Source: a virus (lineage: Duplodnaviria; Caudoviricetes). From it: DNA of 31,906 nt. This document shows, piece by piece, positions 1-31,906 of the stretch (within the stretch, counting starts at the first letter, position 1; each line of letters begins with the position of its first letter). The stretch covers positions 1 through 31,906 of the IMG/VR virus record IMGVR_UViG_3300020533_000014. The stretch is one strand, 5' to 3'. A program made the position numbers and the translations under genes. The notes below the pieces were generated by a model. It was not told where the DNA came from, did no database searches, and was given only the letters and a program-made list of their open reading frames with translations.

Positions 1-56
1 ATCTGGACTAGCCTTATGTCTTTCTTTTATCCTGTTAGCATCTGCTACGCAGACGG

Positions 57-614
57 CTACAGAGACCCTGCTGAAATACACTTATGTAATTCGGTAGCGG
101 ATTTGATCGGGGGTTGGTTCAATCCCTCCCTCGAATCAAATGCCCTACGCCACAGCTTCTTTCTGAGGCTTGTGAAATCCCTCTGCCTCTCGTCCTCGGG
201 CACCGCCCACAGCTTAGGCTCGCTATATGCTGGAGCATACTTCTTAACATCCTCGGCAGTGCAGTACGCCTCGATGATGTACTCGGGCATCGTGCCCCTA
301 ACCAAAACCAATTCCCCCCTGTCCCTTTCCTTCACCTTCCACTTACCATCTCGGGAGTGCTTCACATCCACATGGGTGAACGGAAGATCCCCCGTCCCGC
401 TTCGGTAGGTGTCCACCGATCCGTCCCAGTACAGGCCAATGAACTTGGCGAACGCCAGCTCTGCCCCCGCCCCGTCGATATGCTGACCCCATGCGTTCTG
501 GCTGTCGCTAGGGTACGCATCCCTCGATGACTTCACGAGTGCCGACAAGTTCCTCGCCTTGCCAACCAAGCAGGCCAGCTGCATCTCATAAAGCTCGAGG
601 CGAACCTTGATCAC
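57..614 (-). CDS. Phage protein, possible PD-(D/E)XK-like nuclease fold
   Basis: 185 aa; G-AE-AFAK...GD...VDVK pattern; GTG start overlaps the upstream stop (GTGA). Confidence 0.6.
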   Translation of the reverse strand: MIKVRLELYEMQLACLVGKARNLSALVKSSRDAYPSDSQNAWGQHIDGAGAELAFAKFIGLYWDGSVDTYRSGTGDLPFTHVDVKHSRDGKWKVKERDRGELVLVRGTMPEYIIEAYCTAEDVKKYAPAYSEPKLWAVPEDERQRDFTSLRKKLWRRAFDSREGLNQPPIKSATELHKCISAGSL

Positions 615-727
615 TTGAACCTTTGGATGATCTCGTCGCAGATAAAGATAAACCCGACGAGGAAAATACTCAGCAGGCCAAGCACAACAACTGCACTGAC
701 AAGAATGCTGGGGAGTTCTTGGATCAC
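611..727 (-). CDS. Small membrane protein (38 aa, not in ORF track)
   Basis: Translated by hand: MIQELPSILVSAVVVLGLLSIFLVGFIFICDEIIQRFK. One hydrophobic helix; GTGA overlaps at both ends. Confidence 0.7.
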   Translation of the reverse strand: MIQELPSILVSAVVVLGLLSIFLVGFIFICDEIIQRFK

Positions 728-987
728 GGGTCGAACCTCCGATTCATAAACAAGGGAGTCCCGTCACCAACATAAGCCCCGCCTATATTGTACTCGAAGA
801 AGTCGAGGGCATCGTCGTAGCTACATCCATCCCTCTTCATTATCTTTTCCACGACCATGTCGATGTCGTAGACCAGCACGGCTTTTGATCCACACCTGTA
901 ACCAATCCCGACGATGCAGTCATCGTACCCGTCTGCCTTCATCGCATCGGGTGCTGCCTCCTGCAGGTATTCCTTGGTGAACTTCAT
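724..987 (-). CDS. Conserved hypothetical phage protein (87 aa)
   Basis: ADGYDDCIVG...VYD...ALDFFEYNIGGAYVGDGTP, a pattern common in aquatic phages. Start moved to the ATG at 987 (ATGA overlap). Confidence 0.75.
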   Translation of the reverse strand: MKFTKEYLQEAAPDAMKADGYDDCIVGIGYRCGSKAVLVYDIDMVVEKIMKRDGCSYDDALDFFEYNIGGAYVGDGTPLFMNRRFDP

Positions 988-1694
988 CGGAAGTTTCCTC
1001 CGAGGAACCAAGCAACAAGAACCCAACGCTCACCCCACCAAGGTGCCTTTGCACAATGCTTGAGACAGCTCGGGAACCAGACCCCTGCACCACGATCCCT
1101 CACATACTTCTTGTTGTGGAGTTCACCCAACATCCTGAGACCACCGCCGACATAATCCTTCGGGTCACTCAGGTTAACGACTGCGGTTAGTTTCCTGCCA
1201 GAATCTGGGTAGGTGTCATAGTGCCAATCAAAACGCTGGAGTGGCTGGTACCGCAGGATCTGAATGGACTGGATGCCATCGATCTGGAACCCGTAGTTGT
1301 TTGCGTTGATCTCAGCCGTGGCCTCAATCATCCGCTTATACATCCAATCGTTCTTGTCGTTCCTCGGGAGCCACGCCGAGGAGCATGTCCTCGCATAACT
1401 TTTGATCGACTTCCCTCCCCTTAGAATCTTAGCCCTCTCCATCCCAGTCACCTGTGCATCCAAGATGATCGAGGTACACTGGTTCGGTGTGAACACCAGC
1501 GGGCTACACACCCCAGCTGTCATGTCCTGCTTAACAGTTGGAGTATCTAAAAATAAAGGGTCGGCAGTGTGTTTAACAGGGCTGCATACTGAGGAACAGA
1601 CGGTGCCCGTGGAAGGTTCTCCCTTCCCACTATTCACTGCGACCTCCACTGAGGGTAATTCTTTTTTCGGCTTTGGCAAGATTATGACTGGCAT
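984..1694 (-). CDS. 2OG-Fe(II) oxygenase (prolyl-4-hydroxylase/PKHD-like)
   Basis: F-WHYD (HxD), RKLT-VVNLS, YVGG-L, FPS-LKH and R-VLVAW. The first ~58 aa are low complexity, so the true start could be MTAG at about 1523. Confidence 0.88.
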   Translation of the reverse strand: MPVIILPKPKKELPSVEVAVNSGKGEPSTGTVCSSVCSPVKHTADPLFLDTPTVKQDMTAGVCSPLVFTPNQCTSIILDAQVTGMERAKILRGGKSIKSYARTCSSAWLPRNDKNDWMYKRMIEATAEINANNYGFQIDGIQSIQILRYQPLQRFDWHYDTYPDSGRKLTAVVNLSDPKDYVGGGLRMLGELHNKKYVRDRGAGVWFPSCLKHCAKAPWWGERWVLVAWFLGGNFR

Positions 1695-1698
1695 TTTG

Positions 1699-2013
1699 TT
1701 ATCCTCCTAATTGTGCAAGGGCTAGACAGGATCTGGCCAATGCGTTTCTTGTATGGATTCTGACCGACTCCTGATCCTTCAGATCCACACCATCCAGCAA
1801 CATGAGTGCCTGTATGGCATGTCTGGCCACCCTACTCAGGTGCCAGCGTGGGTCAGATTCAACGCCTTGGTTCCATGAACCGTCACCATGTTTGCCAGAT
1901 GTTAGGCTTTCGTTCATGGTGTCGATCACTGCTCGATATGCAGTCTCCGCAAGCTCCTCGGTTGTTGGGGTGTAACGGCTGATGGGTGCGGTCATGCAAG
2001 TGGTGTGTGTCAC
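1699..2013 (-). CDS. DUF5664-like dATP/dGTP diphosphohydrolase domain protein
   Basis: GKHG-GSW..G...RH...D.KDQES..H..NA pattern typical of the family. Confidence 0.6.
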   Translation of the reverse strand: MTHTTCMTAPISRYTPTTEELAETAYRAVIDTMNESLTSGKHGDGSWNQGVESDPRWHLSRVARHAIQALMLLDGVDLKDQESVRIHTRNALARSCLALAQLGG

Positions 2014-2225
2014 ATCTTCCTCTCTGGCTGGCTTGGTCTGTCCAGTCCGTACATGGCGTTCTCAGTTCCCCTGACCTCGCACATATCCACGCAGATATGT
2101 TCTCCAGTGTTCAGCTCGATCAGGTAGACAGGGTTGTCGGTCTTTCCATAGTCAATCAGGGCAAGCCATAGCCCCTCGCCCTTGGGTGTCTGAACCCAGC
2201 GTTCGTTAGGAAGGAAGGTAATCAC
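2010..2225 (-). CDS. Hypothetical phage protein (71 aa)
   Basis: V-TPKGEG..LALIDYG motif; 4-nt overlaps with both neighbours. Confidence 0.75.
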   Translation of the reverse strand: MITFLPNERWVQTPKGEGLWLALIDYGKTDNPVYLIELNTGEHICVDMCEVRGTENAMYGLDRPSQPERKM

Positions 2226-2422
2226 GGGTAAACCTTTCCGTAGACGGGGTCAACGATCTCGACCTCGCTCGCATTTGTTCCCACCTGAGTTCCATCAGGC
2301 TTGGTGTAGTAGATGAGATCGTCTTCGGTAAAACCTTGTTGCCCCTCGGGGCGTATAAACCAAGACCCAGCAGGCACCACATGTCCTTCAACAATGAGAT
2401 TACAATATCCATCCCAGCTCAC
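2222..2422 (-). CDS. Hypothetical protein (66 aa)
   Basis: GTG at 2422 overlaps TGA 2419-2421; VSWDGYCNL...YGKVYP. Confidence 0.7.
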   Translation of the reverse strand: MSWDGYCNLIVEGHVVPAGSWFIRPEGQQGFTEDDLIYYTKPDGTQVGTNASEVEIVDPVYGKVYP

Positions 2423-2619
2423 GGCTCCTTGTCCTCGAGTGCTGCAACAACTCTGCTCATCCACTCGGGCTTTTCTTTCATGGCCTTGATCGATTCGTGT
2501 ACATGGTAAAGGGCACCAAACATTCTTCGGTTGTGTAGCCATAAACGCTCATTGCATTCGGTTGCCTGCTGAAGGCCGATCTCCAGTGCCCGCTTCGATT
2601 GGTCTTCGTAAGTGGTCAC
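2419..2619 (-). CDS. Hypothetical protein (66 aa)
   Basis: GTG at 2619 overlaps TGA 2616-2618; helical VTTYEDQSKRALE...EDKEP. Confidence 0.7.
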   Translation of the reverse strand: MTTYEDQSKRALEIGLQQATECNERLWLHNRRMFGALYHVHESIKAMKEKPEWMSRVVAALEDKEP

Positions 2620-2852
2620 TTCGTCCCCCTTCGTCGAGATGATTTGCTTCTGTTGATCTGACGTTCGTCGATATAAGACTGCCACTGCTTCCTCGCTTCC
2701 TCGGCCAATACCTTTGTAGGCTGATCCCATCCGAGATCGGGCAGGTCTCCACCCATAACCCATCGTGAGCCGAGGCGACATTCTCCAAGGAAGCTGGTAG
2801 TAGTCAAATGATACTGTTCGCAGTTGCCCCGAACTTTAACTTCGATCTTCAT
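2616..2852 (-). CDS. Hypothetical protein (78 aa)
   Basis: ATGA overlap with the dnaB stop; part of the coupled gene chain. Confidence 0.7.
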   Translation of the reverse strand: MKIEVKVRGNCEQYHLTTTSFLGECRLGSRWVMGGDLPDLGWDQPTKVLAEEARKQWQSYIDERQINRSKSSRRRGTK

Positions 2853-4141
2853 AGTGCGTCTGGCTTCTCGTAACGGAAGCTCTGGTGCTTCGGGTTAAAC
2901 TTGAATGGGATGTCCGAGTGGTTCGATCCACGACGAGACTTCCTCACCTTAACAAATAGCTTGAAGTCGTTAATCTTGGGGTTCCTGCGGTCAAGGATGA
3001 GAACTTCATCGGCATTCTCGGCCAGTCCGTTGGAGTCCTTTAGATGGTGAAGCTCTGCCTGTGAGTCGTAGACAGACTGCCTGTTCAGCTGGACGCAACC
3101 GAGGATCGGAATGTCCAGCTCCTTGGCAAGTGCCTTGGTATGCACAGCCACAAGTTCAAGCTCCCTAGCCCTGCTGTCCTGCTTCTTGGTATCGACGCTG
3201 ACCTTGCCGAGTAGATCGATGACGAGGAGCTTGCACCCCTTACGCTTCAGCCTTCTGGCCTCAGCCCTGATCTCGTTGACCGACCATGTCGGGCGATCCA
3301 TCACCACCAGCGGGAGTTCCCGCATCTCGTTCGCAACGGAGTCCAGCGTTGCCAGCTGATCTGGCGTAATGCTTCCAAGTGTTCTCAGCTCATCCGTGCT
3401 GAACCTCTCGGACAGTGCGATCATACGCTCGGCAATGTCACCAGCCGTAAGCTCCATCGAAATATACCCGACCTTGTTGCCGTTCTTCAGTGCGTTGTAA
3501 CAAAGCTGAATAGCGAAGGCCGACTTGCCCATGTTGGTAAACCCAGCAAGCAGGATCAGGTGCCCGTTGGTCAGCCCGCCGATACAATGATCCAGCTCCG
3601 AGTACCCAGTGGGCAGACCAGAGTAGGTAGCCCCAGTCCTGATAAGGTCTCTTGCCTTCTGGGTTACCGAGTGGGCTGCATCCCCGATCTCAACTCCCTT
3701 GGATCTCCCGAGGCTGGTTGTGTTGGTATACTCCTCCATCGATGCCGACACTTCGGCTGATGGTGCCCCATCTTTAATCAGTCGCAGAGAGTTCTCAGCT
3801 GCAACATACATCGAACGCAGTCTGGCCATCTCCACTAGCCTGTCCTCGAAGGAAGCTAGGTGCTTTGCAGTTGGGACAAGATCCTTGGTCGCAAGCTGTC
3901 CAACGAAGTGGGTCATCATCTGACGCTCACCATTCTTCAGCTCGCCAACCAACAGCACTGGATCGGCGGGTGCGCCCTTGGCACCGAGCCTGACCATCAA
4001 AGAGTGGAGCTGCTTGGAGACTGGATTGCCGAACAGGTCGGAAGACCAGCCACAGATTTCCTTATGAACATCTGGATCGGACATTGCGGTTGCAAGGACA
4101 CGACCCTCGATCTCTGAGTCAAACATGGCGAAGTCTTTCAT
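2849..4141 (-). CDS. dnaB: Replicative DnaB-family helicase
   Basis: N-terminal E-RVL motif, Walker A GFTNMGKS, SMEL, Walker B LLVID, KALAKELDIP, QLNR and KSRRG arginine finger. Confidence 0.93.
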   Translation of the reverse strand: MKDFAMFDSEIEGRVLATAMSDPDVHKEICGWSSDLFGNPVSKQLHSLMVRLGAKGAPADPVLLVGELKNGERQMMTHFVGQLATKDLVPTAKHLASFEDRLVEMARLRSMYVAAENSLRLIKDGAPSAEVSASMEEYTNTTSLGRSKGVEIGDAAHSVTQKARDLIRTGATYSGLPTGYSELDHCIGGLTNGHLILLAGFTNMGKSAFAIQLCYNALKNGNKVGYISMELTAGDIAERMIALSERFSTDELRTLGSITPDQLATLDSVANEMRELPLVVMDRPTWSVNEIRAEARRLKRKGCKLLVIDLLGKVSVDTKKQDSRARELELVAVHTKALAKELDIPILGCVQLNRQSVYDSQAELHHLKDSNGLAENADEVLILDRRNPKINDFKLFVKVRKSRRGSNHSDIPFKFNPKHQSFRYEKPDAL

Positions 4142-4497
4142 CGGTATACCAGTGCGTACTTGTGGGAATTAGCGAACGCTTCCGCATCCTTACGGCTGTG
4201 AAAGAACACATCGATCACGGGGAATTTCCCACCACTTGCTTTCCTGCTGATCACAGCAGAACCCGTGTCGTGAACCTGACGGGTACCAATGCCGTCGATA
4301 TAGATCCAGTTCCCGTAACCAAAGACCCGAGGGTCAGCTGCAACTGAGATGCCCTCCTTGAGCGTGTAGCCAGAGGCACTCTTCAGTCTTCGAGTGTATG
4401 AATCCTCACCACGATGATAGGTTGTTAGCCTGACCTTGATCGGGTCTGCGTTGCTGATGCAAACACTTAAGAACAATGCAGTTAATGCTTTATCCAT
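4138..4497 (-). CDS. 3D-domain (MltA-like lytic transglycosylase) protein with signal-peptide-like N-terminus
   Basis: TTY...SASG...VAADP...G-WIYIDGIG...HDTG...IDVF; three conserved Asp residues. Confidence 0.85.
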   Translation of the reverse strand: MDKALTALFLSVCISNADPIKVRLTTYHRGEDSYTRRLKSASGYTLKEGISVAADPRVFGYGNWIYIDGIGTRQVHDTGSAVISRKASGGKFPVIDVFFHSRKDAEAFANSHKYALVYR

Positions 4498-4844
4498 ATT
4501 CCCTTAACCTCCGTTTTAGTTTCATCTGCTTTGCAGTTGCCCTTGATCTTAAGGAAATCCTCAGCTCTCATGGCAACCAGCCAGTCTGTTCCGTTTTTCT
4601 TGAACGCCACCGCTGGAACCTTCCCAGCCCCGCAGTCCCTGACCGACTGCTCGATGGCCTTCCACACATTCAGGTTCTCAACCCACTTCACTTCCCAGTG
4701 CATGCCGTCATCCGACACAACATCGGGAGAGTCTGGGGAACCCGAGTACTGTCTGCCCCTCCGAGCCGAGATACCAACGGCACGAAGGAAATCCCTCCAT
4801 GCTCTTTCTCCACGCTTACCCTTGGCGCAAGAATTGATTGGCAT
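4482..4844 (-). CDS. Holliday junction resolvase (Hjc-like PD-(D/E)XK)
   Basis: NS-AKGKRGER...RRG-QY-G..DSPDV...HWEVK. Confidence 0.82.
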   Translation of the reverse strand: MPINSCAKGKRGERAWRDFLRAVGISARRGRQYSGSPDSPDVVSDDGMHWEVKWVENLNVWKAIEQSVRDCGAGKVPAVAFKKNGTDWLVAMRAEDFLKIKGNCKADETKTEVKGIWIKH

Positions 4845-4857
4845 CTCGGCTTACCGA

Positions 4858-5016
4858 TTAGTACTTCCTAGAGGCAGCTGCGTTATCCACTAGGTTGGGA
4901 TAGGGTCTGCCAGCAGCCTTAGCCTTGGCCTTTGCATAGGCTTTGGCTTTAGGCGAGAGCTTGTTTCCAAGCCTCTTGCCAGCAGCTTCCTTTTCCCAGA
5001 ATGGTTTATCTTTCAT
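4858..5016 (-). CDS. Small basic phage protein (52 aa, not in ORF track)
   Basis: MKDKPFWEKEAAGKRLGNKLSPKAKAYAKAKAKAAGRPYPNLVDNAAASRKY; TAATG overlap with the upstream stop. Confidence 0.75.
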   Translation of the reverse strand: MKDKPFWEKEAAGKRLGNKLSPKAKAYAKAKAKAAGRPYPNLVDNAAASRKY

Positions 5017-5273
5017 TAAAAGATATCACCACCCGAGACGGCACCGCCCACATCGGTGAGTGTAATCGACAACATCTTGTTGCCGTTCTTATCGTCCCGA
5101 ACCCAGCAAGCAGCTTTGTACTTGCCAGCAGGGATCTCAATCGCCTCGTCCACCCACTTCTCTCCATCCTTCTTGCGAGGGCTGGCGAACTTAGGTGCCT
5201 TCGGGTTTTCTTCTGCCCGTTTGTTTCCAAACAGGTTTAGCTTGATGCCTTTGACTTGCGTTTCCGTGGCCAT
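5016..5273 (-). CDS. Putative small ssDNA-binding protein (85 aa)
   Basis: LF-NK...NPKAPKF...Y-AACW...G-K-LSI with a short DIF tail; GAAAGGA Shine-Dalgarno before the ATG at 5273; lies next to SSAP and exonuclease. Confidence 0.55.
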   Translation of the reverse strand: MATETQVKGIKLNLFGNKRAEENPKAPKFASPRKKDGEKWVDEAIEIPAGKYKAACWVRDDKNGNKMLSITLTDVGGAVSGGDIF

Positions 5274-5953
5274 GTTTTCTGTCCTTTCGTGCGATCTTCG
5301 ATTTGTTTGTATGCAGAATGGAAGCGCAAGATCGCTTTCCACGCCTCCATCTGCGGGGTTAAGTCCTCAAAGTTTCTTTCCTCAATGTCGTTCTCGTACC
5401 CGATACGAAGTAACTTCACTGCCTCAATGTCCTCGTCGAACGGGTGGCAGTCCTCGTAGAGCATCTTGTAACCAGCCATCTGCAGTTCGTACTGGGGCTT
5501 CAGGGATGAGCTGGTCTTGAAGTCAACCAGCACCAGCCTCCCCTGCTTATCCCGAGCGATAAGGTCTACAGTTCCACCGAAGCCGTGCTTATCACTGGCA
5601 AGCTGAAGCTCGCAGTGGATGCGATCCAGACCGCTCTTCCACCACCACTTCTTAAATCCCTCGATCATCTCCTCGGCACACTCGACCTCGTCTTTGGCAC
5701 ACAGGCTGAAGTCGCACTTGAATCCATCTAGGAAACCGTGGGTACCGAAGTGGAATATCGATCCGATCCTGCGCTTCTTACCACCATCTTTCTCGAGGCA
5801 CTTACCTTTCTTGCCTAGCCCAAACGCCCAAGGCACCAGCTGGGGAATGGCTATATGCTTTGCGATTATCGAAGTAACAGACGGCAGGATATCCCCGCCC
5901 TTGTTCTTGTACTTCTGGTGTGGCTCGTCGAGATCCAGTTTAATTGTCTTCAT
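5237..5953 (-). CDS. PD-(D/E)XK exonuclease (recombination-associated, RecB/Cas4-like fold)
   Basis: LPSVTSII, G-IFH, FGGTVDL, LVDFKTS and LQMAGY motifs. Confidence 0.85.
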   Translation of the reverse strand: MKTIKLDLDEPHQKYKNKGGDILPSVTSIIAKHIAIPQLVPWAFGLGKKGKCLEKDGGKKRRIGSIFHFGTHGFLDGFKCDFSLCAKDEVECAEEMIEGFKKWWWKSGLDRIHCELQLASDKHGFGGTVDLIARDKQGRLVLVDFKTSSSLKPQYELQMAGYKMLYEDCHPFDEDIEAVKLLRIGYENDIEERNFEDLTPQMEAWKAILRFHSAYKQIEDRTKGQKTWPRKRKSKASS

Positions 5954-6030
5954 AATCCTTTAGCTACAATGACTAAGAAAATAATCATTACAGCTGCCTC
6001 CATTGCTAATACTTGGGTTTCGTAGTCCAT
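5950..6030 (-). CDS. Tiny hydrophobic peptide (26 aa)
   Basis: MDYETQVLAMEAAVMIIFLVIVAKGL; ATGA overlap with the exonuclease start. Confidence 0.45.
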   Translation of the reverse strand: MDYETQVLAMEAAVMIIFLVIVAKGL

Positions 6031-6047
6031 ATCCTTAAGGGGATAGG

Positions 6048-6215
6048 TTATTTACACTTGCGTCTGCTTGGCAGACGCTTCTTACCCGAAGAGGTCTTCT
6101 TCGGTTGTTTGGTATGAATGTTCTTAATAGCCCAATCCCAGTTCTTTTTAGAGACACGAACATCCCTTGGTTCACCGTATGGGCTAGTCTTCCATTCTCC
6201 AAACTTGGCCGTCAT
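6048..6215 (-). CDS. Small basic protein (55 aa)
   Basis: MTAKFGEWKTSPYGEPRDVRVSKKNWDWAIK...RRKCK; ATGA overlap with the SSAP stop. Confidence 0.6.
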   Translation of the reverse strand: MTAKFGEWKTSPYGEPRDVRVSKKNWDWAIKNIHTKQPKKTSSGKKRLPSRRKCK

Positions 6216-6886
6216 TTTACTTCGCCCTTGATTCTTTCAACCACGAGCTTGCCGTGCTTGACGATGGCCGAGAGCAGTGCGGTATCAGCCACACCAATAA
6301 AAGGCTCATCGATCTTGTCGGTCTTCGCTGGAACAGCTGGGAAGCTGATGCCAAGTTTTTTACAAGATGAAGAATTAAGGGATCTCGCAAACTTGTAGAG
6401 ATCGCCATCGGTCAGCTGGTGCTGGTCGCACATCTTGATGAATGCCTCGGTCAATTCGCCAAGGCTTTCAGTGGACTTGTTCTTAACCAGCTCCCGCTCC
6501 AGAGAGAAGATGTTATCTGACTTCTGAGGGGTCACGGTCTTCGCTTTGTCGAGTTCCTCGGAGGAGCAAAGCCCATCCTCGATCCCGATATTAAGGAAGC
6601 CCAACGCACGACCCACTGCAGAGGTCTCTGCCACCTCTAGGGCAGCTGCCCCAGCAATCATACCAGTCCACTTGGATTGGCTGTGCCCGATAAAGTAACG
6701 CTCGGGGTGTTCAACATTCGGAGTCACCTTCGCCCGCATAAAGACATGGCTGGCTGGATCTCCAATAATCTCAGTCTCGATCCTACCGTTCGGATACATC
6801 GCATGAAACCCGCTCACTCGTGTATGCACCATCACATACGCCTTCCCCTTCATATCGATTGCCTTTAATCCACCTACTTCTTTCAT
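6212..6886 (-). CDS. Single-strand annealing protein (Rad52/Sak-like)
   Basis: KGK-YV-V..RV..F...YPNGRI-TEI and ALEVAETSAVGRALG; AGAAAGGA Shine-Dalgarno. Confidence 0.72.
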   Translation of the reverse strand: MKEVGGLKAIDMKGKAYVMVHTRVSGFHAMYPNGRIETEIIGDPASHVFMRAKVTPNVEHPERYFIGHSQSKWTGMIAGAAALEVAETSAVGRALGFLNIGIEDGLCSSEELDKAKTVTPQKSDNIFSLERELVKNKSTESLGELTEAFIKMCDQHQLTDGDLYKFARSLNSSSCKKLGISFPAVPAKTDKIDEPFIGVADTALLSAIVKHGKLVVERIKGEVK

Positions 6887-6950
6887 ATATTCCCGTCCTT
6901 TCTATTTTGTTTTTTAGTAATAATACATTTGCCGTTAGACAAATGCTGTC

Positions 6951-7172
6951 CTATGACTTGCCCAAAAGGGCACTATCAACCCAACGCTTGCAGGTTAATC
7001 GTTTGTCGTTCGGACATCTTTTCAAAGAAACTTTCGCAGCCCAGTTGCGAACAGATCCGTAGGTGCGGTTTAGATAGATTGCGGTGTCACGAAGAGTCCA
7101 CCAAGATTGTGTGCTGATTCGTGAAATCTCCTCTGGAGAATACTTTTTTCGGTGCTGTTTTGGTTGTGACAT
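6951..7172 (-). CDS. Excisionase/Cro-like HTH protein (73 aa)
   Basis: WWTLRDTAIYLNRTYGSVRNW matches a MerR-like/Xis HTH; divergent from the repressor-integrase operon. Confidence 0.65.
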   Translation of the reverse strand: MSQPKQHRKKYSPEEISRISTQSWWTLRDTAIYLNRTYGSVRNWAAKVSLKRCPNDKRLTCKRWVDSALLGKS

Positions 7173-7178
7173 ATGGGA

Positions 7179-7206
7179 TAAGTAACAATCTGCCACCAAA
7201 TGTCAA
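7179..7206 (-). promoter_or_regulatory. Leftward (lytic/early) sigma70-type promoter, probably leaderless
   Basis: TTGACA-N16-TACTTA-N6-ATG(7172). Confidence 0.6.
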
Positions 7207-7230
7207 CATCTGCTTACAAATTATTTTAAT

Positions 7231-7259
7231 TTGACACCAGTTGTCATCTGTCATATTTT
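7231..7259 (+). promoter_or_regulatory. Repressor/integrase promoter, probably leaderless, overlapped by TGTCA operator-like repeats
   Basis: TTGACA-N17-TATTTT-N6-ATG(7266). Confidence 0.72.
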
Positions 7260-7265
7260 GTCACT

Positions 7266-7532
7266 ATGAAAACAAGAGCTACAAAAACCGTCACTGGTTC
7301 TGCCAGTGGTGCGTTAGCGTATAATATCGGGCTGAGATGCCCGAAGGAAATGAAACAAGCAGCCGAGCGGATGAGTAAGTTACTCGACCGTTCGGAGAAC
7401 AGCATCATCATCGAAAGCGTGATGGCCATCGACGAGATGTCCCGCTCCCTCACCGAGAGCAATCACCCGCCGAAGATGGTGTTCATGTTGAGGCAGGCAA
7501 TGACCTACAACGCCAAACAAGCGTCCAGCTAA
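7266..7532 (+). CDS. Arc/ribbon-helix-helix family repressor
   Basis: IGLRCPKEMKQAAERMSKLLDRSENSII matches the Arc-like pattern LR-P...A....RS-N; directly abuts the integrase (TAA-ATG). Confidence 0.75.
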   Translation: MKTRATKTVTGSASGALAYNIGLRCPKEMKQAAERMSKLLDRSENSIIIESVMAIDEMSRSLTESNHPPKMVFMLRQAMTYNAKQASS

Positions 7533-8528
7533 ATGGCATCGTTGGTCAAGAGGGGGCAGTTCTGGTATGTATACTATCGTATTGACGGTAGGCAGTCGGG
7601 TGTATCCACCTTCCAAGCTGGAAGGTCACCCAACGAGGTAGCCAGAGCAGTCCTCGAAAAGTATCGAATGATGGAGGGGTGTAACAAGCATGGCCTCCCA
7701 TACGTTGACAATTCAGCCAACGTATCAGACATGATCGGGCAGTATTGGGAGTCGAAGCCTTCCCTTGCCCTGTATACAGCAACTAAGAAGAAAGCCGTGC
7801 TGGACAGACTGTGCCAGCATATGGGCGTAAAGAAGGTCACATCCATTGGGGTGCATGAATGTGATCAGTTCATGTCTACCTGCCTCTCGCACCTGCACGA
7901 TAACAGCAAAGAGCTTTATCGTGCTTTAATTTCCAGCCTGTGGACATGGGGTATCAAGAGGAGCCTTGCCACAAAGAACCCTTGGTCTGAGATCCAATTC
8001 AAGAGAACTCCTAAGACCCCGAGGCGGTGCCTCAAGAAGGAGGAGATCGATGCGCTGATAGGTCATGCCAAGGGATCTGTACTCCTAGCCATCCTGTTGG
8101 GGCTTTACGCTGGGGCACGGGTTGGTGACTGCGTGAACCTTTACGGTGAGGACATCGACTTTAATTCCAAGACGATTATCTTCCGCAGGAGAAAGGGTAG
8201 CCGTGAGGGTTCCCCGAAAGTACAGGAGCTGCCACTTCACCCAGTACTCGAGGATGTCTTCTCCAAGATGGATCTCGTCAGCAACGCTAGGCTTATACCC
8301 CTTCGGGCGAACCACCTTGGAACCAAGGTAGCCAACGCCATGAAGGAGGCTGGGATCAATACGACCCACCATTATCTTCGTCACACCTTTATCTCCATGA
8401 TGGCAGAGAAGCAGGCTGGTATGGCACAGATCAGTCAGCTAGCTGGTCACTCCAGCTGGGCTATCACGAAGCGGTATACCCACATTTCCAAGGACTCCCT
8501 TCGGGATGCGATTGGGATACTACAATGA
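7533..8528 (+). CDS. int: Tyrosine integrase
   Basis: N-terminal arm-binding-like segment, GARVGD (R), HYLRH (HxxR), LAGHS (H) and TKRYTH (Y). Confidence 0.93.
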   Translation: MASLVKRGQFWYVYYRIDGRQSGVSTFQAGRSPNEVARAVLEKYRMMEGCNKHGLPYVDNSANVSDMIGQYWESKPSLALYTATKKKAVLDRLCQHMGVKKVTSIGVHECDQFMSTCLSHLHDNSKELYRALISSLWTWGIKRSLATKNPWSEIQFKRTPKTPRRCLKKEEIDALIGHAKGSVLLAILLGLYAGARVGDCVNLYGEDIDFNSKTIIFRRRKGSREGSPKVQELPLHPVLEDVFSKMDLVSNARLIPLRANHLGTKVANAMKEAGINTTHHYLRHTFISMMAEKQAGMAQISQLAGHSSWAITKRYTHISKDSLRDAIGILQ

Positions 8529-8845
8529 GAGCTATCCTGATCGACCCGCTTGCCACTCCAGCCATCTCAGAGATTGAGGTTAAGGGGCATCTTGAGGAGA
8601 TTCAGAAGATCATAGGAGGGTACTTAGCCCCGATTAAAATCAGCAGTACGGAAGTTCTTTTTGTGGATGAGGAGTGGCTGATCAAGGATAAGTCCAAGCG
8701 GTTTGGCGGTGCCTTTAGGATTGGCGATCACGGGCTGGGTGGGAAGGGGATTATCTTTGGGGTAAAGAACGGGGATCATTGCAGCACGAAACTTGGGCTA
8801 CTTGAAGTTTCCTCGATGATCACAACATCCAATAAACCAGCCTGA
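8525..8845 (+). CDS. DUF3846-like protein
   Basis: AILIDP...LEEIQKIIGGY...LFVDEE...G-GII-G; ATGA overlap with the int stop. Confidence 0.7.
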   Translation: MRAILIDPLATPAISEIEVKGHLEEIQKIIGGYLAPIKISSTEVLFVDEEWLIKDKSKRFGGAFRIGDHGLGGKGIIFGVKNGDHCSTKLGLLEVSSMITTSNKPA

Positions 8846-8969
8846 AATTTGTTAACCTAATGTTAACGATGCCTGCAAAAAGAGGTGATTAATAGTGACA
8901 AATATCAACAGTAACAGACAGAAGCAGACACTCCATCATTCTGATCATAAACCTAAATGGACTTTTACT
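8846..8969. other. Candidate attP region
   Basis: Only sizeable AT-rich non-coding gap near int. Contains GTTAAC-N5-GTTAAC (8851-8867) and AACCTAA(A)TG twice (8854, 8950). Confidence 0.4.
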
Positions 8970-9284
8970 CTAACTGCTTTGCGCTGTAGAAGAGTTGAAC
9001 TTCTTCTCTCCAGAGTACTCACTATCAATGGCTTCCAGAAGCAATGTTAACTCAGAGACAATGAAGTACCCACCCTCTAAATCTGGCCAGATGCCTCTAG
9101 ATGTAAAGAAATCATATAGCTTCACGTTGAGGTTGATGGCGCACTGCTCCTCTGAATCTATGAGGAAAAAGATAAACGAGTTTTCGGCGTATTTGATCAC
9201 GGGGATCTTAAGGGTGATCTTCCCGCTTCGTATGACACAGCTCTTCTTTGCCAGTTCTGCGAGCTTGAGGTAAATTGAATCCAT
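8970..9284 (-). CDS. Hypothetical AT-rich moron-like protein (about 104 aa)
   Basis: Open frame fills the gap; ATG at 9284 (the track uses 9314); no recognisable motif. Confidence 0.45.
   Translation of the reverse strand: MDSIYLKLAELAKKSCVIRSGKITLKIPVIKYAENSFIFFLIDSEEQCAINLNVKLYDFFTSRGIWPDLEGGYFIVSELTLLLEAIDSEYSGEKKFNSSTAQSS
9248..9276 (+). promoter_or_regulatory. Promoter of the secreted moron gene, probably leaderless
   Basis: TTGCCA-N17-TAAATT-N6-ATG(9283). Confidence 0.62.
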
Positions 9285-9564
9285 GAGACTAGCACTTATC
9301 TTATTACTCAGCATTGGTTCGCTTTCTTTTGCTCAGGAAATTATCCCCAATAACTTCGGTGGCTACCTTTCCGTTGATAAAGAGGATGGCCTTGAGGAGC
9401 GTTCCGTTTTTATCTCCAGCCCTAGACACTCCTATATTGGGGAGATGGATGAAGACGGAGACTTCGTTGCGCTTGGACGCAGGGGTGGGGAGACTTGTTT
9501 CGGCAAGCGTGTTGGTCGTAACGCAGTTATTGTTCTGCGTACACCTGTTGACCAAACCGAATAG
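9283..9564 (+). CDS. Secreted/periplasmic moron protein (93 aa)
   Basis: Sec-type signal MRLALILLLSIGSLSFA|QE; has its own promoter; 3' end overlaps the giant gene by 38 nt. Confidence 0.7.
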   Translation: MRLALILLLSIGSLSFAQEIIPNNFGGYLSVDKEDGLEERSVFISSPRHSYIGEMDEDGDFVALGRRGGETCFGKRVGRNAVIVLRTPVDQTE

Positions 9565-12500
9565 CGTCACCTTTCATCTCTCTCTTGGCTGGCTTGTAGA
9601 CGGCCACATTCCCAGACAGGAGTGCCCTTGCGTTATCCATGCTCACACCCTGCTCCTTAAGAATCCTCATCACTTCTCCCCTGCTCACACCCAGCTTCAT
9701 GGCTGCACTGATGATTCCAGACGTTTCGTTGAAGATCTCCTTACGGGAGCTTCTCATCTGCCTGTAGGCTTCCAGCCTTGCCTCGTTGCTCACGTTGCTC
9801 CTGTCGTAGTAGGCAGCTGTAAAGATCCCAGTCGCATCGTTGAGCCTGTTGCTGAACTTGCGGGCAGTGAAGCCCAAGCTCTGGCGAGGATCTAAAGTGA
9901 CAACTCGTTGACCAGTTAATGTTGCAATCGTCTCCAAGGCTGGGTCGTAGGCACGGCCAGTCTGGGTCACCTGACCAGTAAGACCCCTGTAGACCCTGAC
10001 GGATGAAACAACGGTTCCGATATTGAAGGCATCAAACATGTGGGCAGATACGGCAGCTGCCCTCGAGGCTAGGTCTGCCTCTGGGTTGTAGACCCTGCCA
10101 CCCGTAGTTCCTTTGGTGTTGCGTGAGATATCAAGGATCTTGCTGGCTAGGATCTGCTCACCGTACAGGGGCTGGAAGGCTGTCTTCACAGACTCCAGTA
10201 GCTTCTGATCCCAAGTTCCGTCCATCTTCATAAGGGCAATGATCGGGTCACGGAAGTAGTTGTACGGATCGACGTAGGACAGGTTGACCTGATTGACGTT
10301 ACCCTTATCGTCACGGCCAAGGTACAGCTTGGTAGCATACTTATCCCAAGGTGCATCCAGCTTGCGGATTGCCTGATCCTCATCGTCATCGATGCCCATC
10401 GCAGATGCGATGCCAGCTGCGACTGCGCTGAATCCAATGCTGGCCATCATGGTTCCTGCCAGCCTGTAGGCACCAGCCTGACGGATGGCAGGGTTGTCGC
10501 TTCTCAGCTCATCGTTGATTGTGCCGAGAAGATTGTAGCCAGTCCTTACCACCTCGAGGGGGAAGCTGATGAAAGCACCGACGAAAGGTTGGGAGCGGAG
10601 GACGTTACCAAGGCGAGGGATACGGCTGTAGGTAGGCAGGAGGTTAAGAACTTTATCAGCTGCCATAGGCTCCAGCTTGGACAGGGGCTGGGTTGGGTAA
10701 GCCTTTCTGAGTCTGGACAGCTCGACCTCGAAGGCCACGATCTTAGGGATGGCATCACCCAGCTGGTAAAGGTTGGTGGCACCACGGCCAATAGCCTTTA
10801 GCCCTTTAGTAACATGGTTGTCTAGGAAGTCGGCAGCTGTGCTTACGTTCGCATCCTTGAAGTATGACTCCATCTCGTTGGCGAATACGCTTTGCCCGAG
10901 GATGCCCAGCCGAGTCAGCTTGGCGTTGTAGTCACGGAACTCTTTGCTCTTGTTAATCCCGAGCTGAGTACCAGCGGAAGGCAGTGCCAGCGTCTTGAGC
11001 TTGTTGAGTGCGGTGATCCCGTCGGGCGAGAAGATGTATCCGTTGGCGACTAGGAACGATCCGTTGCCGAGCAAGTTCCTGACCTGCGTCTGCACGGACA
11101 GCACGGTCTTGGCGAACTTGGAGAACCCGTTGGCCTTAAGGTAAAGCTCGCCCATCTTACCCAAGAAGTCCTGAGCCTTGGCACGACCACCAAAGGTATT
11201 GCGAAGTGCTGTGGCGATCTCCTCGCTGGTGTAGACATCGTTGCTCATACCATCGATGAACATGTTCAGAGGGCTGGCAGTCCTGCTTCCGTCCGATACC
11301 AGCTTGGTCGTGAACCCAGTGCGTGGAGTGGCGAAGAAGATCTTATTCATCCCAGCGTCCCGCATTCCTTTGAGCATGTTGTGTGCCTCGAGAAACCCAG
11401 ACATCTTCTGGACAGACTTAAGGAAGTTAACCCGAGGATCTTTGATCTCACCCCACAGCATGCGGATCTCCTCGGGGATATTCTTTCTGGCTGTGATGAT
11501 GGAAAGGTCTTTAGTCAGCCCGCTACCGATCTGGCCGAAGGGGCTGTCGGTTTCAGGCGAGGCAAGGTATTCGATCTGACCATCAACCTCGGCCTTTGTT
11601 ACGCCACCACTGCGAGCCTTGGTTAGGCCAGCCTGATAGTCGGCCTGATAGGTTCCCGAGTTAGGGTTGATGGCCACCTCGCCACGGGCAAGGCTTTGCT
11701 CCTTGGCGTACGCATTTGCGTACTTGTTGTGGAGGTAGGATGTGACAGTGGTAACGAGCTTGTTCTGCACCTGCTTCGGTAGGGTGTTGAAAGGATTCTT
11801 ATAGTTGGGGTTCTCCCACTTCTCGTAGCTGCGGTTTAGGTAGACACCCTTGTTCGCCTCGAGGACGGGCTTGAGATCTTCGGAGATTGCGCCAGATCGG
11901 AGCAGGTCTTGCGTCAGGCTGTCGATCAGGTTGCGGGCATTGCCAACGGCAGAGGCAACATCGGTTGGGAGTTTAGCCCTAGCTAGGGGATTCTGTAGAC
12001 CCTCGTTGATTCTAGCGATCTCCACCTCTGGCAACTGATCGAGTGACTTGCCGTAGGAACGCTTCACCGCTGCTTCGATATCTGACACTGCGTTCTGTGC
12101 CCGAAGCATCTTCTCGTTGACGTTGAATCCACGCTGCTCGGTCATGCGGAAGATGTCGTATGGCAACGCACCGCCAGTGCGGAGCTGTTGACGGCCAAAG
12201 GAGATGACGGGTTCTAGGATCTGTCTGGCTTGCTCACCCCGTGTAGAGAACAAGAAGTCACCCCTGTTGCCCTCAACTGCGCCCTTAACGAATGCAGTGT
12301 TGCCAATAAGAATAGCCTCGTCAGCTGAGACAACTGGGTTCCCGTTCTCCTTGTTATAAAAATAGCTGTGACGTTGTGGGTCAAATCCAACCTGCTGATA
12401 GTTTTCAAGTAGCCCAGCTGGCGCATTTGCCATCGGAATGTACTTACCCTCGACGGTTGCAAGTGGAGTCTTCGAGTATCCTTGGGCTATTGAAAGAGTT

Positions 12501-15500
12501 ACCTTCTCTGACGCATTAAAGAATCTCGCATCTTTTACTGCAGCGATCCTGTCGTATCCAATGACCTTACCAACCCTGCTCTTGCCTTCTGCTTGGTTGT
12601 GAACGGTCACAACATAGTTGCCTGTCCTGTTATAAGACGGGATATCAATGCGAAGTCCGACAGGAGTTCCCTCCTCAAGAGTTCTCGCAACTCCGTACAT
12701 CCCCTGCTTGCCAGCGTCGAGAGATGACCTTGCCTCATCATCCGTGAGGATCGGGATGGATGTTACTGGACGGGCTGGCTTCTGTTCCTCGGAGATCCTG
12801 TTCAGTTCTTCTCTGGATATCCTGCCCTCAAAGAAGTCGTTAGCTGCCTGCTGTATTACCTCGTTACGAGGCTGTGCCCCACGAGTGGAGGCTCTTACTT
12901 CTTCGGGTAAAACTTGCTGCGGGTCTCGTCCATCACGGAGAGCGTTTGATCGACTGAGGGCAGTCTGCCTTCTTTCTTCAGCCGCTCGAAGGTCTTGTAC
13001 AATTTCTCTGCGCTGAAGACCTCTGTCTTTGAGGAGCTTGTCTGTTCCGTTGGAGTGTTTGTAGTATTCAATTTTCGCTCCAAGTTCCTTCCAAAGTCCG
13101 ATTTCATATACCCAAGATACTGCCTGTAATTCCGCAACACTCAAGCCAAGTTTATTTGCTGCAAATCTTACAGCCTGCTCTTGAATATCGTACTCTGCGT
13201 CAGTTGGTGCCTGTATAATCTCACCATTTTTGTCGAATACTGTCCCCATCATTCTGTTCCACATTCTGCTAAAGTGAAGATCTACAGTAAGAACATCATA
13301 GATGCCGTTCATGTTTAAGTGATAAGATCCACCCTTTCGACCAAGTATGTATGATCCGTACTTGATATCACTTTGCTTGCCCTTCACGTTTTCGTTGTAT
13401 TCTCGAAGCTCTTTAACTGTGTGCTTAGAAAGCAGCCAATCAGCAGCCCCCTTCTCCCCCTTGTCGGCAACAAGTTTATTAATGCGCTCCATATAAATCT
13501 CAACAATCTTGCCACGAACAGTCCACCCCTTCCCGTTCTTCTGCCTTGGCATAACTGGGAACTGTTGTTTCGAGGCTTCCCATATTCGCATGGTACTTAA
13601 AGTTTCTTGCTTCGGGTTTTGGCTAAATGAATTTGCAACCATCATTGCCTTAATTAGAACCATCCGCTCTTTTCTGTTGCCTATAGACTCTGGGTATAGC
13701 TGGTTCAGATCAGACTCCATTTGCTCGATATCTGCCGAATACCAAGTCATCCCCGCATCTTCCTGCTGAAGCTGATACGAAGTTTCAGGCCAAATGTTTA
13801 CAAGGAACTGAGCCATTCTAACATCGGCTGGAGTGTCCTTGGTTAGTGGCTCTTGGATTCGCTCAATACTTCTTTGCTGAAGGAAGGTGGCTACTTCTTT
13901 TACTGAAGGCTTCTCAATCCTTACACCATCACGCCTTAACGGCACCGACTCGACGGAGACTGCGCCCCGTGTCGAGGCTACTACTTCTGGCGACCCTGCT
14001 TCTTGAAGGCTTCTGCCTTGAGACTGGATTCGTCTCGCTTGGACAGCTGGGTTGACGGCTCGTCTAACGGACTCGACCGCTGTCCGAAGACTCCCTTTTC
14101 GTCCAGCGAGGTAATCAACTTTTCCACCCAGCTCTTGTAGTCTTCCCCTGTCTGAGGGCGTGTAAAGGCCACTGGCTCGTAGGTCTCTGACTGCTGGGGC
14201 TGTGTCGATTGTTTGCCCAGCGGAGATGTCGAAGATTGCATCTTGTTTGCCATTTTCAGCAACATAAAGCGCATCGGTCTTATTGTCGAGAACGAAAGAA
14301 ATATCATAAACAAACTGACGCTGATCTACGGGTAGTGGCTCGTTGTTTTCTGTGGTCTTCATCCATCCACCAAAGTACGCACCCGCCCCATCAACATTCG
14401 CCAACCTCTGGCCAATACCGAAAGCCCTGAAGATATCGTCGTTGCTGAGAAGGTAGGATCTGAAAGCCTTGATGCCCTCTTCCCTGCTCATGTTTACGGG
14501 CATAATACCCTCTGTGTTCTTGGACGGTGCTACAATGTAACCAGTCGTTGGAACCCTGAATGATACAGGGTCAACAGTAAATCCATCTGGGTTGTTCCTT
14601 GTGTAATCAAACAGCTGCTCGTACTTGGCTAGGCCACGGATCGAAGTCTGTGGCTCCTCGTTAATGCCAGCACGGCCAGCCCGAACAGCCTGCTCTACCC
14701 TTGTCCGTAATCCCTTAAACCTGTCACCTTGGTCTAGGAATGATCTGAACTCTAGGTTCAGCCTTTCCCCGTGACCCGTGTATCGAAGGAACCTGTCGAG
14801 CAGGTTTCTGAAGGCACGACCAGCCTTGTCCATTACACTGTTCTGCTCGCTGAGTCCCTTAGCCCACTGGTCGTTTGTCCAAGCCAGACGCTCGGAGAAG
14901 AACTCCTGTACTGACTCCATGACACGAGGACTCACCTCGGCCTTCAGTCCACCAAACTCATCAAACAAAGCACCAGTCCTAGACTCAGTCTCGGCCTTCC
15001 ATAGACCCCTGATCTGAGCCTGCAAACCAGCTGGGAGTGTGTCCCAGAAAGCATGGCCAAGCTCGTGGATCATTTCCCTGCGAGCCATAGGCATCGTGGC
15101 CAGCTTGTCCGACAAGAAGATCATGGCCTTCCTGCCGTCCGAAGCCCGCTTGTAGTAGGCAACAGCACCCTTTGGAACCTGACCCGATTCAATTAAGGGA
15201 GTGATGTCACCCACCTCAAAAGTGATGGCATTGCGTAGGGCTGGAGATGAGATGCTGTTCCACAGGTTCTGGAAACCTTGGACAAGCGAGAGCTTCTGAG
15301 ATGCGCTTGGTGGCGTGTTGCGCTCGGAAGCTAGGATGTATCCCTCTGGTCTTGCCGTTAGTCCACGAAGCTCAGTCTCCCGCATCCCGATCATACGATT
15401 AAGTCGGGCGACCCTCTGCGAGGTCTCCTGCTTATTCTCGATCTTGTTACCCTCTGAGTCGTACCTGATAACTTCTCTAGCCGTGTTAGGATCGTACTCG

Positions 15501-17182
15501 GTTGTGCCAGCGTTAGGGTTTTCGCCGACAAGGATCTGCCTTGCGAGTACACCCTCACGGATCTTGTAAAGCCGTTCGATCTCATTGCTAAGAACAACCT
15601 GACGAGCCACGCCACGATCATCTCGTGACACGGATTCTGGGATGATCTGATTGTCTGGGAGAAGTGTTTGATCTGTAACCCTGCCAAGCTGCATCTCACG
15701 CTGGGCTTCTGCGATCAACCTGCGATCCATCTCCTGCTCTGTCTCTAGGCCAAACTCTTTTGCGATACTGCTGGTTGGAGAGATGATGCGACCCGTGAAC
15801 TGGGATCGTGTCGCAGTCCTCGGATCTGCTGGGCTAGTGATTGGGTTTAGAAGGGGGCTGTCATCGGTTACGTCACGAACCCTGACTGGCTCACCCGTCC
15901 TGAACTCTGCCTCCCACAAAAGACCTTGAGGGGTATGGAAAGTAAATGTCTCTGTATTGTTGCCATCCTCATCCTGACTAACGCTACGACCAAGGGGTAC
16001 GCTATTGATCGCAGGGTTCTGGCCAATGTCTGGCACTTCTCCAGCAAGCCGATCCCCGAACACAGTCTTGGGGGTTGAGGTTGTCTCAGTTTCCCCAGTC
16101 TCAATATCAATCCTCTGCTGTGTGGTTGTGTTAGCGTTTCTTGCTGCCTCAGTAATCTGTGTCAGTCGTTCTGGAGTTAGTGATGCAGCTAGGTCTGCTT
16201 TACTCTTAAGCTCGTCAGATAGTTTCTCAGCATAGAAAGCCTCGTTATCACGGGTGATTGCATTCACACCGCCACCGATCAGTCCTCCAGTTACGAGTCC
16301 TACCGCACCAGACTGCAGTGCCCCATCCATGATTCCCCTGTTCGGATCGTACCCAGCAAACTTAGAGGCAACGAAGTTGTTGGCCATCTGGGAACCAGTC
16401 TCCTGCAAGAACTCTTCGGTAGCCCCCTCGACCACACCACGAAGAATGGATCTCTTGGCAATTCCAGCCGTCAATCTTCCAGCAAGACCACCAAGGGGTA
16501 TTGCCTCCGTAAGTCCGATAGCACCGCCAGCTAGAGCTGATGCCCTCGAAGTAAACTCGTTTGCCCCAGCCTGCCTTGCCTCCTCGTAGGTAGACCCAGC
16601 GTTTGTTGCAGCTCCAAGCACAGCTGCTGTACCAAGTCCGACAGCACCAACGGCTGCTTCAGGCGCAGCTGCTGCTGCAGCTGCAGCTACACCAAAGAAC
16701 CCCAGCGCACTTCCAAGACCTTGGGGCAGTAGGGTATTAATGAAGTCATTGCGTAGGCGAGGATCTTCGATGCCAGTTGTCTGCTTAACACTCTCGTCGA
16801 TATCCTGTGCGATCTTATAGATATCACGCTCAGTGACTGGAGTGTTGTCATCGTAGTTTCCGAGAGACTCTCCAATGGCTTGCTGGGCTAGGGCAGCTGC
16901 CTTGAAGGCTGATGTGAAAGTTCCAGATGCGCCCTTGTAGATATTGCCAAGGAATGCAGATCCACGCTCAACCGCACCGAGGTCACCCAGCGCATCCTGC
17001 GATGCAATCTTTACAAACTCATCAGAAGCCTGACCAACTTCCTTTTCATCTCTAGGCTCAACCTGCGTGTAATACTCCTGAACGTACTGGGAGTACTTGT
17101 TGATCGTATCTACTTTACCCTCGGTGGGTAATTCTTCGTACCCTACTTGGGCTTTTATGTCATCCCAAGGTGTGATCGCCAT
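9527..17182 (-). CDS. Giant polyvalent internal virion/ejection protein (2551 aa) with zincin protease and effector modules
   Basis: Last gene of the ejection cluster; Gly/Ala-rich hydrophobic N-terminus; HELGH706-710 plus E760FFSE; HhH-GPD-like K1283/D1301; helical C-terminus. Confidence 0.85.
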   Translation of the reverse strand: MAITPWDDIKAQVGYEELPTEGKVDTINKYSQYVQEYYTQVEPRDEKEVGQASDEFVKIASQDALGDLGAVERGSAFLGNIYKGASGTFTSAFKAAALAQQAIGESLGNYDDNTPVTERDIYKIAQDIDESVKQTTGIEDPRLRNDFINTLLPQGLGSALGFFGVAAAAAAAAPEAAVGAVGLGTAAVLGAATNAGSTYEEARQAGANEFTSRASALAGGAIGLTEAIPLGGLAGRLTAGIAKRSILRGVVEGATEEFLQETGSQMANNFVASKFAGYDPNRGIMDGALQSGAVGLVTGGLIGGGVNAITRDNEAFYAEKLSDELKSKADLAASLTPERLTQITEAARNANTTTQQRIDIETGETETTSTPKTVFGDRLAGEVPDIGQNPAINSVPLGRSVSQDEDGNNTETFTFHTPQGLLWEAEFRTGEPVRVRDVTDDSPLLNPITSPADPRTATRSQFTGRIISPTSSIAKEFGLETEQEMDRRLIAEAQREMQLGRVTDQTLLPDNQIIPESVSRDDRGVARQVVLSNEIERLYKIREGVLARQILVGENPNAGTTEYDPNTAREVIRYDSEGNKIENKQETSQRVARLNRMIGMRETELRGLTARPEGYILASERNTPPSASQKLSLVQGFQNLWNSISSPALRNAITFEVGDITPLIESGQVPKGAVAYYKRASDGRKAMIFLSDKLATMPMARREMIHELGHAFWDTLPAGLQAQIRGLWKAETESRTGALFDEFGGLKAEVSPRVMESVQEFFSERLAWTNDQWAKGLSEQNSVMDKAGRAFRNLLDRFLRYTGHGERLNLEFRSFLDQGDRFKGLRTRVEQAVRAGRAGINEEPQTSIRGLAKYEQLFDYTRNNPDGFTVDPVSFRVPTTGYIVAPSKNTEGIMPVNMSREEGIKAFRSYLLSNDDIFRAFGIGQRLANVDGAGAYFGGWMKTTENNEPLPVDQRQFVYDISFVLDNKTDALYVAENGKQDAIFDISAGQTIDTAPAVRDLRASGLYTPSDRGRLQELGGKVDYLAGRKGSLRTAVESVRRAVNPAVQARRIQSQGRSLQEAGSPEVVASTRGAVSVESVPLRRDGVRIEKPSVKEVATFLQQRSIERIQEPLTKDTPADVRMAQFLVNIWPETSYQLQQEDAGMTWYSADIEQMESDLNQLYPESIGNRKERMVLIKAMMVANSFSQNPKQETLSTMRIWEASKQQFPVMPRQKNGKGWTVRGKIVEIYMERINKLVADKGEKGAADWLLSKHTVKELREYNENVKGKQSDIKYGSYILGRKGGSYHLNMNGIYDVLTVDLHFSRMWNRMMGTVFDKNGEIIQAPTDAEYDIQEQAVRFAANKLGLSVAELQAVSWVYEIGLWKELGAKIEYYKHSNGTDKLLKDRGLQRREIVQDLRAAEERRQTALSRSNALRDGRDPQQVLPEEVRASTRGAQPRNEVIQQAANDFFEGRISREELNRISEEQKPARPVTSIPILTDDEARSSLDAGKQGMYGVARTLEEGTPVGLRIDIPSYNRTGNYVVTVHNQAEGKSRVGKVIGYDRIAAVKDARFFNASEKVTLSIAQGYSKTPLATVEGKYIPMANAPAGLLENYQQVGFDPQRHSYFYNKENGNPVVSADEAILIGNTAFVKGAVEGNRGDFLFSTRGEQARQILEPVISFGRQQLRTGGALPYDIFRMTEQRGFNVNEKMLRAQNAVSDIEAAVKRSYGKSLDQLPEVEIARINEGLQNPLARAKLPTDVASAVGNARNLIDSLTQDLLRSGAISEDLKPVLEANKGVYLNRSYEKWENPNYKNPFNTLPKQVQNKLVTTVTSYLHNKYANAYAKEQSLARGEVAINPNSGTYQADYQAGLTKARSGGVTKAEVDGQIEYLASPETDSPFGQIGSGLTKDLSIITARKNIPEEIRMLWGEIKDPRVNFLKSVQKMSGFLEAHNMLKGMRDAGMNKIFFATPRTGFTTKLVSDGSRTASPLNMFIDGMSNDVYTSEEIATALRNTFGGRAKAQDFLGKMGELYLKANGFSKFAKTVLSVQTQVRNLLGNGSFLVANGYIFSPDGITALNKLKTLALPSAGTQLGINKSKEFRDYNAKLTRLGILGQSVFANEMESYFKDANVSTAADFLDNHVTKGLKAIGRGATNLYQLGDAIPKIVAFEVELSRLRKAYPTQPLSKLEPMAADKVLNLLPTYSRIPRLGNVLRSQPFVGAFISFPLEVVRTGYNLLGTINDELRSDNPAIRQAGAYRLAGTMMASIGFSAVAAGIASAMGIDDDEDQAIRKLDAPWDKYATKLYLGRDDKGNVNQVNLSYVDPYNYFRDPIIALMKMDGTWDQKLLESVKTAFQPLYGEQILASKILDISRNTKGTTGGRVYNPEADLASRAAAVSAHMFDAFNIGTVVSSVRVYRGLTGQVTQTGRAYDPALETIATLTGQRVVTLDPRQSLGFTARKFSNRLNDATGIFTAAYYDRSNVSNEARLEAYRQMRSSRKEIFNETSGIISAAMKLGVSRGEVMRILKEQGVSMDNARALLSGNVAVYKPAKREMKGDAIRFGQQVYAEQ

Positions 17183-17184
17183 GA

Positions 17185-18111
17185 TCAGTTACCAGACTTC
17201 AGCTTCTTTTCTTCCTCGATAATGTCTGCTGCAATTCTACGCATGGCTGCAGTGTTCACATTTCCTTTTGCGTTCTTTTGCCCTTTGACTGATTCAAATT
17301 CTTTTTTGAGTGCCTCGATTTTCATCCTACTGGCGTTCGCACTTTCAGACGCAATATCTTCTTTGCTACGAACTCGGCGACCAGTGCCACCTCTTGCTGC
17401 TGGGTTTTCCGCTGGCTCAGCAACTCCACTTTCCTGCATCATAGATTCAACCTGATCGCTGGTTGACGAAGGCTTGCTTCTCTCGACTGGTACTGGACTA
17501 ATATCTGCGCCAGTTGGGGCTGCTTGTCTTGGTGCAGTTGCCCTACTTCCAAAGATGCCACCAAGAATGCTTGAGTTCTTCTCAGCTGCGATCTCTGGTG
17601 CGTTGCCCTTAAACATGGACTTGTAAGCCTCAAGATCTGCAGCGGAATCAAATACTGCCTTAACAGTTGATCCGTCTGCATCTGTCGTGTTGTACTCAAA
17701 CTTCCCACCACCAAGAGACTTGGTCATCATCTTCATGGCATAGTCACTGTTCTGCAGTCGTGCCTGTAGCCTTTGCTTTGCAGTGTTATCTTCATCTGTT
17801 CCGTAGCCACGCTCCTGCATCATCTTGTCCAGCTTCGACATTTCACCCATAAGGTTAATCTGTTCATCTGAGTGTGCGTTAAGTGCTGCCGTGATTGCCG
17901 TGAAAGACCTAGCACCCTTTGAGACTGGATCGTTGTCACTGAAAGCACCACCGCCACTAGACCTAGCTGACTGCATTCTTTCTTGAGCTGCAATCCTTTG
18001 AGCCTGCATCTCTTTCTCTGCGTCCAGCTTCCTCTGCGATGTAATCGCATCCAGACCAGAGTTCATCATGTACGCCCCAGCCTGTGCTACTCCTCCGTAA
18101 TAATCTGGCAT
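17185..18111 (-). CDS. Putative ejection/internal virion protein
   Basis: Position in the cluster; Ala/Gln-rich coiled-coil composition. Confidence 0.6.
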   Translation of the reverse strand: MPDYYGGVAQAGAYMMNSGLDAITSQRKLDAEKEMQAQRIAAQERMQSARSSGGGAFSDNDPVSKGARSFTAITAALNAHSDEQINLMGEMSKLDKMMQERGYGTDEDNTAKQRLQARLQNSDYAMKMMTKSLGGGKFEYNTTDADGSTVKAVFDSAADLEAYKSMFKGNAPEIAAEKNSSILGGIFGSRATAPRQAAPTGADISPVPVERSKPSSTSDQVESMMQESGVAEPAENPAARGGTGRRVRSKEDIASESANASRMKIEALKKEFESVKGQKNAKGNVNTAAMRRIAADIIEEEKKLKSGN

Positions 18112-18112
18112 A

Positions 18113-19141
18113 TTAAGCTCCGTATCCGCAGATAGCCTTAGCCCTGCGAACTTGTTTTACCTTCGTATCCATCCAGCGTTTGATCCATCCCTTGAGGGTT
18201 GTTTTACCGCTGATAAAGTTGGCAATCCGTTCACCGTGCTTGATGTATCCGTTCAGCATCCACTTTGGTGCCATGTTCAACATCCACTCTCTAAACACCA
18301 TCCACTCAGGATTGTCTTCACCGTAAACCTCACGAGCTACCCAGCAGACAAGTCCAGCGATTCCCATGCCCAAACCAGCAACGCCCTGAGCTGCCCCAAG
18401 AATCTGAGCACCCATCGGCTGATAGGTGGAAGCCTGATAGGCAAGCTGGGCATTATAGCCAGACATCTGCGTCGAATAGTTCTGTGCGTTGACACCCTGA
18501 CCCTGAATGTATTGCTGACCACCCAAGAAAGCTGCGTTCTGCATGGGTTGCATTGTGTTAGGCGAGAAGCCAGAGGCACCAGTCGAAGGGCTACCAATCT
18601 GTCCGTTGGCAATCGGGGCAAGACCTAGATAGCTCTGCGTATTTGCGATCCGTTGCTGTTGGAGTTGCTGACCCACGTTAAACTTAGCGAGAACTTCGGC
18701 AGCACTGGCTGCGTTACCATACATGTTTCCACGAGCTGCCTGAGAAGAACGGATATCCTGTTCTGCTGTACGAGCCTGATCGGCTGAGAGGCTAGATCCC
18801 AAAGCAAGTTCACTAGAGATCTTTTCACCGAGCTGTTGGTTGGCCTTAAACCGCTCGGGGTCTGCCATCTCCAAGATTCTGCGTTGTTCTGCTACGGCAT
18901 CGGTGCCGTATTTCTTTGAAAGTGTGATTGCGTTTTCGACCTGTGCGTCCGAGGTCTTACGCATGATATCGATATCAGTCGGTACGCTTGCTTCCTTCCC
19001 CTGACGATATGCTTCTAGGGTAAGCGGATACCCCATCGTTGCGTAGTATTCCATTGCCTCCTTGTTGGCTGCACCAGTGTCGGCTGGAGATACAGACGGA
19101 GGGGGTGGCGGTGCAGGAGGAGGTGAAGGAGGTGAACCCAT
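18113..19141 (-). CDS. Putative ejection (pilot) protein with C-terminal CFI-box-CTERM-like domain
   Basis: MGSPPSPPP N-terminus, RGN-YG, a Gly-rich hydrophobic segment, then CWVAREVYG...FR-W...Y..HGE..A. Confidence 0.7.
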   Translation of the reverse strand: MGSPPSPPPAPPPPPSVSPADTGAANKEAMEYYATMGYPLTLEAYRQGKEASVPTDIDIMRKTSDAQVENAITLSKKYGTDAVAEQRRILEMADPERFKANQQLGEKISSELALGSSLSADQARTAEQDIRSSQAARGNMYGNAASAAEVLAKFNVGQQLQQQRIANTQSYLGLAPIANGQIGSPSTGASGFSPNTMQPMQNAAFLGGQQYIQGQGVNAQNYSTQMSGYNAQLAYQASTYQPMGAQILGAAQGVAGLGMGIAGLVCWVAREVYGEDNPEWMVFREWMLNMAPKWMLNGYIKHGERIANFISGKTTLKGWIKRWMDTKVKQVRRAKAICGYGA

Positions 19142-19154
19142 ATTAGTTTGTTAT

Positions 19155-19598
19155 CTATATCTGTTTAGAAGCTGAAAGCAGACGGGTCAAGCCTTTATAA
19201 GAGAGTCTGGACAGGACTGAAAATGGGTACTCTTTTATAACCCCACCAAGGTGATTCCTTCTTGCAGCGAACTTTGGCCTATCACCCCATACGGTAAGAA
19301 GGAGGTCTATGAGTCTAGCTAGGTTCTCTGCCTTCGGGGCTATGACCAGCTCGATCCAGCATATGTCGCAGTAGGGGTCGCTGTAGTATGGGTCTTCTAT
19401 AGCCCTCTGGACGGTGTCAACAAACCTGACCATAGCCATAGCCTCTATTCCGTCTTTACCTTTGATATAGCCAAGCAGCTTGTTTTCACGGTACCACCGC
19501 ATCCAAGGCTTGAAATCGCCCCAACACATTGAGGGGCTGTAGTGTTCCTGAACGAACGACTGAATCGAGTCTAAGTCTTCCTCAAACCCCGAGGCCAC
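19155..19598 (-). CDS. Putative GNAT-fold/T7 gp13-like internal virion protein
   Basis: Size and position after the nozzle gene; beta-rich G-AM-R...CWIELVIA pattern. Confidence 0.45.
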   Translation of the reverse strand: MASGFEEDLDSIQSFVQEHYSPSMCWGDFKPWMRWYRENKLLGYIKGKDGIEAMAMVRFVDTVQRAIEDPYYSDPYCDICWIELVIAPKAENLARLIDLLLTVWGDRPKFAARRNHLGGVIKEYPFSVLSRLSYKGLTRLLSASKQI

Positions 19599-19848
19599 GC
19601 TGATCCTCTGGAACCGAGTAATCTGTGACAGCTACTTTACGAAGGGGGTTGGTATCACGGTAGTACTGATTAACCATCTTGTACCACTCGTTGCGCTGGG
19701 CATCGCTGGAGGCAATCATCTCCTTGGACTTGGGAATGTAAACCTCTTGACGCTCCTTTTCGTAAGCCTCTCTACGCCTCTTTTGATCTACACGATCTTC
19801 AGCGTAGGGGTCTGGTGCTGGTGCTGGTTGTGATCCTCCTCCTCCCAT
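19582..19848 (-). CDS. Small virion protein with MGGGG/Pro-rich N-terminus
   Basis: MGGGGSQPAPAPDP; TTGACA at 19887-19882 upstream. Confidence 0.65.
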   Translation of the reverse strand: MGGGGSQPAPAPDPYAEDRVDQKRRREAYEKERQEVYIPKSKEMIASSDAQRNEWYKMVNQYYRDTNPLRKVAVTDYSVPEDQRGLGV

Positions 19849-19883
19849 ATATATGCTTCTGTATGCCTAGCAGTTGGCAGATG

Positions 19884-21488
19884 TCAAGTGACTAGGTAGG
19901 GCTGTAGGTATGCGGATATGGACATGCCACGGACTGCCAGATAACCAGAGGCCGAGCTGACCCTAAATATGATTTCCCTGAAGTAGTCCAGATCGATCAT
20001 AGTGTCACCATGAGTCTGGATTGGCGGGAAGCCGTCCATGTACTGCGGAAGGTTGAACGGAAGGTTAAGAGGTGAGCTTGCCGTTTGAGCAGTACTCAGT
20101 GTCTCCCAGTCCCCGTTGTCCATTAAGTATTCAATCGTGGCAACAGCATCTGAGTTGTAGAACTCGATCTCGCTCTTGTTACCCAACTTTCTCGAGCCAG
20201 CTTCGGCGAATGTCATTCCTCTTGTGGCAATGCTTGTCGGGATTCCGACCCCGCCAGCATTCGGCGTGGATGCGTCATCAGAATATGTAAGAGCAGTTGA
20301 AGAGCCAAAGTTATGTCCCCTTCTCCACATGTAAATCCTCCCGCTTCGATCTCCAATCACGAGGCCAGTAAACAGTGCAGTTGCAGCAACTGTATTCGGT
20401 AGTGTGATCCCGTTGGATGCCTGAACTCCAGAATACGGATAGAACCTGCCAGACCACTCACCAACCCAGCATTTGTTGGATGTATCAAAAGCAACTGTGA
20501 TAGTACCACCCGCCACCGTCTTTGCGGAAAGGATCACCGTGTTCTCATGGAATACCATCGAGATCTCGCTTGGTTGGGTAATATCGATCTGCTTGATCTT
20601 GTCCTCGATTGGCAGCGATATCGGAAGGCTGACCGCTTGCTCCTGTCCCTGCAGTGTACGGCTCAGAAGCCGAACTCCGTCACGGGACATAAACATAACA
20701 TCAGATCCAACCCTAAGCGTTGCCGACTGGCTCAGGGCACCGTTGGCGTTCTCAACTGTTTCGACTGAGAAACCACCCGCAGAAGTCTGGGTAATACCAC
20801 TTACAACAAATACCCTGTTCTCCTTAAAGACTGCGATACGGTCACCAGTCCATTCGACGATTGCCGTGATGGGAGATGAATCTCCACCAATCCTTATCGC
20901 ATTTAATATGGTGTCAAAGTTAGATGTCAGAAAATCACCAACATAAAGGGTATCTGGATTGCTTTCGGTTACGGCAAACAACCTGCCCCTTGTGCTGATT
21001 AACCTATTAATCCCAGCAGGGGCTGATACTGCGCCACTTGTTGGCACGGTGGTCACAGCAGAGCCATCCCAGTACTTCAGCTGACCAGCTGCTGAGCCAT
21101 CCACAAAGTAGAGCTTATCTGCTACTGTAGCCGTATAGACTCTATTCCCAGATGTATATGTAGATGATGCTCCAGTCTGCCATCCAGTAGCCCAAGTTGA
21201 CAGGTACTTAAGATTCCCACCAAAGAATGCAACCATCTGCGTTGTGCTTGTGTTTCGGTAGGAAGCCAGACCGCTAATATAGGAGTTAACCCCAGTGGAA
21301 GGAGTAAGAACAAGGCCAAGCCTAGTATGAACAAGCCCGTTCTCGTCTAACTCGACATTGACCAGACTGGTACACTGGTTCTCACCCAAGATTCTCGCCT
21401 GAGTGTTAGAGTCTTCCCCACCGCTAAACTGCCTCTGCCCGTCGAAGACCAGAGGCGTATCTAGGGCTTCGTCAAAAATAATAGGCAT
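19884..21488 (-). CDS. Tail nozzle / tail tubular protein B (P22 gp10/T7 gp12-like beta-propeller)
   Basis: F-GG N-terminus, N-E....G....R-G, repeated beta-propeller blades, VFKE; follows the adaptor gene. Confidence 0.8.
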   Translation of the reverse strand: MPIIFDEALDTPLVFDGQRQFSGGEDSNTQARILGENQCTSLVNVELDENGLVHTRLGLVLTPSTGVNSYISGLASYRNTSTTQMVAFFGGNLKYLSTWATGWQTGASSTYTSGNRVYTATVADKLYFVDGSAAGQLKYWDGSAVTTVPTSGAVSAPAGINRLISTRGRLFAVTESNPDTLYVGDFLTSNFDTILNAIRIGGDSSPITAIVEWTGDRIAVFKENRVFVVSGITQTSAGGFSVETVENANGALSQSATLRVGSDVMFMSRDGVRLLSRTLQGQEQAVSLPISLPIEDKIKQIDITQPSEISMVFHENTVILSAKTVAGGTITVAFDTSNKCWVGEWSGRFYPYSGVQASNGITLPNTVAATALFTGLVIGDRSGRIYMWRRGHNFGSSTALTYSDDASTPNAGGVGIPTSIATRGMTFAEAGSRKLGNKSEIEFYNSDAVATIEYLMDNGDWETLSTAQTASSPLNLPFNLPQYMDGFPPIQTHGDTMIDLDYFREIIFRVSSASGYLAVRGMSISAYLQPYLVT

Positions 21489-21491
21489 GGC

Positions 21492-22202
21492 TTATTGGAA
21501 GCTGATCGTGCTTCCCCCGTAGTCCCAGTCATCACGGCTCCACTCACCGTTAAACGCAGCTGAAACCTCGAAGCGGGACGCACCTTGTGAACGCTCGACG
21601 TTTCGGGCTAATGATAAAAGAGTAAGGGCTTCAGACTGTTTGGCCTGAGCCTTGGCGTAAGCCTGCTTGTATTCCAGCATGTCGGCCTCGACAAGGGTAA
21701 GTAGTGCTTGCTCTGCAGTATTGATCACGCACACATCGTCATCCTGCTCCATTGAGCGATAGGCAGACACGCCGTTGTTTGTTACACGGATCTTGGTCTT
21801 GCACAGAACTGAAAGGGTTCCGCTTTCAGATGGGGCACTCAAAAGCTGAAGCCTGATATTTCCAGCGTCAGACCTTGAAAGGATCACGAAGGATGTTGTG
21901 TTGCCAGACTCAGTGAAAGAGCTTGGTGCCATCATAAATGCCGAGCCGTAGTTGGCTGGGTCGATTGCGGTTGTGCCGATCTTGACTGCGACGGGGAGAT
22001 CCATGTTCGTGTCGGAGATTGTGACAATAGAACTTCCCGAGCTGATGGCCTGAGTGGTCACAGCCATGCTGTTTGCCCAAAGCTGGCTATCCCAGATCAT
22101 TTGGTAGCGATTCCTGCAAAATGTTTTAACAGCAGCCACCGCCCCAACTGATGTGTCGTGGGTCTTGATGCAGACTTGGTTGGCGATCTGGTCGAGCGTC
22201 AT
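21492..22202 (-). CDS. Head-tail adaptor / tail tubular protein A
   Basis: MTL-QI...V N-terminus, helical termini, located immediately upstream of the nozzle gene. Confidence 0.7.
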   Translation of the reverse strand: MTLDQIANQVCIKTHDTSVGAVAAVKTFCRNRYQMIWDSQLWANSMAVTTQAISSGSSIVTISDTNMDLPVAVKIGTTAIDPANYGSAFMMAPSSFTESGNTTSFVILSRSDAGNIRLQLLSAPSESGTLSVLCKTKIRVTNNGVSAYRSMEQDDDVCVINTAEQALLTLVEADMLEYKQAYAKAQAKQSEALTLLSLARNVERSQGASRFEVSAAFNGEWSRDDWDYGGSTISFQ

Positions 22203-22251
22203 TTAATAGTTCCTATTTGTTTTTTCAATAGCTTCATATTTTATTTTCTTT

Positions 22252-22998
22252 CTAGTTTATTCGGCTTCCGCTTCCAGAAATTGTAGCAGTGTAGCCATTC
22301 GCCTGTATGGAACTACCACCTGCCCCAGCGGGGGCGTAGCTTGCGAAATTCAAATTACTGCTTGCACCTGAACCAGCAGTACCCAAAGCCCCACCCGCAC
22401 CAGCGTTGGCATAATAAGCAGATCCAAATATAGAGCCAGAAAAGCCTGTACCAGCTGTTGCATTGTAAAGAAATCCATTAACTAGGCCAGCACCCGATCC
22501 ACCCGTACCTGACTTGTCTTGATAACCAACAGACCCACCTCCACCCCCGCCACCAGCAATTACACCATTATTTACTATTGTAACATTATGACCCAGCGAA
22601 ATCCCGCTACCTCCCCCCGTATTAGCACCACCACCCGCCCCTGCAACATACACACCGTTTGCAATGCTTATAGTTATCTCAGATCCAGATGGCCATGAAT
22701 CTGTAACAATAGATGGGGTTGACGCACTGGTACTGCCCATATTTGCGTTTATATTAAATAAGACCGAAACACTACTGCTCGGGTTTTCGCCAGTCTGGTT
22801 AACATAAAGGGTTTTTAGGTTTATGTTATTCTGTGACTGAACAACATTTACGGTAACTAGGTTAACGAAGTATTTGCTCCATGCTCCCGAGTTCCGAACC
22901 CAAATAGTCTTTATCTCAGACCAAACGCCACCGTTCCTTATGAAGGCTTTTTTTACTTTCGGCCAAGTTCCACCATTTCTAATGTATGTAGTCGGCAT
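22252..22998 (-). CDS. Glycine-rich receptor-binding adhesin (T-even gp38-like)
   Basis: Three (Y/F/W)-x-RN(G/S)G-x-W repeats, GVYVAGAGG, NNGVIAGGGGGGG and further Gly-rich loops. Confidence 0.7.
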   Translation of the reverse strand: MPTTYIRNGGTWPKVKKAFIRNGGVWSEIKTIWVRNSGAWSKYFVNLVTVNVVQSQNNINLKTLYVNQTGENPSSSVSVLFNINANMGSTSASTPSIVTDSWPSGSEITISIANGVYVAGAGGGANTGGGSGISLGHNVTIVNNGVIAGGGGGGGSVGYQDKSGTGGSGAGLVNGFLYNATAGTGFSGSIFGSAYYANAGAGGALGTAGSGASSNLNFASYAPAGAGGSSIQANGYTATISGSGSRIN

Positions 22999-23001
22999 TG
23001 G

Positions 23002-23961
23002 TTAAATAACATATACGATGTCACCATCTACCCCGCCTGTGGGTGTGGTAGTTACTGATGTAACTGTTCTTGTCCCATTAGCGTTAGAACCAATAGTCCC
23101 AGCGGTGTGAGTGATAACTCCGTTTACATGAAACTTTGTTGATGGCGTATTCGTGCCGACACCCACATTGCCTGCTGCGCTAAAGAAAAGTGCCCCACCA
23201 GAGTTTAGTTTTGCTGGCTCGATTGTTGAGTTTGCTATTTTACCGTTCTCGATTGTTAGGTTTGCTATCTTACCGTTATCCACAGCAAGATCTTCTATTT
23301 TCGGTCGGGTTACCGCCCCATCATATATCTTTGCCGACCTAACAGCTGAGTCTACCAGCTGATCTGTATTAACAGATAAATTGCTTGGCACTGCATTTAC
23401 TTGAATTACGCCCGTTACCCTTCCTTTTGCGTCAACAGTAATTTGCGGGATCGATGTCGAGGCACCATAAGTTCCAGCCACTACTGTGCTGTCCTCCAGT
23501 TTCGAGGCAATGACTGCGCCCTGCTGGATCTGGCTAGTGCCAATAGCATTTGAGTCTACTCCAGTCCAAGTTCCGCCAGAAACAACTAATACGCCTCCAT
23601 TATTCGCAGCGGTTACTTGGGGTAAATTTCCAGCAAGCACAGCAATAGAATCTACATACGCCTTGGTCGTGGCATCACTTGCAGATACTGGAGTTGCAAT
23701 ACCAGTAACTCTGGTCGTACCCGCATCAAAGATTGCCGAGGCGTTCTTCTTTAGAAAGTTTGAGGCAGCAACCTTGCGGATTGCTGTTGCGCTGTCATCA
23801 GCGATTGGAAGCGTGTCGGTATTTGCAACAGGATCTGTAAGGGCTGTGAGGCTTGTGATGGCTGTCACGTTCATGCTCGCATCTTCCACAAGCTGATGGA
23901 GCTTCGTGTTTGTCAGCTCCTCAGTTGAGGTAAATGTCTTCCCTTTGGTAAAATTCGGCAT
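23002..23961 (-). CDS. Tail fibre protein
   Basis: DATTKAYVD, G-YG....IP-ITVD-KGRVT, 10-aa V..-KI repeats, GNVGVGT..PS-K-HVNG and GG-DGDI motifs. Confidence 0.82.
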   Translation of the reverse strand: MPNFTKGKTFTSTEELTNTKLHQLVEDASMNVTAITSLTALTDPVANTDTLPIADDSATAIRKVAASNFLKKNASAIFDAGTTRVTGIATPVSASDATTKAYVDSIAVLAGNLPQVTAANNGGVLVVSGGTWTGVDSNAIGTSQIQQGAVIASKLEDSTVVAGTYGASTSIPQITVDAKGRVTGVIQVNAVPSNLSVNTDQLVDSAVRSAKIYDGAVTRPKIEDLAVDNGKIANLTIENGKIANSTIEPAKLNSGGALFFSAAGNVGVGTNTPSTKFHVNGVITHTAGTIGSNANGTRTVTSVTTTPTGGVDGDIVYVI

Positions 23962-23970
23962 CTCTTGGGT

Positions 23971-23998
23971 ACTCTATTGGTAGCTTCTTAGCAGTCAA
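23971..23998 (-). promoter_or_regulatory. Putative promoter for tail genes
   Basis: TTGACT-N16-TAGAGT-N9-ATG(23961). Confidence 0.5.
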
Positions 23999-24007
23999 GA
24001 GCAGTTA

Positions 24008-24409
24008 TTATAAACCTAAAAGAGACCAGCTGGGGCTTTCGCAATCAGCCCTCCGTACCTGCATGGTCTTCTTACTGCCAAGTTTCGCTATGGGCATAAT
24101 CATCCAAGACCCAAACGGCTCAAGCCATATAGCCATATGATCAATGTCATTTTTTTTATATACAGCCTTCTTAGATGTCCTATGGCTTACGTTTACCCTG
24201 CACCTGCTTGTAGACCTAGATCCAACCCTGTTTAACACTGTCATCCAGCTACTTTTGACCTGAACCTTGTAGATTCTACCCCTTGAAACAACCAGCCAAT
24301 CGTATGGCTGGGAGTCTCCAATAGGCTTACAGGGAACCCCGCCCCTCTTAAGAACCTCCAAGCAGAACATCTGTTCGGCCAGCTCGCCGAACTTCTTGCC
24401 CTCTTTCAC
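24008..24409 (-). CDS. Free-standing PD-(D/E)XK endonuclease (I-Ssp6803I-like homing family)
   Basis: GE-AE..F......G.....P-GD...YD..V......KVQVKS...Y....ID. Confidence 0.8.
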   Translation of the reverse strand: MKEGKKFGELAEQMFCLEVLKRGGVPCKPIGDSQPYDWLVVSRGRIYKVQVKSSWMTVLNRVGSRSTSRCRVNVSHRTSKKAVYKKNDIDHMAIWLEPFGSWMIMPIAKLGSKKTMQVRRADCESPSWSLLGL

Positions 24410-24676
24410 CTAGCAGTTCCAAGCCCTCAGCGATTTATTGATTCGTGAATCTGGATCTTTGGCTGTCGAGCTAGATGTCAGCTTTTTCTTCATGCCAAGC
24501 ATTCTGGCGCAAAAAGCCTTCCTTCTTTCTCTATCGCTGTCGGTCTTTGGATTGGGTGCTGGTGCCTTTAGATTGCCTCCCGTAGACCGATTGTAGCTAC
24601 GCCTGCCAGCCTCGTTAAGTCCACCAGATGGATCTTTCCCCTCCTTGCGCTGCCAAGCTGGGCTTTTATACGACAT
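24410..24676 (-). CDS. Conserved basic phage protein (DUF6321-like)
   Basis: AWQRKEGK-P-GGLN...RRK-FCARM-GMK-KLTS...DP-SRINKSLR-W-C. Confidence 0.75.
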   Translation of the reverse strand: MSYKSPAWQRKEGKDPSGGLNEAGRRSYNRSTGGNLKAPAPNPKTDSDRERRKAFCARMLGMKKKLTSSSTAKDPDSRINKSLRAWNC

Positions 24677-24953
24677 TTACTGCCGTCCCCTTACGCATAA
24701 CCGTCTTGGTGTCGTGGCTACCCCAAGCCTTTTCAAACACACGCCTTGGGGTCTTGATGAATCCACCCTTGGATTCGATAGCCTTGTACCCTGCCCTGAT
24801 CTTGTTTGCGGTAATTGTGGGATCATAGGCAGTCCCGATAAAAGCAATGCTGGAAGGTACGGTAACCCTGTTGGGGAACTTGTCCCTGTCTTCCACTGGA
24901 AGAACTCTGATGGTCTTAGACCCGTCAGCCTCACGATACTCGTATGCTGGCAT
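24666..24953 (-). CDS. FmdB-like small protein lacking the zinc-ribbon cysteines
   Basis: MP-YEY N-terminus and F-G motif; no CxxC. Confidence 0.55.
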   Translation of the reverse strand: MPAYEYREADGSKTIRVLPVEDRDKFPNRVTVPSSIAFIGTAYDPTITANKIRAGYKAIESKGGFIKTPRRVFEKAWGSHDTKTVMRKGTAVNVV

Positions 24954-24959
24954 GCCATC

Positions 24960-24988
24960 TGTTTAGCAGTTATAGCTAATCCTGTAAA
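24960..24988 (-). promoter_or_regulatory. Promoter just after the capsid terminator, probably leaderless
   Basis: TTTACA-N17-TAAACA-N6-ATG(24953). Confidence 0.55.
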
Positions 24989-25018
24989 TAGAAAACCCCC
25001 CATTGCTGGGGGGTTCTC
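24986..25018 (-). terminator. Intrinsic terminator after the major capsid gene
   Basis: AACCCCCCA-GCAA-TGGGGGGTT stem with a GNRA loop, followed by TTCTATTT. Confidence 0.85.
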
Positions 25019-25063
25019 TAGACTTGCGGGGACGTACCCCAAGTCACGACTCTAGTTAAAGAG

Positions 25064-26116
25064 TTACGAGCTGATCGTGCGAGTTCTGCTCTTAAGAACA
25101 CGAGCCTTCTTGGCGTTCAAGATTTGAACAGCCCAATGCGCTTTCCATCCAGCATAGATATTCTGGTTGAGAATATCAGATTTATCGGGTTTATCCACGA
25201 TAACAACGGAAGGAGCGTAAGGGGACTGGCCACCGTAGTTGACCGTACCAAAGGCACCATTCGTAAGAACATATGTCGAGACCGTGTGTCCAGATGAAGA
25301 ATAAGTTCCTTCAGTGGATTCTTTCCAAGCATTCGTGTGCTGTTGTACATTCACACCATAGATTTGACCGAGCTGGCCTTTGACAATGTCAGAGACACCA
25401 GTTTTGGTATTGTATTGTGCGATGTTAACAACGGTAGAATCCTTGAGCAGATCACCAGCGACAGTCGGATCAACGATAGCGTTAAACTCTTCGTTTAAGC
25501 TGACATTCTTATCCAAGCGGATGAGCGTAGCTGCATCCAAAAGGTCGGAAGGGGTCAGGTAAACAGGGGTAGAGCCTGCACCAGCGGTTGCAAGTGTAGC
25601 GAAATCAGTCGCTGCACCAGCATAGATCTTGCTGACGGTATTGCCGTAGATGTCCTGAGTGCGGGCTGCTGCGATAGTATTTGCGATACCAGCAGCTGCG
25701 GTCACACCCTGAAGGGCATTACGAACAACGGTGTCCAAGTGGAGAGACGCATCAAGCGTCAAGGCACGGATACCTTCCTGCAGGGCTGAGAACAGCTGGC
25801 TGTAGTTAAGGATATCTGTGACCTTGAGTGCTTCACCGACTTGCGTAAGGGGAACATTGATCTTACGGAGTCCAACTTCACGATAAGATGAAATCGGGGT
25901 TCCTTCGGTCAGATTGCTCACATTAGTGCCATCGGCTGTGGTATTCCACTGGAACATGGTGATGCTGTTGTTCCCAGTGTTGGAGGGCAGGTCATACTTC
26001 GTTCCGTAATTGTTCAGAACGAGCGTTTCAGCAACGCCGTCCAGAAGTTTTTTGGAGAACAAAGCCTGAAACTGATCCCCCAACGAAGCTGGGTTACCTT
26101 GAGTCATCATAGCCAT
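25064..26116 (-). CDS. Major capsid protein (N4-gp56-like family)
   Basis: 350 aa after the scaffold; LP-N-G..I-, LTEG-P, G-LG-IYGV and DKSD-LNQ...GWK motifs; followed by a terminator. Confidence 0.9.
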   Translation of the reverse strand: MAMMTQGNPASLGDQFQALFSKKLLDGVAETLVLNNYGTKYDLPSNTGNNSITMFQWNTTADGTNVSNLTEGTPISSYREVGLRKINVPLTQVGEALKVTDILNYSQLFSALQEGIRALTLDASLHLDTVVRNALQGVTAAAGIANTIAAARTQDIYGNTVSKIYAGAATDFATLATAGAGSTPVYLTPSDLLDAATLIRLDKNVSLNEEFNAIVDPTVAGDLLKDSTVVNIAQYNTKTGVSDIVKGQLGQIYGVNVQQHTNAWKESTEGTYSSSGHTVSTYVLTNGAFGTVNYGGQSPYAPSVVIVDKPDKSDILNQNIYAGWKAHWAVQILNAKKARVLKSRTRTISS

Positions 26117-26140
26117 ATTGTTTTACCTCAATAGAACTGA

Positions 26141-27109
26141 TTAGAAGCCGTCAGCTTGCATCGCCAAGTTCCTGACATAAGACTCAGCTTCCGCTGTACT
26201 CATATCAGTAATCTTCTTGTCGCCCATAGGCGCAGAAGGATTGGAAGATCCAAGTGACATTCTTCCTTTCAGTTTTTGATTTTCGGCCTTTAACCGCTCG
26301 TTCTCTTTCACAACATCCGCAGCAGACTCCCCAGCGAGTTGCAGCTTTGCCAGCGCATTGGCAAGGACAAGACCGTCTGGATGACGGTTCAAGAAGTCCT
26401 TCACCATTGGATCTTGATGTCCCATATAGGACATAGTGGTCTGATATAGATCAGAAGACTTATCCGTTAGGTCTGGGTTCTCTTTTACAAGACTGTCCCA
26501 GTTCTGGCGTACACGACTCTCGAATTTAGCTTGCTGATCGGCTTGGATACGAGACCTGCGAAGGTCATCCTCCTCGATAGTATTTGCTTTTTTGCGAGCT
26601 TCGGCAGCTAGATCATCACGACCTTCGTCCTCCCAGTCCTTAGCGTACTGACGGAGTTCTTCTGGTGTGTAGGCTTCACGGGAATTACGAGGAGGAGCAG
26701 CTCTAAGTTGCTCAACCTCCTGTTCCAGTTTTGCCCGTTGCTCCGCAAACTCCTTCTGCTTTTGATTGAACTGCTCCCAGAGATTGCCGAGACGATCTCG
26801 GCTTTTCTGGCGTTCTTCACCAACATCAAGGCTTTTGATTTCCTTGGTGATTGGATCTTCGCTTGCAGAATCTGTTGCGGATGCTGTGCGACGAGTGGCT
26901 TTTTCAGCCGTTTCCTTCTGACCCGCAGACGGGAGTCCGTCTGTTTTACGGGGAGCTTGTGCTTCGACCTTGGGTTCGGAAAAGCCATCGACCTGTGCTG
27001 CTAGTTTTCCGAGTTCCTGTAACTCAGCATCAATACTCTTACCTGCCCCGCTCGTTTCACCCGATTGAGGTGTCGTTGCTGGTTCGGTTAATACTGCTTC
27101 ATTGGACAT
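26141..27109 (-). CDS. Capsid scaffolding protein
   Basis: Acidic coiled-coil protein directly upstream of the capsid gene; AGAAAGGA Shine-Dalgarno. Confidence 0.8.
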   Translation of the reverse strand: MSNEAVLTEPATTPQSGETSGAGKSIDAELQELGKLAAQVDGFSEPKVEAQAPRKTDGLPSAGQKETAEKATRRTASATDSASEDPITKEIKSLDVGEERQKSRDRLGNLWEQFNQKQKEFAEQRAKLEQEVEQLRAAPPRNSREAYTPEELRQYAKDWEDEGRDDLAAEARKKANTIEEDDLRRSRIQADQQAKFESRVRQNWDSLVKENPDLTDKSSDLYQTTMSYMGHQDPMVKDFLNRHPDGLVLANALAKLQLAGESAADVVKENERLKAENQKLKGRMSLGSSNPSAPMGDKKITDMSTAEAESYVRNLAMQADGF

Positions 27110-27134
27110 AACGGAGTCCTTTCTTTCCCGAAGT

Positions 27135-27479
27135 TTAGGGGACTAAATGACCGAGATCTGCCATGTCCCCTTCGCTGGCAGGCTCGGAATCTTTACTTAG
27201 ATCACTGGCACCTAGATAGTCTAGGTAACTGACCATCTCTCGACAGCCAATCGACTTACCAGCCTCAAACGGATTGCCACCAGCCATGCAGGCTCGGGCA
27301 TCCCGAAGAGCGCAGTATCCAAGCAAAAGTATTTTCAGTCTTGCACCAGACCGAGAGTTTAGAAATTGAACAAGTGCGGTACGATCTTCATCGATCCACT
27401 TCGCTTGCGATGAATTAGAAAAAGAAAAGACACGCCAAGCTGCGGAAAAAGCCCTGATGAATTTGTATAGTGTCGCCAC
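27135..27479 (-). CDS. Small head-module protein (Bbp19-like)
   Basis: FL-S-SG-RL...F-AG...G-RE pattern; located upstream of the scaffold. Confidence 0.55.
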   Translation of the reverse strand: MATLYKFIRAFSAAWRVFSFSNSSQAKWIDEDRTALVQFLNSRSGARLKILLLGYCALRDARACMAGGNPFEAGKSIGCREMVSYLDYLGASDLSKDSEPASEGDMADLGHLVP

Positions 27480-27488
27480 TTGTGGAAA

Positions 27489-27516
27489 GTGCTACAGCTC
27501 AACTGGCTACTGTCAA
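27489..27516 (-). promoter_or_regulatory. Putative promoter for head genes
   Basis: TTGACA-N16-TAGCAC-N9-GTG(27479); the -10 box is imperfect. Confidence 0.4.
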
Positions 27517-27530
27517 CTGCTAAACAGTTA

Positions 27531-28055
27531 TTATTTTTGGCGGGGTATCAGCCCTGCTTTTATCTTAGTTTTCTTTTGGGTCTTCTGTACGACTGGCTCC
27601 TGCTTTGGCTCGTTACGCTCTAGCCTTGCCAGATCTCTCCAGTCCTTGAAGTACCCGTCCTGCAGATGAGGACGTTCCCATGTAAGTGCCTGCAGGTTAT
27701 AGAGTTTCCCGTTCTCAATCCCCATGCCGTACTTATGGATGTTTCCCCAGTCTGCCTCGTATCCGTCCTCTTTAACTTTTAATACGGGCACCCAGTCAAT
27801 CGCCCTTCCGTAACAATGAAAGCTCTGGGGTACAGGCAAGCCCATCGCATTTGTGACGATGCGCCCAGCCTTTGTCCTACCCTGCTCGTATAGATCCTGC
27901 TGCTCCTGTGGTGTCCTGTGACCGCAGTAAACATACGGAATCACACCGCCCGCAATAACCGCATCCCTCCATGCAGCCACCCGAGCTGCGAAGGTAGGCT
28001 CTAATCCCTTGAGGATATCCTGATATATGGACTCTATCTTCGCACGGGTGATCAT
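27531..28055 (-). CDS. Endolysin, M15 family (L-Ala-D-Glu) peptidase
   Basis: G-RT..EQ..LY-QGRT..G-IVTNA...S-H-YG-A-D...W..E-PHLQ. Confidence 0.9.
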   Translation of the reverse strand: MITRAKIESIYQDILKGLEPTFAARVAAWRDAVIAGGVIPYVYCGHRTPQEQQDLYEQGRTKAGRIVTNAMGLPVPQSFHCYGRAIDWVPVLKVKEDGYEADWGNIHKYGMGIENGKLYNLQALTWERPHLQDGYFKDWRDLARLERNEPKQEPVVQKTQKKTKIKAGLIPRQK

Positions 28056-28285
28056 TTGTTTCGCTCGAGTTCGAGCTGGTATTGAAGCTCATTGATTGTT
28101 GAGAGTGCATCTCTTGCCCATCCTTTCACATCCTCCCCACCATTCATCACAGCCTTAAACCGATAGTCGGTTGTAAGGAAAGTTATTGTGTCTGGAGGGA
28201 GATATCTCGCACCTGTACTAGCGCACCCACCAAGGGATACCGCTAGTGCCAGTGAAAGTACGATTGATTCTATCCTGATTCTCAT
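28052..28285 (-). CDS. Lipoprotein, putative o-spanin
   Basis: Basic N-terminus, hydrophobic core, lipobox LGGC; overlaps the upstream gene in another frame. Confidence 0.65.
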   Translation of the reverse strand: MRIRIESIVLSLALAVSLGGCASTGARYLPPDTITFLTTDYRFKAVMNGGEDVKGWARDALSTINELQYQLELERNK

Positions 28286-28379
28286 CCCTCTTTTTCTTGG
28301 ATGCCGAATCTACTTGCTCCCTTGGTGTCGGCATTAGCCTCAAGACGAGGTCAATGACGGCTCCAATAAGACGAATCAC
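28218..28379 (-). CDS. Putative i-spanin (53 aa, not in ORF track)
   Basis: MIRLIGAVIDLVLRLMPTPREQ...GIPWWVR; GTGA overlap with the holin; 68-nt overlap with the lipoprotein gene (Rz/Rz1-like layout). Confidence 0.5.
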   Translation of the reverse strand: MIRLIGAVIDLVLRLMPTPREQVDSASKKKRDENQDRINRTFTGTSGIPWWVR

Positions 28380-28543
28380 TTGTCGTTGATATGAAGGCCG
28401 AGTGTTTTAAGGACGGCAACGATCTTGTCTAGAACGCCATCATCCGCAGGGGTTGGTGTCAGCTTAACAATAATGCGAGCCAGCACGATTACAGCCCCAA
28501 CCACAGCCATGATATTTGCGAAGTTTTCGGTAATCCAGTTCAT
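28376..28543 (-). CDS. Putative holin (55 aa, not in ORF track)
   Basis: MNWITENFANIMAVVGAVIVLARIIVKLTPTPADDGVLDKIVAVLKTLGLHINDK; TM helix plus TPTP-DD motif; first gene of the lysis cluster. Confidence 0.7.
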   Translation of the reverse strand: MNWITENFANIMAVVGAVIVLARIIVKLTPTPADDGVLDKIVAVLKTLGLHINDK

Positions 28544-28549
28544 GTAGGT

Positions 28550-28577
28550 AATGTAAGACTGGTCGGGGGCGAGTCAA
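28550..28577 (-). promoter_or_regulatory. Lysis-cassette promoter, probably leaderless
   Basis: TTGACT-N16-TACATT-N6-ATG(28543). Confidence 0.62.
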
Positions 28578-28580
28578 CTA

Positions 28581-28838
28581 CTATCGGATGCTTTGCAGAT
28601 ATCTGAGCGCAATAGCCATATGAATGACTGCCCCAGTTATGTCTGACTTGGCGTAACCGCTTTTCACTAGGATCGTCCGAATGCGTTCATAGGCAATGGC
28701 ATGCTTGGTTCCACCGTAGTACTCGGTGTCATCCTGCTGCTCGATTTGCATGGATGCCAGCTTGCAAGCCTCGAGAAAGATATTTCTGTCGTGCTGTGGT
28801 AGGAAGAACCAGATTGCAGCTTTAACTAGCCAATTCAT
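28581..28838 (-). CDS. Hypothetical protein (85 aa)
   Basis: ATG at 28838 overlaps the upstream TGA; MNWLVKAA... Confidence 0.65.
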   Translation of the reverse strand: MNWLVKAAIWFFLPQHDRNIFLEACKLASMQIEQQDDTEYYGGTKHAIAYERIRTILVKSGYAKSDITGAVIHMAIALRYLQSIR

Positions 28839-29008
28839 TTTTTCCACCAATCAGCTGTATCTTTTGCCATAGCTTTAATTACCTTCTGAGCTTCCTCCAC
28901 ACTTGTCGTTAGACACACAGAAGGCTTTCCGTCGATATACCCAAGAGAGATAAAGCCTTCGTCTAGGAGGTATTGGAGGGCTTGGATTGCTTGATCGTCG
29001 GTGCTCAT
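28835..29008 (-). CDS. Hypothetical protein (57 aa, not in ORF track)
   Basis: MSTDDQAIQALQYLLDEGFISLGYIDG...ADWWKK; ATGA overlaps at both ends. Confidence 0.7.
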   Translation of the reverse strand: MSTDDQAIQALQYLLDEGFISLGYIDGKPSVCLTTSVEEAQKVIKAMAKDTADWWKK

Positions 29009-29127
29009 TTTGCGTTCATTGCATCGTGAGCCGCTGACATATCAGAATACCTAGGAAGCTGTGAGTCGCTTTCAGTTGGCTTTGGCGAGCATGAGCCTAG
29101 TAAGATAGTGAGCAGGAAGAGTGGCAT
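29005..29127 (-). CDS. Tiny putative lipoprotein (40 aa, not in ORF track)
   Basis: MPLFLLTILLGSCSPKPTESDSQLPRYSDMSAAHDAMNAK; lipobox LGSC; TAATG overlap with the fibre stop. Confidence 0.55.
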   Translation of the reverse strand: MPLFLLTILLGSCSPKPTESDSQLPRYSDMSAAHDAMNAK

Positions 29128-30440
29128 TATGTTTTTAGGGCAATTCGATACCTTGTGCCGTTGAGATAAATAATAAGGTCTTGATTGGCGATAGAACCAC
29201 CAGAGCTAGTCACTAGATTTGTCATTTCATTCCCCGATCCAATATTAGCTCCTATCGAAAGGGAGCCATTAACTGCGGGAGAGATTGTGTTCGCACCAAT
29301 CACAACGCAATTATTTCTAGATTGTGCATCAACATCGGACTGTGTTCCAAGTAGAGTGTTTCTACTTCCAGTAGTTATAGTAAATCCAGCATTTAGTCCT
29401 AGAGCAGAGTTTGAGTGTCCAGTAGTACAGTTATATAAAGAACCCTGCCCTAAACTACTATTATTATAACCAGTCGTGTTGCTATGTAATGCACTAATTC
29501 CCATAGCAACATTATTAACTCCCTCTGTATTGCTTTTGAGAGCATTCAGTCCAAAGGCTGTGTTGTTTTCTCCTGTGGTATTTGCCTCAAGTGCGCTTGA
29601 GCCTAAAGCCGTGTTGTTGCTTCCAGTCGTATTATTTCGCAGAGCATTTGTTCCAACTGCTGTGCTATTGCCACCAGTTGTACTTAAGTAAAGCGCACCT
29701 GCTCCCAAGGCCGTGTTGTTGCTTCCAGTTGTATTTTGTAAAAGAGAACCAGAGCCAACGGCGGTATTGGCATCTCCAGTACTGTTTTTTGATAGGGCAC
29801 TTTGCCCAAAGGCTGTGCCATTGCTACCTGTTGTATTTAAAAAAAGTGAATTAAATCCAACGGCTGTATTGGATTGTCCAGTTGTGTTTGCACTAAGTAC
29901 GCTACGACCAATGGCTACATTTGAACTCCCACTTGTGTTATTTTTTAGAGCTTCTGCTCCTATGGCGGTATTGTTGCTTCCCGTGTTATACATAAGAGTT
30001 TGTGTGCCTATGGCTGTGTTTGCACTTCCCGTTGTGCAGTTTTGTAGGGCGCTTGCTCCGATGGCCGTGTTAAAACTTGCACTTGTGTTTGATGCAAGGG
30101 CATCAGCTCCAACTGCTGTATTGCTGAACCCAGAAAGAGAGGCACTTGATAAAGCAGTTTCCCCAACTGCTATATTGTTTGTTCCAGTTCTTGCGTGTTG
30201 GTTGGGGCTTACCTCGGTGTATCCAGACCCATTCCATACATAAGTTTTTGCCGTATCTAAAGCGAGATAGAGTCTTTGAAGGTTTCCGCTTGCGGGAAAA
30301 GACGCTAGGTTGGCATAAGAAAGAAATATATCCAAAGCAGTCCTTTGGGCTTGGACACTACCCGCAGTCAGCAAAGCCCTTCCAGCGGTTGTAGAGTCTG
30401 ATATGCTAGAAGCCGTGAATGTATTTTTAGTTAGTGGCAT
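29127..30440 (-). CDS. Fibre/adhesin with beta-solenoid repeats
   Basis: N-terminal ISDSTTAGRALL and FPASG...Y.WNG phage fibre motifs, followed by NTAxG repeats. Confidence 0.8.
   Translation of the reverse strand: MPLTKNTFTASSISDSTTAGRALLTAGSVQAQRTALDIFLSYANLASFPASGNLQRLYLALDTAKTYVWNGSGYTEVSPNQHARTGTNNIAVGETALSSASLSGFSNTAVGADALASNTSASFNTAIGASALQNCTTGSANTAIGTQTLMYNTGSNNTAIGAEALKNNTSGSSNVAIGRSVLSANTTGQSNTAVGFNSLFLNTTGSNGTAFGQSALSKNSTGDANTAVGSGSLLQNTTGSNNTALGAGALYLSTTGGNSTAVGTNALRNNTTGSNNTALGSSALEANTTGENNTAFGLNALKSNTEGVNNVAMGISALHSNTTGYNNSSLGQGSLYNCTTGHSNSALGLNAGFTITTGSRNTLLGTQSDVDAQSRNNCVVIGANTISPAVNGSLSIGANIGSGNEMTNLVTSSGGSIANQDLIIYLNGTRYRIALKT
29330..30185 (-). repeat. About 16-17 tandem degenerate 17-aa (51-bp) coding repeats GxxNTAxGxxALxxNTT
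   Basis: Counted in the translation; GCCGTGTTGTTGCTTCCAGT recurs at about 29608 and 29710. Confidence 0.9.
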
Positions 30441-30450
30441 CTCTCGCTCC

Positions 30451-30903
30451 TTAGCTAACTTGCGTCACCCTAGCCGTTCCTGCCGTGGCGAATATGCCAC
30501 CCACTAAACCAGTGTATCCAAATGGAACCTCGTAATAATCACCAGCAGAAAGCCTAACTGTATATAGGCTCGAAGTTGTCGTGGATGTCCCAAGGGTTAC
30601 ATATAATAATCCAGCACCCTCATTAAAAATGGCGAGCCCCTTCCTGTTTGCGTTGCTCGCTGAAATTGTGGCGTATGATGTGCTATCAAAAGTAGTTGGC
30701 GTTGCGCCAGTAGTTGATGTTTCTCTTACTGCGACACCATCAGCCATGTCGGCCTTTATGATTGCAGTATCAGCAGAAAGCGTAGTTAGCAAACCATTAG
30801 CCGTGTCGAGCTTACTCTCCACCTGATCGGTATTGAGATTAAGCGTATCGGCATCTACCGATATATTTTTGATTGCATCGAAAAACTCTTGATTGCTGGG
30901 CAT
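30451..30903 (-). CDS. Putative structural protein
   Basis: Coiled-coil N-terminus plus small beta domain N-NRKG..IFN-G...LY..LG...L..G-YYE. Confidence 0.6.
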   Translation of the reverse strand: MPSNQEFFDAIKNISVDADTLNLNTDQVESKLDTANGLLTTLSADTAIIKADMADGVAVRETSTTGATPTTFDSTSYATISASNANRKGLAIFNEGAGLLYVTLGTSTTTSSLYTVRLSAGDYYEVPFGYTGLVGGIFATAGTARVTQVS

Positions 30904-30907
30904 GGTA

Positions 30908-31147
30908 TTATCCTTTGTTAAAGAACTTGGTCTTGATTAACTCCCAAGATATGGAGACAGCCGTGCCGACAATGGCAGCTGCTAGGTAGAAATGTCCTTT
31001 AAGTTTCTCGAGTGCCGTCACCCGATTCACAAGATCCCCGTAGTTAGAGAGGCTCCGCTCAAGCATGGAACATAGGCTGACCTGACGCTCTTCCATTCTT
31101 GCGAGCCTTTCCCTGATATCCGACATGTCAACGTCTACGATATTCAC
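30908..31147 (-). CDS. Coiled-coil protein with C-terminal transmembrane helix (XhlA/holin-like)
   Basis: ERLARMEE...RVTALEK then a hydrophobic helix; ATGA overlap with the portal stop. Confidence 0.55.
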   Translation of the reverse strand: MNIVDVDMSDIRERLARMEERQVSLCSMLERSLSNYGDLVNRVTALEKLKGHFYLAAAIVGTAVSISWELIKTKFFNKG

Positions 31148-31906
31148 TGCGGTAACATCTGCTGGAACTGAGCATTCTTGGTCTCAGTCTGCATGGCCTT
31201 CATAATCTGTGCGCCGATCTGCTTGGCGAGGTTCGGGTTGGTTTGGGAAAGGAACTGGATGTGTTGCTGTAAGTGCTGGGTGTAGGCAGCACCGCTATCC
31301 TGAGCCAGCTGCTGTCCACGCTGACCAGCCAACTGCAGTCGATCCATGTGGATCTGAACATGCACCTCGTGATCGTCGGCAGGCTCAACAGCCACAGCAC
31401 CGAAGCCTTGGTCGAGCAACAGATTCTCGCTTCCAGCTTCTTCGGCCTGCATCTGCTTCTTGAGCTGCGGATCGATCAGCATGCGGTTGACAAGGTGGGG
31501 ATCGTCCACCTCCAGCAGATCCTTGCGGAGTTCTGGCTGGTTAATGTACGGATCGTTACGGAGAGTCTGGAACCGCACCAAAGCCTTCTGGTACTGCATC
31601 ACTCGGTTCACACCGTCAGCACTACCCGAAGGTTTGATCTGGTAATCAAAGATGATCGCCTCGGCAGGCACAGCCGAGAACTGGTTCTGGTATTCAAAGA
31701 GAAGCTGGTCGTGGGCGTACTCAACTAGGATTGCATATGCCTGCTTGTAGATTTCGCTCAACGCCAGCCTGAAAAGTTTAATGCGGAGATCTGTGTTCAC
31801 CCCCATCAGCTGTCCGATATTCTGCACCTCGGTAGCCGTGCGGGGCTTGGAGCTTCCGAGTCTTCCCTGCGTCAGGCCAAAGTCGGGCATCGATACCAAG
31901 TACTCG
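31144..31906 (-). CDS. Portal protein, C-terminal part (truncated by window edge)
   Basis: RTATEV motif, DDH-VH...H and Gln-rich tail; the frame is open to the window end. Confidence 0.75.
   Translation of the reverse strand, partial: EYLVSMPDFGLTQGRLGSSKPRTATEVQNIGQLMGVNTDLRIKLFRLALSEIYKQAYAILVEYAHDQLLFEYQNQFSAVPAEAIIFDYQIKPSGSADGVNRVMQYQKALVRFQTLRNDPYINQPELRKDLLEVDDPHLVNRMLIDPQLKKQMQAEEAGSENLLLDQGFGAVAVEPADDHEVHVQIHMDRLQLAGQRGQQLAQDSGAAYTQHLQQHIQFLSQTNPNLAKQIGAQIMKAMQTETKNAQFQQMLPQ

Follow-up and report, generated by a model that had tools for sequence, protein, structure and literature searches.

Organization of a giant virion-block protein

The locus described here raises the question of whether a giant phage protein may be a true polyprotein, divided by its own predicted zincin protease at a short repeated motif. 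The window, that is, the whole 31,906-nucleotide stretch of viral DNA that we analysed, encodes P0001, a 2551-aa polyvalent-type protein of a lake phage (ORF 9527-17182, minus strand). Its neighbours were identified with PHROGs as major head, tail fibre and tail spike genes. The features of P0001 are as follows.

9527..17182, (-) strand: P0001, which closes the virion gene block as its last gene
15323..17182, (-) strand: N-terminal region (aa 1-620) with a Gly/Ala-rich hydrophobic stretch, kept by all close homologues
14708..15322, (-) strand: predicted zincin metallopeptidase (aa ~621-825), with HELGH at nt 15053-15067 and E760 at nt 14903-14905
14633..14644, (-) strand: junction motif 1, T-SIRG (aa 847), where homology ends
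13976..14644, (-) strand: module 1 (aa 847-1069, 24.5 kDa), an alpha/beta domain with a low-complexity tail
13964..13975, (-) strand: junction motif 2, A-STRG (aa 1070), where the module is switched in P0015, P0016 and L007
12890..13975, (-) strand: module 2 (aa 1070-1431, 41.6 kDa), DUF7178-related
12878..12889, (-) strand: junction motif 3, A-STRG (aa 1432), a homology break site
12248..12889, (-) strand: module 3 (aa 1432-1645, 23.4 kDa), mycobacteriophage L5 gp82-like
12236..12247, (-) strand: junction motif 4, F-STRG (aa 1646), a homology break site
9527..12247, (-) strand: constant C-terminal scaffold (aa 1646-2551, 99.5 kDa), matching the virion structural protein family phrog_22602 (E 3e-40)

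P0001 has the composition of a polyvalent protein: several unrelated domains are joined in one large chain, the gene lies among virion genes with homologues found in particles, and a zincin MPTase HExxH (HELGH706) is followed by a downstream Glu (E760). The HELGH at residue 706 and the EFFSE at 760 lay exactly where the original prediction had placed them, and HELGH together with E[FW]FSE was conserved in 16 of 16 full-length homologues. The protease region matched Peptidase_M78 weakly in Pfam (E 0.035). Comparison with zincin folds gave 3dl1 at Z 4.9 (rmsd 3.6, 92 aligned) and 2l0r at Z 4.4, weak scores that unrelated rows also reached with this model (pLDDT 51); a Foldseek search of the protease/module-1 model against the PDB returned nothing at E<=0.001, and no protease homologue was found in cultured phages. 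The Pfam search identified no LPD or ART match in P0001 itself. Its scaffold and module 2 were found within LPD/ART-PolyVal proteins, and the domains that accompany scaffold or cargo in relatives include LPD22/23/37/38, ART-PolyVal, GNAT, 2H and GGDEF.

P0001 is likely a virion protein, as is suggested indirectly by its scaffold, which is 25% identical to gp123 of phage phi18:3, a protein whose annotation stems from virion MS. The N-terminal region matched phrog_10691 (E 2e-9), and its residues 60-365 weakly matched phrog_2206, the virion RNA polymerase family (E 3e-5). In phage vB_Pun_Y3, scaffold and cargo seemed to be naturally divided between two genes, a case that was set aside because the last part of the upstream gene recurs at the beginning of the following one, indicating a likely assembly or duplication effect.

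The cargo modules match uncharacterised families

No characterised anti-defence family was matched by the three modules in Pfam, PHROGs or the Atlas, where all matches were to uncharacterised families. Module 1 had no notable Pfam or PHROG match; a homologue was identified in P0054 (E 8e-15), and the module is missing in P0008-P0013. The model holding module 1 was matched by small free-standing phage proteins, and neither a word search nor the cultured phages gave a free-standing module-1 homologue. The idea that module 1 may be a SAM lyase found no support: module 1 was unaligned to the DUF3293-bearing P0036 (probability 0.1%), and no SAM-lyase chain was among the 50 structural matches listed for the protease/module-1 model.

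Module 2 matched PF23802 at E 7.8e-6 (26.4 bits, slightly below the cut-off of 27) and DUF7178 clusters with an Atlas score of 0.96, and its homologues lie within giant proteins of two cultured phages. A tentative reading of DUF7178 as a glycosylase (HhH-GPD), suggested by motifs alone, was set aside; PDB sequence searches were empty. Module 3 matched PF25735 above the cut-off (E 9e-7, 29.2 bits) and is swapped or missing in P0004-7, P0010, P0012 and P0014-16. Profiles of 120-206 positions represent the families to which modules 2 and 3 are related; the structure model of these two modules, built from a four-row alignment, reached a pLDDT of 33. No PDB sequence match was found for modules 1 and 2.

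A conserved peptide marks the module borders

The four S-[T/I]-R-G copies were all present at the positions claimed for them, with spacings of 223, 362 and 214 residues. The chance expectation of about 0.1 copy was reproduced by our calculation (0.115 for the fixed pattern), a value of limited meaning since the pattern was picked post hoc. Moreover, some 4-mer occurred at least three times in 65% of 500 shuffles of P0001. Because of these shuffles and the post hoc choice, the repeat does not exceed chance in P0001 taken by itself; as evidence it is weak there, and strong together with the relatives.

Each of the four copies uses different codons, as had been claimed, and the 25 distinct junction contexts that we collected contained five Ser codons including AGC, five Arg codons and four Gly codons. 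The four junctions coincide with no family of DNA repeats. Synonymous positions are free, the TCN to AGC change included, and since codons vary freely, the peptide is what is conserved, which bears out the claim that selection acts on the peptide and not on a DNA repeat. At junction 1, the Ser and Arg are invariant and the surrounding linker is variable.

Modules are exchanged at the motif

The homologue alignment that the original prediction had proposed as a check showed modules gained and lost at the motif, with 12 module orders in 16 full-length homologues and the motif bounding the modules. Compared with P0001, 19 of 21 internal ends of homology blocks fell within -4 to +6 aa of the motif Ser, against a background in which 4.8% of aa 620-1700 lies that near to a motif Ser, although the events are not independent. 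The fitted motif pattern occurred 44 times in 12,550 central residues and 0 times in 19,252 residues outside (12 proteins). Two junctions are exceptions to the conserved border peptide: in P0013 that between the first module and module 3, and in P0054 that between module 1 and DUF7178, both without the motif. The motif was also doubled around module remnants of 7, 16 and 17 residues, and because these retain both copies, not all deletions are motif-to-motif crossovers.

At the DNA level, blastn homology ends at the motifs. A possible crossover stretch, about 60 nt of module tail, recurs in a relative within another module (85.5% identity, blastn against L005/L013):

13961..14022, (-) strand: possible crossover stretch in the module tail

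Exchange was seen between phages that are 94-97% identical in DNA, and two cassette versions of one phage were present in the same lake samples, indicating that the injected cargo, if such it is, varies within a population. P0020, placed as sister to the P0001 clade by a quick scaffold tree, has no HExxH, recognisable cargo or motif. As in an integron or shufflon, a tyrosine recombinase gene lies nearby (7533-8528, PF00589, E 4e-18), but no conserved DNA site was found at the cassette borders; an integrase for lysogeny is the simpler reading of this gene. An exonuclease gene also lies near the locus.

Variant motifs accompany related proteases

We then considered 68 distant proteins that were retrieved by the protease alone and are 26-43% identical across the protease match. 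Their central regions contained [FY]S.R[GS] 30 times against 1.6 expected, S.RG 41 times against 17.8, and the pattern that had been fixed beforehand 21 times against 4.8, with no enrichment of three control patterns. In the 23 proteins that had not been viewed before [FY]S.R[GS] was chosen, it was observed 15 times against 0.56 expected. Central-region [FY]S.R[GS] was absent from 53 of the 68, and none of the 31 proteins in the largest distant group carried two copies. When distant proteins were taken singly, blind counting of k-mers missed their motifs. BD1 gp16 and DC33 gp45 show, by eye only, an L/F-x-Q junction that was too degenerate to count.

Directly ahead of the P0001-type scaffold, 12 of 13 relatives carry [FYM]-[AS]-x-R, mostly F-A-R-R, and the variant is retained in 8 of 9 scaffold relatives without cargo between protease and scaffold. 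A swap scar would not explain this retention without cargo. P0054, with an unrelated LPD38 tail and a protease that is sister in a quick tree without supports, has F-SMRG and F-SIRG flanking the cargo it has in common with P0001. P0022-25 and P0027 combine the P0001-type scaffold with other zincins, and the borders of their own indels carry x-SPAG and [AG]-SRAT. The motif is associated with the protease family, an association that may reflect ancestry alone because kin share labels.

A proposed cleavage mechanism and its alternatives

From these sequence comparisons, we propose that P0001 is probably a phage polyvalent protein whose own predicted zincin cuts at the S-[T/I]-R-G junctions. P0001 would likely be carried in the virion and ejected together with the DNA, and the predicted zinc protease would cut the chain at four junctions, in the head or after ejection, thereby releasing the C-terminal scaffold and each of the three cargo proteins. 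The cut bond is probably immediately N-terminal of the Ser, the fixed first residue in the clade (Ala in one related subclade). Cutting at all four junctions predicts fragments of 91.8, 24.5, 41.6, 23.4 and 99.5 kDa, and the freed cargo may act in early host takeover or anti-defence. Exchange would likely be ordinary recombination in short stretches of common sequence that surround the motif codons, and selection would retain recombinants whose junction remains cuttable.

The motif might instead be bound and not cut, with the chain delivered whole; the zincin-like domain, or else the head or ejection machinery, would then recognise it as a signal for docking, packaging or unfolding. We regard this as unlikely: it accounts for peptide conservation in flexible linkers and for motif retention without cargo, and N4 vRNAP is described in the accessible text of PMC5512222 as packaged unprocessed with its MPTase region required for encapsidation, but every full-length homologue retains both the catalytic HExxH and the Glu that serves as third ligand, and a docking tag would not be needed at every module border or doubled in the short remnants. 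It is slightly less likely still that another protease, from the host or from a phage gene beyond this 75%-complete record, cuts the motif and the zincin serves, for example, in peptidoglycan digestion during ejection. Other authors propose such a role for phi24B gp47 and crAss-like gp65, and in P1 and SPN3US, as far as the accessible sources go, ejected head proteins are substrates of prohead proteases. Against this, S[TIVAR]R[GKF] is missing from the head and scaffolding-like proteins (three matches in 7366 aa of 38 other ORFs), the motif varies between protease subclades, and P0020 lacks both protease and motif.

That the motif serves solely to let modules recombine, as a short stretch of in-frame homology without peptide role, appears very unlikely. 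The breaks in DNA homology, the 60-nt tail common to different modules and the nearby exonuclease and tyrosine recombinase genes would fit it; freedom of synonymous positions, the lack of a junction DNA repeat family, persistence of the motif without cargo and remnants that hold both copies argue against it. Returning to cleavage by the zincin itself, we tentatively extend it to a reading in which polyvalent proteins are true polyproteins with a cleavage code for each zincin lineage, and the junction is the place where small anti-host proteins are plugged in, as an injected library that varies within the population. Relatives might then use F-A-R-R, [FY]-S-[RK]-R-G and S-P-A-G as their codes, and the P0001 lineage A/F-S-T-R-G.

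The proposal that polyvalent proteins process themselves dates from 2017 (Iyer, Burroughs, Anand, de Souza and Aravind, PMC5512222), with cut sites absent from the literature searched, and the P0001 locus makes it testable by offering four precisely predicted sites, a defined catalytic mutant, the sizes of the predicted fragments and natural motif variants. If cleavage is true, the motif would be a rule by which candidate early effectors could be delimited within giant phage proteins, and the zincin would be a possible site-specific protease. If the cleavage-code reading is also true, the motif would define a sequence-specific protease family, and thousands of giants would be divisible into candidate anti-defence effectors.

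Comparison with known systems

The polyvalent proteins of PMC5512222 resemble P0001 as large virion-block proteins that combine an HExxH zincin with unrelated domains. The accessible text of that paper names no cleavage site or junction motif ('linker' has 0 matches in the main text), nor does it describe motif-bound module exchange between closely related phages, which is a feature of P0001. It also notes that the presence of such a protease in N4 virion RNA polymerase, ArdC and TraC1 does not prevent their packaging or transfer as intact chains. E. coli phage phi24B gp47, a 2811-aa LPD-bearing podovirus protein found in virions and proposed as an ejection protein, is likewise a giant with a metallopeptidase domain (bioRxiv 10.64898/2026.04.10.717836); the likeness is by description only, and the authors favour peptidoglycan digestion, with no processing or junction motif reported in the accessible text. 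In some crAss-like phages, three virion proteins, one with a zincin, are fused into virion RNAP polyproteins that are 'likely cleaved' (bioRxiv 10.1101/2020.03.07.982082); the accessible text gives no sites, and P0001 has only its weak N-terminal phrog_2206 match to the RNAP family. DdrB and DarA of phage P1 are head-packaged, processed anti-restriction proteins, with autoproteolysis proposed for the DdrB MPTase; they differ in having a single cut and no cassette array, and the prohead protease cuts DarA. RNA-virus polyproteins have an embedded protease and a repeated junction sequence, as proposed for P0001, but a different protease class, a fixed gene order and no swappable cargo. This analogy is drawn in section 34 of PMC5512222.

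Surroundings and base composition of the locus

Promoter and terminator scans stayed at chance level, and no prophage relative was found among GTDB genomes. GC/GC3 values were 0.548/0.612 for the protease and 0.547/0.667 for the C-terminal scaffold, against 0.508/0.493, 0.459/0.450 and 0.503/0.514 for modules 1, 2 and 3, respectively. Modules 2 and 3 had been described as seemingly more AT-rich than the scaffold; this held clearly for module 2, and only mildly for module 3, as for module 1.

Cargo modules are exchanged at the repeated motif

The four S-[T/I]-R-G copies of P0001, the 2551-aa giant protein (aa 847, 1070, 1432 and 1646), and the residues of its predicted zincin (HELGH706 and E760) were all found where the original prediction placed them. 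Its chance expectation of about 0.1 copy was correct for the fixed pattern (0.115), but the repeat alone was insufficient and needs outside evidence, because some 4-mer occurs three times in 65% of 500 shuffles.

Among 16 full-length homologues (58-98% identical across the protease), 12 module orders were found between the constant N-terminal/protease part and the constant scaffold, with one to three modules per protein. Among the cargo were DUF7178 variants, a second HExxH domain, a module with a weak match to GNAT and unknown modules 93-158 aa long, and cargo remnants of 7, 16 and 17 residues were flanked by the motif on both sides. When nine relatives were aligned with P0001, 19 of 21 internal homology-block ends, which are not independent events, fell within -4 to +6 residues of the motif serine, and the other two were N-terminal. 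This bears out the predicted gain and loss of modules at the motif. Pairs other than those with P0001 gave additional block ends within a single module type whose copies had diverged. At the DNA level, relative L005 was 94-97% identical to the window on both flanks, with homology breaking at the junctions. Both cassette versions occurred in contigs of three of the four lake runs examined, at depths of 8-11 for the window version and 24-51 for the alternative, which omits 12902-14634 and carries 483 additional letters at 12217/12227.

Cargo in relatives
P0004 aa 1563, P0013 aa 1785, P0015 aa 1710, P0016 aa 1712: second HExxH domain as swappable cargo, which may be an effector protease
L004 (locus of a relative) 954-1793: consecutive GNAT-like module, 17-aa remnant and 106-aa module (phrog_839, E 2.5e-8), each bounded by STRG; GC3 0.26-0.31, well under the 0.65 of the scaffold

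As predicted, it is the peptide that is kept: 25 distinct junction contexts used five Ser, five Arg and four Gly codons, and no DNA repeat family maps to the junctions. In motif 1, S and R are invariant among homologues while the surrounding linker changes in length and sequence. The consensus of 54 contexts, collected with a fitted pattern that itself fixes S and R, was [ED]-[VP]-x-[AFPL]-S-[TVI]-R-G. A 60-nt tail common to different modules could provide crossover homology.

Related motifs accompany some distant proteases

A protease-domain search returned 92 proteins, of which the 68 that were distant and at least 1400 aa long were analysed. In their central regions, S.RG was observed 41 times against 17.8 expected and the pre-fixed motif pattern 21 times against 4.8, while three control patterns showed no enrichment. 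[FY]S.R[GS], picked after viewing 45 of the proteins, occurred 30 times against 1.6 expected, and 15 times against 0.56 in the 23 unviewed proteins; it was absent from the central region in 53 of the 68, and it was enriched on the upstream side of the protease as well (8 versus 1.2). Repeats within one protein tend to be of a single version particular to it, as with F-SKRGQ, found three times in P0121.

The P0001-type scaffold is present in 13 of the 68. In 12 of these, the 60 residues preceding the scaffold contain [FYM]-[AS]-x-R, usually as F-A-R-R; this pattern was picked after the proteins had been viewed, and shuffles gave a mean of 1.6 and at most 6. The 12 include 8 of the 9 in which no cargo separates the protease from the scaffold. 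In P0054, whose protease is placed nearest by a quick tree, the tail is an unrelated LPD38 one, and F-SMRG and F-SIRG flank cargo common to the P0001 clade. P0022-25/27, which share the scaffold at 28% and have other zincins, use x-SPAG and [AG]-SRAT, and five borders of Pfam domains in P0028 carry [AILP]-L-[YFA]-S-R. The motif was missing at one junction each in P0013 and P0054. In a single case, P0020, sister to the P0001 clade, the HExxH, recognisable cargo and motif are all absent. Counting against the link to the protease are the 53 proteins lacking [FY]S.R[GS] centrally, the motif-free junctions of P0013 and P0054, and shared ancestry, which can by itself couple protease and motif.

P0036, a 3731-aa distant relative with module 2 and module 3 homologues, DUF3293 and an HExxH domain, lacks S-x-R-G; its junctions may use a different motif.

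Self-cutting is the favoured reading

From the sequence comparisons, we think it probable that the chain is cut by its own predicted zincin, as originally proposed. Synthesis would give a single full-length chain that is packaged by way of its constant parts; cleavage at every motif would follow, either inside the head or once the chain has been ejected. Cargo would be exchanged when short homologous stretches close to the motif codons recombine, and selection would retain junctions that stay cuttable. That the motif is instead a recombination scar is very improbable, because it is retained where nothing is there to swap, the catalytic residues are retained and motif versions are lineage-specific. 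A signal that is bound but uncut is somewhat less improbable, though still unlikely, and cutting by a foreign protease slightly less likely than that.

MPTase autoproteolysis has been proposed for polyvalent proteins, with unprocessed counter-examples also noted (PMC5512222). Full-text searching, which covered few subscription papers, retrieved no description of a junction motif in such proteins, although the supplementary alignments of PMC5512222 could show one; the accessible portions of related reports (10.1101/2020.03.07.982082, PMC12810830, PMC9503650, 10.64898/2026.04.10.717836) give none.

Gene setting and virion link

The window (31.9 kb; completeness about 75%) was found in freshwater and lake metagenomes, with at least half its words in 18 of the 22 runs listed, 11 being a possible source.

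Features of the window
9527-17182, minus: 2551-aa gene, last in a virion gene block that includes head and tail-fibre genes
7266-8845, plus: three genes lying immediately beyond the giant gene and reading the other way (88-aa ORF, tyrosine recombinase of PF00589, DUF3846)
5016-6886, minus: exonuclease (phrog_298) adjoining a 224-aa ORF (phrog_11717, a family with no annotated function)
984-1694 and 4138-4497, minus: 2OG-Fe(II) oxygenase and 3D-domain protein, within replication genes

The 224-aa ORF may be a single-strand annealing protein, and with the exonuclease could promote the exchange of modules through short homologies. The position occupied by DUF3846 seems to vary, since comparisons with four close loci lose homology at about 8528-8850. 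Over its C-terminal 906 residues, P0001 matches a PHROG family of virion structural proteins (E 3e-40) and shares 25% identity with gp123 of Cellulophaga phage phi18:3, whose record is marked as detected by virion MS; P0001 is therefore presumed, by homology, to be located in the virion.

Cargo modules

By analogy with other polyvalent cargo, the modules may be anti-defence proteins. Module 1 matches no family, and its fold may be alpha/beta according to a model of low confidence. With a cut-off of E<=0.001, the structural model holding it gave 16 matches to uncharacterised viral proteins, several of them 121-170 aa long; we infer that module 1 is the part behind them, the output not specifying the matched part. 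Module 3 resembles L5 gp82, and homologues of it are also found in Roseobacter phage proteins that lack HExxH. For module 2, which is related to DUF7178, homologues lie alongside ART-PolyVal and an HExxH domain in giant proteins of two cultured phages, which are possible bench material.

Module-2 homologues in giant LPD22/ART-PolyVal proteins
BD1: L033 3858-12818
DC33: L034 5271-14648

By eye, their borders resemble L/F-x-Q. In OR779980.1 (L032, about 7900-8500), the end of a 3421-aa gene repeats sequence of the following gene, possibly a duplication introduced during assembly.
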